DNA of 64,000 nt, taken from contig JANHCV010000001.1 of assembly GCA_025594325.1 (NCBI GenBank), forward strand, positions 4,960,001 to 5,024,000. Direction: 5' to 3'. The translations under genes were made by a program, and so were the position numbers. This document shows, piece after piece, positions 1 through 64,000 of the stretch (within the stretch, counting starts at the first letter, position 1; every line of letters begins with the position of its first letter). This DNA comes from Blastocladiella emersonii ATCC 22665 (taxonomy: Eukaryota; Fungi; Blastocladiomycota). The notes below the pieces were generated by a model that saw only the letters and a list, made by a program, of their open reading frames with translations, was not told the DNA's origin and did not search any database.

Positions 1-807
1 TTGTTGGGCGGGGGAGAGCGAGGGAGCGCGCGGGACCGGTCCTTTCATAGGTTTGCTTCCGACCCTGACACCGTGGGAGCCGATCAACATGCGGTTTAGC
101 CGGCTGGACTCGAGGGTCCTTGCGAGCACAAGACTCGAGGGTTCGCCGGTTCCCGGATGATGCGTCCTGTGATGCGACTCACGCAGTCAGTTACACCACA
201 CTATCACCCCGAAAGCAGCGAGCGTTAATAGCCTCCTATGACGCAGTTACGGCCAGAGGGTCACGAAGCGATTCGGGCTCAGACTCGGACCGGAGGACGC
301 CGGCTGATCCTCTTCGCCGGGAAATCGCGTCCTGACGCGGTCGCGTGACGCACGCGTCGCTGTCTCGCACCAATTGTCTCCGCTCGGCCCACGTGATACG
401 TATTCGCGACGCGTTTCTCGACGTCCAACCCGATGCTGCACACGGACGATGCATGGCGGTCCATGGCGTGCATGAAAGACCGCTCAGGGATCCCCAACCG
501 TTGAGTGTCGCGGAGCGACTCGCCGACGAACGTGCTGCGCCTCCAGTCACGCGGAAGAACATGCACCGAAAGTTGCTGGGACACGCTCGGAGATAGTCGC
601 CACTTCACGCTCGCGTCCATCGCATCACTCTGCTCCGCACCCCACTTTTCATGAAGACAGACTGCAACAACTAGCAGCAACGTTTGCCGGCCAGTGTCGT
701 CATCGACTCCGCCACCCAAACGCCCGCTCTTCTCCTCTCCGTCACCTCCGTCACCTCCGACGCACGCTCCCTCTCCCTCTATATCAACACTACATAGACC
801 GACACCC

Positions 808-3103
808 ATGCATCGACCCCCAAAGCCGCACCACGCGCCGCTGGCCGCCGTTAGCCCGAGCCCGGCGTCGATCCCCAGCACCTCGGCGCCACCCGCCTGG
901 GACGACTTCCTGACCCGCGGCGCCAACGGCAAGAACGGCGCAGCCGCCAACAACCGCCGCGGTCCGCGGCCTGGCCCGCGTCGCATCGACCCGAAGCGTA
1001 CGGTGACTTTTTGATGTCATGGCGCGGTGTGTGGCGTCGCTGACCCCGTGCGCGTGTAGACCACGTCGAGCCTCTCTCCGTCGTCGGAACCGGCGTCGGC
1101 CCGAACGCACATCCCCATGCGCTCAACGTCGGCATCGCGGTGACGGCTGCGCCCGCGGCTAACGGACACGGTGCGCCGGGCAAGCAGCACCTCGCGCCGC
1201 TCCCGACCATCGCCGGCGCGGTCACTCTCCCGCCGCTCGTCAAGAAGCCGCTGCTCATCGGCAACCGCAAGCTCATCTTCGTGGGCGGAGGACCTGGATC
1301 GGGCAAAGGCGAGGGCTGCCTTCGCCTCGCCGCCGAGTTCAACCTCACGCACCTGAGCGCTGGCGACCTGCTGCGCGCCGAGGTCGCCCGCGGGACGCCG
1401 ATCGGCGCCGAGCTGAGCCGCATGATGACTGAGGGCCAGCTCGTGCCCATGGTACTGTTCATTTGCGCTACATCCGGGGCAACGACAAGAACTGACGTGT
1501 CGCGTTTCGAGTGTAGAGCGTTACGATCCAGCTGCTGCGCAACGCCATGGAGGCTGCGCTCGCCAATGCGCCTGACCATCACGCCGGCTTCCTCATCGAT
1601 GGGTTCCCGCGCGAGCTCGACCAGGCCCTCGCCTTCGAGGACGCCCTGTCGCTGTCGCCCGACGCGTTCCTGTTCCTCGATTGCCCGCTCCCCGTCCTCG
1701 AGGCTCGCCTCCTCAAGCGCGGCGAAACAAGCGGTCGCGCCGACGACAACATGGAGACGATCCGCAAGCGCTTCAACACGTTCGTGACCCAGTCGATGCC
1801 GGTCGTCGACCACTACCGCGCGCAGGGCAAGGTCATCGAAATTTCCTCTGTGCATGCTCTCGACGTCGTGTACGCCATCATCCGCGGGTCAGTCATCGCT
1901 CGGTTCCCCGACTGGGCGCCGCCTTCTGCTCTCGCGCCTGTCCTCGCTGGCCGTCCGCTCATCTTCATCCTCGGGGGCCCTGGGAGCGGCAAACAGGTCA
2001 ACTGCGAGCACCTGCGCGAGCTGTACACGCTGACGCACCTGTCGGTCGGCGATCTGCTCCGCGCCGAGGTCGCCCGCGGTGGCCCCACGGCCGACGCGCT
2101 CCAGGAGTGCATGCGCACGGGCAAGATCGTCCCCATGGAGACGACGCTCGCCCTCGTCCGCGCCGCCATCGAGGCGTCGCCCAAGGGCTCGAATGGTTTC
2201 CTCATCGACGGGTTCCCGCGCGAAATCGGCCAGGCTGTCGCATGGGAGCGGACCATGGGCACGCCCGACGCCGTGCTATTCTACGACTGCCCGCTCTCGG
2301 TCCTCGAGGCGCGCCTGCTCGAGCGCGGCAAGACCAGTGGTCGTGCCGATGACAACCTCGACACGATCCGGCTCCGGTTCGAGACCTACACCAAGACGTC
2401 CATGCCTGTCGTCGAGTACCACCGCACGCTCGGTCGCGTCGCCACGATCAAGTCCGACGTGCCCATCGACGCCGTTCGCAAGGCGTCCGAGGCCGGGCTC
2501 GACGGCATCCTCGCCAAGTTCGGTCGCTCGCCGCTCCCGAAGCTCACGTTCAAGAACGTTATCATGCTCAGCGGGGGACCAGGGGCAGGAAAAGGGTGCG
2601 GCGCCCAGGCCCTCGTTGCCGCGTTCCACTACGTGCACCTGTCGACGGGCGACCTGCTGCGCGCCGAGGTCGCGGCGGGTACGCCGACGGGCGGGGCGGC
2701 CGCGGCCATCATGCAGGACGGCGACATGGTGCCCATGGACATGATCCGCACGCTGCTGCTCAACGCCATGCGTGCGCACGCGGACGCGCCCGGGTTCATC
2801 ATCGACGGGTACCCGCGCACCCTCGAGCAGGCCAAGGACATTGCGCTGCTGGTCCCGCCGCGGTTCGTCATCTACTACGAGGTCCCGACCGAGGTCCTGG
2901 TCCAGCGTCTGCTCAAGCGCGGCGAGACGAGCGGGCGCGCTGACGACAACGCCGAGACGATCAAGAAGCGCATCGACACGTTCCTCGCGGCCACGATGCC
3001 CGTCATCGAGTACTTTGCGAACATGGGCGTCGTGCACAAGATTGACGGGACGCGCTCGATTGACGAGGTCGCCAAGGACACGCTCGCCCTCTTCGAGGCG
3101 TGA
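808..3103 (+). CDS. Adenylate/UMP-CMP kinase family protein with three tandem NMP-kinase domains
   Basis: Three P-loops (GGPGSGKG, GGPGSGKQ, GGPGAGKG), each followed by THLSxGDLLRAEV-like, F(L/I)IDG(F/Y)PR and RGxTSGRADDN motifs. Introns at 998-1059 (GTACGG..GCTGAC..TAG) and 1452-1516 join ORF segments 808-997, 1060-1451 and 1517-3103 in frame. Confidence 0.92.
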
Positions 3104-3494
3104 GTGGACGAGTAGATTTGCTTATTTTGTTGTATTCCCTCGCACAAGATGTACCCTCTCTTGCTTCCGTGACTGTTGTCGCCGTCTTGAATCGGTTGCC
3201 TGACAGGACATGTAACTGAGGTCTTTATTGCCGCGAGTTTGCTCGTCCGTCGTCGGCACTTGCTGAGACGAAGGTTTTCGTGGTCATCGCGGCACATGCG
3301 ATGTTAAGAGTCAAAGAGCACCATGATGGCGGCCCTGATGGCGGCCCTGATGGCAACGCATTCGCAGTCCGCGACGGTCGGGACCACGCAACGCTACGCG
3401 ACGCGTGCGACGGCGAGCGGTCAACCGCAGCGGCGAAGACGGCAAAGAGCGGAGAGAAACAAAAACTGGGTATACTAGGAAGACAAACAGAACA

Positions 3495-3989
3495 TCAACA
3501 CGCCTTGACTGCCGCCGCCGGACGAAAAACGGCGGCGCAGCGGCGCTTGAGCGCGCTCCATTTGGGCGAGCGCGGCGAGAAAAAGTACTTGGCCTTAGGG
3601 TCCGGACACTCGGCGCCAACGAGCGTCTGGTCCGAGCCGAGTTCGCTGCCCTTGCTTGCCGTCAGCGAAGTCGGGCCAACAACGGCCGAGCTGCTGCCAC
3701 GACTGCAGTGGTAGCGGACCCAGCGCTTGGCCTGGGTCATGATCTCGCGGTACTTGCGCTGCTTGAGCGACGCGAGCGGGACCGACGACAAGACGATCGG
3801 CGGGAACGACATTTCGGACATCTCGGACTCGGTCTTGTTGAGCGGCGGCGGCGACGGCTTGTCGTTCTGGAGCTGCTGCCACTGCAACTGAGGAACGACG
3901 GCGGGTGTCGCGGCCGGCCCGGGGTGGTGGTGGTGATCCTGCGGCTGCTGCCACGACAGCTGGATCGGGACCACGGGCGGGGCGGAGAT
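3495..3989 (-). CDS. Hypothetical low-complexity protein, start uncertain
   Basis: ORF 3495..3974 has strong GC3 codon bias like neighbouring genes. No in-frame ATG occurs upstream of the internal MSEMSF; no domain recognised. Confidence 0.4.
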   Translation of the reverse strand: MSAPPVVPIQLSWQQPQDHHHHPGPAATPAVVPQLQWQQLQNDKPSPPPLNKTESEMSEMSFPPIVLSSVPLASLKQRKYREIMTQAKRWVRYHCSRGSSSAVVGPTSLTASKGSELGSDQTLVGAECPDPKAKYFFSPRSPKWSALKRRCAAVFRPAAAVKAC

Positions 3990-4074
3990 GGTAGTCGAGA
4001 GAGTCTCGAGGCACGAACTTACACAAGCGAAACTGTTGGTATATCAAAGGCAACAAACACCCCTACCGAGCCAC

Positions 4075-5907
4075 CTAGTCGCGGCGCTTGAGCTTGATCT
4101 CGATACCCGTGGCGTGGAGCAGGTTGCCACTGGGCGTCGTGTCGGGGACGCCTGCGAGCGCGGCCTTGTTACCCGTGACGGTCCACTCGTAGCGGAGCAG
4201 CAGCATCGACAGGATGACGCGCTGCTCGACGATCGAGAACTGCTGGCCGAGGCAGATACGCTGGCCGCCGCCGAACGGCACCCACTTGAAGTCATGTGCG
4301 CTCGGGTTCATGGCCATGACCTTGTCCTCGTTGGCGAGGAACCGCTCGGGCTTGAACTTTTCCGCGTCGTCGCCCCAGTACTCGCTTGCCGTCTGGACCG
4401 CGTGCACGTCCGACGCGACGAAGCTGCCCGTGCCGAGGTGGAGCCCGCTCGACAGCGTCACGGGCTCCATGAGCTCGCGCATCGGCATGGCGGGCACGCT
4501 CGGGTACAGGCGCATCGTCTCCTTGATGATGGCCGTGAGGTACGGCATCTGGGCCTGCTCGTCGTTGGTCGGGAACGGGAAGTCGCCGGCCGCCATGCCC
4601 TTGTCCGCGTCGCCCATGACGGCGAGCACCTCGGCGCGCGCCTTGCGCTGGATCTCCGGGTTCATGCCGAGCGAGTAGAGCACGAACGTGAGCGCGTTGG
4701 CCGTGGTGTCGTGTCCGGCGATGAAGAAGACGATGGTGTTGGCGCGCAGCTCCTCGCGCGAGAACCCGCCCGACTCGCTGGCCGTGACCATGAGCTCGAG
4801 GAGGTCCTTGGCGTCGTCGTCGTCGCCCGAGTCGTCGACGCCCGCGGCGCGGCGCTTGGCGGCCTCGGCGGCCTTGGCGTCGATCAGCGAGTAGATGAAC
4901 TTGTTGAACTCGTCGACCGACTTGGCGAACCGGGCGTAGCTGGGCAGGAACTTGTTGATGGGCGCGAGCAGGATGAACTTGGGGTTGAGCATGTCCTTCA
5001 TGACGGCGTGGTACGTCTCGACCATGGGCGTGTTGGGGTTCTCGATCGAGCCGAAGTTGGTCCCGAACGCGGCCTGCGACAGCGCGTCGAGCGTCATGCG
5101 GGTCATCCAGTCCGACACGTTGACGGTCGTGCCGCCGGCCTCGAGCTTGTCAAACTGCTCGAGCAGCGAGCGCGCGGGCGGACCGAAGATGGACGTGGCC
5201 CAGCCGCGGCGGAAGGCCGGGTTCACGACCTTGCGCTGGCGCTTCCAGTTGGGCGTCTACGAGGGAGAGGGCCGGGCGTTAGCATCCGGAGACGAGCGCT
5301 TGAGAGCGGAGTCGAAGCGTACCCGCGTCATGGCCACGTTCTGCCCGAGGAAGGCGCGGCTGACCTGGTTCGGCATCTTGGTCGCGTCCATCTTCTCGAA
5401 CTGCTCGTGGCCCGTGAGCAGCAGCTTCGAGTCCTCGGGGTTGGCCACGACGACAGTCCAACGACCAAACCTACCCGCGTTCCGCGACAACCGTGAGCAC
5501 GCGTACGCGTAGCCGAGCGACGCGCGTGTGAGAACGTACATCCAGGTGAGCCACATGCGCGGCGTCTCGTTCATACTCTTGATCGCGCCGCGACGCAGCG
5601 CGTCCTCGCGCAGCAGCTTCATCATCTCGGGCCGCCAGTTGAGGAAGCCCTCGCCCGACGTGAGGTAGTGGATCGTCTTGCGGATCGGGATGCGCGGCAG
5701 GTGGCGGAGGTGCGGCGGGACGCGGAACATTTTCCACCAGATGTGGCCCGAGACGACGGCGACGGTGGCGAGCGCCGCGAGGAGCGCCGACTTGCGCGGG
5801 CCGAGTAGCTGCGTCAGCTGCATGAGCGGGGCCAGACGCTGCTCGAGGTGCAGCGGCTCGAGGGCTTTGGCGACTGTGGTCAGCAGGTTGCTTGCAGTTG
5901 ATTCCAT
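4075..5907 (-). CDS. Cytochrome P450
   Basis: Heme motif PFGGGQRICLGQQFS, I-helix AGHDTT, K-helix ETMR, PERF, C-helix WKRQRK, and an N-terminal hydrophobic anchor. Two introns (~5471-5539, ~5259-5324). Confidence 0.95.
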
Positions 5908-6253
5908 GGTTGCGTGGTGAGTATCGAGAGAGAGAGCTGTCTAGGTGGGGAGCGGAGGCCGCTTTAAATACGCGTCCTTGACCAACGTGTACGCCGCGCT
6001 TCAACTGACTGAAGACCACGCTGCGATCCGCTGTTCCGCCGGACCACGGATTCACACGCGTGCTGGGAGGCACCCGGCGGAGGACTGCGAGCGCCGGATC
6101 TCGATCGTCGTCGTGTTTCGTCTCCTGACCCGGTCGGTCCGTAGGACGCGAACGCGGACATGTGTGGCTGCGCCACCCTCCACGCGCTCAGCCACCGCCA
6201 CTCTCGTTTCCAACCTCGCGTCGAGTGCTCATCGCCAAGCAAGTAATGGTATA

Positions 6254-8633
6254 TCATAACGCGTCGCGTATCAACGGATGACTCAACAACTGCGCCGCCG
6301 TCGCGCGCCGCCTTGGGTCCCACTCGAGGCACCGCTGCACAAGGTCAAGAACGAGCGGGTCGACGGAGCCGACCTGGCACAGCTGCGACAGGAGCGGGTG
6401 GTGGTTGGGCACCATGGGGAACAGCGGCTCCATGAACTTGTACTGGAGGTACCCCATGGCGTCGGTGCCCGTCACGTACCCGACCTCCTCGTCGCCGCGC
6501 GGCTGCTCGGGCCCGGGCTCGCCGTCCGCGCCCACGACGCCGTTCAGGTTGATCGGCCGCCGCGTCGACAGGAACGAGGTGCGCGGGGTACTCGGGATTG
6601 ATGCCGCGAGCGAGGACGAGGCCAGGTTGGCGAGCGGGTCGGCGACCTCCTCGAGCGGCGTCACGAGCCCCTCGGGCGGCGCCGACTCGACGACCACCGC
6701 GTCCTTGGCCGCGTACCGGTAGTGCGGGCCGATCGACTTGCGGTTGCCGAGCAGCGCGCCGAACCCGCCCGACTGGTTCGTTTCGGAGGTCGCGGTCGTC
6801 GTGTCGAGTGCGGACTCAGACTTGGGCGCGAGGAGCGGCGACGGCGGGCCGGCCGACTGCGCCGGGAGGGTGAGGTTGTCGGACGACGACGACGAGGTCG
6901 AGTCGCGGCCCGCGCCGCTGATGTAGTCGAGCAGCCGGCGTAAACGCGAGGATGGAGGTTGTGGTGGCGAGTTGATGGTCGAGTACTGGCCCTGCGCGCG
7001 GTGATTCGAGAGAGTCAGCGACGCGGCATCGCGGGAAGTGTCAGCGAGACAACGTACGAGCATGAAGTAGAGCGACCACACGTTGTCGATCTCGGAGAAT
7101 GGCGGCTTGGCGAGGAGCATCTCGTAGATCACGCAGCCTAAGCTCCAGATATCTTGAGCGCCCTTGATTTCCATGGTCTGGTTGCCGGCCACGACTACAC
7201 GCACGGCGATGACACTGTCAGCACTCGAACACGTCACTCCGTTCGCGCAATACGAACCTTCAGGGGCCAGATAACTCGGCGTCCCAACAACGCGCGCGTC
7301 GTGGACCTTGCGGCAGCACAGACCGTAGATCTTAGCCGAGCTGAAATCCGCGTGCTTGAGGATGCCCTCGCGGATCATGATATTGGCGGGTTTCACGTCG
7401 CGGTGCACGATCCCGTGGCGGTGCAGGAACTCGAGCCCGTGGACGAGCTGGCGGATCCAGAACGACAGGATGCGCATGTCGCGCAGCGGGCCATTGGCGC
7501 GGACCCACTCGGCGAGCGTGCCGCCGTCGCAGTACTCCATGAACAGGAAGCAGTCCTCGTCCATGAGGTGCGACCCGTAGTACGACAGCACGTTCGGGTG
7601 GTCCGACAGCGCCATGGCGCCGATCAGCTGCTCGAAGTTGCGCCGGTTCAGGTGCGGGTTGGCCGACGGCAGGTGGAAGTGTTTCGTCGCGACCTGCACG
7701 GGTTTCGCCGGCGCGGGCGGGGTCAGGGTCGCGAGGTAGACGAGGCCTAGCCACATAGTTCGAGGGTTAGCTCATACAGGTCAGAAACCGGTGAGTTGAA
7801 CGAAGTGTACCGACGGCGCCCTGGCCGATGAGCTCCTCGAGGCGGTAATGGAGGTGGTTCCCGAGATCCGTCTCGTCGGGGTCGAGTTCATCGAGATCGT
7901 CTTCCACGTCCTCGGTCTCCGACTCGGACAGCACACCGCCGTCGTCGGTCGACAGGCGTGACGCGTTGGACTGCGACCGCGTCCGCTCCACACCATCCGG
8001 CCCATCCGCGGCAGCCTGCGGCGGCGAGCGCGCAAACCAGTTATCGCGCTCGTCGACGGGGCTGATGCGGTCGAGCAGGCCGAGTGTGCGCGGTAGGTGC
8101 GCGCGGAGCCACGACGCGGCCGCGCTCGTGGTGGGCATCGGTGGTGGTGGTGGCGCGGCGCCGTGGTACTCGGTCGTCGCGTCCCGCAGGCTGTCCGCGG
8201 ACGGGCGCGGCGAGAGGCGGCCCGCCGCCAATACCTGCGACCCGCCACCACCGCCGTCAACGGGCGGTGACCGCGCGCGCATCAGCGGCGAGTGCGGCGA
8301 CTGCGAGCGGTTAAGGCGCGTGTGCGGCGACTTGTTGCGCGAAGCCGACACGGACGACGCGGACCGCGACAGGTTTCCCGTCGACGACGAAGATGACGAG
8401 ACGACACCATCGGACGAGTCCTGGCGGAAGATAAAGTGGGAGCGCAGGTCGGCGGCGTGCGGCAGCTGGCGGCGGTAGCGGATCCGTTTCGCGGGCTCGT
8501 CCGGGTGGTACAGGAACAGGGCGAGCTTGAGCAAGGCGAGCTGGAACAGCGTGCCGAGCTTGTCGCGCTCGCGCTGCCGCTCGGCCTCGCCGACGTGCTC
8601 GAGCTCGAGCTTCTGCAGGAGGACGCCGACCAT
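6254..8633 (-). CDS. STE11-family MAP kinase kinase kinase-like protein (SSK2/MEKK4-like kinase domain)
   Basis: After splicing: IGQGAVGLVYL, VATK, HPNVLSYYG, HRDVKPANI, ADFSSAK, GTPSYLAPE, QDIWSLGC, DNVWSLYFM, CLEWDPRRRATAAQLLSHP. The DNxW motif recalls SSK2/MEKK4. The ATG at 8633 is the probable start. Confidence 0.75.
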
Positions 8634-8966
8634 GGTGCGGGCGGCGGGGGTCGCGTCGCGTCTGAGCGGGCGCGCGATCCGGGAGCAAGGGTGCAAGTAG
8701 TAGTGTGCCGCTGGCGTCGCAGGCGCTCAGGCAGGCATGTATTGTATCGTTTCTTGTTGCGTGGGGAGAGGAAGCGGGGGAGGCAGGCGGTGCCAAGTCG
8801 GTGCGGCCGGCTCTCGAGGCTGAGCGTTTTCTCCGGGTCCTCGGCGTCTCCCGCAACGCGGCCGCAGCCGCGGAAAGCCCCGCGCACGTGCAGTTGATTA
8901 ATCGACGCGACGTTTAACCGGAACAAGGCAACGACACAGAGCGTCAAAACTGGTGCGTGTGTATTG

Positions 8967-9869
8967 CTAGATGAGCTCGGCCTCGCCGCGCAGCAGCATT
9001 CGCCGGATGCCCATGTATCGCACGAGGTACATTTCGCCCTCCATCATGGCCACGGGCTCCGTGTCGTCGGGCAGCTGCACGTCGCCAATGTCGCGCAGGA
9101 TGCGCACGAACACGGCCTGGTCCATGACGGGCTTGGGGACTAGACGGGTGAGCACTTGGGGGTCAGTGGTCTTCCTCGCACGCGATCCGACGCGAAGCAG
9201 CGTACCCATGTCAACGTGCTCCGACTCCTCGTCGACGGCCTGGAACAGCTCGGGGAGGTGCTTCCCGACCGTGTCGTGGAGATGGGTGCGGAGCAGCGCG
9301 GCGTACTTTTCCGCGTACTGCGCCTCGTACGGCGACAGGATCGCGCGGGCGGCCTCGACGCGGTCGGGCGCCATGAGGAACAGCGCGACGTGCTCGATCT
9401 TGTGCAGGCGCGTGCGCAGGTAGCTGCGCAGGACAAACTTGACGCGCTCCACGTCCATGGCCTTGATGATCTGCGCCAGGTCCGCCGCGCCCTCGGCCAG
9501 GTCCGACGCCTGGTACGACAGCAGCTCCGTCAGGTTCTCGACCGCCGCGTGCTGGAACGGCAGCAGCTCGGGCGCGAACCGCTCGTTCACCCACGCTTTC
9601 GTCAGCACGTCCAGGTCTGGCGACCCGTCGTCGTCGCCCGCCTCGTCGTCGAGCGGGTTGCCAATGCCGCCGGCGGTGCCTGACGCGGTCCCGAGCGTCG
9701 TCCCGAGCGTGGGTTCCCGGCTGTCGTCGGGGAACTCGTCGCGGTCCTGCGTGTCAAACTCGGCGAGCGCGTCGAGCGCCTGCGTGTCGAGATCGAAGCT
9801 GTCGGCGAGCGCGCCGAGCCCGTCGTCGTCATCGCCGATCTGCCTTGGGGGCGACGGTGGATTTGACAT
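8967..9869 (-). CDS. SLD5: GINS complex subunit Sld5/GINS4
   Basis: WVNERFAPELLPFQ, MDVERVKFVLRSYLRTRLHKIE, and C-terminal VFVRILRDIG..LVRY..ELI. One probable intron near 9140-9205. Confidence 0.92.
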   Translation of the reverse strand: MSNPPSPPRQIGDDDDGLGALADSFDLDTQALDALAEFDTQDRDEFPDDSREPTLGTTLGTASGTAGGIGNPLDDEAGDDDGSPDLDVLTKAWVNERFAPELLPFQHAAVENLTELLSYQASDLAEGAADLAQIIKAMDVERVKFVLRSYLRTRLHKIEHVALFLMAPDRVEAARAILSPYEAQYAEKYAALLRTHLHDTVGKHLPELFQAVDEESEHVDMGTLLRVGSRARKTTDPQVLTRLVPKPVMDQAVFVRILRDIGDVQLPDDTEPVAMMEGEMYLVRYMGIRRMLLRGEAELI

Positions 9870-10101
9870 GTGTGTGTTCCGTTGCAGTGGGTGTTGCCGT
9901 CCTCGAGGAGCTCAAGTTACATGCGAGGTCGCGGGTGTGGAGAAGGAGCGTCGCCGACCTCCTGCGGCGACTTCGTGACGCACTCGCGACTTGGTCGGTC
10001 GCGCCGATCACCCACTTCTCCGCTTCCCGTGCCCCGTTGGTCGCTACTAGTCAATAAAATGTATTCGACACCCGCCCTACCTCCACACACACAGGGAGAA
10101 C

Positions 10102-12732
10102 CTACTGCTTGCCCTTGGCGCCAAACGTAAAACTCTTAGCCTGCCCGCGCCCGCGCTTCGCCTGCGCCGCCGCGCCGCCGCCCCTGCCCTTCTTGCCCGT
10201 GTTGGGCGCCTCGAGGTACGGGTTCCACGCGTCCTCGCTCGAGCCCGCGGCCGCCGCGGCCGCCTGCTGCTTGCGGGCGCGCTTCTTGGCGCGGATCGCG
10301 TCGGCCTCGTCCGAGTCCTTGTGCACGTTCGGCGGGAGCTGGTCCATCTCCTCGTCCTCGTTGTTGGCGTCGTCGTCGGCGACCACCACCTCGTCGGCGA
10401 CCGCAGGGCGAGACTTGGCGAAATCGTACTTGGCCGTCTGCTCGGGGACCCCGCGCTTGCGCTTGCGCTCGGGCATGGCGGGCGCGGCGGAGTCGCTGCC
10501 GTCAGCCGCCTCGGCCGTCGCCGTTTGCGCGCGGGCGCGCGGGTTGATGACGATCACCTCGGGCTCCTTCTTGACAGCGGGCTCGGCGCCGGGCTCCTGC
10601 TTCACCTTCTTGGCGGAGGAGGGCGCGAACAGGTGTGCGCCTGGTGGCTCGTGGGGCGCGCGCTGCTCGTCCTTCGCCGAGACCGACTCGATGACGAGGA
10701 GCTTGGGCAGGAGCGCCTCGACGGAGCTGAGCGACGCCTCGATCTGCTTGACGCGGTTAGCGGCGACCGCCGAGATGGGCGTGGCGAGCGTGCGCTTGGC
10801 CTTGGCCTTGCTGCCGCTGCTGCTGCCGAACATGGCCGACCGGTGCACCGCGACCACCTTGACGGGCGAGTACTTGCGGACGTACGGCGTGATGGCACCG
10901 CCATCGCCCAAATCTGCGGCGCACACGTCCATGGCGTCCTCGTCATCCCCAAACCGGATGTGCGTGGGCTCGGGCATCGGGATAGCGCCGGGGAGCGTGG
11001 CGATGGCGTTGGCGTGGGCGAGGTCCGTGAAGTCGGCGAGCACGTTCTTGACGAGCAGGGCGATATCGGCGGCGTAGGTGCGGACCATGGGCGGGATGGG
11101 CGTGCAGCACGCGAGGACCTCGGCGGGCTCGGTCGGCAGCTTGTCGGCCATGACGAACAGCATGTGGTTGGGCAGCACGTACCGCGTCGACTCGTCCTCG
11201 TCGCGCGCGATCGTGTCGCGCCAGTGGTGGATCGCCTTGAACACGGCAAACGACCGCCGCGTCAGGGGCTTGTTGTACTTGCCGTACAGGTTGGCCCACC
11301 CGCTCGGCCCGCGGCCCGTCTCCGGGTCGTACGGCTCCCTGACGTGCACGATCCCCGCCGTCTCGGCCGACTTGCGCAGCGTCGCGCGAAGCAGGTTGTG
11401 CGTGACGGCGTCGCCCGCGGACAGCAGCTCGCCGCGCATCTTGTGGTAGATGTAGATCAGGTAGTGCGTGTCGGTGCGCGCGTACTTGAGCATCTCCGCG
11501 GGGAGCGGCCGGATGCGCCAGTCGGCGAGCTGGTACTTTTTGTCGGCGTCGACGCCGCAGTAGTGCTTGAGCAGGTACGCCAGCGAGTGCGCGGGGAACT
11601 GGAGCACCTTGGTCGCGTGGTACGTGTCGAACAGGTTGACGAGGTACAGGCCGAGGTCGCGCTGGAGCCAGACGACATCGCTGGTCGCGCCGTGGAACAC
11701 CTTGACGATGGCGGGGTCCGCCGTGACCACGTTCATGCGGTACAGCTCGGTGCGCAGCGCGAGCGTGTCGACGACCCAGTCCTCGCCCAGGGCGCTCACC
11801 TGCATCAGCGACGTGAACCCGTGGTACGACCGGTACGAGTGGTGCTCGAGATCGACCGCCACCTCGCGCGCACCGCACAGCTTGTCGAGCATCGCGGTCA
11901 ACGCCGGCACCGTGTCAACCCACGTGTACGGCGACTCCTCGAGCGGCGGCGGGAAGTCGAGGTCGGCCCCCACGGGCGCCTCGAACATGCGCGCCGGGTA
12001 CTCGAGGCGCGCCAGCTCGTACGCGTACGGGTGCGGGAACGCGTGGTCGACGGGCAGACCCTCGAGCGACTGCGGCAGGTCGAGCGGTACCGTCGCGTGC
12101 GGCTTCTCGCGCAGCTTGGGCACGAACGGCAGCGTCGCCGAGTTGTCCACGTCCGCCAGGAACGCCTGCTGCGGGCGCACCACGTTCGCCGCGTGCACTA
12201 CCTGCATGCTCCGGTCCTTTTGCTTCACCGTCGCCAGCATCGCGCCGCTGGCCGTGGTCGCGGGCGACGGCGCGGCCTCGGCGTGCCGGCCGTAGAACTG
12301 GTCGAGCGCGCGGTCCTATATCGATGCACGGTTCAGCTCGGCTTCATAACGAGATCAAAGTAAGCGACAACGCACCGCCTTGTCGAGAGCACCGTCAATC
12401 ACCTCGACGGCCGAGAGCCAGCGCTCCTGCACGTCGTGGGCGTGGGAGAAGCCCTTGACCTTGGTCTCGCCGGCGAGGTACTTGAACAGCGAGTTGGACA
12501 GCTGCAGGAGGCCGAGCGACGACGCCCCGAGCGCCGTGGCGAACGCCGGGTTCTCCGATTTCTGCACCATGAGGGCCTCGGGGTGGAGCGGGCCCGTGGC
12601 CTTGGTCGCCTTGACGGCGGCCGCGATCGTCGCCTTGTGGAAGACGTTCATGTCCGGGATGAGCGGGGCCGCGGACGACGTCGGCACGTCGTCGTCGACG
12701 CTCATCGGATCAGATTCATGGGAGCCCGACAT
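10102..12732 (-). CDS. RRP6: Exosome-associated 3'-5' exonuclease Rrp6/EXOSC10
   Basis: DEDD-Y exonuclease motifs AVDLEHHSYRSYHGFTSLMQVS, FHGATSDVVWLQRD, KKYQLADWRIRPL, YARTDTHYL; HRDC domain WRDTIARDEDESTRYVLPNH; basic C-terminal tail. N-terminal exon 12732-~12370. Confidence 0.96.
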
Positions 12733-13202
12733 GGTGGCGGTTGCGGTAGGTGGCGAGGACAGCTCGGCCGCGCTACTGAGGATGGTCGCGGTGGGGATGG
12801 TGACGCGCAGTGGAGCGCGAGCAGGACCAGCGGTCGAGGCGCGCGAGGGATGTGTACGTCCTCATGTGATGTCGCGACGGCAGGCTGCTGAGCGCTCACG
12901 AATGACGCACAATACTCGGGGTTTCTCGTTTCTTTTTAGCTGGATTATCATGATGACGCGTCAAGTTTAGGATGAGGGCTATATAAAACTGATTAATCAA
13001 GCGGATCAAGCGCGAGAACCCATAGCGACGGGTCAGGCGGAATCAGGTGACGTGAAACAACTGCAGCCGCCACGCGTGCCGCCGCGCGCGACTCCCTGTG
13101 TCGCCGCCGAGTCAGGCTGGCCGCCGGAAACCGTGACGAGACCCCAAATTGCGAGCACGCGAGTCTCTGCAATCCCAACGTAACACACCACGAATCGACA
13201 CC

Positions 13203-13933
13203 ATGCGCCCCCTGACCGAGGAGGAGACCAAGAGCTTCTTTGAGAAGCTCGCCAAGTAGTGAGTGTCGGGCCACTTTCTGCTCGTCTCACACGGCCCCGA
13301 GCCTAACCGCGAGAACGTGTGTGTGTGTAGCATCGGCAAGAACATCACTCTGCTGATTGACCGCGTGGACGACCCGCACTGCTTCCGGCTGCACCGCGAT
13401 CGCGTCTACTACGTGTCCGAGGCGCTGATGCGCCGGTCCGTGAGCATTGGCCGCGACGAGCTGTGCGCGCTCGGCACGTGCTTTGGCAAGTTCACCAAGT
13501 CGGGCCTGTTCCGCCTGCACATCACGGCGCTCGACCTGCTTGCGCAGTACGCTCGCGTACGTGACTTGCTCGGTGTGTGATCCTGCCGAGCTTGCACTGA
13601 CCTCTTTGCACGCGTGTAGTACAAGGTGTGGGTCAAGCCCAACGGTGAGATGCCCTTCCTGTACGGCAACCACGTCCTCAAGGCGCACCTCGGCCGCATC
13701 TCGGACGACATCCCCGAGCACACGGGTGTGATCGTGTACAACATGAGCGACGTGCCATTGGTACGCTCCCCTCGCCTCACGACCGATGATGGCTGTCTCC
13801 TGACCACTCGATCATGTAGGGCTTCGGTGTGACGGCCAAGTCCACGTCCGAGACGCGCAAGATGGACCCGACGGCGATCGTCGCGTACCACCAGGCCGAC
13901 GTCGGCGAGTACATTCGTACCATGGAGGAGTAG
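13203..13933 (+). CDS. NIP7: 60S ribosome subunit biogenesis protein Nip7 (PUA domain)
   Basis: Spliced product [92 protein letters not shown]. Three GT-AG introns. Confidence 0.96.
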
Positions 13934-14272
13934 GCGGCGGAACGATGATGGCCGGAGAAGGGTGACGGCGGCCGTGATTGATTGGGGTCTAGGCGATCCC
14001 CGCGCGGCTGCTGCACCCACCCCACCCACCCTTGAATTTTGTACTGTAGCTATATAAACATGAACTATGCATCTTTGCTTGCCACATCCATGCTTGATGG
14101 AACGGAACCGCGAGACATGAGACGAAACGCGGGTCGCGATCTCTCAGGTGACGAGAGGTGATCGCGGCGCGCAAGTCACAGCGACCGTGGAGACAGTTTC
14201 CTCCCTCTCTTCCAATCCGACCGACAACCTCCTTTCTGCAACGAAACGACTCGACGCAACGAATCAACGACC

Positions 14273-15004
14273 ATGAGCAGCGTACAGACCGTGACGCCCG
14301 GCCAGCGCATCGGCTCGACGGCCGACGTCAAGGCCGGACCGGGGACCTACGTCCGCGCCGGGCAGGTGTATGCGACGGTGGTGGGCGAGGTGGTCACGTC
14401 GACCAAGAAGGCGAAGGGCGACAAGGGCGAGAGTAAGGTTTGTTAGCCGCTCGCTCACGTCCTAAGGACCGCACGAAGTGCTGACTGGCGGGATCCCCTT
14501 CTCCGCGATAGATCATCCAGGTTTCCGGCAAGCGCGCAGCGGCCGCGGTCCCCGTGATCGGTTCGGTGGTGACGGGCCGCGTGAAGCGCATCAACTCGCG
14601 CATGGCGGTGGTGGCGATCCAGCTGGTGGGGTCGGCGACGGTCAAGGAGGAGTTCGAGGGGGTGATCCGCGTCGAGAACGTGCGTGCGACGGAGCGCGAC
14701 AAGGTGCAGATCCCGACGAGCTTCCGGCCGGGCGACGTGGTGCGCGCCGAGGTGCTGTCGCTCGGCGAGGCCCACTCGTACATTCTGTCGACGGCGCGCA
14801 ACGACCTCGGCGTCATCTTTGCCCAGAGCGCGGCCGGGTCGACCATGGTCCCGATCTCGTGGATGGAGATGCAGTGCCCAACGACCGGCGGTACGATGCT
14901 TCGACGGTGCTGTTGCGATGGCGAAGGCTGACCCGATGCGCTCCAACCGTGTAGCCATCGAGTACCGCAAGGTGTGCCAGATCGAGAGCGCCGCGTCCGA
15001 ATGA
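14273..15004 (+). CDS. CSL4: Exosome cap subunit Csl4/EXOSC1
   Basis: N-terminal VTPGQRI..GPGTY; S1 domain GVIRVENVRATERDKV..SFRPGDVVRAEVLSLG..LSTARNDLGV; Zn-ribbon-like MVPISWMEMQCPTTG..EYRKV. Two introns. Confidence 0.94.
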
Positions 15005-15234
15005 GGACGGCGACGCGGATGAATAAACGATTAGTGTATTTGACCTGTACCGGAGACTGAGTCGGAGACGTGGTGGCTCATCCGATGCGCGCGGGGCAGC
15101 AAGGTCGGCGGGCGAACGCGCGGACACGGTTGACTCGACCCGTCTTCCCCTTCCCCCCTCTCTCTCTCCTCATAAACCACCGAGGGACCGGCCTCCTCTC
15201 CCGCACTCGCTGCACTGTAACACGCATCAACATC

Positions 15235-17498
15235 ATGTCAGGAAAAGGCAAAGGCAAGGGCAAAGCGCGCGCCTCGACGCCCGAGCTCGCGTCGCCCACG
15301 CCCGCCACCGAATCTCCGCTCCCCTCCTCGTCGGCCTACGCGCCGTCCGGCCGCCTGTGCCCCCTGTACCTCCCGCCTCTCCAGACCGTCGATCCGGCCG
15401 TCCGCGACCGCGCGCTCGCCGTGTCGGTGCGCGCCGTCGCCGCGACCCTCGAGGCGCCCGACGCCGACGCCTTCTTCGCGGCCTCGGCGGCCTCGTGCAT
15501 CCCCGAGTTCATCGAGAGCTACCTGCGCTTCCGCAGCCCCGTTGTACCGGGTGTATCGGTGACGGCCGCGGGCGTGCGCGCGATCGACCGCGCCGCGGAC
15601 GCGCTGACGTTTGCGTGGTTCCGTCGCCTCGCCGCGTCGCTCGCCTCCGCCACCACCGACCCGTCGGCCGCGCACGCCGTGCTGTCGTCGGTCTCGGCGC
15701 TCGCGCTCGTCGACTTCGCCAAGTGGTACGGGCACACGGGCGAGCCGGCGCGGTCGACGCTCGGCGCGCTGCTGGGCGCGCGGCCGGACCTCGAGTACGA
15801 GCTGGCGGACGTGGTCCGCGTCGCGACGCACCTCATGTCAACCGCGGTGCACGCGCGCATGGAGCAGCGCGACGGCGATGCGCCGAGCCTCGTGGCGCCC
15901 GTCGCCGACGCGCTCGCGGCGTTCGCCGCGGTGCTCGAGCTCGCGCCGTTCATGGCGCCCGCGTTCGACGATGCGTTTCTCGCTACGCTCTTCGCGTTCC
16001 ACGACCTGCTGGTCGGCGCGGCTGATGAGGGCGTGTCGGGCGCCGCGACCGAGTTTGTCGCCGCCGTGATCGCGAAGCGGTTCCTCGAGGAGCCGTCGGC
16101 CGAGGCCGTCGGGCACCTCATGTCTGTCCTCGACATGCTCGTCGGCGGCAGCGGGAACGCGGACGCGGCGGAATCGCTCATGGCGCGCGTCGCCGCGTCG
16201 ACGGATCTCGTCGACCAGCTCACGGCGCCAAAGGTCAAGCCGTGGACTGCTGGGTACACTTTACCGCCTCGCTCGCCCGTGGACGTCTCGCTGACGACCA
16301 CAAACGTAGCTTCGAGTCCGTCATCGCGCGCCTGCAGACCCTGCGCACGCGCAAGTCCAAGCCGGCCGTCGCCGGCCCCACCTCCACCTCCGCCTCGACC
16401 AACCTCGACGCCGCCGTCCTCGCCAGCACCGTGCAGCAGGTGCAGGACCTGTTCCCGCTCATGACCCCCGCGCAGATCACGTCGCTCCTGCCTCGCTTCG
16501 CCAACGACACGGCGCGCCTGATCGACGCGCTGCTCACAGACCCGGCGCTGCAGTCGCACGTCCCTCCCGAACAAGCCGCGGCCGCCGAAGCCGCGCGCGA
16601 TGCCGCCGCCGAGGCCGCCGAAGCCAAGCTCCGCGCGTCGATCCGCGCGCGGCTCGCCGCCATGGACGCGTTTGACCCGGCGTCCGTCGTGCGCAAGCGC
16701 CAGGCGAAACTCGTCGAGGACGACGCGGCCGCGCGCGCTGAGGCGAAGGCCGCGGTGCTCCGCCGCGCTGCCGCGATCGCTGCCATGGACGACGAGGACG
16801 AGGCCGAGGAGGCGGCCGCGCGCGCCATGGCGATGCGCGTCAAGGCTGCGCCCGCGGCCGGGTACGAGGATGACGAGTACGACGACACCTACGACGCGGT
16901 GGACGTGCACATCGCCGACGGCGCGACCGCCGACCAGGTCGACCCCGAGGCCGCGATGCGCGCGCGGCGCGGCGGCGGGGCCAAGGAAGCTGCCGCATCC
17001 GCTGCGGGCCGCCCACCGGCCGCCAACATCGTCCCCGCCGACCCCGCGGCCCGCAACGAGGAGACCCTGTTCCGCGCATTCCAGCGCAGCCCGGACGTGT
17101 TCCAGCGTACGGCCAAGTCGACGGCCGAGCGCGCGGACCTCCGCAAGGCCACGGGGATGAGCGACCAGCAGATCGAGGGGTGGGCTAGCATGCTCCGCCG
17201 CGAGCCCGCGCGTATGCGCCGGCTCGAGGCGCGGTTCCAGTTTGCCGGAAACCACGCGCCGGCGGCACGCGCGGCGCCAGCGGCGGATGCGGCGCCGAGT
17301 CGCGGGGGACGGAGCGGTGGTGGGCGCGGCGGCGGCAAGAGCGGCGATGCGAGCGACGCGCCATCACCGTCCGCCGACGCGAACGACCGCGGCGGGTCCG
17401 GCTCGCCGTCGCGCAGCGGTGGTCGGGGCGGCGGCCGCGGTGGCCGCGGCGACCGGCTCAAGCAGCACTGGAAGAAGACGGCCGACAAGATCTACTGA
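15235..17498 (+). CDS. CUE-domain protein, ASCC2/Cue3-like
   Basis: CUE-like VQQVQDLFP..ITSLLPRFANDTARLIDALL, the YEDDEYDDTYD motif, QIEGWASML, and an RGG-rich C-terminus. One intron near 16250-16310. Confidence 0.8.
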
Positions 17499-17600
17499 TC
17501 CCCACCCTATCCCAACGTAATAGACCAACTAGTGCGTAGCATATCATGTGTGTGTGTGTGTATCGTCTCTCTACATGGACCCCCCTTCCCGTTCTCTCCA

Positions 17601-20217
17601 TCATCCGCGCGCGATCCGTTCCCGCACGACCACGACAACGACGGCCGCGACCGCAGCCACGACCCCCGTCACCCCGACGGCCTTGGCGGGCGACGGCGTG
17701 TGTGCGGCGACCCAGTCGGCGACCCTGCGTGCCCAGGGCGCGCGCGGGACCGGGATCGTGCGCCAGCCGAGCCGCCACTCGAGCGTGCGCAGCTTGCGGC
17801 GCGTCGTTGGCGGGTACCGCGACCGGTCGTCGGCGGCGGCCGCGAGCGCGTTGCGCGCGCTGAACAGCTGCGCCTGCGGCACCGAGAAGTGTGCGAACAG
17901 CGAGGCCGCGCTCGGCGCGGTCGCGGTCAGCGTCGACGAGAGCATGTCGTTGACTAGACACAACGGGCGAGGTTAGTTCAAGCCGAGGGAGCGGACACCC
18001 GCGAAAACGTACCCCGGAACGGCGACAACGTATCGTTAATCACGACCGCGCGCGCGTAGTGCGGGGCAAACTTATCGCGCCGGCGGGTGAAGTGGTAGAG
18101 GACGGCGAACGGCTGGCGGACCTGGACAAACGCCGCGAGCTCGCGCTTCGTGAGCGCGACCACGGGCAGGATCGGGCCCTGGCCGGGCTCTGTGAGCAGC
18201 GGGGACCCGGCGTCGCACACGACAACCGTCGGGTACATGACGAGGCTCGGGTCGTGCCACCGCCCACCGGCGACGACGCCGCCGCGCGGCGGGTGCGCGG
18301 GCTTCTTGACGCGCGGGCCGGGGCGCGAGCTGTCGGCGGTCGCCGCGGGACCGTGTGCGCCGACGGCCGAGCTCTCGTCGGCGGACGGCGCGCCGTCTGC
18401 ACCGCCGGCATCCCCCGAACCCGCAGCGGCGGCGGCGGCGGCCTCCTCGTCGTCCTCGTAGTCGGAGAAGGGGTCGTCGGACGGCCGCAGCCGGCCCTCG
18501 AGCGCCGTGTGGGCGAACAGGTCCGTGTGCTCGATGAGGAGGGCCTTGACCTGGTCGAGGACGAGCGGGTCGGGGAGCCGCGAGTACTCGTCGGCGAAGA
18601 AGGGGTTGCGGACAAACATTTCGTCGATGGCGGCCTGGAGGCACTCGACGAGCTTGGCCTTGAGCTTGGGCAGCGTGACCACGTACGACGGCTTGTACGG
18701 GAACATGCCGGCGGACGTGAACGCGGCCTCGACGATGCGCCGCGCCGCGAGCGGGATCACGTCCGGGTCGTCGACGATGGTCGGGCACTTGCGCACGGTA
18801 TCGAACTTGTTGGCGATGCCCATCCCGCCAGCCTTGAGGCACGGCTCCGGGTTCCAGATATCGGCCGACCACACGAAGTCGACGACGGGCGGCACGTAGA
18901 AGATCGAGTCCTGGATCGCCACGCCGTTCTCGTCGAGCAGCGCCGGGATCACCTGGCGCAGCACTGCGCACACGGCGGGCGACCGCGGGTTCGGGCACAG
19001 CAGCGCGCAGTTGCCCGCAGCGAGCGCCGACGCGATCGGTACCAGCGCGTGCATCAGCGGGTACTCGCACGAGCTCAGGATCATGATCACGCCGCACGGC
19101 GCCGCGGTCGTCGCCTGTGTTGGCGCAAAGACTAGACGTGCGGAAACGGGTCAGCTGGTTCGGGATACTGCGTTGTGAGGGGATACGCACGGAATCCCGT
19201 CTCGACGTGATCCTTGGCAGTCCACCGGTCGAGCTCATCCTGAGCGCGCGCGATCTGGGTCTCGGCCGTCTTGATCTCGAACAGCGCTTCCCGGGAGCAA
19301 TGCCCGTCGTGGCACAGCGCCTCCATGAGGCGGTCGCGGTGCAGGGCAATGACGTGGCCGAGCTTGCGCAGCTGGTCGCGGCGCCACGCCATGGACCCGA
19401 CGCGGCCCTCGACGAACGCCGCCTTGAGCGCGAGCGCCGTCTCCTCGGCAACCGTCGTCGCGAGCTCGTCGCGCGGGACAAACCCGGACTCGCTGCTCGG
19501 CGACCCGAACCCGCTGCCCGCCGCGGGCGACGCCACGGGGAAGAAGGCCTGGCGCGGCGCCGGCGGCGCGGCCAGGGACCCGCCGGTGCCCGGCGCAGTC
19601 GCGGCAGAGTACAGCCCGCCCGCGGCGGCGGCGCGGCTGCGAGTCGACCCGGCAGACCGCATGCCCGTCATGGCGGCGGGACTCGGGCCAGCACTCCGCG
19701 GGTGGCCGCCGTGGTAGCCGCCGCTCTGCGGGGTCGGGAGGCCCGTGAACCCGGCGGACCCGAGCGTTGGTGGTGCGCCGCCGGCGCCGGCACCGCCGCC
19801 GCGCGGCCGCGTGCCGGGCACGTACAGCGTGGACCGGACGTCGTCGAGATCCTCGTCGTCGCTGAGGGCGGCGTCGCCGTAGTACTCGTCCTCGACGTCG
19901 ACATACGCCTTACCAGCGCCGGCGGGGTATCGGTACTCGTCCTCGGCGCGCGCCATGCCGCCGACAACGCTACCGGCAGCCGTGAACGACGACCGGCGGG
20001 TGCCGGGGACCGAGGGCTCGTCGTCGCCGTCGCTGTACCCGTCGTATCCGCCCCCAGAGTGCGGCAGCGACGGGTGGTACAGGTGCGGGCTCAGGCCCAC
20101 GACCACGGGCAGCGGCGCCGCCGCGGCGTCGAGCGGGTCGCTGTACATGGAGGAGTATTCGCTGGCGGACGGCGGCGGCGGGCGCGGCGAGGTCGTCGGG
20201 ACGCCGGACGAGAGCAT
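17601..20217 (-). CDS. Aldehyde dehydrogenase class-3-like protein, apparently catalytically inactive
   Basis: ALDH3-like segments WRRDQLRKL, GVIMILSSCEYPL..ASALAAGNC, GPILPV, RYPP, plus a C-terminal hydrophobic tail. Catalytic positions are substituted (see findings). Introns near 19116-19190 and 17965-18040. Confidence 0.75.
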
Positions 20218-20630
20218 GGTGGTATGCGCGCTGCGCTCGTGGTATCGATGTTGATGGTACAGAGGGAGGGAGGGCGGACCCCGCGAGGTCGGTCGGCGTC
20301 AGCGTCGCTTCGGTCGACGCAACGCTGGCCCAGCGCAACGCAAAACGCAAGATAGAGTGCCGGGTGCGCGGGCAGTTCCGTTGCCGATGCCGTTGCCGTG
20401 AGTGCGGGTGGGCGTGCGCTGGCGGGGGAGGGAGGGGCGGTGCGGACGACGGCAAGGGGGCGGCGCCGCGGCGAGCAAGGCGATCCAAAGCCGCTCACGG
20501 GATGCTTGAACTTTACGTACGACGGCGACGCCGCCCCGTCCGTCCCTGACAGCGGGCACCACCAGAACCTGTGTGCAGCAGCAGTAGTGTATTGTCTCTC
20601 ATCGTTTCCAGCTTGCACCCGCGGCCCAGC

Positions 20631-23555
20631 TTAAACGTCGCGGTCGACGGCGAGCGCCGCCGCGAGCGTCTGGCGCATGTGGTCGCTGGGCGCCTTCTCG
20701 GCAATGATCTGCCCGACGGCGGTGCGCACGTCGCCGCGGATGTCGCCCGAGTACTATGGGGGCAGGTCAGTGTCATGAAACCACCCAGCCGTGAACCCAG
20801 AAAGCGTACCATGCGGAGCAGCGTGGCGAGCGACCCGAGCGACCAGCTCGACCACTGGGTACGGTCGGCGGCGGCGGGCTCAGCGACCGCGTCCTCGAGC
20901 AGCGAGTGCGCGATCTGCGCGAACAGGGAGTCGCGCTCGCGCTCGGCGTTGGCGAGGTTGCTGCGGATCGTGGCGACCGTGGCCTCGGGCTCGTTGGCGT
21001 CCATGCGCGTCACCTGCTCGAGCTTGTCCTCGAGCGCGTCGATGCGGTACAGCGCCTTCTTGACCGTCAGGCAGATCACCTCGAGCGCGAACACGGGGCC
21101 CACCTCGTCGCCGCCCTCCTCCTCGTTCGCCGCCGCCGCCGCGGGCGCGGGAGCGGTCTCGCTGCCGTCCACGGCCATGGCCTCGTCACCGCCCGCGCCC
21201 GCGCCCGCCGAAGCCGCCGCCGGCCCGTTGCGCATCGTCTCCATGAGCCACGCCACGACGTGCCCGGGCTCACACACGCGGTAGTGCAGGAGCTTGTCGA
21301 CGACGATGAGGAAGAACTGGCGGTGGCGCTTCCAGAACTGGAACACGGACGCGACGAGCTGGGCCTTGGCGCCGGCGTGCGCCGCGGGCGCGAGCTTGCG
21401 CAGGAGGGGCAGGTACCGCTCGAGCACCGTCATGGTGTGCGAGAAGGTCTTCTGGCCGTGCGCGAGCAGCGCCGTGAGCACGGTATGGCGGAGCTGCCCC
21501 GTGGCCTCGGTCGGGTCGACGGGCACGCCCTCGACCGTCGTGCTCGTGTTGTTGAGGAACCGCTCGCAGTACTCGAACAGCTCGTCGGGCGACACGCGGT
21601 GCCGCACCATCTCGCCAATCTGCTCGGCGAACGCCGAGTGCTCGGGCGACGGGTACACGGGGGTCCCCGCGCGCGGCTCGAGCGCCGCGTACGCGAGCTT
21701 GAGCTCCTCGGGCAGCGTGCCGCGGATCCGGTCGTAGTACGCTAGCCGCGTGATGCGCTCCAGGACCACCAGCACGAACGCGCGCCGCTTGGCAAACACG
21801 TCGCCCTGCTCCTCCTCCGGGTCCGCGCCCTCGGGCAGCGTCGGCGGCTGCAGCACATACGCCCAGTCGGCCCACTTCCACCCGAACCCAAAGTTGGACA
21901 GGTGGTGCGAGAACAGGTCGACGAGCCGGACCAGGCAGTCCGGGTCCGTGGCCTCGAGCCGGCCAAACGACACGTGCAGCGCCTTGCCGAGCGCCTGCGC
22001 GACGCGCTTGGGCGACACGCGGCACAGGCCCATGATCACGTCCGTGTAGAAGACGGGGCGCACCTGCGGCAGCGGGAGCCGGAACAGCGCCGCGAAGATG
22101 GTCTCGATGAGCAGCTGCTCGAAGTTGTACTCGGGCATCTGCGCGTGCGAGCCCTGCGAGGGCCCGACGACCGCGGCCTCCTCCTCGTCCAGCACAAACG
22201 TGCCGGCCTGGAACAGCAGCTTGAGGTCGAGCAGCGACCGCGCGCCGGCCTTGTGGTTGTTCTGGATGTTGATGAGCAGGTCCTGCACCAGCTCGACGCA
22301 CACGAGCCGCTCGACGGTCGCCGTCTTGGGCACCTGCGGCACAAACGCCGCGTTCGGGTGGTCGGCGGGGAACCCGGGCAGCGCCGCGAGCTCGTCGTCG
22401 AACACGCGGAACACGACGGGCGGCGGCGCGTCAAAGTGCGCCATGGCGGGGCGGTCCGCGACCGCGGGCAGCTCGACGGGCGCGACCACGAGCGACGCCT
22501 GGTCGACCACGGGGAACGTGAAGGCCACGGGCCACGCGGCGAGCGGCGCGATCGCGGGACCCGCGAGCTGCCCGTCCACGGCGCTCGGCACCGTCTCGGT
22601 CCACAGCTGCGCGACGTTGGACGCGAGGTGCAGCAGGTAGTCGGCCTGGTCGAACGGCGCCGTCGCGGGGTCGAGCGGGCGCAGCGCCTCGAGGAGCGCC
22701 TGGCGCTCGGGATCCGCGGCGCGCGACTGCACGTAGGTCCCGACAGCGCCGAGGAGGGCGACGCGGAAGGGCGCGAACGTCTGCGGCGCGAACAGCGTGG
22801 CGCCGAGGACGGCTGTCGCGTACGAGTCGTTGCGGTAGTCGAGCACGCCCGACTGCAGCGCGGCCGTCAGGGGCTCGAGGATCGCCGCCACGACGCTGCC
22901 GGCGTCGAGGACGCCGAGCTCGGCCGCGTACGCGAGGAACCGCACAATACTGCGCAGGTGCGCGGGGCGCTCGACGATCAGGGCCTGCGTCAGGTGCTGG
23001 TGCACGGCGTCGAGCACGGCGGCGCCCACGGTCTGGTCCTGCTGCGTGATGGCGGACAGCATGGCCGCGTACACGTGCGGCTTGTGCGACAGCTCAGCGG
23101 TGCTACACGTTCACGCACGCACGCGCGTCGAAATGAGTCCCCGATGACGCAAGACGCTGTGCGAGGGAGCGAAACGCACCACCCGGCAAACGTCGTCAGG
23201 ATCATCTCGCGGTGGTTGTTGAAGTCGCGCACCACGACCGTGGCCACGTCGTTGATCATGGCGACGGCTTGGATGGGCTATACGGGAAGGCGAGAGGGGT
23301 AAGGGGCGCTCCGAGCAGCAGCGGAGACGCAGGCACGCGCGCGCGCACCTTATCGCCGGCCATGACGAGGAGCGACCGCAGCTTTTGCGCCTCCTCGACG
23401 TGCGGGTCGACCATGCGGCGACCGCGGCCGCCGTTGCCGCCTCGGCGCTGGAATACGGGACGACCTGGAAACGCAGGGGCAAGGGGGTCGGTGAGCGGGC
23501 GCGGTCGACCAAACGTAATGACGGGTTTCATGCGATGCATACCATGCGCGTTCAT
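20631..23555 (-). CDS. NCBP1: Nuclear cap-binding complex large subunit CBP80/NCBP1 (Cbc1/Sto1)
   Basis: KLRSLLVMAGDK, AVQLSHKP.VYAA, IETIFAALFRLP, LVDLFSHHLSNFGFGWKWADW, RITRLAYYDRI, QKTFSH, FWKRHRQF..IVVDKLL. Several introns. Confidence 0.92.
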
Positions 23556-23748
23556 GATGTCGTAGCAGCAGAACCGCGAGTCGGGCGGGTTTCGACGGCG
23601 TCGGCGGGACAGGCCTCCGTCGTCAGCGGCGCTGCGGCGCTAGCGAGCGGTCGCGAAAAAAGCGGCCGCTGAAGCATCACGTGCGCGAGGCTGACTCGTC
23701 GACAGGCGCGGCTTCGCGTCCTTTTGACCTCCTCACACCTCACCACCC

Positions 23749-24274
23749 ATGGATCAGAGCGAGCAGGGACTCGTCGCAACGATCACGCCTGAGCCGGTTG
23801 CTGCCATGGACCCGCTCGCCATGTTCATTGTGGTCCGCCGCGACCTCATCAAGACGCTGGCGTGGCCCCTCGGGAGGTAACGCTGCTGCTTTCGTTGTCG
23901 TGATGCACCCCTTGACCGTTCTCAAGGATAGTGTGATTGCTCAGGGATCTCATGCCGCGACGGCGGCGCTGTGGAAGTTCCGTGCGCACCCAGACACGGA
24001 GGCCTACGCCGCGCCCGACAACATTGACCGCATGCACAAGGTCGTGTACGAGGTGCGAACTCTCACATAACACTCTCAAATCGAAGCTTACTCTTGCCCT
24101 CAGCTCAAGAACGAGTCCCAACTCGCCGCGCTGGCTGCCCGGCTCGAGGAGCGCGGCATCGAGCACTATCTTTGGCGCGAGCAGCCCGAGAACATGCTCA
24201 CGGCGCTTGCGACGCGGCCGTATCGCAAGAGCGAGGTCGGCGACGCGTTCAAGAAGTGCGGGCTCTTCCGCTGA
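23749..24274 (+). CDS. PTRHD1: Peptidyl-tRNA hydrolase PTH2 family, PTRHD1-like
   Basis: MFIVVRRDL..WPLG|SVIAQGSHAA..DRMHKVVYE|..HYLWREQPEN..TALATRPY. Two introns. Confidence 0.88.
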
Positions 24275-24885
24275 TCCGGGCTAATAGATGCGCGTGCGAT
24301 AGACATCGGTTCTACGCGAGAGCAGCACTTCTTCACTCGCACACCCTCATGTCCACCTTGGACGAGAGATTTTCGCGCTGGTTTCCACGTGAACCTGCTT
24401 GATCGTGCCAGATCGAGGGGGGACGCGCCATGACCTTCCTTAATCGTTATTGCACGGCACCTCATCGCGACTACCACCGTGCTTGCAACATCACGCTGGA
24501 CTCTCGGTATCCTGCCATCGCGAGTGAGGCGCACGATCCACCGCATCAGTTCGTGATCGCTGACCTGATGGGCTTGGAAAATCCCTCGCCACACGCTAAA
24601 CTCGCCTATCATCGCCGGATCGCCCCGAGAATGAAAGCCTCTTCTCGCTCTCGCCATGAAGATCGGGCCTCGTCGGCGGGGGAGCTGCTTGTCCTCGGCG
24701 TGACGGCCAAGGACCACGATCCAAGCGAGTGGCGACGACGTTGCTAGGTCAAGGAGGGCTCAAGGAAGAGGAGCGACCACCGATTCGATCAAGGAAAGCA
24801 AGGGTGTTACTATGCAATTGTGTACTATGCAATCAAAACGATTTTAGACGAAGATGCTGTCGCGAGTCGCGAGGCGCGAAGCTCG

Positions 24886-26232
24886 TTACGCGACAAGCGC
24901 GAACACGGCGAGGGCCGCGGCGCCAGCGGCCGCGAGGATGCTGCGCGAGCCGAGCGCCGATGGCGCGGCGGTGGCGGCCATCATGTCGTTGAGGGTCTTG
25001 ACCTCCTTGGGGTTGGACACGTTGAACGACATGTACATGCCGGCCTTGAAGTGGTCGTGGACGTGGCAGTGCAGCAGCCAGTTGCCCGGGTTGTCGACGT
25101 GCGCATCGGCCCACCGGAACGTCGCCGGGAACGCCTCGAGCACGTCGCGGCGGTGGCCCTCGGACATGACCGTGATGCCGTGCCAGTGGATCGTGTGGAT
25201 GTCGACCTCGGTCCCGAACGCGAGCAGGTAGAACCGCACGTAGTCGCCCAGGTCCATCTGCAGCGTCGGCAGGTTGCCGTAGAAGTAGCCGTTGATGTTG
25301 TGCATCATGTTCGACTCCTTGAACGCGTCCGACGTGTCGAGCGCGGCCAGCGCCGTCGTGTTGGACTTGATGGTGGCGGGGAGCGCCGCAAACTCCTCGG
25401 GCGTGTACGTCGTGTTCTTGGCGTACTTGGCAATGTTGGCCTTGAGGAACGACGACTCGTTCTCGTTGCCGACGACAAACGACAAAAAGAACTCCTTCTT
25501 GACGCGGAACGAGCTCGAGTCGTACTTGGGCAGCCCGTTGTCACCCAGAATGCCCGACTCGTAGACCACGAGCGCGCCGTACAGGCCGTCGTAAATGTCC
25601 GACTCCATGACGTGCGAGTGGTACGCCCACACCATGGCGCTGCCGTCGTTCGGGCCGGGACCGGCGCGGTTGGGCACGGGCCACGTGTACGTGAACGTCT
25701 TGCCGGGGTCGACCGAGGCGCCCGCGCCCGCGTCGGGGCCCATGCCGGCGCCCTCGTTGTCCTTGTCGTAGAAGACGCCGTGCGGGTGGATCGAGTACGG
25801 GTTCGTCTTGGCCTTGTTCTTGAACACGACGCGGATCACCTGGTTGACCTCGGCGCGCAGCACGGGGCCCATGATGCCGAGGTGCTCGTCCTCGGCGCGC
25901 CGCGCGACCTGCTTCTCGAACTTGTCGTCCGTATACTGCTTGTACACGGCCTTGAGGTACTTTTTGCCGATGCGGCCCTCGGCCTGCGCCGCGAACACGG
26001 CGGGGTCGGACCCGGCCGTCGTCAGCGAGTCGCCCGAGAACCCGTCCTTGCCCGAGGGAGCGTAGTCCCACTCGACCTCCTCGGCGGCCACGTAGTAGGT
26101 CCAGATGGCGCACTTGTCGTTGCGCGGGCACGGGTTCGGCGTCGACTCGGCCTCGGCCGCGGCGACCGGGGACACCGACTGCAGCAGCACCGCGAGCAGG
26201 GCGGCGAGGAGGAAGGTATGTGTCCGCGCCAT
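24886..26232 (-). CDS. Secreted, probably GPI-anchored two-domain multicopper oxidase of ceruloplasmin/hephaestin type (putative ferroxidase)
   Basis: Intronless, ~448 aa from ATG 26232. Signal peptide MARTHTFLLAALLAVLL. Ceruloplasmin-like YYVAAEEVEWDYAP, IGKKYLKAVYKQYTD, GPVLRAEV, SIHPHG, AYHSH, ESNMMHNING, EVDIHTIHWHG, PGNWLLHCHVHDHFKAGM. Hydrophobic C-terminus. Confidence 0.92.
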   Translation of the reverse strand: MARTHTFLLAALLAVLLQSVSPVAAAEAESTPNPCPRNDKCAIWTYYVAAEEVEWDYAPSGKDGFSGDSLTTAGSDPAVFAAQAEGRIGKKYLKAVYKQYTDDKFEKQVARRAEDEHLGIMGPVLRAEVNQVIRVVFKNKAKTNPYSIHPHGVFYDKDNEGAGMGPDAGAGASVDPGKTFTYTWPVPNRAGPGPNDGSAMVWAYHSHVMESDIYDGLYGALVVYESGILGDNGLPKYDSSSFRVKKEFFLSFVVGNENESSFLKANIAKYAKNTTYTPEEFAALPATIKSNTTALAALDTSDAFKESNMMHNINGYFYGNLPTLQMDLGDYVRFYLLAFGTEVDIHTIHWHGITVMSEGHRRDVLEAFPATFRWADAHVDNPGNWLLHCHVHDHFKAGMYMSFNVSNPKEVKTLNDMMAATAAPSALGSRSILAAAGAAALAVFALVA

Positions 26233-26412
26233 GGTGATACGCCCAAAGCCCGAGCGAGACAGGAAAGAATGGAGAGCAGAGAGCTCCAGCGCCTCAGAAC
26301 GGGCGAGCTTTTGAGGCGGCACCCCGACGACAAGGGCTGTGACACGGGGAGCTTGACGAGACATTTTCTCCTTCGGATCGTCTGGTTGTTATCGATGGGC
26401 GATTCAAGCAAG

Positions 26413-26479
26413 CCTTCGCGACCCACGAGGGCCTTCGCGGCCCACGAGGACCAGCACGAGGACCTTCGCGGCCCACGTG
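26413..26479. repeat. Short imperfect tandem repeat (CCTTCGCGRCCCACGWG x3, plus a partial CACGAGGA unit)
   Basis: Units begin at 26413, 26432 and 26463, read directly; they lie in the oxidase-FTR1 intergenic region. Confidence 0.8.
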
Positions 26480-26496
26480 TTGCGATCCACATTGCC

Positions 26497-26505
26497 ATCT
26501 GATAA
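26497..26505 (+). promoter_or_regulatory. Putative iron-responsive GATA repressor site ATCTGATAA
   Basis: Exact match to the ATCWGATAA consensus of SreA/Fep1-type repressors, located between the divergent oxidase and FTR1 genes. A second GATAA (TTATCGAT, minus strand) lies at 26389-26396. Confidence 0.65.
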
Positions 26506-26664
26506 ATGGAAAGTGCCGCACCCTTGCGTCCTCACGTCCCACGACCCGCGAGCAAAGGGAGAGCGTACAAATTCCTCGCTCACGCGGAGCCCCTCTCTCG
26601 CTCGCTCCCCTCCTTCGTTAGGCCGGCGCAGCGTTCCCTCTACACTATCATACTGCTGTCCGCC

Positions 26665-27778
26665 ATGTCCGACACTGGCATTCAGAAGACGTTCGGCGTC
26701 CCCGACAAGGAGGTCGAGACCAAGTTCCGGTCAACGGGCGTCTTCGATGTGCCCGCTTACTTTATCTTCGTACGATTTTGCGTTCAGCAGCCACGGGCCG
26801 TTGGCCAGGCGAGTCGAGTCGTCCAGGACTAACGGGCGCGAGCCGGCGCGGTCCTTGTAGTCGCGCGAGGTCCTGGAAATGGCCGTCATCATCGCCGTGC
26901 TGGTCACCTTCATCAACCGCATCATGGCCAGCAACGAGAAGCTGCGCAAGCAGATGGTGCGCCAGGTGTACCTCGGCGCGATCGCTGGCACGCTCGTGTC
27001 GATTGCACTGGCCGTCATCTTCATCATCCTGTTCCAGACGCTGCGCGTCGACATCTGGGGCACCGAGACGTTCGAGATCATCTTCGAGGCCGTGTTCAAG
27101 CTGCTCGCGTGCGCGCTCATCACCATCATGGCCTTCACCATGATCAAGGTCGAGTACTGGCAGCTCAAGTGGGAGCGCAAGCTCCGCGTCGCGGCGCAGG
27201 AGGCCATGGAGACCATGAACAAGTCCAAGTGGACCATGTTCCTGTTGTCGTTCACGGTCGTGCTCCGCGAGGGCCTCGAGACGCTCGTTCTCCTCGGCGG
27301 CACCTCGTCGTCGGCGTCGGCCAAGTCCATCATCCTGCCCGCCATCACGGGGATCATCACTGGGTGCCTGATCGGCTGGCTCGTGTACAAGGGCGGCAGC
27401 ACGATCGCGCTCAAGGTGTTCGTGCAGGTCTCGATCGTGTTCCTGCTGTTCATCGCTGCCGGTCTCTTCATGGGCGGGTGCCACGAGATCGAGGAGCTGA
27501 CGGGCGGCGAGATTGTCGTGCTCGAGATCGAGGACGTCGAGTTCGACCCGGATGACGGCAACGTCTTCTTCCAGATCATCGGCGCGCTGTTCGGCTGGCG
27601 GTCCGAGTGGACCGTGGTGACGGTCGTCACCTACTTCCTGTACTGGGTCGTCGCGCTCCCGGCGCTCTACTTCTACAACCGCAAGCAGACGCGCCTGGCC
27701 GAGGCGCTCGCGCGCGAGGAGGGCCAGAGCGGCTCGACCATTGCCGGCGATGACGACGAGACCAAGCGCATCGTGTAA
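26665..27778 (+). CDS. FTR1: High-affinity iron permease FTR1 family
   Basis: Two RExxE motifs (SREVLE across intron 26770-26860; VLREGLE), about 7 hydrophobic segments, WERKL, and GALFGW. Confidence 0.95.
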
Positions 27779-27984
27779 GGCGCCAGTGCTGCCAGTAGCG
27801 TCCCCCAGTTTTGAACTTGAAGTCAACCCATACTCGCACAAATGAATTTTCTAGCTTCATTACATGCCATCTGTCTCGTTTTGAGGGGAGCACGGGTGAG
27901 CGACTGTGGAGCAGCTCGGCGACGCGTGCGTGCCCTACTTTCGCACCTTGACGACTTGCCGAACATCCTCGCTTGCACGCACTC

Positions 27985-29327
27985 ATGAACGCGCCGTCCC
28001 ACTCCATGCAAAACTCTCAGAGACCTGCACCGCGCGAGGAGCGGCATAGCAACCTAGGCGGGTGGTCCAAGCAGGACCGCGAGGCCCTCCACGCCGAGCT
28101 CAAGCGCATGCCCAAGTGGCAGCCGGCCGAGCTCGCGTCCCGGCTCGGTAAACCTGTCGTTGAGGTCCTCTGGCACCTCTCGGCGCTCGACGCGCAGTAC
28201 CGATCGCTCCGCGGTATGCTACGATGCGGCGTTCGTGCGGTTTCGCTACCACTGACACGCGAGCGTGGCCTCCAGTGTCCAAACCGGGCAGCCTCATTGA
28301 CAGGCACCCTTTCGAGCAGTGCGAGGAGGCGAGCGACAGCGAGGTGGAGCAAGAGGAGGCGGAGAGCCGGCGGCACGCCAAGGAGCTCGACCGCGCGCTC
28401 AAGGCGCTCAACGCGGAGCGCACGCTGACCAAGCGCGAGGAGGATCTGCTCCAGGTCCTGCACCGGAGGCGAGCAACCATCGCCATGTCACAGTACGCTC
28501 CTCACTAGTGTTGATCCGCGCGCCATCCATCACTCACCCGCTCGGACGTGTGTAGCCACCTCAACAACGGGAAGCCGCTGTCGGTCATGAACGACGTGTG
28601 GCTCGAGGTGCACGCGTCGCTCGTGGCGTGGCTCCAGCCGCGCGTCCACGACGCGGTGCGGTTCGCCGAGCAGCGGATCGCGCTCGCGCACCCGACGGCG
28701 CACGTGGTAGTCGACGAGATTGCCGAGGCCGATATTGAGGCCGCGGTCACCGCCCACGCTCGCCCGCGCGACACGCACAACGCGGCGCGCGCCCGCGAGC
28801 TCGCGCTGTGGTGGGCGACCGAGTACAGCCCGCGCAACCCGCACTTTTGCGACGAGCTGTACCCGACGGCGCGGCGCGCGTTCGCGCACTACGGGATCGA
28901 CCTCGACGAGGTGCGCAAGTGGCAGCCGCCGGCCGAGCTCGCGGCCAAGCTCGCGACCATCGACCCGCTCGTCGTCGCGGGGCTCGTCAACCCCGAGAAT
29001 GGCGCGCTTCTCGGGCCCGAGACAGTCGGCGACGATAGTGCCGAGGCGGAAGAGGAGGAAACCATGTGGATCGAGCCGAGCATCGCGATCTGCGCACCAG
29101 GTCCGCTCCCGCCGCACGACACCGACCTCCACTCTGCTTCCGTCCTGTTAACCGATGACGACGACGACGACGACAAGTCAAGTGACGAGGAGGACGACGA
29201 CGACGACGACGACGAGGATGAGTCGCCTGCTGCCTCATCACGTGGGTCGAAGCGCAGTGTAGAAGACGACGAAGAGGCCGACGGCGACGCGCCGCCTGCA
29301 AAGCGCGCCCGCCGCCGACGGAAATAA
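27985..29327 (+). CDS. Hypothetical nuclear protein with SANT/Myb-like N-terminus and acidic/basic tail (possibly Rrn5-like)
   Basis: WSKQDREALHAELKR..AELASRLGKPVVEVLWHLSAL resembles a SANT repeat; a helical segment ends EADIEAAV; poly-D/E tract and NLS-like PPAKRARRRRK. Two introns (~28214-28275, ~28492-28555). Confidence 0.5.
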
Positions 29328-29530
29328 ACGACGCGTGTCTCACCTCCATCTCTGCTCCCCGCTCATCAGGCCTCCACCTTCCACATTGGACCGCAGCGCT
29401 CGCCTTCCCTCCTCGCTCCCACCGAGCCGCGTGCCATCGACGCTCTCTCCCGCGCGACGACCGCGACTGCAACGAATCATCACCGCCCGTATCACACGCA
29501 ACGCACCAGCAACGCACTCACACCACCACC

Positions 29531-30754
29531 ATGCCCGGTCTCGCGCGCCGCAACTCGGCGCCGTACGCGCTCGCCGGCGTGGGCCCGCACGGCCACCTGT
29601 TCGGCGACGACCCGCTCGACGACCCGGCGGGCCGCGCGCTGCCCGGCACGCTGCCCCGCGCGGCCACGGCGGGCAAGCCGCGCCCGTACACGGTCGGGTA
29701 CTTTGACCCGAGCTACGACTACGCCGTGGGCCACGAGCGCGCGGCCACGGGCCACCCGCACGACGTGGTCGACCCGTACCTGCGCGCGCACGAGCGCGAC
29801 TTCCGCCGCGCGGCGGCCCGCGGCGACTTCCATGCCACGGACCCGGCGCTCCTCGAGTCGCAGCGCACGCTCGTGGCCGATGAGCCTGTGGTGCCCGCCG
29901 TCGAGCGCACGCGCGGCACAGCGCGCGGGACCAACGTCACGCACCGGTACTCGAGCTACGTCGCGCCCGCGGCGGCCGCGCCTGCCACGATCAAGACGGC
30001 GGCGCCCGTGGCCGTCACGACGACGACGCGCGAGCTGACGCCGCCGCCCGCGCACCGCCGCTCGCTGTCCACGGGCGCCGGGTACCCCGTCGCGCTGCCG
30101 GGCGGCGCGCGCCTCGTGCACACGGTCCCCGAGGCCGGCGAGGACGTGTGGTACTACCCGAGTGGGCGCGCGCGGTCGCCGGCGCGGCCCGCGCCGGGCG
30201 CCCTGGTCTCGGAGCAATACGGCGTGTCGCTCCCGCTCGCTGCGCGCCAGGCGGTCCCGTACGGCACCGCGATCCGCCGCACGGGCACGGGCGCCACGAC
30301 GGTCGTCGCGCCGGGGTACCACCGCGACACGTTCCACGCCGAGTCGAGCGTGTTCCGGCGCGCGCCCGTGACGCCGTCGGCCGGCCGCACCGCGTACACG
30401 GCTGCGGGTGCGCCCGCGGCGGCCGGCACCGCGTACGCGACCACAGGCACGCACCTCCCGCCGCGCACCACGGTCACGGCGCTCGACCGCGCCAACATGA
30501 TCGCGCTGCGCGAGGAGGAGGCCAGCCGGCCCGTGTCGTACACCAAGATCGGCCACATCACGATCCGCCACGACCAGCCCGGCGGCATGTACGGGTCGTC
30601 GCGGTTCGCGGGCTACGGCAAGCCGATCCTGCGCCCGCACACCACCACCGAGGCCGCCATCCTGCGCGCGCACGAGCTCGCGTCGCAGGAGGCCCGCCGC
30701 GACATGCACCTGGCGCGCCGGCGGACCAAGATTGGCGGGCTGATCAGCTGGTGA
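29531..30754 (+). CDS. Hypothetical Ala/Pro/Thr/Arg-rich protein
   Basis: 407-aa ATG ORF preceded by CACCACC, with strong GC3 bias; no domain recognised. Confidence 0.6.
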   Translation: MPGLARRNSAPYALAGVGPHGHLFGDDPLDDPAGRALPGTLPRAATAGKPRPYTVGYFDPSYDYAVGHERAATGHPHDVVDPYLRAHERDFRRAAARGDFHATDPALLESQRTLVADEPVVPAVERTRGTARGTNVTHRYSSYVAPAAAAPATIKTAAPVAVTTTTRELTPPPAHRRSLSTGAGYPVALPGGARLVHTVPEAGEDVWYYPSGRARSPARPAPGALVSEQYGVSLPLAARQAVPYGTAIRRTGTGATTVVAPGYHRDTFHAESSVFRRAPVTPSAGRTAYTAAGAPAAAGTAYATTGTHLPPRTTVTALDRANMIALREEEASRPVSYTKIGHITIRHDQPGGMYGSSRFAGYGKPILRPHTTTEAAILRAHELASQEARRDMHLARRRTKIGGLISW

Positions 30755-31289
30755 TCCGTGGTCGGTTGCCGGCGGTCGCGACGTGCTTGTCATTTCGTTT
30801 TTCGATACATTGAGTCATGTCCATCGGCTCCTGAGCCTCCTGAGCCTGCCAGCCGTGGCGGCTGCGTGATCGCGCATGCGGTCGTGGGATGGGATGTGTG
30901 GAACTAAGAGTCCCGTGACAGACGCGTGGACGCGTTTGTCTCGCGCGGGCCGCGGGGCCAAGCCGCTGATCCCAGCACGGCCAGCGTGCCCGGCGACACG
31001 GGCCCAGGCGGCCGATCTTGCGGTCCCAACGGCGCACCCACTGGCACTCCGCGGCCGCTGTCGGAACGCCCCCAGATGCCGCTACTGTGGAGCGAGCATC
31101 CCATCCGTGCTATCGATAGGAGATTGCGGGCGGGAGCCACCGAGTCCCTGTGGCACCGCAGAAGCTTCGGGCTTGCAGTCTCGAACACGCCACACGCCTT
31201 CCAGGCCAGGCCTAGATGCTATCTGATGATACGCGCAAGTTTACGTGCAACGCGCGTCGGGACAGCACTGAGCAATTCCGCCTTCCTTC

Positions 31290-31298
31290 ATCTGATAG
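31290..31298 (+). promoter_or_regulatory. Putative GATA site ATCTGATAG upstream of the ZIP transporter
   Basis: 8/9 match to ATCWGATAA ~110 bp upstream of the ATG. Further GATA-like words lie at ~31111-31120 (CTATCGATAG) and 31221-31231 (ATCTGATGATA). Confidence 0.45.
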
Positions 31299-31405
31299 TC
31301 GCGAGCAAAAGTATCGATCGATGGGAAGGCGGTATAAAATGCCCTCTCGTCTCTTTCCTGAACCTCTGCCCCTCTCTTGCCGACGTAACTTACTCGCACT
31401 CGACA

Positions 31406-32470
31406 ATGCCCGAAGCACGCGCCGAGCACGACTACCTCCTCGCCTTCCTCGTCACCATCGGCGCCGGCTTCTCGACGGCCATTGGTGCGCTGTCGGTGCG
31501 CTTCGGCTCGCTGCGCAACCCCAAGCTGCTGGCGGTCGGTATGGCGCTCGCGGCGGGCGTCATGCTCCTCGTGTCGCTGGTCGAGATCTTCCACGAGTCG
31601 GTGGCCTCGTTCGAGGAGGCGTGGCCCGTGGAGCAGTACCCGCACGGCAAGCGCACGGCGTACCTGCTGGCGACCATCACCTTCTTCGCCGGCGCCCTGC
31701 TCACCGTCTTCCTCGAGATGGGCGTGCACAAGTTCCAGCACGCGCTCGGCGGCGAGGACGCCGACCACCACGACCTGCCCAACCCGGCCGCGTACGGCCG
31801 CGCCGCGCGCTCCGACGAGGAGGAGACGCTTGCCGCCAAGGACAAGGACGTCGACGCCGACAAGGCCAACGACGACTGGAGCTCGCGCCCGCTGACGACG
31901 GCCGAGCGCGCCGGCCTCATCAAGACGGCCCTCATCACCGGACTCGCCATCTCGATCCACAACATCCCCGAGGGCCTGGCCACCTTCATCTCCATGTCGG
32001 CCGGCGCCAACGCGGGCCTGCCCCTTGCCTTTGCCATCGCCGTGCACAACGTACGCAGTCCACCTTGCGCGTGCACACTTCCCGCCACTCAAACCGCTCA
32101 CCGACTCACCGATCCTTGCTCCCTTGACATCTAGATTCCCGAGGGTCTCTGCGTGGCCATTCCGGTGCTCTACGCGACAGGCTCGCGGTGGAAGGGCTTC
32201 CTGTGGGGCACGCTGACCGGCCTCAGTGAGCCGCTCGGCGCCCTCATTGGTTTCGCGATCCTCGAGTCCACGGCCGAGCAGGACCTGAGTGCGACGTACG
32301 GCGCGCTGTTCGGCATCATCTCGGGCATGATGACGTACATTTCGCTGGCAGAGCTGGTCCCGACCGCGCTCAAGTACTACCCGAACCAGCGCAACATCGC
32401 CCTCCTCGTCTTTGCCGGCATGGCCTTCATGGCCGCCTCGCTTGTGCTCTTCGAGTACGCCGAGAAGTAA
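31406..32470 (+). CDS. ZIP-family divalent metal transporter, ZupT/GufA-like
   Basis: AISIHNIPEGLATF, AIAVHN|IPEGLCVAIP, GLSEPLGA, GIISGMMTYIS..ELVPTA, GMAFMAASL. One intron ~32051-32134. Confidence 0.93.
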
Positions 32471-32574
32471 CGAGTATCTATCTGCACGAGCAGACAGACG
32501 GTTTCCGCGGCCGTTGGCGCGGGGCACCTTACACGCTAGTTCGAACCCTTGATTATACAATCCATTGTGCGTTT

Positions 32575-33591
32575 TCACACCCGTGCCACTGCGATATGAG
32601 CACTGCCGTCCGCGAGGCGCCTCGTCGTCGTCGTCATACTGCCCGCGTGCTTGATCGGCCGGCCAGACCGGACCCACACGTCGACGACGGCAACGTGCCC
32701 GTTGGCCGAGGCGGCGTCGACCGCCCTGGCCGTGTACTTGAGCGGCAACCCCGACTCGCACAGCCACCACCGCACCACGTCGACGTGCCCGTTAGCGCTG
32801 GCCTCGTCGAGCGCGAGGTCCGTGTACCGGACAGACGCGGGAAAGTGCCGGACCAGCCACTTGACCATGGCGAGGTGCCCGCGGGCGCTGCTCAGGTCGA
32901 GCGACACGATGAGCCGGATGAGGACCGCGCGCTCGACCGCCGCGCGCGACGACGAACGGTCTTTGGCTGCCGCCTGCAGCTTCGCGAGGTCGGCCACCGC
33001 CTCGCTCGCCTCGTCGAAGCACAATGCAGGGAACGCGGCGCGGAGCCACAAGTCCAGGACCTCCGTCCGCCCGCGCTGCTTGGCCTCGCTAAGGATCTCA
33101 GCGACGGGCAGCTCGCAGACGGGGTGGCGCAGCAGGTGCGCGAGGACCGCGTGCCGTCCGTGCTCGACGAGCGGCGGGATGATGAACCGGCTCGCGACCG
33201 AGTGCAGGTCCGACAGGAACGCGCGCCGGCACCGCGCGTACACGGCGAGCCGGTCCGGGCGGTCCTCGGCCAGGATGTGGAACAGCGCCATGCCCCGGAA
33301 ATACCGGCACACGTGCACCGTGAGCCGCGGCAGGCCGCCCGCCACGTACAGGTACTCGCGGAACTCGGCGGCCAGCACGTCGAACCCGGGCCGCGGCGGG
33401 CAACGCCGTTTGCTGGAAAAGTCGGCGACGCGCGTCGCGAGCTCGTACGGCAGTTGTTGCGACAGGCCGCCGATGCAGCTGCACTGCCGCGCGCGCGGGG
33501 CGAGGTACGGGTTGCCCCGCTTGGCCGCGATGAGCAGGATGTCCTCGACGAGGTCCAGCGGGAGCCGTGGTAGCTGCTGCGTCATCTTCAT
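32575..33591 (-). CDS. Ankyrin-repeat protein (ASANGHV..W..SG repeat type)
   Basis: Repeats LSSARGHLAMVKWL, EASANGHVDVVRWWLCESGLPLKYT, AASANGHVAVVDVWVRSG; N-terminal LPRLPLDLVEDIL is F-box-like. Confidence 0.75.
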   Translation of the reverse strand: MKMTQQLPRLPLDLVEDILLIAAKRGNPYLAPRARQCSCIGGLSQQLPYELATRVADFSSKRRCPPRPGFDVLAAEFREYLYVAGGLPRLTVHVCRYFRGMALFHILAEDRPDRLAVYARCRRAFLSDLHSVASRFIIPPLVEHGRHAVLAHLLRHPVCELPVAEILSEAKQRGRTEVLDLWLRAAFPALCFDEASEAVADLAKLQAAAKDRSSSRAAVERAVLIRLIVSLDLSSARGHLAMVKWLVRHFPASVRYTDLALDEASANGHVDVVRWWLCESGLPLKYTARAVDAASANGHVAVVDVWVRSGRPIKHAGSMTTTTRRLADGSAHIAVARV

Positions 33592-33805
33592 TGCTTTAAG
33601 TGTGCCGAATCTTCCGTTCTCTAATGAAGAGGGCGATCAAGTCAAGGAGAGCTCAAGCGGCAGCGCCGAAACCACGCGCGGAACTATCACGTGGGGTGCG
33701 AGACATTGCGAGACACTTGCAGTTTCGAGCGAGCGGTCGATGGGCAACTCCAAAAAGCTCTGGATGTTATAATACATGATGTGACCCCACACGACACCTT
33801 ACAGC

Positions 33806-35587
33806 TCAGTACCGCGCGGGAACGCGGTGCGCCTCCTCGAGCTCGGCCAGCGACTTGCCGTACAGCGCCGCCGCGCTGTGGAACCCGCCGTCGCCCTTGA
33901 ACACGCGCGAAACTACCCACCCGAGCGGGACCGTGCCGACGTACGGGAGCACCGCGACGCCATCGTCTCTACACACACGCGCGTGCGAGGGATCGCGTCA
34001 GCGCCGTCGCATACGCGGCCACCATCATCGCAACGTACTTTCCGACCGACACCACGGCCAGGTCGGGCAACGGCTTCCACTTATCGAGCTTGACGCGGTC
34101 CGCGGCCTCGCTCCCAAACAGGACCCGCGCGCGGGCCACGGCCGCGAGGTTCCGCGCGACGAGCGCGCCCTGGATCATGGCGACGTACGCGAGCTTGCCC
34201 GCCTTGAGCTCGCCGGGCAGCTGCGCCACGTCGCCCGCCGCAAACACGCCGCGGGTGCCCATCACGCGCATCGTCGGATCGACGTCGAGCGCAGGCGCGT
34301 GCGGGTCGCCCGCGTACCCGGCCACGGGCACGTTCATGCTCGTGGTGCCCGTCGCCTCGACCACCAGGATCGACTCGCGCGGGTCCAGGTGCGCGAGCGC
34401 GACGAGGCCGCCGGGCGTGCGCAGGAGCAGGGTCCGCGCGGCGCCGTCGGCGGGCGCGTACCCGGGGAGGAACCACGGCTCGGCGCCGGGTGGACCGGGC
34501 GGGCGCGCGCCGAAACTCGCGGCGAGGTCGAGCCGCTCCCCCGGACGCGTGCGCAGGTGGACGATGCCCTTGCGGTCGAGCGCTTTCGCGACCGACTCGT
34601 TGAACCGCGTGCCCCATGGACCGTGCGACGGCGGGCCGACGAGTGTCACCCGTTTGTCCGGGTAGTCTGTGTTGAGCCGATGGGTGAGCACACAAAGTAT
34701 TGCGAGAGAGGAGAGGAGCACGCACCGGTCTTGACCTGTCCGACAAACTCGACGCCGACGACACCGCTGCCGACGACGAGGACGTGGTCAGCAGCGCGCG
34801 TCGCGGCCTTGTACCGGTTGAGCATCTCGCAGATGGCCCCGCGGTCCCACTCGAGCGGCACCTTGCCGGGCATCGGGTACCCGCTGCCGAGCGTCACGGC
34901 ACACAGATCCGCGCGCACACTGGTCTCACGCCCATCCTCGCGCAACAGCACACGCGCATCGCCGACCTCGACGACCGTCGCGACACGGACACGCGGGAGC
35001 ACGTCCCACATGGCGCCGCCGCAGGTGCACGCGGCGTCGGGCACGAGCCCCGCGAGCGGGTACAGGAGCCGCGTGGGCGCGACGGCGGGGTCGACGGCGA
35101 CACGCGGCGTCGCCACGTTGTAGTACGCGTCGGGCTTGTCGTTGACGAGCGTGACGGCGACGACGGGCCGGCCGCGGTTCGCTGTCGGGTCGGGCTCGCG
35201 CGTCAGCGAGCTCCGAAACGTCGGCGCCGGAAGCGCGCTGCGCATGACGTGCGCGGGGAGAGGTGGGAGGTGGTCGGCAAAGGCGTCGAGGCGCGACTGC
35301 ACCGCGTGGACGGCCGACTCGACGAGGTGCCGCGCGCGCGATCCGTTTGACGAGTCGACGGGGACCAGCGCGGGGTCGGTGGAGCATGCGGAGGCGGCGC
35401 ACTTGCACCCGGCCTCGCGCCGAAGGTGGCGCACGACGTGCTTGTAGCACTGGGCGCCAGCGAAGCCGCCGCCGAGGCTAGACGGGCGGAGGTGGGAGCT
35501 TAGCGCTCGGGGATGTCACGCGCGACGAGGGGCGCAGTGTCGGTACATGACGATGGAGATCGAGCGGTCGTCCGAGGAAGAATCCAT
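33806..35587 (-). CDS. FAD/NAD(P)H pyridine nucleotide-disulphide oxidoreductase, AIFM2/FSP1(AMID)-like
   Basis: Spliced IVILGGGFAG, YYNVATPR, VTLGSGYP, VLVVGSGVVGVEF, DYPDKRVTLV, VFAAGDVA. Three introns. Confidence 0.82.
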
Positions 35588-35852
35588 TGCAGCTTCGTGA
35601 GATGATGATACGTGATTCATAATCCGAGAGAGCCGGAGGAGAGAGAGAACGGCCCACGGGGCGATGCAGCGACCTGGGCGGCGACGGTGACCGAGCACGC
35701 GGCGCGATCGACGCGTCCGCTGTGAACATGAACAGCGCGTGAAAATTTGCTTCTGATCGCCCTGCTGATCGACGAACAACCGTAACCTCTATCAGACATG
35801 CGTGTATTGTTCTCTGAGCAAAAATCAGTGTCAGTGCGCCCGAGCCCCGTGG

Positions 35853-38800
35853 CTAGAGCTCGGGCGGCGGGAACGGCGGTCCGGGGTCGCCCTTGTCCCT
35901 TCCTCGCCGCGAGAGCGTCGCCACGGCGTTGGAGAAGAACATGGACGACTGCGCTCCTGGCTCCGACGGCTGCCGGGAGAAGACGCGCGACAGCGTGCCA
36001 CCGCGGCTCCTGTTCCCGCTCGCGTCCGGGTTGGGGGGCATCTCGGTCGCCGACTCGCCGCCCTCCATCATGCTGCTGCCACCGCCCACCCCCGCGCCCG
36101 CCGCGTCGTTGCTGTCGTTGGATGTCCGCTGGATCATCTTGCGGATGTTGCTGAACGACTTGCCAATGTCGCGCGTGCTGCCGCGCACGCTCGTCGACCG
36201 CTTGCGCGACGTCTCGAGCCGCCGCTTCAGCGAGTCCTGCGCCGCCGACTTAAGCGCCATGGCCTTGCGCATCGCCGACGCCTCCTCCTCGCGACGACGG
36301 TGCTCGGCCGCCTTCTTCTCCTCGATGGCCTTGCGCAGCGCTTCGGCGATCTTCGGGAAACTCGCCAGCACCTGGTCAAAATCGGCGCGACGCAGGACGC
36401 CGAGCTCGGTCATGTTGCACGTTCGAACCGCCGCGGATCGCCGGCACGACTACACACAGGGAGCAAATGTGAGTCTTGGGCACCGACGAGTGACTCGTGG
36501 CTCGACGTACCTCGAAGAGCGCGAGTTCGCCTACATAGCGCGTGATGGGATCAGTGATCGGCCGGCCAGCAAGCGCCCACGACTCCACGACGTACCAAAG
36601 TACGCGCCCTGCTTGAGCTGGCACAGCACGCGGTTGTCAGGGGCCACCACCTCGACGGTCCCGCTGCGGATAAAGTACATTTCCTGGCCGTCGTCGTTGT
36701 ACCGGAACACGTAAAAGTCTTCTTGGACTGTGACCGTGGTCATGCACCGCACCACGGCCGCCTTGAACGCCACGTCGGCGCAGTCGCGGAACAGCGGCAT
36801 CGCGTTGAGCGAGTCGAAGTGCAGGTGGTTGCAGATCTCCTGCCGCAGGAAGTTGGGTAGGTTGCCGAACAGCTTTTCCTCGCTCATGCCCTGCAGCCTG
36901 ATCCACTCGAACTCGTTGTGTTGCCGCACTAGACGGGCGCGTGCGAGCGTGCATGGTCAGGCAGCGGCCATCATGCGAGCGAGCGAGAGACGCGTACCGC
37001 GCTTCTGGATCTCGGGCGGGAACTTGCGCTGGCGCATGTACTTGCGCAGGTAGTCCATGCGGTAGTTCTGCTTCTCGAGCTTCTTGTCGAGTGCGGCGCC
37101 GCGCTGCATCGACTGGATGAGGTTGGCGATGTTCCCGAAAATGGACCCGTTGACGAGCGCGCCGAGGATCACCTCGAGCACGCAGTAGATGCGCTCGGCG
37201 CCCATGGTGATGTCGCGGAACGCAAAGAACATGACCTGCTGCGCGACCAGGTACGCCGCGAGATACTGCGTCCACATGTCGAGCTGGTCGCCGTTGTCGT
37301 CGACGCCCAGCGACTGCGTGTTGATCCACGCCTTGGCGCTGTCCTCGTAGTAGCAGATGGCCCAGAAGATGCACGCGTCCAGGTGCGACACCCACAGGAA
37401 CGACAGGAAGTTCTTGATCACCCGCGACATGTACACGCTCGTCCCCGGGATGTTCTTGTCCGAGTACACGGAGAAGGCGCTGAGCATCGCAATGAACCGC
37501 GTACCGCGCGCGCACGCCCACAGGAACAGCGGGAGCGGCTGTGACCTACACGTGGGGAATCGCAAGCGTGAGCGCCGACACCAGTGGGCTGACCACCGGC
37601 GCACAACGTACTCGGTCCGGTACGAGAGGTACTTGGATTCGCCCTCGGCGTGGTACACTGGGCTGCACGGCGTCGTCACGTCCGTGAACATGTAGAAGGC
37701 GAGGTCCCACGGGATCGACCCGACGAGGTCCCACCGGCCGTAGCCGATCGAAAAGTAGTTGCGGCGAATCTGCTTCGGGTCCGTGACGCGCACACCGTAC
37801 GGGTCGAGGTACGACCGGCTCGCCATGAACCCGACGTTGAGCAGCAGGAACAGGTCCGCCAGATGACACGTCGTGATCCACGCTGGCGTCGACATCTGGC
37901 ACGCCCACGCCACGGTCATGGGCACCGTGATCGCGTTGAACAGGTGGATCGCCAGCACGATGATGTCCCAGATCGGCCAGAACCGCTCGAGCCACGCCAT
38001 CCACGCGCCAATCCGTCGCGCCCTCGTTGACGACACGGCCGAGGGAGACGTCGGCAGGCTCGCGACGATCGCGCCACGGTCGCGGTCGGAATTCGGCACG
38101 CCGCTGGGTTTCGCGAGCGATGCGACGACCGACTGGCTCGGCCGCGTCGATGGCGGGCTCGACCCGCGCGGCTCCGAGTCCTCCTGCGAGACAAACGACG
38201 ACGAGCGGTTTGGGAGGTCGGTTCGCAGCGGGACCGTGTACGGTGCGGGCGGACGCACGCTGGAGATGGGGAGCACGGCCGCCGTGGCGCTCGCGCTGGT
38301 CCCGAGCCCGCTCGCGTTGGACGACGTGGCACTGGCCGCGCTCGAGCTCTCGATCGACGGCCGCGGGAGCGACGGTGGCGCCGAGAGCCCGCCGCGCTCG
38401 GTCGGCACCTCGAGCGACTGCTGGCTGAGCCGCGACAGATGAAACGCGCCGCCCCCGCCGCCGCGCGTGCCAAGCGTCGCGGGTGCAGACGGGATCTCGG
38501 GCGGCGAGCCGAACGAGTGCTCGAGGTCGTCCACATCGTCCTCGGCCGCGGACCTACCACCTCTGCCGGGCCCGGACCCCGCGCCGTACCGCGCCGCAGA
38601 CGAAGGGGCGAGGATCACGGCCGTCTCCTCCTTGCCCGACTTTTCGTCGAGGCTTGTGACGCTGATGGTCGGCGGGTCCATCGGGTTGCGCACGGCGCCG
38701 ATCGGCAGCGGGTACCGGATGTGCGGGTCGCTCCCGCGCTGCCCCGTCGACAGGTGCCGGTTGCTCCCGTCGCGGCCCATGGAGCCCGAGGCCGCCGGCG

Positions 38801-39818
38801 ACCCGGCGGTCGTCCCGACGCGCGACGTCGAGGTCCGGTCGGACCGCGTGGCCGAGGCGGCGACCGAGTGGTTGGACCGGCGCGAGCTGATCCCGAGCGC
38901 GGAGGAGGTCGGGTTGGACGAGGTCGACGACGACGAGATCATGCGGTGGCTCGCGACGTTGAGGCTCGGCTCCGACGCGCGGTTGGACTGCCGCGACGAC
39001 GAGCGGCTCGGGCCCGAGGCGGTCCCGGAGGATGATGGTGGGTCGCCTACCGGCTGCTGCAGCTTGTTCGAGGCGGCGGCAAACACGGGGTGCGATGGCG
39101 GGGGTGGCGAGCCCTGCGGCGAGCGACTCGCGCGAGCCGGGGCCGGTGCGCTGCTGGCCAGCGCCTCGCCGCCGGCGTACGCCGCCAGCCGGAGCCGCGA
39201 CGTGCTCGTCGATCCCGAGGATGTGGAGGTCGACTCGACCGACAGGTGCGAGAGGTGCGCGAGCGGCGGCGGCACGGGGCTCGCGTGATGCGGCCCGTCG
39301 ACGCGCGTTGCGGACGCGGCCGAGGACGGGAGCAGGAGCGGATCCGAGTGGCCGTTCTCGCCCGGGTGCCTCCGTAGGACATCGAGCGGGCGAGGGTTCG
39401 GGGCGTGCGACATGGGCGGCGAGGTCGCTCGGGATGCGCCCGAATCGGACAGTGTTTGCCACGAGTGCATCGCTGGCTGCGCCGCGGTGGGATGCGCGGC
39501 GGAGAGACTGCGCGATGATGGCGCGGGGCTGCCTCGGCTCGACAGCTCGGGCAGCGAGGGCGGTAGTGGCGGCAGGAGCTCGAGGTCCGGGTCCGTCGTC
39601 GCGAGTCGGTCGCGCGCCTCGCCCGCGGCGGCGGGATCGCTGGGCAAAGCCGCGGCGGATCGAAACTGCTGCTCAGAGCCTTCCAGTGACATGGTGTTGC
39701 CGAGCTCAGCTGGAGCGTGAGCAGTGGATGGTGGTTGTGGTGGCGGAAGCGGTGGTGGTGGGTGAGGCGTGGACGCCGGTCGAGTCCCGTCGCCCGATGA
39801 AGATGCACCCGGTTCCAT
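35853..39818 (-). CDS. Cyclic-nucleotide-binding-domain ion channel-like protein (CNG/KCNH superfamily)
   Basis: ~570-aa Ser/Pro-rich N-terminus, then TM segments (WDIIVL..FNAITVP; WDLVGSIPWDL; HLDACIFW; ILGALVNGSIFGNIANLI), C-linker (YMRQRKFP; LPNFLRQEI), and CNBD (EMYFIRSGTVEV..FGELALFE..RRSAAVRT). Confidence 0.88.
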
Positions 39819-40283
39819 TGTGACGCTTCATAGAAATCGCCGAGCGCTTGATAGAGCCAAGGGGGGAGGCCTCAGACGCGTCAATTCGGCACTCGCCGCA
39901 CCAGCATGCTAACCACACCACGTGGCTGCGAAATGGCGGGGGAAGGTCCGTTATGCCACGGACGGCGCGGGTGACAGTGGGCGTGAATCGATGCCAAGCG
40001 GCGAGTAGGCGCGAGACGTGAGTCGCGAGACGCGTCCGAAACGCGTCGCGTCGCGGGTCACGCGGCATTGACGAGAGGTAACGTGACCGGGAGACGCGCG
40101 AGACAGGGACGCGTCCACGGGGTCGCCCCGACGCGACGCGCCGCACGGCCCTCGCCTGATCGCCGCCGGCCACAACTACCTGGAGCTGGCTCTCCAAATC
40201 ACTCTGCAACTAGACCATCTCCCTCACGACCACGAAGCTGCCGCCCCTGCACTCGCGGCCTGCTGCTCGCACACGCACTCACC

Positions 40284-43200
40284 ATGCATTCCCGGCCACC
40301 CGGCCCGCACGCCGTTGGCGCGACGCCTCGCGAGGGTGAAGCGCTCGCCGGCCTCGCCTCGGCCGCGGGCGACCCGTCGGCCGCCAACCCGGCCATGCTG
40401 CGCGACGCCCTCACGGCTCGCCTCTACACGCAGTCGCGCGGCATCGAGCCGCCGAGCTTCGCCCTCTCGCCCGCCGCCTTTGAGCACCTCGCGCACTCGA
40501 CTCGCCCGCGCATCCGCCATGTCCAAGGCACACCCACCACCAACTCGCACTACACGACGGCCGCGCACCCCGCGGCGGGACCTGCCGTGTCCTCGCTTCG
40601 ACCTGCACCACCAGCTGTCGCACCATGCATGATCGCGCCGCTTCCGCCCATCCGGCCCAACTCGGAGCCCACCTTTGTCCGGCCAAGGACAACGGAGCCG
40701 CCACCACTCAACGCTGGCGCGAAGCGGAGCGTGTCCCAACTTCTCGACGACTCGTCGCACGCCGGGATCGGCGCCGCTCCGCTGCCCGCGATCCCCGTCG
40801 TCGCTGCTCCCGCCGATGCTGCGGGCAAGGCGGCGAAACGCTCGCGCCCACTCGGCGGCGGCCTCGCCGACTCGAACGGCTCGACTGGCTCGAAGGCCAA
40901 GGGCAAGGCTGTCGTCGTGCCGTCGGACCCGCGCCGCGCCGGTGCCGGCGCCAAGGTTCTGCAGACGCCCTTCGACTTCATTGCCGCCGTCGAGGCTCGC
41001 CGCGCGGGATCGAGCGGCAGCCGAACGACCGGCGCGCAGTCGCCCGCTGCATCCGCGGCCGCGTCGGGGACGGCGCACCTCGAGTTCGTCTACCTGCGCC
41101 CGCGCAACCAGGACTCGGCCGTTTTCAACCCGTACGACCTCGTGATTGCCGAGTACGACGACGTCGACAAGCTCGACTTTTACACGCTCTCCGAAGCGGT
41201 ACGTTGTCGCTTACGCTCATTCCACCATCCACCGCGCGCTGCTCACTCACGTCTTCGTACACGCGCGCGTAGGGCGTCACCCACTTCACCAAGGAGACGA
41301 CCGACTTCACGCCGCTGCAGCAGTGGATCCGCGAGTACAACGCCTTCAATGCCATGATCCGGATCCCCTTCTTCGCCAAGTACCGCATCTGGAAGAGCTT
41401 CACGACGTGGCGCAAGAACGTGCGCCGCACCAAGCTCAACCTCGCGCGCAAAGCGATCCAGCGCCGCATGTTCGCGCTCGACCCGCGGCTGTCGCGCGGC
41501 CTGCTCACCATCCGCGCCGCGTGTATCGACCTGCTCGGCCACTCGCTGTTCAAGCCGCCGGCTGACCAGGCGTGGGACCTCAACGCCCTGGCCAAGGAGC
41601 AGGCGGACCACGTCCAGGGCGCCATCGCCGAGTACCTCGCCACCTTCGACGAGGCCGTCCGCGGCATGACCGTTGACGCGTGCAAGGACGCGCTCGCCGC
41701 GGCCAACTGCAGCGCCGACAAGGACGAGCTCTCCTCGCTCACCTTCACGCAGCAGGCCGCGCGTCGCGCCGAGTGCCGCCGCCTCGAGCGGTTCGTCAAG
41801 CTCGTCGACTACCTCAAGCTGCACACCCTGCACATGCTCGCCGTCTCGTCGGCGCGGTCCCTGCTGATCGTCCTGCTCGGCCGCTGCTCCGAAAAGGACA
41901 TTGCGACGGGCGTCGACGACGCCGAGAACACGCTTTTCAACGTGCCGACGCTGACGCTGGCCCTCGCCGGCTACGAGCCGTTCGCCGGCACCGTGTCCAA
42001 GCTCGCGTTCGGCGGCGCGCACGCTGACGGCGGTGGCGACGCGGCCGCCGACGAGGCCATGGACCTCGACGCGTCGACGGGCCCGGCGCTGTTCCAGCGC
42101 ACGTTCCTCGACATCGTGTGCTCCATGTTCAAGGGCACGGCGCCGGGCCGCAAGCAGCCGCTGCTTCGGCTCAAGCTGCTGCTCGAGGACGCGTCGCACA
42201 TTGTCGTGTCGCCCGGTCTGCCCGAGATCTTTGGCGTCCTCGACTCGCTGACGCGGCAGCACGTCTCCATCGTCGACGGCGTGTCGATGCTCACCAACTC
42301 GATTGACTTCATTGTCAGCGGCGAGTCGTTCGAGGAGCCCGACTTCACCGAGGGTGCGAGCCTGTCGCACATCATCTCGAACGACATCTACTTCCAGGCG
42401 CTGTGCGAGCGGACCAAGGCGTGCCTGCAGGCCAACTTTGCCTCGGTCGAGCAGTTCGCCGCGGGGTTCGAGCAGTACCGCGAGATGTACGAGCACAACG
42501 AGCAGCTTGACCTCGACGCGATCGCGGCCGGCACGGTGCTGTTCCCGGGCGTCGACGAGTCGCAGCGCGGCCTCACGACGAGCTTCTTCGAGCAGAGTCT
42601 CGCCGTGTACTCGGACCAGATCAAGCGCGTCCAGGACCTGCCCACGGCCACGGTCGTCGTCAACTTCCTTGCCGACATTGGCCAGTTCAAGGAGCGCGTG
42701 CTGCCGTCGCCGCAGGAGTGCCTGACCAAGATCACGACCATCATCCCGACGCTCGCGCGCGACAAGAACGAGGCGCTACTCAACGAGGTCAACTTCTCGG
42801 TCAAGGTGCTCGGGTCGCGGCCCGGGTCCGTCGAGGCCTTTGTCGACTACCTGCACCACCTCGACTCGGTCAAGGAGTCGCTCGAGTCGTACGACGCGCG
42901 GTACCAGGAGGTGAGCAAACTGTACGGGCTCATTGACCAGTACAAGCTGCCGATCGTGCCGACGGACCTCGCCATGTTCCAGACGCTGCGGCCCACGATC
43001 CGCCAGCTCAAGGACGCGGTCGACCTCGCCGAGGAGTCGCGCGAGGAGAGCGTGTCGCGGTTCTCGGGCGAGCTCGAGAAGCAGTTCTCGGACCTCATCA
43101 CCCAGGTCAACGACGTGCGCACGCAGGCGCAGAACCCCATGATCCTCAACCCGGCGTCGTCGGTCGACGAGGTCATGGCGTTCCTGTCGGACCTCGGCAA

Positions 43201-46200
43201 GCAGTTTGACGCGCTGCTGTTCACGGCCAACCAGTACTGCGAGTACCAGTCGCAGTTCAAGGTGCCGCAGACCAAGTCCGTCGAGATCGAGGAGGCCAAG
43301 GCCGACATCGACATGAAGACGTCGCTGTGGAAGAGCTTCCGCGACTGGGAGACGCTCACGCGCGAGTGGGACCTGTCGCCGTTCGACAAGATCAACACCG
43401 AGGAGATGAGCGGCCACATCAACGGCTACCTCAAGGTCATCTACAACCTCGACAAGGGCCTGCCGCCCAACGACGTGGTGCCCAAGCTCAAGGCCATGGT
43501 CGAGGCGTACCGCGGCATGTTCTCGACCATCGTCGACCTGCGCAACCCGGCGCTCAAGAGCCGCCACTGGGACAAGATCCAGGAGACGATCGGCAAGCCC
43601 ATTGCGCGCGACGAGACGCTCACGCTGGCCGTTCTGCGCGAGGCCAACGTGTTCAAGTTCCGCGAGGAGATCTCGGGCATCTCGGCGCAGGCCGCGAGCG
43701 AGGCCGCACTCGAGGAGATGCTCCAGAAGATCGTGCGCACCTGGGCCGACACCGAGTTCATCGTCCTGCCGTACCGCGACAACAAGGACGTGTTCATTCT
43801 CGGCGGCGTCGAGGACATCCAGACCCTGCTCGAGGACTCGCAGGTCACGCTCGCCACCATCAAGGCGTCGCGCTACATTGGCCCGATCAACTCGGACGTC
43901 GAGAAGTGGGACAAACAGCTCACGCTCTTCTACGACACGCTCGAGGCGTGGATGGTGTGCCAGCGCAACTGGCTGTACCTCGAGTCCATCTTCTCGGCGC
44001 CTGACATCCAGCGCCAGCTGCCCGAGGAGTCCAAGATGTTTGCGCAGGTCGACCGCAACTGGAAGGACATCATGCGGCGCGCAGCGCGCCACCCGAACGC
44101 CATGAAGTGCGGCACCACGCCGGGCACGCTCGAGACGTTCCAGCAGAACAACGAGCTGCTCGAGAAGATCCAGAAGTGCCTCGAGGAGTACCTCGAGTCC
44201 AAACGCCTGCTGTTCCCGCGCTTCTACTTCCTGTCCAACGACGAGCTGCTCGAGATCCTGTCGCAGACCAAGAACCCGCAGGCCGTGCAGCCGCACCTCG
44301 GCAAGTGCTTCGACGCCATCAAGTCGCTCGAGTTCTCGCCCGAGCCCAAGAGCATCGATATTCTGGCCATGATCTCGCCCGAGGGCGAGAAGGTGCACTT
44401 CAACAAGGCCGTCAAGGCCCGCGGCAACGTCGAGGCGTGGCTCAGCGCCGTCGAGGAGGGCATGTTCTCCACGGTGCGCCGCCTGCTCAAGGTCGCGCTG
44501 AGCGAGTTCGACCCCGCCGAGCGGTCCGACTGGCTGCTGCAGCACACGGGCCAGGTCGTGCTCACGGCGTCGCAGATCATGTGGTGCGCCGAGGTCTCGG
44601 CCGCCCTCACGGCCGACAACCCCGTCGAGGCGCTGCGCCAGTTCAAGGACACGTCGATCGCGAACCTGTCGCAGGTCGCGGCCATCGTGCGCGGCGACCT
44701 GACCAAGCTCCAGCGCGCGGTGCTCGGTGCGCTCATCACCATCGATGTGCACGCGCGCGACATTCTGCTCGAGATGCTCGACAACGGCGTGTCGTCGGAC
44801 GAGGATTTCGGCTGGCTCAAGCAGCTGCGGTACTACTGGGACCCGGAGACGGACGTGTGCGTGGTGCGCATGTCGGACACGGCCTTCAACTACGGGTGCG
44901 AGTACCTCGGGTGCTCGCCGCGCCTCGTCATCACGCCGCTTACGGACCGGTGCTACCTCACGCTCACGGGCGCCATCGCCATCAACCTCGGCGGCAGCCC
45001 GCTCGGCCCCGCCGGCACGGGCAAGACCGAGACGGTCAAGGACCTGGCCAAGGCGCTCGCGCGGCAGTGTGTCGTGTTCAACTGCTCCGACTCGCTCGAC
45101 TACAAGATGATGGGCAAGTTCTTTGCCGGGCTCGCGCAGTCGGGCGCGTGGTGCTGCTTCGACGAGTTCAACCGCATCGACATCGAGGTGCTGTCCGTCA
45201 TCGCGCAGCAGCTGCTCACCATCAAGTCGGCCAAGGACGGCATGGTCTCGCGGTTCATCTTCGAGGGCAAGGAGATCCGCCTGATCCCGTCGTGCGCCGC
45301 GTACATCACCATGAACCCGGGCTACGCCGGCCGTCAGGAGCTGCCCGACAACCTCAAGGCGCTGTTCCGGCCCATCGCCATGATGATCCCCGACTACGGG
45401 CTCATTGCCGAGATCATGCTGTACTCGGAGGGGTTCGAGGACGCCAAGCTGCTCGCGGGCAAGGTCGTCAACCTGTACAAGCTGTGCTCGGAGCAGCTGT
45501 CGCAGCAGGACCACTACGATTTTGGCATGCGCGCCGTCAAGTCGGTGCTCGTCATGGCCGGCCAGCTCAAGCGCGCGAACCCGACGATCCAGGAGAACGT
45601 GGTGCTGATCCGCTCGCTCCGCGACTCGAACCTGCCCAAGTTCCTCGCCGACGACGTGCCGCTGTTCCTTGGTATCCTGCAGGACCTGTTCCCGGGCGTC
45701 TTCATCCCGGACCAGGACTTTGGCGCGCTCAAGGCCGCCATCGAGGAAACGCTCGCGGCGAAAAAGTACGTCGTGGTGCCCAAGTTCGTCGACCGCATCA
45801 TCCAGCTGTACGACACGACGCGCGTCCGCCACGGCGTCATGCTCGTCGGGCCGACGGGCGGCGGCAAGACGGTGGCCTACCAGACGCTGGCCGACGCCAT
45901 GACGCTGCTGCACCAGACCAAGCCCGATGCGTTCGAGCAGGTCCAGCTCTCGCTGCTCAACCCCAAGTCCATCACCATGGACGAGCTGTACGGCGCCGTC
46001 AACCTCGCGACCATGGAGTGGAAGGACGGGCTCATTGGGAACATCACGCGGCAGCAGGTCTCGGACACGACCAACGACGAGAAGTGGACTGTGTTCGACG
46101 GCCCTGTCGACGCCATCTGGATCGAGAACATGAACACGGTACTCGACGACAACAAGCTGCTCTGCCTCAACAATGGCGAGCGCATCAAGCTCAACAACTC

Positions 46201-49200
46201 GATCCGCATGGTCTTTGAGGTCATGGATCTCGCCGTTGCCTCGGTACGCTTGATGTCTCGCGATAGTCAAGATCATTATCGCTCACTCGCGCCGCCCTGC
46301 AATGCGTAGCCGGCCACGGTCAGTCGATGCGGAATGGTGTACATGGACCCGACCAACCTCGGGTGGCGGCCGTCCGTCAATCGCTGGATGGTCACGGTCG
46401 CGTCGGCCACGCTCAACGAGGACCAGCTTGCGTTCCTCAACCAGCTGTTCGAGCACGCCGTCGACGAGGGCCTCTACTTCGTGCGCAAGCAGCGCGAGCT
46501 GATCCCGACCGTCAACCTGAACCTCGTCGCGTCGCTGTGCCGCCTGCTGTCCACGTTCCTGGTCGAGGTCGACTGGAAGGCCATGGCGCCCAACGCGAGC
46601 GACTGGAAGACGCTGATCGGCTACCTCTTCATCTTCTGCTTCACGTGGTCGATTGCCGGCAACATCCACGAGTCGTGCCAGGACGGGTTCGACACGTTCG
46701 CGCGCGAGCTGTTCGAGCAGGGTCCCACGGTCGACTGCCCGATCCCCGGCGGCATGACCATCTTCTCGTTCTTCGTGCACCTCAAGCAGCGCGTGCTCGT
46801 GCCGTGGGAGGACATTGTCGCGCAGTTCCAGTACTCGCAGACGGTGCCCTACTTCGAGATCATGGTCCCGACCGTCGACACGCTGCGGTTCCAGTTCCTG
46901 ACCGAGCGGCTGCTCGACCACTCGTTCCCGACGCTGCTCACGGGAAACACGGGCGTTGGCAAGTCGGTCATCATCCAGGAGCTCATCTCGCGCACGGCCA
47001 AGCCCAAGAACTACATCCCGATCAACCTCAACTTCTCGGCCCAGACCACCAGCACCATGACGCAGCAGTACCTGGAGCTCAAGCTCGAGAAGAAGAAGAA
47101 GAACATCATGGGCGCGCCGACCGGCTCGCGCATCGTCGTGTTCGTCGACGATCTCAACATGCCCAAGCAGGAGACGTACGGCGCGCAGCCGCCCATCGAG
47201 CTGCTCCGCCAGTTCCTCGACTCGGGCGGGTTCTACGACCGCGAGAAACTGCAGTGGCGCGTCATCGAGGACGTGAGCATGCTGTCGGCGTGCGCGCCGC
47301 CGGGTGGTGGCCGTAACCCAGTCACGCCGCGCCTGATCCGCCACTTCAACGTGCTCAACATCCCAATGCCGTCGGACGCGAGCCTCGCGCGCATCTTCAA
47401 GAGCATTCTCGACGGGTTCCTCAAGCCGTTCAGCAGCGATGTGCGCACGCTCAGCGAGGCCATCGTCATGAGCAGCATCGAGTTGTACAACCGCATGTGC
47501 GCCGAGCTGCTCCCGACGCCGGCCAAGTCGCACTACACGTTCAACCTGCGCGATCTGTCCAAGGTCATCCAGGGCATTACGCAGATCAAGCCCGTCAACA
47601 TCAGCACGCGCGCGCACACCGTGGCCGTGTTCGCGCACGAGGCCGCGCGCGTGTTCCACGACCGCCTGATCAACAACGAGGACCGCGCCTACTTTGGCAA
47701 GCTCATGGAGGAGCTCGTGTCCAAGAACTTTTCGGAGCAGCTCTCGACGGACCCGATCGTGTTCGGCGACTTTGCCAAGCGCGGCGTGCCGCGTGAGGAG
47801 CGCGTGTACGCGCAGTTTGCCGACCTCGGCGCCATGGGCACGCTGCTCGAGGACTACCTCGAGGAGTACAACGTGACGCTGTCGCGCGACATGCGGCTCA
47901 TCTTCTTCCTCGACGCCAAGCAGCACATTGCGCGGCTCTCGCGCATCATCCGCCAGCCGCGCGGCAACGCGCTCATCGTCGGCGTCGGTGGCACGGGCAA
48001 GAAATCGCTGACGCGGCTCGCGTGCCACATGTCCGAGTACCAGTGCCTCGAGATCGAGCTCACGCGCACCTACGGCACGGTCGAGTGGCGCGAGGACATC
48101 AAGAAGCTGTACCGTCTTGCCGGTATCGAGGGCAAGAACACCGTGTTCCTGCTCACGGACACGCAGATCAAGACCGAGACGTTCCTCGAGGACATCAACG
48201 GCATCCTCAACACGGGCGACGTGCCGAACCTGTTCGAGATGGACGAGCGCGAGCAGATCATCGGCAACCTGCGCCAGGTCGCGCGCGAGAAGGGCTACGG
48301 CGAGGACCGCGACTCGGTGTACCAGTTCTTCATCAACCGCGTCCGCGACAACCTGCATATCGTGTTCGCGACGAGTCCCGTCGGCGAGACGTTCCGCAAC
48401 CGGTGCCGCATGTTCCCGTCGCTCGTCAACTGCTGCACCATCGACTGGTTCGACGAGTGGCCGCGCGACGCGCTGCTGTCCGTGTCGAAGCGGTTCCTCG
48501 AGTTTGTCGACCTCGGCACGCCCGAGATCAAGGAGAAGATGGCGTCGCTGTGCGTCGACGTGCACACGTCCGTCTCGGCCATGGCCTCGCGCTTCTACGC
48601 CGAGCTGCGCCGCCGCTTCTACACGACGCCGACCAGTTACCTCGAGCTCATCAGCCTGTACATCGGCATGCTCCAGGAGAAGCGCAAGGAGATTGGCGCC
48701 GCGCGCGACCGCCTCCAGAACGGCCTGCTCAAGCTGTCCGAGACCAACGACCTCGTGGCCAACATGCAGGTCACGCTGCAGCAGCTCGGCCCCGAGCTCA
48801 AGACCAAGGCCGCCGACGTCGAGACGCTCATGATCAAGATCGCCAAGGACCAGGAGACGGCCGACGGCGTCAAGCGCGTCGTGGCCGAGGAGGAGAAGGT
48901 GGTCAAGGAGCAGGCGTCGCAGACCGAGGCCATCGCGCGCGAGGCGCAAAAGGATCTCGACGAGGCGCTGCCCGCGCTTGAGGCCGCGTACAAGGCGCTC
49001 GACTCGCTCGACAAAAAGGACGTGGCCGAGATGAAGGCGTTCGCCAAGCCGCCCGAGCTCGTCGTCATGGTCCTCGAGGCCGTGTGCACGCTGTTCAAGG
49101 TCAAGGCCGACTGGGACAGCAGCAAGAAGCTGCTCGGCGACCCGCAGTTCCTGCGCAAGATCCAGGAGTACGACAAGGACTCGGTCAACGACGCCCTCGC

Positions 49201-52200
49201 CAAGAAGCTGCGCAAGTACATTGAGAACCCCAACTTCACGCCCGAGGCCGTCGAGAAGGTGTCCAAGGCCGCCCGCTCGATGTGCATGTGGGTCCTCGCC
49301 ATGGACATCTACACGCGCGTGAACAAGGAGGTCGAGCCCAAGCGCCGCCGCCTGCTCGAGGCGCAGTCGAGTCTCGAGACGACCAAGGCCAAGCTCGACG
49401 AGAAGACGCGCCAGCTGCAGGAGGTCGAGGACCAGCTGCAGAAGCTCAAGGAAAAGTACGAGGAGTCGATCGCGAGCAAGAAGGTCCTGTCCGAGCGCAT
49501 GGAGCAGACGACCAAGCGGCTCGAGCGCGCGAGCAAGCTGACGACGGCCCTCGCCGACGAGCAGATCCGGTGGACCGAGTCCGTGGCCAAGCTCAACAAG
49601 CAGATGGAGGAGCTCGTCGGCAACGTGTTCGTGGCCGCGGCCTGCGTCGCGTACTTTGGCGCCTTCACGTCGGGCTACCGCCGCGAGATGATCAACATGT
49701 GGACGGCCAAGTGCGTCGAGCTCGGCGTCCCCGTGTCCGAGAACCTGACGCTGGCCGATCAGCTCGGCGACCCCGTCCAGGTCCGCGAGTGGAACGTGCA
49801 GGGCCTGCCCGCCGACGAGCTGTCGACCGAGAACGGCATTCTTGTGACGCGCAGCCGCCGCTGGCCGCTCATGATCGACCCGCAGGGCCAGGCGAACCGC
49901 TGGATCCGCAACATGGAGTCGGGCTCGGACCTCAAGATCGTCAAGCTGTCCGACCCCAAGTTCCTGCGCGCGCTCGAGAACGCGGTGCGCATGGGCCAGC
50001 CGGTGCTCATCGAGGACGTCGGCGAGCAGCTCGACCCGGCGCTCGAGCCGCTGCTGCTCAAGCAGACGATCCGGCAGGGTGGGCGACTGCTCATGAAGCT
50101 CGGCGACTCGCTGGTCGAGTACGACAAGAACTTCAAGCTGTACATCACGACCAAGCTGTCGAACCCGCACTACCTGCCCGAGGTGTGCATCAAGGTGACC
50201 ATCATCAACTTCACCGTGACCAAGACGGGTCTCGAGGGCCAGCTGCTCGCGGACGTGGTCAAGCTCGAGCGGCCCGAACTCGAGGAGCAGCGCAACTCGC
50301 TCATCCTGTCCATCTCCAACGACAAGCGCCAGCTCAAGGAGATTGAGGAGAAGATCCTGCGTCTGCTGTACAACTCGCAGGGCAACATTCTCGACGACGA
50401 GGAGCTGATCTTGACGCTCAACCAGTCCAAGGTCACGTCGGCGGCCATCACGGACCGCCTCGTGCAGGCCGAGCAGACCGAGAAGGCCATCAACACGGCG
50501 CGTGAAAAGTACCGGCCCGTGGCGCTGCGCGGGTCGATCCTATACTTTGTCGTGGCCGACCTCGCCGAGATCGACGGCATGTACCAGTTCTCGCTCAAGT
50601 ACTTCAAGAACCTGTTCACGCAGTGCATCGTCGACAGCCCCAAGGGCCAGGAGCTGTCCGAGCACGTCGCGTACCTGTGCGACGACATCATGATGTCCGT
50701 CTTCCGCAACGTGTCGCGCGGCCTCTTCGAGCAGCACAAGGTCATCTTCTCGCTCATGATGTGCGTCAGCGTGATGCGCGACCGCGGCGACATCTCGGAC
50801 GACGAGTGGAACTACATGCTGCGCGGCGCGACCACGGTCGGCGGCGAGCTCCCGCCCAAGCCGGCGACGCGCTGGCTGACCGACGCCATGTGGCGCAACG
50901 TGTGCTCGCTCGGCTCGACCATCTCCGTGTTCGCCGAGCTCGCCGACCACATTGCGAGCCACACGCTCGACTGGGAGGGGTACATCGAGGCCGACGACCC
51001 CTTCTCGTACCCGCTGCCGGGCATCCCGCAGGACAAGCTGTCCGACTTCCAGCGGCTGCTCGTGGTCAAGGTGTTGCGCGAGGAGATGGTGGTCGGCGCG
51101 CTCATCGCGTTCATCCGCCAGAGCATCGGGTCGCCCTACATTGACATCCCGCCGCTCGACCTGCGCCAGGTGTACAACGACATGAACTCGACTACGCCGC
51201 TCGTGTTCGTGCTGTCGTCGGGCTCCGACCCGGTCTCGGGTCTGCTCAAGCTCGCGAGCATGCTCGGGTTCGGCGAGCGGCTCCACATGATCTCGCTCGG
51301 TCAGGGCCAGGGCCCGATTGCCGAGGCGCTGCTGCAGAAGGCCATGGAGTCGGGCGACTGGCTGTTCCTGCAGAACTGCCATCTCGCGGCGTCGTGGATG
51401 CCCAAGCTCGAGAACAAGGTCAAGGAGATTGTGACGGGCGAGGTCAAGGCGCACTCGTCGTTCCGACTGTTCCTGTCGTCGATGCCGTCCAAGGTGTTCC
51501 CGATCTCGGTGCTGCAGGAGTCGGTCAAGGTGACCAACGAGCCGCCCAAGGGCCTGCGCGCCAACATCGCGCGGTCGTTTGCCGACATCCCCGTGCCGCT
51601 GTTCGACCAGACGCCACCGCAGGGCTCGCGGTTCCGCAAGCTGGCCTTCACGCTGTGCTTCTTCAACGCGATCATCCAGGAGCGCAAGAAGTTTGGCCCG
51701 CTCGGGTGGAACATCAGCTACGACTGGAGCAACTCGGACCTCGAGGTGTCGCTCGTTGTGCTGCGCAACTTCCTGTCCAAGACCAACAACATCCCGTGGG
51801 ACGCGCTGCGGTACCTGACGGGCGAGATCACGTTCGGCGGGCGCGTCACCGACGACTGGGACCGCCGCACGATGCGCACGCTGCTCAACAAGTACTACAA
51901 TGTCGAGATCCTCGACGACAACTACCCGCTGTCCCCGTCGGGCAAGTACGTGGTGCCCGCCGACGGCAACCTCGCGTCCTTCCGCGCGCACATCGACAAG
52001 CTGCCGTTCACCGAGGAGCCGTCCGTGTTCGGGATGCACGAGAACGCCAACGTCAGCTACCAGCTGCAGGAGACGAAGCGGCTGCTGCGCACGGTGCTCG
52101 AGGTGCAGCCGCGGCTCGTGTCGGCCGGCGGCGGCAAGTCGCCCGAGGACGTGGTCACCGAGGTCGCGCAGTCGATCCTGGCGCGACTCCCGCCACCGCT

Positions 52201-53148
52201 CGTCGTCGAAATGAACCCGCGCGCGACGTCGGCGGGCAAGCCCAAGTCGCTCGCCGAGCTCATGTTCCGCAAGGACGAGGGCGGGCGCATGGAGAACTCG
52301 CTGAGCACGGTGCTGTGCCAGGAGTGTGCGCGGTTCAACAAGCTGCTGGCGGTGATCAAGCTGTCGCTCGAGAACCTGGTCAAGGCGATCCGCGGTCTGG
52401 TCGTCATGAGCGCGCAGCTCGAGCTCGTGTTCCAGAGCCTGACCAACAACCTGGTCCCCGCGGCGTGGGCCAACGTCGCGTACCCGTCGCTCAAGCCGCT
52501 CGCGTCGTGGGTCGACGACCTCGTCGCGCGCATCAACATGCTGCACGCGTGGGTCGAGCGCGGCCAGCCGCGCACCTTCTGGCTGCCCGGCTTCTTCTTC
52601 CCGCAGGGCTTCCTCACGGGCGTGTTCCAGAACCACGCGCGCAAGTACAACATCCCGATCGACTCGCTGCGGTTCCGGTTCGCGGTGCAGACCGACGACG
52701 CCATCGAGGACTACCCCGAGGGCAGACAGCTCGTGGCCGCGGCCGACGGGACCGTGTCGCTGCCGACCGACCCTGAGGACGGCGTGCTGATCCGCGGCAT
52801 GTTCATTGAGGGCGCGCGGTGGGATCGCGACAAGGAGCGACTCCAGGACTCGTTCCCCATGGAGATGTTCTCGGTACGCTTTGAAACTCGCACGCTCAAG
52901 CTCGATCACATACTGACTGCTTTTGCTCTTAGACCATGCCCCAGGTTCGATTCATCCCCGCGGTCCAGTACACGCCGACCAAGGACCTCTACGTGTGTCC
53001 GCTGTACAAGACGTCGGCGCGCGCAGGCACGCTGTCGACGACGGGCCAGTCGACCAACTTTGTGTGCCCGGTACACATCCCGAGCGACAAGCCGGCCGAC
53101 TACTGGGTCACCAAGGGTGTCGCGCTTCTCATGCAGCTCAACGAGTAG
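40284..53148 (+). CDS. Axonemal dynein heavy chain, inner-arm single-headed type (DNAH6-like)
   Basis: [15 protein letters not shown]; AAA P-loops [31 protein letters not shown]; CFDEFNRI; [11 protein letters not shown]; [13 protein letters not shown]; FLQNCHL; C-terminal [16 protein letters not shown]. Introns near 41199-41270, 46244-46309 and 52875-52932. Confidence 0.97.
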
Positions 53149-53933
53149 CGAGCGACGACTCGTGTCTCCACTTTCCCCCATGTACAATTTGCACTACTTG
53201 CGCCGTTCCCGTTTTGTGTCTCCCTCTCCCACTTGCAAAAAAATAAACTGATTAGTTGCGTTCCCGAGACACTTTCAGCCGTGAACGATCAGTGCCACAA
53301 GTGCGATCTCCAGGGGAAGGCGGGAGACTGTGGAATCGATTGTCAGCGCAACGAAAGCAACCGATAGACGCGTGATCAACTCGAACATGCACCTCCGACC
53401 GGGAAGCGGGAGGCAGGTGGCGCGCGTCTCGCAAACGCGTCTCGCACCTCCCGCGTGACTTTCACGTGACCGCGTGGGGGCTTTCGCGACGCGTCGCGTC
53501 CGTGTCTCGCACCCCGCCCGCTTGCTCGAGCGCGCGCCGTAATTTTTGAGTTTTGACACCTTTGCGATGACCGTGTCACCCACCCCGGACAAGCGCGTGC
53601 AGCCGCCGCTGGTGGTGGTGATGTTCGCGCGGTGCGGAGCGCCGCGAGACTCGGCCCGCACCCACACGATTTGCGCCGGCTGGCTTCATGCACTGGCCCA
53701 ACTTGCGCTCTCTCTAGAGGATCTCTTCTATAGACTTCGACTCCCGCACGAACCCCACTCGGATCGGGGGAGACACACCATGCAGCAGCAGTGAGCATCT
53801 GGACTCTGGAATTGCTATCCCCCTCCCTATTCACTCGGTGCATCCGGATCAGCGACCATCTGTTCCGCAGCGGTTCACTAGCGCGCCGTATCCGCCACCG
53901 CGACAACCCATCCCCGCCGCCGTCGCCACCACC

Positions 53934-56732
53934 ATGTCGGCCTCGTCCTCGTCGTCGCCGACCAAGGAGCGCCGGCTCTCGCAGGAGGCGCGGGTCGGCG
54001 ACTTCAAGCTCGGCAAGACGATCGGGCAGGGCGCCTTCTCCAAGGTCAAGCTCGGGTTCCACAAGGACACGGGCCAGAAGGTACGGCTCGCCCGCGCGCG
54101 ATCCACCTGTACTAGTGGCGCCGCTTGCTAACGCGACGCGAGATGGCTGTGTAGGTGGCCATCAAGATCGTCGACAAGGTGCTCATGGCCGAGAAGATCC
54201 AGAAGTCGGCCAAGCGCAAGGAGAAGATGAAGTCTGAAAAAAAGGACAAGGACAAGCAGGCCGCGGCCGCGGCCGCCGCGGACGCAGCACCGGGTAGCCC
54301 GCCCGCGCCCGCGCCGCTGCACCGCGACGACAGCATCCCCGTCATCTCGCCCATCTCGTCGCCGCTGCCCGACAAGAACACGGCCACGTCGCTCATGGAC
54401 ACGCTGTACGCCGAGGTCAAGCTGCTGATGCGGCTCGCGCACCCGAACATCATCGGGCTGTACCAGGTGATTGACTCGGAGGAGGAGTGCTTCATCATCA
54501 TGTACGTCTTTTCGCGCACGGTTCCCGATGTTGTGACGACACTGACGCGTACCCGACGTGTAGGGAGTACGCGCCGGGCGGCGAGCTCATCGACTACATC
54601 GCGGCCAAGGACTACCTGAGCGAGAAGGAGGCGCGGCGCTTCTTCCGCCAGATCATCTCGGCCATCGACCACTGCCACCAGGCGAACGTGGTGCACCGCG
54701 ATCTCAAGCTCGAGAACCTGCTGCTGAGCGGGGGCCGCGACATCCTCATCACCGATTTCGGCCTGGGTCGCACGTTCCGGTCGGACTTCGAGGACCTCAT
54801 GATGACCTTCTGCGGCACGCCCAACTACGCGGCCGTCGAGCTCATCTCGTTCAAGCCGTACATTGGCGTGCACACGGATATTTGGGCGCTCGGCGTCATC
54901 CTCTTCATCATGTGCAGCGGCAAGCCGCCGTTCCACGGCCACTCGATCCCGTCGCTGTACAACAAGATCATGAACCTGCAGTACACCTGCCCCGACCATT
55001 TCTCGCCCGGTACGTGTGATCGCACTACGGCCTGATCCGCACGCTGACCTCCCCTCTTCCTCTAGAACTGCGCCACCTGCTCTCGCGGATCCTGGTCAAG
55101 GAGCCGTCGCAGCGCATCTCGATGGCGGACATGTTCGCGGACCCGTGGGTCAACTACGAGGAGATCGAGCGCCCGCTGCGCGTGTCGCCCCTGTACGACA
55201 CGCTGCGCGAGACGGGCATGGACCAGATCATGAGCATCAACAAGGACGCGGCGTGCACGACCTTCTCGTTTGCGCGGTACCAGGCCGACATCCTGTCGTA
55301 CGTGGTCCCGCCGAACCGCCGCGGGTCGGCGTACGAGGAAGACCTCCCCGCGACGCAGGGCGGCACCACGCTCACGCGCCGCATGTCGTTCACGGTCGGC
55401 CGCCGGCTCTCGATCGCGCGGCCCACGACGCCCGGGATCGCCGACCCCAAGTCGCCCGGCACTGCGGCCGCCTCGGCTACGACCCGCCGCATGTCTCTTG
55501 CCGCTACGGCCACGTCGCCGCGGCCCATCACGCCGCTCGGCGCCATCACCGAGTCGGCGGCGCCGGGTGGCGCGCGGCACGTCGCCGGGACCGTCGGCCG
55601 GCAGACGACGGCATCGCCGACGCAGGCCGCGGCCGGCGGCTCGGGCGCCGGGTCCCCCGCCATGGCGACGTCGCGGTCCATGGACTTTCGCCGTGGCCGG
55701 CGCTCGTCGTTCCAGGGCTACGCCAACACGAGCAACACGGGCGCCGGCGGCGCTAGTCCGACGTTCCAGCGGTCGGCCACGCCGACGCCCGTCGCGACGG
55801 GTTCGGTGAGCGGGAACGCGTCGCCGGCCCTGTCGCCGCGCCCACTCGACCCGTTCAACGAGGCGACGCGGGTGCTGCCGCACGTGCCGGGTGTCGCGAC
55901 GGGTTCGGCCGAGCTGATGCCGGGGATGCCGGTGCCCGTGGGCACGGGCGGGCGGAGCATCAACGGGTCGACGACGGGTTTCTCGGCGCCAACGAGCCCG
56001 CGGCGCCTGTCGCTGGTGCCCAAGGGCGACAGCATCCTGTACAACATCTCGTCGACCGCCGCGGCGTCCGACGCCGCCGCATCGCCGGGCGTGGGCGGGA
56101 GCGGCGCCGTGAACATGGACCTCGAGGGCACCCCGCTGCACGAGCCGAGCGACGCGGCGATCGCCGAGTTCCACATGCTGCACCGCCCGCCGCGCACGAT
56201 CCGGTCGATCCGGTTCTCGCTGACGTCGACCAACACGTCGTCGATGCCGCCGAGCGCCGTGTTCCAGGAGCTGCACCGCGGCCTGCTGCTGCTGCAGGCG
56301 CAGTTCCCGGGTCTGTCGTTCTCGCGCGACCCCGAGTTCTACCTGTTCCACTGCCGCGTGCCGGCGCAGAGCGCGGCGGCCACGACGAGCAGTTTCGTCG
56401 GGCCCGCAGCGCCTACGAGCCCGGGGGCCGCGGCCGCGGTCGTCAACACGCTGAGCGGCAGCGTGATGCCCGAGGGCCCGGCCAACGCGTCGTCGTCCAC
56501 GGGCCACGGCGCGAGTACCGGGCACCACGGCGACGGGCTCAGCCCGCTGCCCTCAACAACCGCGAACTCGACCACGGCGACGACGGCGCGCGCGGCCGAC
56601 GTCGTGTTCGAGGCCGAGGTGTGCAAGGTGTGGCTGTTGCACCTGCACGGCGTGCGCGTCAAGCGCATCTCGGGCGACCCGCTCGTGTTCAAGGACCTGT
56701 ACAAGGATCTCGTGAGCAAACTCATCTTGTAG
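53934..56732 (+). CDS. CAMK-group Ser/Thr kinase, KIN1/PAR-1/MARK family with C-terminal KA1 domain
   Basis: IGQGAFSKV, VAIK, HRDLKLEN, DFG, FCGTPNYAAVE, DIWALGV, and KA1-like FEAEVCKVWLLHLHGVRVKRISGD. Three introns. Confidence 0.92.
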
Positions 56733-56799
56733 TCGCGTTGGTCGTTTGGTTTAGTTCGCATCGTTCGTATACATATAATATTATAAGTCGCGACGACTG

Positions 56800-58243
56800 C
56801 TATTGCGGAACGATGAGCCAGTAGTTGGTCTTGCCCGTGCGCAGGATGCACAGCTTGCCGCCGGCGAGCAGGTCGGCGTCGCGGCGCACCGTCTGCGTCA
56901 GCGCGTCGCCGACGCGGTCCTGGTTGAGGTACAGACCGCCGCGCTTGGCGAGCTTGATGGCCTCGGCTACACGGGAGGCATGTCAGTCCAGTCCCCAAGA
57001 CCACCGAAAGGTACGGCGTACACTTGGACGCACACGCGCCAGCGCGAGCAAACAGGTCGGCGACGGTCATGCCGTCGTCCCACTTGACGCGAACAAGGCG
57101 CGGGTCGCCCTCGAACGCTGCGACGAGCTCGTCGGGGTTGCTGCCCACAGCGTCGGCGAGGGCGTCGCGCGACTTGGCGAACAACAGCGCGGTCTGGATC
57201 TGTGCGCGGCGCAGGTGGTTGGGCGAGTGGACGAGCTCGGTCATCTCGTCGGCGAGAACGTGCTGCGCGCGGCGGTCCTCGGGCCGCTTGGCGTGGTCGG
57301 CCATGACGGCGTCGATCTCCTCCGTCGACAAAAGCGTGAAGAAGCGGAGGTACCGCGCGACGTCGGCGTCGGCGGTCCGCACAAAGAACTGGTAGTAGTC
57401 GAACACGGACGTGCGCGCGGGGTCCATCCAGACAGCGTTGCCCGCGGACTTGCCGAACTTTTCCCCCGTCGCGGTCGTCACGAGCGGGATCGTGAGCCCA
57501 AATGCCTCATCGGCGTCGGCCTGCGCTGCGCCGAGCTTGCGGCGGATCAGGTCGAGTCCCGCGACTATGTTCCCCCACTGATCGGACCCGCCGATCTGCA
57601 GCCGGCACCCGCGCGTCGCGTACAGGTGCGCGAAGTCGTTGGCCTGCAGCAGCTGGTACGTGAACTCGGTGAAGCTGATGCCGGCGTCCGACTCGAGCCG
57701 CGCACGCACGCTGTCGCGGTGCAGCATCGCCGACACGCGCGCGTGGCGGCCCACGTCCCCCAAAAAATCGATCAGCGAAACGCCCGCGGTCCAGTCGCGG
57801 TTGTTCACGACCTCGAGCCGGTCGCGCGCCCCCGCGACGTCGTACCCGCGGCGCGAAGCGTACGCGAGCGCCGTGTCGTAGAACGCCGTGACGGACCGCG
57901 TGATCCCGGCCTCGTTGCGCGCGAGTGCCGCGGCCGACTGCGCGGTCCGCTCCGTCGTGCGCCCGCTCGGGTCGCCGATCGCGCCCGTCGCCCCGCCCAC
58001 TAGCGTCACGACGCGGTGCCCGTGCAGCAGCAGGCGCAGGGACACGGACATGGGAAGGAGGTTCCCGATGTGCGTGCAGTCGGCGGTCGGGTCGACGCCG
58101 TAGTACGCCGTCAGCGGCCGGGTGGAGGCGGAAGAGAGCCGCGGCAAGAGGGCCGGGCTCGTCACGGCCTGCACGAGCCCGCGCGCCTGCAGGTCGGCGG
58201 CGAGCGAGGGGAGCGCCGAGCGGGCCTTTGCGGCGACTGACAT
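56800..58243 (-). CDS. MSY1: Tyrosyl-tRNA synthetase, bacterial/mitochondrial type
   Basis: YYGVDPTADCTHIGNLL (HIGH), FTEFTYQLLQANDF, QIGGSDQWGNI, EKFGKS (KMSKS-like), and an S4-like C-terminus after an intron near 56967-57028. Confidence 0.93.
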
Positions 58244-58346
58244 TTGGGTTACGTTGCAATGAAAGTGGTTGTTGAGGAGCGAGAGAGAGCGGTGCGTTGC
58301 GCTGCTGTTGAACCAGTTCCCTTGGTTGAATGTGCGATATATATTT

Positions 58347-61115
58347 TCACTGCTGCTGCTGCTGCTGCGCCGCACTCAAGGCGGCCACGAGCGCCGCAAC
58401 CTCGGCACGGACCTCGGCCTCGCCGTCCTCGCCGGTGCACCCGTCGAGCAGCGCGGTGGCCGTCACGGCCACGGCATCGACCCACTCGCCGAGGTACAGC
58501 CGCGCTGCCGCCGCGGCCCCGCCGGTCCCGCTCGCGCCCTTATCCACGGCCTTGCGCGCGGCGCCGACGATCGCACGAACCTCAGGCACCCACCCGCCCT
58601 CGCCCGCGACGCCCGCGATCGCCGTGGTCGCGTGGATCCGGACCTTGAAGTTGTTACACGACACGACGGCCGCGACAAGCGCGTCGACCAATTTCCTTGC
58701 GGCCTTGCCGCGTGTCTCGCGGCGGACGGCGAGCTGGTCGAGCACGGGCCGCGCCGCGACACACGCGTTCCATCTGGGCTTGACGGCGCCGCCGGGCCCG
58801 CGGATCACGGTGGCGAGCGCCGCGACGACCTGGCTCTCGACGCTCGACATGGGCGCGCGCGTCGGGTTCGCGGCAAGGAGCGCCGCGTAGGCGGGGCCGA
58901 GCGCGCGGAGGCCGTTGCCGCGGCACTTTTCGTGGTCTTTTGTCGCGGCGTGGAGCGCCGCGGAGACGACGGAGGGGAGGAGCGCGCGGACCTCGTCGTC
59001 CTCGTCTCGCCGGGAAGTGACGCGCGGCAGCAGGACGTGCGACGCGAGGTTCGCGAGGGCCCACGACGCGCGGATCCGGACCGCGAGCGGGCGCGCGGCC
59101 GAGGGCGCGTGCAGGATCGCCTGCGTCGCGTCGAACACAAACTGGTCGTCGTCGGCCGCGGCCGCGTGCGTGCACAGGACGCCGAGCGCGCGGAACGCCG
59201 CGGCGAGGACGGGTTCGGCGGCAGTCGCGCTGTTGGTCGAGGTTTCTTCTGCTGGCTCGGACTCGCCGTCCTCGGTGGCGGCCGCCGACGCCGCGGCGAG
59301 GACCGCGGTCATGATACAGATCTGGCGCGAACGCGGGAGGAGGGCGAACGCGGCGACCGGGATCGCGGCCACAGCGTCGAGCCCTGCGGGATCCGCGGCG
59401 TTTTCGGCGGCGAGGACAGGTGCGATCAGGTCGTCGACGGTCGCGGTCCACCACTCCTCGGCGTCCGACGGGGCCGCAGGGCTCGAGACAATTGCTTCGA
59501 CGACCGCCGTCGCGTGCGGCTTCTGCCCACCCGCCACCGCGTCGCGGACCACGGCGCGCACCGCGTCGAGGTCAACGGCGGGGTCGCGGCACAGGTGGCG
59601 GAGGACGCGCCACGGCCCGTCGTCCTGCGGCCGCGCGACCGCGGCGGCGAGGTGGAGCCAGTCGGCGGTCCACGGCGAGAGCGCGGACGCGAACATGTGG
59701 TTCTCGCCGAGCTGGTCCATGAGCCCCGCGAGCGACGCGGTGACGGCAGCGGCAACCGACGGGTCCGGGTGCGTGCGCGCGGCGTTGGCCATGGCGGTAC
59801 CGAACGCGGTCCACGCGGTCGGGCGGTGCAGGTAGTCGGCGGCCGAGGCGAGCGTGGCAAAGGTGCGGACGAGCTGCGCGGCCTCGAGCGCCGTCGGGTC
59901 CTGCTGCAGGCTGGCGACGCACGCCGTGTGCACGAGGGCGAGGATGCGGGCCAGTTTCTCGGACAGGGACGTGAAGCGGGCCTGTTTCGCCGTTGCTAGC
60001 CCGTCATCGAGTGCTAAAGTCCCCGCGGCGGTGAGGTAGGTGCGCGACCCGTCGAGCAGGGCGGCGACGGCAGTGGCGGCGAGAGAGCGGAACCGCGTGG
60101 ACGGGTCGTCGCGGACAATGTCGAGGAGGCCCGGGCCCGAGACGGGGAGAAACTTTTCCCAGTGATTGAACATGGCCTTGCCCGTGACTTTCGCCAAGGT
60201 GCCGAGCAGGGCGAGCGCCGTGTGGCGGATCTTGGCGGCGGGCTCGCGCTGCGCCTCAACGTCCGAGAACTCGGACTCGGACGGCGACGGCGAGTTGCGC
60301 GCGGGTGTGGGGGAGTCGGCGGTGCCGGCGCCGAGCTGGTTCATGCTGCGCATGCGGCGCACGACCAGGTTCTTGTGCAGCCCGTTGTTGTTGGGCGGCG
60401 ACGTGGACGCAGCGACGGCGGCGTTGTAGGTGGCGGGCAGCGTCGGGGTGCGGAAAGTGTTGGCAGCGAGCCACGGGTTGGATTTCGCGCGAAAGATGGC
60501 CCAGTTCAGGGTATCGACGAGGTTGGTCAGCGAGTCCGTGTCGAGCGGCGGCGGGGCGCGCGCTTCGGCGAGCACGAGCTGCAGGGCGCGGAGCGCGGCC
60601 GAGACGAGGCGTCGGTCCTCGTTCGTGGCAGCCGCGCGCCGGTGCGCCGCGTCCTGGATGGCCTGCACGGCGGCGACGAGTTTCGCGCGCAGGGCATCGA
60701 GCGAGGCGGCGACGGGGTCGGGCGACAGGCGCGCGCCGTGGCGCGTGTACAGGTTGCCGAGGCAGTGGATGGCGAGGCGCGGGTCCTCGCGGGCAGCCGG
60801 AGTGGGTGCGAGGATGGTGGAGACGAGGGTCTGGCACAGCAGGTCGGGGAGCGTCGGGTGGCCGGCAAAGGCGCGCGCATCGAGGAGTTTCGGGGCGAGG
60901 TCGCGCAGGTCGGCGCTGATCGAGCCACGTTGCGTCGCGGCGGCAGTGGGGGGTGCGGGTGACCACTAGAAAGTAGCAGGGTTGGCTCTATGGTTGCAGC
61001 GGGGAAGAGCGGGAGCCCATACCCGCGCAACAAACTCGGGAATGGACGCGGTCGGCGGCGGCGGCGAGGTGGGCGCGACCATGGTGTTGCTGGTGGCGGC
61101 GCGGGACGGTTGCAT
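58347..61115 (-). CDS. HEAT repeat protein, HEATR6-like
   Basis: RSLAATAVAALLDGSRTYL, FTSLSEKLA, RASWALANL, HEKCRGNGLRALG, KPRWNAC, NFKVRIHATTAI; poly-Q C-terminus. One intron near the 5' end (~60968-61022). Confidence 0.78.
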
Positions 61116-61446
61116 GGAGTGTTACGTTCGATTCATGGGCGTTGGTGGTCGGAGAGAAGCGGTGGCGCTCGAGCGAAAAGCGAAACAGGTTGGACGCGCC
61201 ACCGAAGGAAAGGAACGAACGCGATGCGCCCGCTCGCGTGACGGCGGTGTGGGTGGCAGGTGATGCTCGACCGCTCACTCCCGTCAACCTTTGGCCGGCG
61301 CGCCTGCCACCTCCTTCAACCTCGGCAGTGCTGCCATTCGCGTCAAGGTCGACGCGCCGCGCTGCACCCCGACGCACGCCGCGCCGCGAGCCCTCTCTAT
61401 CAATCAGTACGTGCCCTTGCAGTGCACCAACCGCTTCAGAGCAACC

Positions 61447-61500
61447 ATGAAGCTGACCGGCCCGCTCCCGCTCCCACGCAGCCCGCGCTCGCCGCCATGA
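61447..61500 (+). promoter_or_regulatory. 17-codon upstream ORF whose TGA overlaps the homeodomain gene ATG (ATGA)
   Basis: ACC-ATG at 61447 reads MKLTGPLPLPRSPRSPP, with stop TGA at 61498-61500. The main ATG is at 61497-61499 in another frame. Confidence 0.5.
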
Positions 61501-64000
61501 GCACCCCCGACGTGCCGTCGCCGGCCCCTTCACCGGTCCTGGCCGCCGATCCCGCACCGGCACCTGCGCCGGAGCATGTACCGGCCGCCGAGCCTGCTCC
61601 CGAGCCAGCAGCGCCTCCCGCGGAGCCGGTTCCCACGGCGGATCAGCCCGCGGCGGTCGCCCAGCCCGCCCCGATCACGGCCGAGGAGCAGCAGCAGCAC
61701 CACCACCAACAGCAGCAGCAGCAGCAGCAGCACGAGGAGAACCAGCGTGCGGCCGCTGCCGAGGCCGACGCCGAAGCACACGCTCGCGCGCACGCGCAGG
61801 CGCAAATCCACGCCGAGGCCACGCAGCACGCGCACGCCGCCTTGATGGGCCTGCACCACCCGGCCACCGCCGCCATGATGTCGCACATGTACGGCTACCC
61901 GCCGCCGCCCCCGCCGACGCACCCGCACCACCCGCACCACCCGGCCATGGCTGCTGCCGCTGCTGCCGCTGCCGCCGACCCGAACAACCCGCACGCCCAC
62001 CACTTTGCCGCCGCCATGGCCCAGCACCAGCATCAACAGCACCAACAGCAGCAGCAGTCGCAGCAGCAGCAGCAGGGCGACGACCAGGCCTCGCAGGCCG
62101 GCGCAGCGGCTGCCCAGGGTACCCCCGACCAGCCGCAGTCGCCGACGAGCTTCGCCGCTGCAGCTGCTGCTGCGGCCGCGGCCGGTGTCCCGCCGCACCT
62201 CGCCATGCAGCACCACCTCTCGCCGCACGCGCACCTGCAGAACGCGCACGCCTCGGCCTTCCACGCCCAGCACCAGTTCGCCATGGCCGCGCAGGCGCAC
62301 GCGCAGGCGCACGCGCAGGCACAGGGCGGCGCCCACCCGACCCCGCTCGGCATGCACCCCATGGCCGCCGCTGCTGCCGCCGCCGCAGCTGCGGGCCACC
62401 ACCCGTACATGGCGTACCCGCACCACCCCGCGGCCTTCGGCCTGCCGCCGTTCCTGGACCCGGCCGCCGCCGGCATGCCCGGCCCGCCCAAGTCGGTCAT
62501 CTTCGAGACCTTCTTCAACGCCATCGAGAAGATCGCCGTGTCGCGCAAGGTGCGCGGCTTCACCTACGACGACCGCGTCTACGCGCAAGAGTTTCTGCGG
62601 AAAAAGGACCAGATGCGCCTCCTCTCCGACGCCGCCGAGGCCGCGTGCCTGCAGCAGCGCGACCTCATCAAGCTCGCCCTCGAGGGCGCCTTTGACGAGC
62701 AGGCCAGCCAGCACGCCGCGCCCGACGGCACCCTGTTCGAGATTGCCCAGAAGCGCTTCACCCTCAGCCCGAATGTCGTGCTCGACTTTGGCGACTACAT
62801 GGACCGGTGCCGCGAGCACCTCGCCAAGCTGCCCGAGGAGACCCCCGACGCCGTACACGAGACGCTCGGCCTGCGCACCCGCAAGGCCAAGGAGCTGTTC
62901 GCCGAGACCCGCAAGCTGTACCAGCGCACCGCGCACCAGCTGTCCGAGATGATGCAGCAGCAGTACGAGGTGCGCAAGGACCTGATCGCCCGCACCTACG
63001 CCCCGCTGTGCGCGTTCCAGTGCGCCCACCACAAGTCGTGGGCCCCGCCGTACCAGCACATCCGCAACCTCGACGTGCACTTTGCGCAGCTGTGGAACCG
63101 CTTCGAGGCCCGCCTCGCCGCCGTCTTCACCCTGTGGCTCCAGGACATCAAGGTGCAGCAGAACCCCGACGAGATGGAGGAGCCGACGTCGACGCCCGCC
63201 GACCGCGCCGCCGCCATGGCCGAAAAGTCGTCGCAGCTGCACATGCTCGGGCTCGGGCTCACGGGCGTCGTCGGCGCCCTCGCCACCATGGACGGCCGCA
63301 CCGTCGGCCGCAAGGACTCGTTCACCCCGGCCGTCCTGTGCGCGCTGCGCGCGTCCTACTCGCAGGAGAAGTACCCGTCCGAGGACGAGAAGGAGCGCCT
63401 TGCGCGCGTCTGCCACCTCACCGTTGACCAGGTCAACGTCTGGTTCACCAACAAGCGGTCCCGCGACAAGCAGCGCGAGGAGCGCGAGCGGCTCGCCCGC
63501 GAGGCCGTCGAGAAGCAGCGCGCCAAGTCCGAGCAGCAGAACCAGGCCGAGCTCCAGCTCCGCGTCGGACCCGATTTCGCACACGCCGTCCAGGCTCAGG
63601 CCGACGTCCACGCCGCACAGTACGGCGCCGCCACGTTCGCCGCCGCCGCGGCTGCCGCAGCGGCTGCGTCCCAGCCGCCTACCGCCGAGAGCGACGCGGC
63701 CGCCGCCGCTGCGGCTGTTGCTGCCGCCGAGGCCGGGTACCCCGCAGGCCCGCCGCCGCACGTCGGGTTCCCCGGCTCGCCCACGTCCGCGGCAGCCGCC
63801 GCCGCCGCCGCCATGATGGGCCCGCCCGGCGGTATCCCGTTCCCCATGGGCATGATGCACATGCACATGGGCATGCCGCCCGCGTACGGCTTCCCCGGCT
63901 ACCCGCCCCCGCCCCCGCCGCCACCTCAGCAGCACCACCCGCACGTCCACCCGCACCCGCACACGCACCCGGCTGCGCCCAACGAGGAACCCATGCCCGC
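61497..64000 (+). CDS. Homeodomain transcription factor (3' end runs out of the window)
   Basis: Uninterrupted frame from ATG 61497 to the window end; it is absent from the ORF track because there is no stop. Homeodomain at ~63300-63479: FTPAVLCALRASYSQEKYPSEDEKERLARVCHLTVDQVNVWFTNKRSR. Poly-Q/H/A/P tracts. Confidence 0.92.
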   Translation, partial: MSTPDVPSPAPSPVLAADPAPAPAPEHVPAAEPAPEPAAPPAEPVPTADQPAAVAQPAPITAEEQQQHHHQQQQQQQQHEENQRAAAAEADAEAHARAHAQAQIHAEATQHAHAALMGLHHPATAAMMSHMYGYPPPPPPTHPHHPHHPAMAAAAAAAAADPNNPHAHHFAAAMAQHQHQQHQQQQQSQQQQQGDDQASQAGAAAAQGTPDQPQSPTSFAAAAAAAAAAGVPPHLAMQHHLSPHAHLQNAHASAFHAQHQFAMAAQAHAQAHAQAQGGAHPTPLGMHPMAAAAAAAAAAGHHPYMAYPHHPAAFGLPPFLDPAAAGMPGPPKSVIFETFFNAIEKIAVSRKVRGFTYDDRVYAQEFLRKKDQMRLLSDAAEAACLQQRDLIKLALEGAFDEQASQHAAPDGTLFEIAQKRFTLSPNVVLDFGDYMDRCREHLAKLPEETPDAVHETLGLRTRKAKELFAETRKLYQRTAHQLSEMMQQQYEVRKDLIARTYAPLCAFQCAHHKSWAPPYQHIRNLDVHFAQLWNRFEARLAAVFTLWLQDIKVQQNPDEMEEPTSTPADRAAAMAEKSSQLHMLGLGLTGVVGALATMDGRTVGRKDSFTPAVLCALRASYSQEKYPSEDEKERLARVCHLTVDQVNVWFTNKRSRDKQREERERLAREAVEKQRAKSEQQNQAELQLRVGPDFAHAVQAQADVHAAQYGAATFAAAAAAAAAASQPPTAESDAAAAAAAVAAAEAGYPAGPPPHVGFPGSPTSAAAAAAAAMMGPPGGIPFPMGMMHMHMGMPPAYGFPGYPPPPPPPPQQHHPHVHPHPHTHPAAPNEEPMP

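Follow-up and report, generated by a model that had tools for sequence, protein, structure and literature searches.

A ceruloplasmin-type two-domain multicopper oxidase paired with the FTR1 iron permease in Blastocladiella emersonii

At the locus described here, the FTR1 iron permease of the water mould-like fungus Blastocladiella emersonii ATCC 22665 is partnered by a ceruloplasmin-type two-domain multicopper oxidase, not by an oxidase of the Fet3/laccase type. The pair most probably serves high-affinity reductive iron uptake as a ferroxidase-permease system of the cell surface, i.e., an analogue of Fet3-Ftr1 built with a different oxidase. Our literature search retrieved no description of a system combining FTR1 with a ceruloplasmin-type two-domain oxidase.

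The FTR1-oxidase locus

The original prediction, made on a 64,000-nucleotide stretch of B. emersonii DNA (the window), had placed an FTR1 gene and a multicopper oxidase gene head-to-head. All elements of this arrangement were found where it had put them, and the reading of a divergent FTR1-oxidase module is supported and extended by the data below. The features, in window coordinates, are as follows.

24886-26232, minus strand: coding sequence of the two-domain ceruloplasmin-type multicopper oxidase (open reading frame, 448 aa plus stop, intronless)
26158-26232, minus strand: predicted N-terminal signal peptide, approximately residues 1-25 (from hydropathy and homologue N-termini)
25528-26106, minus strand: cupredoxin domain 1, residues ~43-235 (alignment to ceruloplasmin)
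25012-25497, minus strand: cupredoxin domain 2, residues ~246-407 (residue-by-residue alignment to human ceruloplasmin, 1kcw)
24889-24945, minus strand: hydrophobic C-terminal tail, residues 430-448, putatively GPI-signal-like (translation, hydropathy)
26233-26664, no strand: shared divergent promoter, 432 bp, between the oxidase and FTR1 ATGs
26497-26505, plus strand: ATCTGATAA, an exact match to the SreA/Fep1-type iron-GATA consensus ATCWGATAA (motif search)
26665-27778, plus strand: FTR1 gene, 340 aa, one intron (spliced model)
26665-26769, plus strand: FTR1 exon 1, residues 1-35, ATG at 26665
26770-26860, plus strand: FTR1 intron, 91 nt, GT..AG, CTAAC branch site (predicted from the sequence; the spliced model equals the NCBI protein)
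26861-27778, plus strand: FTR1 exon 2, residues 36-340 plus stop (Pfam FTR1)
26864-26878, plus strand: first RExxE motif, REVLE, residue 37, TM1 (translation)
27266-27280, plus strand: second RExxE motif, REGLE, residue 171, TM4 (translation)
27482-27580, plus strand: extracellular loop 6 between TM6 and TM7, residues 243-275 (11/33 acidic; site of the oxidase insertion in chytrids)

The oxidase reading frame runs from the ATG at 26232 to a stop at 24886, and its translation is identical to database protein P0001. An upstream ATG at 26364 was rejected as the start because the annotated protein begins at 26232 and the similarity to the paralogue ends 5 nt upstream of that position. Hydropathy places a hydrophobic segment at residues 7-25, and the N-termini are comparable in all fungal oxidase homologues. 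A further hydrophobic stretch, residues 430-448, forms the very end of the protein with no cytosolic tail after it, which is not the arrangement found in Fet3. Similar terminal tails are present in the oxidases of Catenaria, B. britannica, Allomyces, Quaeritorhiza, and Syncephalis, and in sequence the C-terminal anchor resembles a GPI signal more than it does a transmembrane helix.

The spliced FTR1 model is identical residue for residue to the NCBI entry [quoted passage not shown] (P0121). Exon 2 alone scored 120.5 bits with Pfam FTR1 (PF03239; cut-off, 25.3), and the EfeU/Ftr1 model TIGR00145 matched with an E value of 2e-45 but a score of 155.6 bits, short of its curated cut-off (303.8). 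The whole protein has seven hydrophobic segments by hydropathy, and both RExxE motifs previously claimed for it were located. When the FTR1 sequence was searched against the PDB, no match was obtained at E values up to 1, and no solved structure of the FTR1 family was found.

The acidic loop noted in the original prediction as a possible Fe3+ receiver also falls where expected, the quoted sequence lying within positions 27482 to 27580. Of the three FTR1 paralogues in B. emersonii, two are paired with an oxidase; loop 6 carries 11/33 acidic residues in both pair-linked FTR1s versus 5/33 in the solo paralogue. According to a review (PMC11817551), loop 6 of yeast Ftr1, with its DASE motif, makes contact with Fet3 and participates in the channelling of iron. 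The B. emersonii loop is the positional counterpart of this Fet3-contacting loop.

The three sequencing runs found for the locus are of DNA, and the FTR1 intron is retained in their contigs. In the same runs, the oxidase coding sequence is covered at twice the depth of its flanks.

Class and metal sites of the oxidase

Pfam detected Cu-oxidase_3 (residues 120 to 225) and Cu-oxidase_2 (residues 307 to 407) in the oxidase. With two domains in both the Pfam results and the AF2 model (pLDDT, 89.8), it is not a three-domain, laccase-like protein of the Fet3 type. Laccase and ascorbate oxidase models matched the last copper motif only, far below their cut-offs. In a phmmer search against the PDB, in contrast, the oxidase gave three full-length alignments along the ceruloplasmin chain, with an E value of 1e-194. 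Ceruloplasmin was also the best match of the AF2 model in Foldseek (TM score, 0.72 to 0.73; rmsd, 2.2 to 2.3 Å; 39 to 40% identity), with trimeric SLAC-type laccases ranking next and Fet3 absent from the best 50 fold matches. As a single unit of 448 aa, and not a six-domain single chain, the oxidase is not, in architecture, an orthologue of ceruloplasmin or hephaestin.

Alignment to ceruloplasmin, for which we take the ligand status of residues to be as in the 1KCW structure, revealed the full set of 12 copper ligands. In domain 1, the trinuclear ligands H149, H151, H205, and H207 align with ceruloplasmin H101, H103, H161, and H163; this domain has no type-1 copper site and contains no cysteine past residue 41. 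The sole HCH motif lies at residues 388 to 390 in domain 2, where H346, C389, H394, and M399 correspond to the type-1 ligands H975, C1021, H1026, and M1031, and H349, H351, H388, and H390 to the trinuclear ligands H978, H980, H1020, and H1022. The type-1 site is thus confined to the second cupredoxin domain, as in two-domain multicopper oxidases. Across 40 homologues, 11 of the 12 copper ligands, including the trinuclear histidines of domain 1, are invariant, and H351 is nearly so (at least 90%).

The alignment extends to the substrate site. E306, H311, E342, and D393 match E935, H940, E971, and D1025 of ceruloplasmin domain 6; the Fe(II) site of ceruloplasmin is made up of E935, H940, and D1025 plus E272/E971.

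Linkage to FTR1 and proposed function

Head-to-head FTR1-oxidase pairs were found in Catenaria, in B. britannica, in the chytrid Quaeritorhiza, and at a second B. emersonii locus, so that the divergent linkage occurs in four species and twice in B. emersonii. The adjacency foreseen for relatives is thus present in several of them; it is absent in Allomyces, Paraphysoderma, and Syncephalis. With a second pair in the B. emersonii genome, pairs in three further species, and fusion of the two genes in four chytrid genera, the adjacency is not due to chance. A prokaryotic operon as the origin of the pairing was rejected, as no FTR1 gene adjoins the oxidase gene in Tribonema or in one Paracoccaceae genome, and the 80 prokaryotic loci examined that carry a homologue (1.05 Mb) all lack an FTR1 or EfeU gene nearby.

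The strongest new evidence that oxidase and permease work jointly is the nested fusion. In Hyaloraphidium, Nowakowskiella, and Gonapodya, a single protein comprises both FTR1 and the oxidase; the Cladochytrium model includes only the C-terminal end of FTR1, the other FTR1 exons being located just upstream in the DNA. As mapped on the DNA of two genomes and on the complete Gonapodya and Nowakowskiella models, the fused oxidase sits between TM6 (HEFEE) and TM7 (NxFFQI) of FTR1, i.e., on the extracellular side, in the acidic loop 6 itself. Such nesting fixes a 1:1 stoichiometry, marks loop 6 as the hand-off site, and constrains the architecture of the FTR1 complex. The AF2 model of the Gonapodya fusion had confident domains, low interdomain confidence (pTM, 0.56), and a TM7 pLDDT of ~40 to 65, and it was left out as evidence for packing.

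The shared promoter of the window's pair does not align with that of the second B. emersonii pair. It contains an exact match to the SreA-type consensus ATCWGATAA (PMC2610380), and the ATCWGATA core is present twice each in the oxidase promoters of Catenaria and Paraphysoderma and again in those of Allomyces and the second B. emersonii pair. In the four blastoclad species, the core occurs 7 times in 6.1 kb of oxidase promoters versus 6 times in 170.6 kb (Poisson P ~3e-9, for a motif picked with prior knowledge of the consensus). It was not found in the corresponding promoters of B. britannica, Quaeritorhiza, Syncephalis, Hyaloraphidium, and Cladochytrium, the last two being those of fused genes. 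One match, at position 6341 of locus L004, was discounted as lying inside a coding region. These motif occurrences lend only indirect support to iron regulation of the pair.

In the mechanism that we propose, the oxidase is secreted as one "ceruloplasmin unit" with its two cupredoxin domains and is probably anchored by GPI. Known two-domain multicopper oxidases are homotrimers. The B. emersonii enzyme would be expected to form one too and to hold three coppers of type 1 along with three trinuclear clusters, because the faces bearing its eight trinuclear histidines are those that in ceruloplasmin meet between different units (the domain 1/6 interface), and because SLAC structures are among its fold matches; from homology, it may associate with FTR1 in a 3:3 complex. 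Fe(II) would bind at E306/H311/E342/D393 beside the type-1 copper and be oxidized there, and the resulting Fe(III) would be handed to the acidic loop 6 of FTR1, to enter the cell via the REVLE/REGLE pathway. We infer the ferroxidase activity and the plasma membrane location of the system. In iron-replete cells, a GATA factor of the SreA/Fep1 type would probably bind ATCTGATAA and repress both genes.

Another conceivable site of action is an internal membrane, where the pair would mobilize vacuole-like iron stores as Fet5-Fth1 does in yeast. With three FTR1 paralogues and two pairs, the copies may have split roles, and topology and compartment go beyond what sequence alone settles. However, the oxidase tail resembles a GPI signal, and such signals usually target the plasma membrane or wall; moreover, the two B. 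emersonii oxidase copies differ by just 5 residues, all in mature-irrelevant ends, and therefore no distinct sorting signal is evident. Action on an internal membrane appears unlikely.

Quite unlikely, too, is that the main substrate of the oxidase is Cu(I), Mn(II), or phenolics, with the gene standing beside FTR1 through co-regulation or accident and FTR1 transporting alone. In line with such an arrangement, RiFTR1 of Rhizophagus is reported to be functional without a ferroxidase (PMC11836134), and some bacterial homologues have been automatically named "manganese oxidase." Without a joint function, however, it would be hard to explain why four genera have the oxidase covalently inserted into FTR1. 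Several fungal homologues lack the Fe-site residues, but the E-H-E-D tetrad is retained by each of the four oxidases adjacent to FTR1 and by each of the five fused oxidases in which those positions are present; among the four fungal oxidases in which it is degraded, only that of Syncephalis is shown to have no FTR1 neighbor. We thus favor the cell-surface ferroxidase-permease system as the function of the pair.

Origin and comparison with known systems

In the phylogenetic tree, the oxidase falls within a eukaryotic single-unit clade, outside both Fet3 and the laccases. Alignment, fold matches, and tree therefore agree with the predicted class, i.e., ceruloplasmin-type two-domain and not Fet3. 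The clade (support, 100/95) comprises the fungal proteins, Amoebidium, and two ochrophytes, and it is separate from the sampled prokaryotes; inside it, the blastoclads form one well-supported clade and the fused chytrid proteins another. Three-unit proteins of the protists Paulinella and Gloeochaete group by species and lie apart from the fungal clade. The sister group of the single-unit clade is formed by the repeat units of animal hephaestin. The tree hence favors the suggestion that the module is an ancestral version of the fungal oxidase-permease system, albeit with just moderate support (93/86).

It is highly improbable that the oxidase was recently acquired from bacteria by horizontal transfer and inserted beside FTR1: prokaryotic homologues of 380 aa are abundant and 40 to 48% identical, and a transfer of this kind into ascomycetes is reported for the accessory chromosomes of Fusarium oxysporum (PMC6994591), yet the fungal clade, with its well-supported blastoclad and fused-chytrid subclades, stands apart from the prokaryotes and next to the hephaestin units, and FTR1/EfeU was near the homologue in 0/80 prokaryotic loci.

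A tentative scenario, which may well prove wrong, starts from a two-domain ceruloplasmin-type ferroxidase that was already trimeric in the common ancestor of fungi and animals and was associated there 1:1 with FTR1 (3:3, implying a trimeric permease). Zoosporic fungi would have kept the pairs or the nesting in loop 6; animals would have triplicated the unit to give hephaestin and ceruloplasmin, re-partnered with ferroportin; and Dikarya and Mucoromycota would have swapped in Fet3. The zoosporic oxidases are, in any case, living single-unit relatives of the animal hephaestin/ceruloplasmin repeat, possibly of the ancestor type, and their existence makes the proposed origin of the six-domain ferroxidases by triplication testable. 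For fungal reductive iron uptake, the pair would add a second, structurally different solution beside Fet3-Ftr1, in which the oxidase would have to oligomerize for activity and, in some lineages, is part of the permease polypeptide. The genes are also obvious targets for studying how chytrids and blastoclads, some of which parasitize algae or animals, acquire iron.

Ceruloplasmin, hephaestin, and HEPHL1 share with the B. emersonii oxidase the repeat unit (rmsd, ~2.3 Å), the copper ligands, and the Fe(II)-binding residues, but they are six-domain single chains of three units, compared with the one 448-aa unit here. The animal ferroxidases partner an exporter, ferroportin, whereas the B. emersonii oxidase is linked to an importer. 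In Chlamydomonas, FOX1, a six-domain (hephaestin-like) ferroxidase of the ceruloplasmin family, works with FTR1 in iron uptake. Its six domains contrast with the two found here; the protist three-unit proteins sampled in the tree were those of Paulinella and Gloeochaete. SLAC-type small laccases have two cupredoxin domains, type-1 copper in domain 2 only, and interface trinuclear clusters, as expected for the B. emersonii enzyme; they are only ~18 to 19% identical to it and are phenol oxidases.

The bacterial EfeUOB and FtrABCD systems similarly combine an FTR1/EfeU permease with an extracytoplasmic redox or metal-binding partner that it needs, and FTR1-imelysin proteins (the FTR1-Peptidase_M75 cluster) are a precedent for permease-partner fusion. 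The bacterial partners are, however, EfeO/EfeB or P19/cupredoxin proteins and not ceruloplasmin-type oxidases. A ceruloplasmin homologue of F. oxysporum, FOYG_17127, is two-domain, was modelled as a trimer, and was interpreted as horizontally acquired; the part of that account consulted mentions no link to FTR1 (PMC6994591), whereas the zoosporic oxidases belong to an old fungal and holozoan clade with both physical and genetic ties to FTR1.

The closest functional parallel proposed here is Fet3-Ftr1. The pair shares with it a permease of the FTR1 family that has two RExxE motifs and whose extracellular loop 6 is acidic, divergent transcription of oxidase and permease genes from a common promoter and, probably, a multicopper oxidase anchored at the surface; an iron-GATA motif in the promoter is likewise a feature of the SreA-regulated ftrA/fetC genes. 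In Dikarya, FTR1 works with Fet3, a three-domain laccase-like ferroxidase with a single-pass C-terminal transmembrane helix, and the two genes are commonly divergently clustered. Fet3 is monomeric, whereas the B. emersonii oxidase has two domains, is ~40% identical to ceruloplasmin units, and probably trimerizes. The Fet3 anchor is a transmembrane helix followed by a cytosolic tail, as opposed to a GPI-like signal, and its Fe(II) site is E185/D283/D409 rather than the ceruloplasmin-type E/H/E/D. Also unlike Fet3-Ftr1, the chytrid relatives of the B. emersonii pair have the oxidase covalently nested within the permease.

The oxidase-FTR1 locus and the class of its oxidase

The locus is carried on a 5.14-Mb contig of Blastocladiella emersonii ATCC 22665 (assembly GCA_025594325.1) and consists of two divergent genes whose start codons lie 432 bp apart (P and L numbers are our own handles for proteins and genomic loci).

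24886-26232, minus strand: oxidase ORF, 448 aa, no intron (ATG 26232, stop 24886), identical to database protein P0001
26665-27778, plus strand: FTR1 gene, with a 91-nt GT..AG intron at 26770-26860
FTR1 residue 37: REVLE, an RExxE motif
FTR1 residue 171: REGLE, an RExxE motif

Once spliced, the FTR1 model exactly matches a 340-aa NCBI protein (P0121) with seven hydrophobic segments and a TM6-TM7 loop in which 11 of the 33 residues are acidic. The original prediction had described both genes, the RExxE motifs, and the acidic loop, and was right throughout. Database names of the gene products are generic ("Cupredoxin," "hephaestin-like 1," "high-affinity iron permease").

The oxidase comprises the Pfam domains Cu-oxidase_3 and Cu-oxidase_2. 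Among PDB sequences its top match is ceruloplasmin, with three full-length alignments along that protein (E 1e-194), followed by coagulation factors V and VIII, the SLAC-type small laccases being far weaker. In the alignment to human ceruloplasmin (1kcw), whose ligand residues are established from that structure, the type 1 copper ligands H346, C389, H394, and M399 correspond to H975, C1021, H1026, and M1031; the trinuclear ligands correspond likewise, both in domain 2 (H349, H351, H388, and H390 to H978, H980, H1020, and H1022) and in domain 1 (H149/H151 and H205/H207 to H101/H103 and H161/H163). All four residues of the ceruloplasmin domain-6 Fe(II) site are also matched, by E306 (E935), H311 (H940), D393 (D1025), and E342 (E971/E272). 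Of the 12 copper ligands, all but H351 are invariant across 40 homologues, and H351 is nearly so (90% or more). The AF2 model of the oxidase (pLDDT 89.8, pTM 0.83) superimposes on ceruloplasmin with a TM score of 0.72-0.73 and an rmsd of 2.2-2.3 Å; trimeric two-domain laccases rank lower, and no Fet3 is found among its top 50 fold matches.

The ceruloplasmin trinuclear cluster is located between domain 1, in the first unit, and domain 6, in the third, while SLAC-type enzymes build their trinuclear clusters as homotrimers. Because the ceruloplasmin cluster spans the first and third units, a single-unit oxidase should by analogy need to form a homotrimer to assemble its own. The N terminus of the oxidase has a signal-like segment, and the chain ends in a hydrophobic stretch resembling a GPI signal, a terminal tail also present in the oxidases of Catenaria, Blastocladiella britannica, Allomyces, Quaeritorhiza, and Syncephalis.

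Linkage to FTR1 and the shared promoter

The divergent arrangement also occurs in Catenaria anguillulae, B. britannica, and the chytrid Quaeritorhiza haematococci, and a second pair is present in Blastocladiella emersonii itself, on the same contig (L007:5082-8080; window 24896-26237). FTR1 adjacency was not found at the oxidase loci of Allomyces, Paraphysoderma, and Syncephalis. Syncephalis fuscata has a head-to-head pair of ceruloplasmin-type oxidase genes (L005:4014-7530), with no FTR1 nearby; the one oxidase examined reads E-H-M-D at the Fe site, one residue having been lost.

The Fe-site tetrad (E-H-E-D) is retained in every FTR1-adjacent oxidase and in every fused oxidase (see below) that has those positions. 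It is degraded in four other fungal oxidases (B. britannica 2, Syncephalis, Thamnocephalis, and Calcarisporiella), of which Syncephalis alone was shown to be without an FTR1 neighbor. On the permease side, loop 6 is strongly acidic (11/33) in both pair-linked B. emersonii FTR1s, compared to 5/33 in a third, solo paralogue (P0124, L008:7001-8070), the locus of which has no oxidase neighbor.

The two B. emersonii oxidase coding sequences share 99.55% nucleotide identity, and their five amino acid differences all fall in the signal peptide or tail. Between the FTR1 genes of the two pairs, in contrast, identity is only 82%, and the two promoters cannot be aligned. In independent DNA runs, depth is twofold over the oxidase coding sequence, and the contig graph branches at both of its ends. 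Together, these observations look like the result of gene conversion between two old duplicate pairs, confined to the oxidase.

The shared promoter contains ATCTGATAA at 26497, a match to the SreA/Fep1-type iron-GATA consensus ATCWGATAA (PMC2610380). Its ATCWGATA core recurs in the oxidase promoters of the second B. emersonii pair (though this promoter is otherwise unalignable with that of the window), Catenaria (two), Allomyces, and Paraphysoderma (two), giving seven matches in 6.1 kb of oxidase promoters, compared to six in 170.6 kb of sequence elsewhere (Poisson P about 3e-9). Two of these six "background" matches are directly upstream of a further gene in the window:

31220-31297 and 31403-32092: ZupT-like ZIP transporter gene (3.6 kb past FTR1) and the two ATCWGATA motifs before it

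The core was not found in the promoters of B. britannica, Quaeritorhiza, or the fused genes, nor anywhere in the 15-kb locus of the solo FTR1. From the motif, we infer that the oxidase-FTR1 pair would be iron regulated. The protein encoded by the ZIP gene shares 32% identity with the ZIP portion of P0257, an Amoebidium parasiticum transcript that joins a ZIP transporter to a member of the same oxidase clade and that may be a transcriptome chimera.

Nested FTR1-oxidase fusions in chytrids

The key new evidence for an oxidase-permease reading is provided by relatives in which the two proteins are fused, one within the other. By Pfam, FTR1 is followed by two cupredoxin domains in single proteins of Hyaloraphidium (P0290), Nowakowskiella (P0261), and Gonapodya (P0311), and in a Cladochytrium model (P0248) the FTR1 portion is the C-terminal end only. 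In Gonapodya, a single model (P0311) shows the complete arrangement: REALE, REGLE, HEFEE, oxidase, NFFFQIM, and TM7. In Hyaloraphidium DNA, TM6 (ending in HEFEE) and the oxidase N terminus share a single open frame, and an exon with the NxFFQI motif and TM7, absent from the annotated model, follows the oxidase. The Cladochytrium model, truncated at the 5′ end, spans TM6, oxidase, and TM7, with FTR1 exons directly upstream. In Nowakowskiella P0313 the elements are nested in this order too, with degenerate RExxE, HEFEE, and NxFFQI motifs.

As to the individual models, that of Hyaloraphidium (L009:4001-7017) reads through a splice donor and lacks the TM7 exon (ORF 6697-7017), and that of Cladochytrium (L010:3307-5915) is missing the upstream FTR1 exons at 3307-4087. 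In P0313, a complete nested protein from Nowakowskiella sp. JEL0078, both RExxE motifs are degenerate and the oxidase keeps every copper and Fe-site residue; the permease portion may have lost transport and been retained as a membrane anchor.

Since the oxidase sits between HEFEE/TM6 and NxFFQI/TM7, the sequences place the chytrid oxidase within extracellular loop 6 of FTR1. Yeast Ftr1 has an N-out, seven-TM topology, from which loop 6 would face outward. In yeast, the DASE motif of this loop touches Fet3 and is involved in channeling iron (reviewed in PMC11817551). The B. emersonii counterpart of the fusion-bearing loop is the acidic stretch flagged in the original prediction. Among the Atlas structural neighbors of FTR1 is a bacterial cluster in which FTR1 is fused to an imelysin (Peptidase_M75, EfeO-like) domain, an independent precedent for a permease fused to an extracytoplasmic partner.

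Origin and comparison with known systems

An exhaustive profile search yielded about 1450 cluster representatives of oxidase homologues (E below 1e-10). In an unrooted maximum likelihood tree of 64 two-domain units, the fungal oxidases form a clade (100/95) with the ichthyosporean Amoebidium, two ochrophytes, and one metagenomic sequence. The sister group, with moderate support (93/86), is a clade of the repeat units of animal hephaestin-like proteins (100/98). Prokaryotic proteins, Paulinella, and Gloeochaete fall outside both. All three units of Paulinella micropora P0160 cluster together (100/100), as do units 2 and 3 of the three-unit Gloeochaete wittrockiana P0162 (97/97); this grouping by species suggests that their triplications were independent of the animal one.

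FTR1/EfeU was detected within 8 kb at none of 80 prokaryotic loci with an oxidase homologue, the same scan recovering four of four FTR1-bearing fungal loci used as a control. Together with the tree position, this indicates that the oxidase is not a recent bacterial import and that its association with FTR1 is of eukaryotic origin. The fused proteins of chytrids group together (100/94), as do the blastoclad oxidases (100/98); the pair may have given rise to the fusion, or the reverse.

Overall, copper- and Fe-site alignment, fold, synteny, and nested fusion support the proposal that FTR1 is here partnered by a ceruloplasmin-type two-domain oxidase, and the pair very probably constitutes a functional ferroxidase-permease module. 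In the open-access literature, we found no account of zoosporic fungi whose FTR1 is paired with, or fused to, an oxidase of this kind, and we take the pairing to be a new form of the oxidase-permease system. A two-domain ceruloplasmin homologue of Fusarium oxysporum has been read as horizontally acquired and modeled as a trimer; unlike for the B. emersonii oxidase, no link to FTR1 is mentioned in the parts of that report consulted (PMC6994591). By analogy, the B. emersonii system would work as Fet3-Ftr1 does, but its oxidase differs from Fet3 in both features tested, domain number and anchor. With ceruloplasmin and hephaestin it has in common the unit, the ligands, and the Fe site, differing in having one unit where they have three.

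What the first reader, a model, noticed from the sequence alone, without database searches (positions are those of the whole stretch)
24886..26232. Minimal ceruloplasmin: domains 1+6 only, with complete Cu ligands and Fe(II)-site residues, predicted homotrimer
Seen: only two cupredoxin domains (~400 aa mature). Domain 1 has SIHPHG and AYHSH; domain 2 has HTIHWHG and HCHVHDHFKAGM (T1 His/Cys/His/Met). Established (recalled human ceruloplasmin numbering): the trinuclear ligands come from domain 1 (H101/H103/H161/H163) and domain 6, and the labile Fe site uses E272, E935, H940 and D1025. Equivalents are present here: FKESNMMH (E935/H940), D in HVHDH (D1025), and E in TEVDIH (E272/E971 type, supplied by a neighbouring domain pair). 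Two-domain MCOs such as SLAC are trimers, and a trimeric two-domain ancestor of ceruloplasmin has been proposed. Inference: this is a eukaryotic surface-anchored trimer with three T1, three trinuclear and three Fe sites, resembling that proposed ancestor. The C-terminus (..PSALGSRSILAAAGAAALAVFALVA) looks like a GPI signal.
Basis: partly seen in the sequence, partly recalled or inferred. Interest (0 to 1): 0.85.

Follow-up and report, generated by a model that had tools for sequence, protein, structure and literature searches.

The report
Two-domain ceruloplasmin-type ferroxidase beside FTR1
A water-mould-like (blastoclad) fungus carries an intact gene for a one-third-size relative of the blood copper protein ceruloplasmin, placed head-to-head with an iron permease gene, so it is very probably the copper oxidase of an iron-uptake machine and one of the closest living stand-ins for the long-postulated small ancestor of ceruloplasmin.

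Summary
Window 24886-26232 (minus strand) is one uninterrupted 448-codon gene for a signal peptide, two cupredoxin domains and a hydrophobic C-terminal tail. All 8 trinuclear-cluster His, the type-1 His/Cys/His/Met set and the four ceruloplasmin Fe(II)-site residues (E935/H940/E971(=E272)/D1025) are in place by alignment to human ceruloplasmin.

It is not "domains 1+6". It is one complete ceruloplasmin repeat unit, and no further cupredoxin coding lies in the 64 kb.

It is not unique:
- At least 570 prokaryotic species genomes encode such units.
- So do early-diverging fungi, an ichthyosporean, a choanoflagellate, stramenopile algae, an amoebozoan and a euglenid.
- I found no characterised or solved member.

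Functional evidence points to iron uptake:
- The gene is divergently paired with FTR1, as in Catenaria and Blastocladiella britannica.
- An ATCTGATAA iron-GATA site lies between the two genes and recurs upstream of three orthologues.
- In three chytrid-lineage genomes the same oxidase is inserted into extracellular loop 6 of FTR1.

In trees the eukaryotic two-domain clade is sister to all animal six-domain repeats (100/96), but an AU test does not reject the alternative. The homotrimer and the GPI anchor are inferred, not tested.

The scan had already noted this same stretch (s1-076263).

The parts
24886..26232 (-). Complete single-exon CDS (448 aa plus stop at 24886-24888) of the two-domain ceruloplasmin-type multicopper oxidase
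   Evidence: ORF list; Pfam Cu-oxidase_3 and Cu-oxidase_2; E 6e-194 to ceruloplasmin; identical 448-aa product in the protein collection; AF2 model with pLDDT 89.8
26158..26232 (-). N-terminal signal-peptide-like segment (residues 1 to about 25, MARTHTFLLAALLAVLLQSVSPVAA)
   Evidence: Hydrophobic window at residues 2-27; all orthologues begin with a comparable hydrophobic leader. No signal-peptide predictor was available.
25513..26106 (-). Cupredoxin domain 1 (residues about 43-240). Carries four trinuclear-cluster His (H149, H151, H205, H207) and no type-1 site (H-S-H).
   Evidence: Alignment to ceruloplasmin H101/H103/H161/H163; these positions are invariant in 115 homologues
25012..25497 (-). 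Cupredoxin domain 2 (residues about 246-407). Type-1 Cu ligands H346/C389/H394/M399; cluster His H349/H351/H388/H390; Fe(II)-site residues E306, H311, E342, D393.
   Evidence: Alignment to human ceruloplasmin domain 6 residue by residue; census
24889..25011 (-). C-terminal tail (residues 408-448): Ser/Ala-rich spacer, then 17 hydrophobic residues ILAAAGAAALAVFALVA ending at the C-terminus (24889-24939). Candidate GPI-attachment signal.
   Evidence: Hydropathy; pLDDT below 50 for residues 423-448; same design in Catenaria, B. britannica and Allomyces, whereas the three prokaryotic-type homologues in the alignment end just after the domain
26233..26664 (.). 432-bp shared divergent promoter region between the oxidase and FTR1 start codons
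   Evidence: Sequence
26497..26505 (+). ATCTGATAA, which matches the fungal iron-responsive GATA-repressor site ATCWGATAA
   Evidence: Only match in the 64 kb, 0.11 expected; the same 9-mer lies upstream of the oxidase gene in Catenaria (two copies), Allomyces and Paraphysoderma
26665..26769 (+). FTR1 iron permease, exon 1 (35 codons, ending ...VPAYFIF)
   Evidence: Reading of the sequence; the spliced product aligns from residue 1 with Catenaria FTR1
26770..26860 (+). FTR1 intron (GTACG ... CTAAC ... TAG)
   Evidence: Sequence. Splicing joins FIF|SREVLEMAV and restores the first REXLE motif. No transcript data.
26861..27778 (+). FTR1 exon 2 (through the stop). The whole product is 340 aa with seven predicted TM segments and REVLE and REGLE motifs.
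   Evidence: Pfam PF03239, E 1e-34; translation and TM scan

Best explanation
The gene encodes a secreted, membrane-tethered (probably GPI-anchored and N-glycosylated) type-B two-domain multicopper oxidase of the ceruloplasmin/hephaestin lineage. It acts as the ferroxidase partner of the divergently transcribed FTR1 permease in an iron-repressed, high-affinity reductive iron-uptake system. It fills the role that three-domain Fet3 has in yeast and six-domain FOX1 has in Chlamydomonas. Proposed mechanism follows; only the presence and position of the residues are shown, the steps are inferred. Three subunits form a ring like the six domains of ceruloplasmin. Each trinuclear Cu cluster is built at a subunit interface from H149/H151/H205/H207 of one chain and H349/H351/H388/H390 of the neighbouring chain. 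Fe(II) binds at E306/H311/D393, plus E342 supplied by the neighbouring subunit. Its electron goes to the type-1 Cu (H346/C389/H394/M399) and through the H388-C389-H390 triad to the cluster, where O2 is reduced to water. Fe(III) is then passed to FTR1 (REVLE/REGLE motifs and the acidic extracellular loop 6) without release to the bulk solution.
For: Shown: a complete 2-domain ORF with every Cu ligand and all four Fe-site residues. A confident fold (pLDDT 89.8, pTM 0.84) whose best structural matches are ceruloplasmin (TMq 0.73, rmsd 2.3 A, 39% identity). FTR1 lies 432 bp away on the other strand. The same head-to-head pair exists in Catenaria anguillulae and Blastocladiella britannica. The only ATCWGATAA site in the window is in the shared promoter, and it recurs upstream of the orthologue in Catenaria, Allomyces and Paraphysoderma. 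Rosetta-stone evidence: in Nowakowskiella, Hyaloraphidium and Cladochytrium the orthologous oxidase, with all ligands and E/H/E/D, is encoded on the same strand between FTR1 TM6 and TM7. In Nowakowskiella the junction lies inside one uninterrupted exon. In yeast Ftr1 that loop 6 is extracellular, carries the DXXE motif and interacts with Fet3 (PMC11817551). A ceruloplasmin-type oxidase working with FTR1 is established for Chlamydomonas FOX1/FTR1 (PMC3759009). Inferred: the 4+4 split of cluster ligands between the two domains, colinear with ceruloplasmin domains 1 and 6, cannot close a cluster within one two-domain chain. Papers read here describe 2dMCOs as trimers with the cluster shared between protomers (PMC13151041; PMC11761707).
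Against: There is no biochemical, expression or oligomer evidence for this protein or any close relative. FTR1 is not within 6 kb of the orthologue in Allomyces, Paraphysoderma or Syncephalis. B. britannica lacks the exact GATA 9-mer. Prokaryotic relatives have no consistent iron-related neighbours; one of 80 loci has an FTR1-like gene. The E/H/E/D residues are also those used by ceruloplasmin for amine substrates, so they do not prove Fe(II) specificity. The GPI anchor rests on pattern only.
Confidence: 0.72

Rival explanations
1. It is an active trimeric two-domain multicopper oxidase, but its physiological substrate is not iron. It would be a laccase-like phenol/amine oxidase, a Mn(II) oxidase or a cuprous oxidase, used for wall or pigment chemistry or copper detoxification, and the position next to FTR1 would be incidental.
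For: Characterised bacterial type-B two-domain oxidases behave as laccases (PMC13151041), and an archaeal one oxidises hydroxylamine (PMC11761707). Automatic names for relatives include 'manganese oxidase'. About half of the sampled single-unit relatives lack E/H/E/D. Orthologues in Allomyces, Paraphysoderma and Syncephalis are not next to FTR1.
Against: E/H/E/D is kept in all blastoclad and chytrid members. The FTR1 pairing is conserved in three blastoclad genomes. The oxidase is inserted into FTR1 in three chytrid-lineage genomes. An iron-GATA site lies upstream even in orthologues that are not linked to FTR1.
Confidence: 0.15
2. The two-domain gene is a secondary reduction or a foreign acquisition rather than a relic. 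It would have been cut down from a six-domain ceruloplasmin-like gene (domains 1 and 6 fused after loss of 2-5), or taken from bacteria by horizontal transfer, so it would say nothing about the ancestor of ceruloplasmin.
For: The AU test does not reject a tree in which all six-domain units form one clade apart from all two-domain proteins (p 0.115 and 0.109). Prokaryotic relatives are 42-48% identical and very numerous. The eukaryotic distribution is patchy, and two stramenopile algae sit within the fungal clade. The trees are unrooted.
Against: In whole-unit and split-domain trees the fungal protein never groups with animal unit 1 or unit 3; its nearest rows are other two-domain proteins. The eukaryotic two-domain clade (99/93) excludes every sampled sequence of named prokaryotic origin (one unnamed metagenomic protein, P0018, sits inside it) and is sister to the animal clade with 100/96 support. 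Members carry eukaryote-specific C-terminal anchors, and members in other species have introns. The gene sits on a 5.1-Mb contig next to an intron-containing FTR1.
Confidence: 0.3
3. The ORF is only part of a larger gene, with further cupredoxin exons giving four or six domains, or it is an inactive remnant.
For: No transcript data could be obtained. The neighbouring FTR1 gene shows that this genome has introns.
Against: A signal peptide at one end and a hydrophobic tail plus stop at the other. No other cupredoxin-coding sequence in 64 kb. The FTR1 start lies only 432 bp upstream. Orthologous gene models of 434-445 aa in three other blastoclads are colinear end to end. All catalytic residues are intact.
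Confidence: 0.03

Closest known systems
Ceruloplasmin / hephaestin (animal six-domain multicopper ferroxidases)
   Same: Each two-domain repeat is 38-44% identical to this protein. The Cu ligands are those of domains 1 and 6. The same E/H/E/D Fe(II) site is present. The fold superposes at rmsd 2.3-2.8 A. Membrane-tethered forms exist (GPI-ceruloplasmin, TM-hephaestin; the GPI form is noted in the abstracts listed)..
   Different: This protein has one repeat unit per chain instead of three, so three chains are presumably needed. If so, the assembly would have three trinuclear clusters and three equivalent Fe sites, against one cluster in ceruloplasmin. The partner gene is the importer FTR1, not the exporter ferroportin.
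Chlamydomonas FOX1-FTR1 high-affinity iron uptake
   Same: A ceruloplasmin-type (not Fet3-type) oxidase works with an FTR1 permease and is induced by iron deficiency (PMC3759009).
   Different: FOX1 is a six-domain monomer whose cluster lies between domains 2 and 3 (PMC3600357). Green-algal-type units lie far from the fungal clade in the trees.
Yeast Fet3p-Ftr1p ferroxidase-permease complex
   Same: Same logic: a surface multicopper ferroxidase with an FTR1 permease carrying two REXLE motifs. The divergent gene pair with an iron-responsive promoter resembles what I recall of fetC/ftrA-type pairs in other fungi (recalled, not checked here). Loop 6 of Ftr1 contacts the oxidase (PMC11817551).
   Different: Fet3 is a three-domain monomeric laccase-type oxidase with a different Fe site (the review read names E185; D283 and D409 are from memory) and a C-terminal TM helix. 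It is not a close homologue of this protein.
SLAC-type and other bacterial/archaeal type-B two-domain oxidases (homotrimers)
   Same: Two cupredoxin domains, type-1 Cu in the C-terminal domain, cluster ligands split 4+4, and obligate trimers with the cluster between protomers (PMC13151041, PMC11761707).
   Different: Only distant: E about 1e-10 to 1e-13 over domain 1 only, TMq 0.45-0.49. They have a shorter unit of about 280 aa, no E/H/E/D site and no eukaryotic anchor. Whether the characterised Cellvibrio enzyme ('superfamily N') belongs to the ceruloplasmin-like group could not be determined.
Uncharacterised prokaryotic ceruloplasmin-like two-domain oxidases (about 380 aa; Acidobacteriota, Actinomycetota, Chloroflexota, Pseudomonadota, ammonia-oxidising archaea)
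   Same: 42-48% identical over the whole unit. Most keep all Cu ligands and about half keep E/H/E/D.
   Different: The three examined in an alignment end just after domain 2, with no C-terminal anchor. There is no consistent FTR1 linkage. They fall outside the eukaryotic two-domain clade in the trees.

Membership tests
Multicopper oxidase (blue copper oxidase) superfamily | Cupredoxin domains recognised by the Cu-oxidase profiles | tested here: met
   PF07732, E 3e-13, and PF07731, E 2e-18; AF2 model is a beta-sandwich pair with pLDDT 89.8
Multicopper oxidase (blue copper oxidase) superfamily | Four HXH motifs giving 8 His for the trinuclear cluster, plus a type-1 His-Cys-His(-Met) set joined by an H-C-H triad | tested here: met
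   H149/H151, H205/H207, H349/H351, H388/H390; H346, C389, H394, M399
Ceruloplasmin / hephaestin / factor V-VIII A-domain lineage | Full-length homology of a two-domain unit to the A repeat | tested here: met
   Aligns over residues 41-407 to each of the three ceruloplasmin repeats (E 6e-194); Foldseek TMq 0.73, 39% identity
Ceruloplasmin / hephaestin / factor V-VIII A-domain lineage | Six cupredoxin domains (three repeats) in one chain | tested here: not met
   Only one unit in the ORF and none elsewhere in the 64 kb; orthologues are 434-491 aa
Ceruloplasmin-type ferroxidase | Fe(II)-site residues equivalent to E272(E971)/E935/H940/D1025 | tested here: met
   E342/E306/H311/D393 by alignment to 1kcw_A; conserved in blastoclad and chytrid members
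Ceruloplasmin-type ferroxidase | Measured Fe(II) oxidase activity | not testable with these tools
   Needs enzyme assays
Type-B two-domain multicopper oxidase | Two domains, type-1 Cu only in the C-terminal domain, cluster ligands 4+4 from the two domains | tested here: met
   Domain 1 has H-S-H (no Cys) and domain 2 has H-C-H (sequence)
Type-B two-domain multicopper oxidase | Homotrimer with the cluster at subunit interfaces | not testable with these tools
   Only single-chain prediction was available. Inferred from colinearity with ceruloplasmin domains 1/6 and from known 2dMCO trimers.
Ferroxidase-permease (Fet3/Ftr1-like) iron uptake system | An FTR1-family permease with two REXLE motifs, genetically coupled to the oxidase | tested here: met
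   PF03239, E 1e-34; REVLE and REGLE motifs; head-to-head at 432 bp. The pair is conserved in two other blastoclads, and the oxidase is fused into FTR1 in three chytrid-lineage genomes.
Ferroxidase-permease (Fet3/Ftr1-like) iron uptake system | Iron-responsive co-expression | tested here: inconclusive
   An ATCWGATAA site lies in the shared promoter and upstream of three orthologues, but no expression data could be obtained.
Ferroxidase-permease (Fet3/Ftr1-like) iron uptake system | Fet3-type three-domain oxidase | tested here: not met
   Two domains of ceruloplasmin type
GPI-anchored surface protein | N-terminal signal peptide plus a C-terminal signal (small omega-region residues, short spacer, hydrophobic tail ending the protein) | tested here: inconclusive
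   The pattern is present (AATAAPSALGSRS followed by 17 hydrophobic residues with no cytosolic tail), but no predictor or experiment was available.

The most novel reading that the evidence does not exclude
The two-domain oxidases of blastoclads, chytrids and ichthyosporeans are direct descendants of the unduplicated opisthokont gene whose triplication gave animal ceruloplasmin, hephaestin and factors V/VIII. They still work as the postulated ancestral homotrimer with three type-1 coppers, three trinuclear clusters and three Fe sites. That trimer docks onto FTR1 permeases, and in chytrids it is built into them, which implies a 3:3 oxidase-permease assembly.
Probability: 0.4. Interest if true: 0.85.

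Novelty: new variant of a known kind. Interest (0 to 1): 0.7.

Why it matters
The origin of ceruloplasmin from a trimeric two-domain copper protein has been a textbook hypothesis for about 30 years (Ryden and Hunt; Murphy; Nakamura and Go, as cited in PMC3600357). Its support has come mainly from distant bacterial enzymes. Papers read here still state that eukaryotes have only three- or six-domain forms (PMC3600357) and that two-domain forms occur in bacteria and archaea (PMC13151041).

A eukaryotic, ceruloplasmin-type two-domain family that is the tree-sister of the animal repeats makes that hypothesis experimentally testable.

It also defines a third kind of ferroxidase partner for FTR1, besides Fet3 and FOX1. 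The natural FTR1-oxidase fusions in chytrids offer a ready-made complex for the structural work on ferroxidase-permease coupling that the 2025 review (PMC11817551) says is lacking.

Tried and rejected
1. Transcript evidence. The look-up of sequencing runs listed no RNA run for 24600-27900.

2. Trimer modelling. Only single-chain AF2 was available, so the oligomer is an inference.

3. 'Domains 1+6 chimera' rejected. The whole unit scores best on ceruloplasmin domains 3-4. Split-domain trees and path lengths show no affinity of the N-domain for animal unit 1. The C-domain is only mildly closer to unit 3, as expected from shared ligands.

4. Prokaryotic gene neighbourhoods (80 loci). The commonest neighbour is shared by only 11 loci. 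Annotated neighbours are response regulators, TPR regulators, FG-GAP proteins and proteins with no Pfam family. This gave no functional lead. One call failed on wrong coordinates.

5. Whether the characterised Cellvibrio CjMCO ('superfamily N') belongs to this family. The sequence was not retrievable. The published ligand numbering suggests a different spacing, so this is undetermined. Nmar_1354 (9CCK) is not a close relative (TMq 0.47).

6. Literature searches found no paper on eukaryotic ceruloplasmin-like two-domain oxidases or on natural FTR1-oxidase fusions. The library lacks many subscription papers (e.g. Graeff 2020, Nakamura and Go 2005), so the absence is not proof.

7. The protein atlas search added nothing beyond 'ferroxidase' neighbours.

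8. Whether this genome lacks a Fet3-type oxidase could not be tested from one window.
Full report
**What is there**

On the minus strand an ORF runs from 26364 to 24886. From the ATG at 26232 it gives 448 residues. The public protein collection holds exactly this product on a 5.1-Mb contig (P0001).

Pfam sees one Cu-oxidase_3 and one Cu-oxidase_2 domain and nothing else. phmmer against all PDB chains aligns residues 41-407 colinearly with each of the three two-domain repeats of ceruloplasmin (overall E 6e-194; 176, 244 and 225 bits for domains 1-2, 3-4 and 5-6). It also aligns with factors V and VIII. SLAC-type two-domain laccases match only domain 1, at about E 1e-13.

An AF2 model built on 115 homologues is confident (pLDDT 89.8, pTM 0.84). 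Only the leader and the last 26 residues are disordered. Foldseek places ceruloplasmin first (TMq 0.73, rmsd 2.3-2.8 A, 39% identity). SLAC and the archaeal Nmar_1354 reach only TMq 0.45-0.49. No stand-alone ceruloplasmin-type two-domain oxidase has a solved structure.

**Ligands**

I used the alignment to human ceruloplasmin 1kcw_A, which carries mature numbering.
- H149/H151 = H101/H103
- H205/H207 = H161/H163
- E306 = E935
- H311 = H940
- E342 = E971, the position that is E272 in domain 2
- H346 = H975
- H349/H351 = H978/H980
- H388-C389-H390 = H1020-C1021-H1022
- D393 = D1025
- H394 = H1026
- M399 = M1031

Domain 1 reads H-S-H where domain 2 reads H-C-H, so only domain 2 has a type-1 site. 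That makes this a type-B two-domain oxidase.

The protein has a hydrophobic leader and four N-glycosylation sequons. Its tail is a Ser/Ala-rich spacer followed by 17 hydrophobic residues that end the protein, with no cytosolic residues. Catenaria, Blastocladiella britannica and Allomyces share that tail. Paraphysoderma and a choanoflagellate instead have a TM helix plus a cytosolic tail. The three prokaryotic-type homologues in the alignment stop right after domain 2. A GPI anchor is therefore plausible but untested.

**Is it complete?**

tblastn of the protein against the whole window finds only itself. The FTR1 start codon lies 432 bp upstream on the other strand. Orthologous gene models in three other blastoclads are 434-445 aa and colinear. 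A six-domain product is therefore very unlikely.

Transcript data could not be obtained. An in-frame ATG 44 codons upstream (26364) cannot be formally excluded.

**Organism and family**

The closest proteins are 'Cupredoxin' entries of Blastocladiella britannica (69%), Catenaria anguillulae (66%) and Allomyces macrogynus (53%). The window therefore comes from a blastoclad fungus with 62-73% G+C.

The family is large:
- Hundreds of metagenomic and bacterial proteins of about 380 aa are 42-48% identical.
The best 80 come from Acidobacteriota, Actinomycetota, Chloroflexota, Pseudomonadota, Verrucomicrobiota and ammonia-oxidising archaea.
- Of 121 sampled single-unit proteins, 113 keep all eight cluster His, 120 keep the type-1 set, and 57 keep E/H/E/D.

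Eukaryotic members:
- Paraphysoderma (Blastocladiomycota) and Quaeritorhiza (Chytridiomycota)
- Syncephalis and Thamnocephalis (Zoopagomycota)
- Calcarisporiella, and Endogone (taken to be Mucoromycota; lineage not looked up)
- Tribonema and Phaeothamnion (stramenopile algae)
- Hartaetosiga (choanoflagellate) and Amoebidium (ichthyosporean)
- Soliformovum (amoebozoan) and Ploeotia (euglenid)

The architecture with a complete ligand set is thus common. I found no characterised member. The papers I could read say that eukaryotes have only three- or six-domain forms (PMC3600357) and that two-domain forms occur in bacteria and archaea (PMC13151041).

**Function: link to FTR1**

The plus-strand neighbour is an FTR1 iron permease (PF03239, E 1e-34). 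Its CDS is 26665-26769 plus 26861-27778. The intron has GTACG, a CTAAC branch point and TAG. Its removal joins FIF|SREVLEMAV and so restores the first REXLE motif; the second (REGLE) is in exon 2. The 340-aa product has seven predicted TM segments.

The same head-to-head FTR1-oxidase pair is present in Catenaria and B. britannica. It is absent within 6 kb in Allomyces and Paraphysoderma. In Syncephalis two oxidase paralogues face each other instead.

The only ATCWGATAA in the 64 kb lies in the shared promoter at 26497-26505, against 0.11 expected. From memory, this is the consensus of the fungal iron-responsive GATA repressors (SreA/Fep1 type). The same 9-mer occurs twice in the Catenaria intergenic region and once within 330 bp upstream of the oxidase in Allomyces and within 125 bp in Paraphysoderma. 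It occurs nowhere else in those 13-14 kb loci.

**Function: natural fusions**

A profile search returned longer proteins that carry both domains. At the DNA level, on one strand and in order:
- Cladochytrium replicatum has FTR1 TM1-6 (L088 2307-3087), the oxidase (3370-4579), then FTR1 TM7 and tail (4559-4915).
- Hyaloraphidium curvatum has FTR1 (L086 3102-4001), the oxidase (4179-5491), then TM7 (5703-5789).
- Nowakowskiella has FTR1 (L087 495-1341), then the oxidase (1483-2621), which runs to within about 100 bp of the contig end.

In Nowakowskiella one uninterrupted exon (760-1851) spans the junction, so the fusion is not a gene-model artefact. The annotated models in the other two species are truncated.

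The fused oxidase units keep all Cu ligands and E/H/E/D (the partial Nowakowskiella model ends before the type-1 Met). They form a clade inside the fungal two-domain group. The oxidase therefore sits in the TM6-TM7 loop. In yeast Ftr1 this is extracellular loop 6, which carries the DXXE motif, interacts with Fet3 and takes part in Fe(III) channelling (PMC11817551).

A ceruloplasmin-type oxidase working with FTR1 is already established for Chlamydomonas FOX1/FTR1 (PMC3759009). Taken together, these results make 'ferroxidase partner of FTR1' the best-supported function.

**Quaternary structure**

In ceruloplasmin the cluster lies between domain 1 and domain 6, that is, between different repeats. 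Here a single repeat carries both half-sets. A cluster can therefore only form between chains, as in the known two-domain oxidases described as trimers in PMC13151041 and PMC11761707. E342 would then serve the Fe site of the neighbouring subunit, as E272 and E971 do in ceruloplasmin. This is a strong inference, but it was not computed here.

**Evolution**

I cut 347 repeat units from 266 proteins and built trees. In the first careful tree (84 rows):
- The 30 animal units form one clade (100/99).
- Nine fungal proteins, two stramenopile proteins and one metagenomic two-domain protein form another (99/97).
- The two clades are sisters at 82/88.

After I added the three fusion units, Amoebidium, Endogone and Soliformovum (75 rows), the sister grouping rose to 100/96.

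AU tests of the alternative, in which all six-domain units form one clade, gave p 0.115 and 0.109, so it is not rejected. The trees are unrooted.

Split-domain trees give no sign of a domain 1 + domain 6 deletion chimera.

The three units of a Paulinella six-domain protein are each other's closest relatives (100/100), and each keeps a near-complete ligand set. Triplication has therefore probably happened more than once.

The reading 'living relative of the pre-triplication ancestor' is favoured but not secured.

**Verdict**

- Right: the architecture, the ligands, the surface anchoring design, and probably the ancestor-like position.
- Wrong: 'domains 1+6'.
- Overstated: uniqueness.
- Untested: the trimer and the GPI anchor.

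This is a new variant of known kinds (a type-B two-domain oxidase and a ferroxidase-permease system) in an uncharacterised, widespread eukaryotic family. The scan's own notes already flag the same stretch as an FTR1/two-domain-oxidase module (s1-076263) and flag the GATA site (s1-076631). I tested both here.

Noticed in passing
L088:2307-4915, L086:3102-5789, L087:495-2621: In Cladochytrium replicatum, Hyaloraphidium curvatum and Nowakowskiella sp. the ceruloplasmin-type two-domain oxidase is encoded inside the FTR1 gene, between TM6 and TM7 (extracellular loop 6). This gives one permease-oxidase polypeptide. The annotated models P0210 and P0252 are truncated at one end. I found no paper describing this.
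   Followed up: yes
P0219 (Amoebidium parasiticum transcript): A ZIP-family metal transporter (residues 14-300) is fused to a complete ceruloplasmin-type two-domain oxidase (about 320-697) with all ligands and E/H/E/D. A ferroxidase fused to a divalent-metal importer is unexpected. A chimeric transcript assembly is not excluded.
   Followed up: partly
P0122 (Paulinella micropora, 1275 aa): A six-domain protein in which all three repeats keep the type-1 set, E/H/E/D and a complete or near-complete cluster His set (HHYHHHHH / HHHHHHHH / HHHHHHHH). Its three units are each other's nearest relatives (100/100). This points to an independent, recent triplication and resembles the hypothetical 'three clusters plus three type-1 sites' six-domain ancestor.
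   Followed up: partly
L006-L085 (prokaryotic loci); L015, L019, L026, L031, L038, L045, L046, L065: Ceruloplasmin-like two-domain oxidases are widespread in bacteria and in ammonia-oxidising archaea (Nitrosopumilus, Nitrososphaera, Nitrosotalea). They are distinct from the solved Nmar_1354 lineage. Their neighbourhoods are heterogeneous. One locus (L030) has an FTR1-like gene directly downstream.
   Followed up: partly
window 31220-31297: The only other ATCWGATA matches in the window (31220 on the minus strand, 31290 on the plus strand) lie about 4.7 kb from the oxidase-FTR1 promoter. Another scan note places a ZupT-like ZIP transporter there. This is consistent with a small local iron regulon.
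   Followed up: partly
L004:4014-7530: Syncephalis fuscata has two paralogous two-domain oxidases (514 and 491 aa) arranged head-to-head, with no FTR1 nearby. The 491-aa paralogue examined, and its Thamnocephalis relative, have altered Fe-site residues (EHMD, EWFS).
   Followed up: no
window 26233-26364: The oxidase ORF stays open for 44 codons upstream of the presumed start, up to another ATG at 26364. That extension has no counterpart in the orthologues and would bury the signal peptide.
   Followed up: partly
P0262, P0242, P0216, P0246: Other domain fusions of the same oxidase unit: SCO1/SenC copper-chaperone domain plus oxidase (origin unknown), DinB plus oxidase and TPR plus oxidase (metagenomic; origin not determined), and an EGF-like domain plus oxidase in the amoebozoan Soliformovum.
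   Followed up: no
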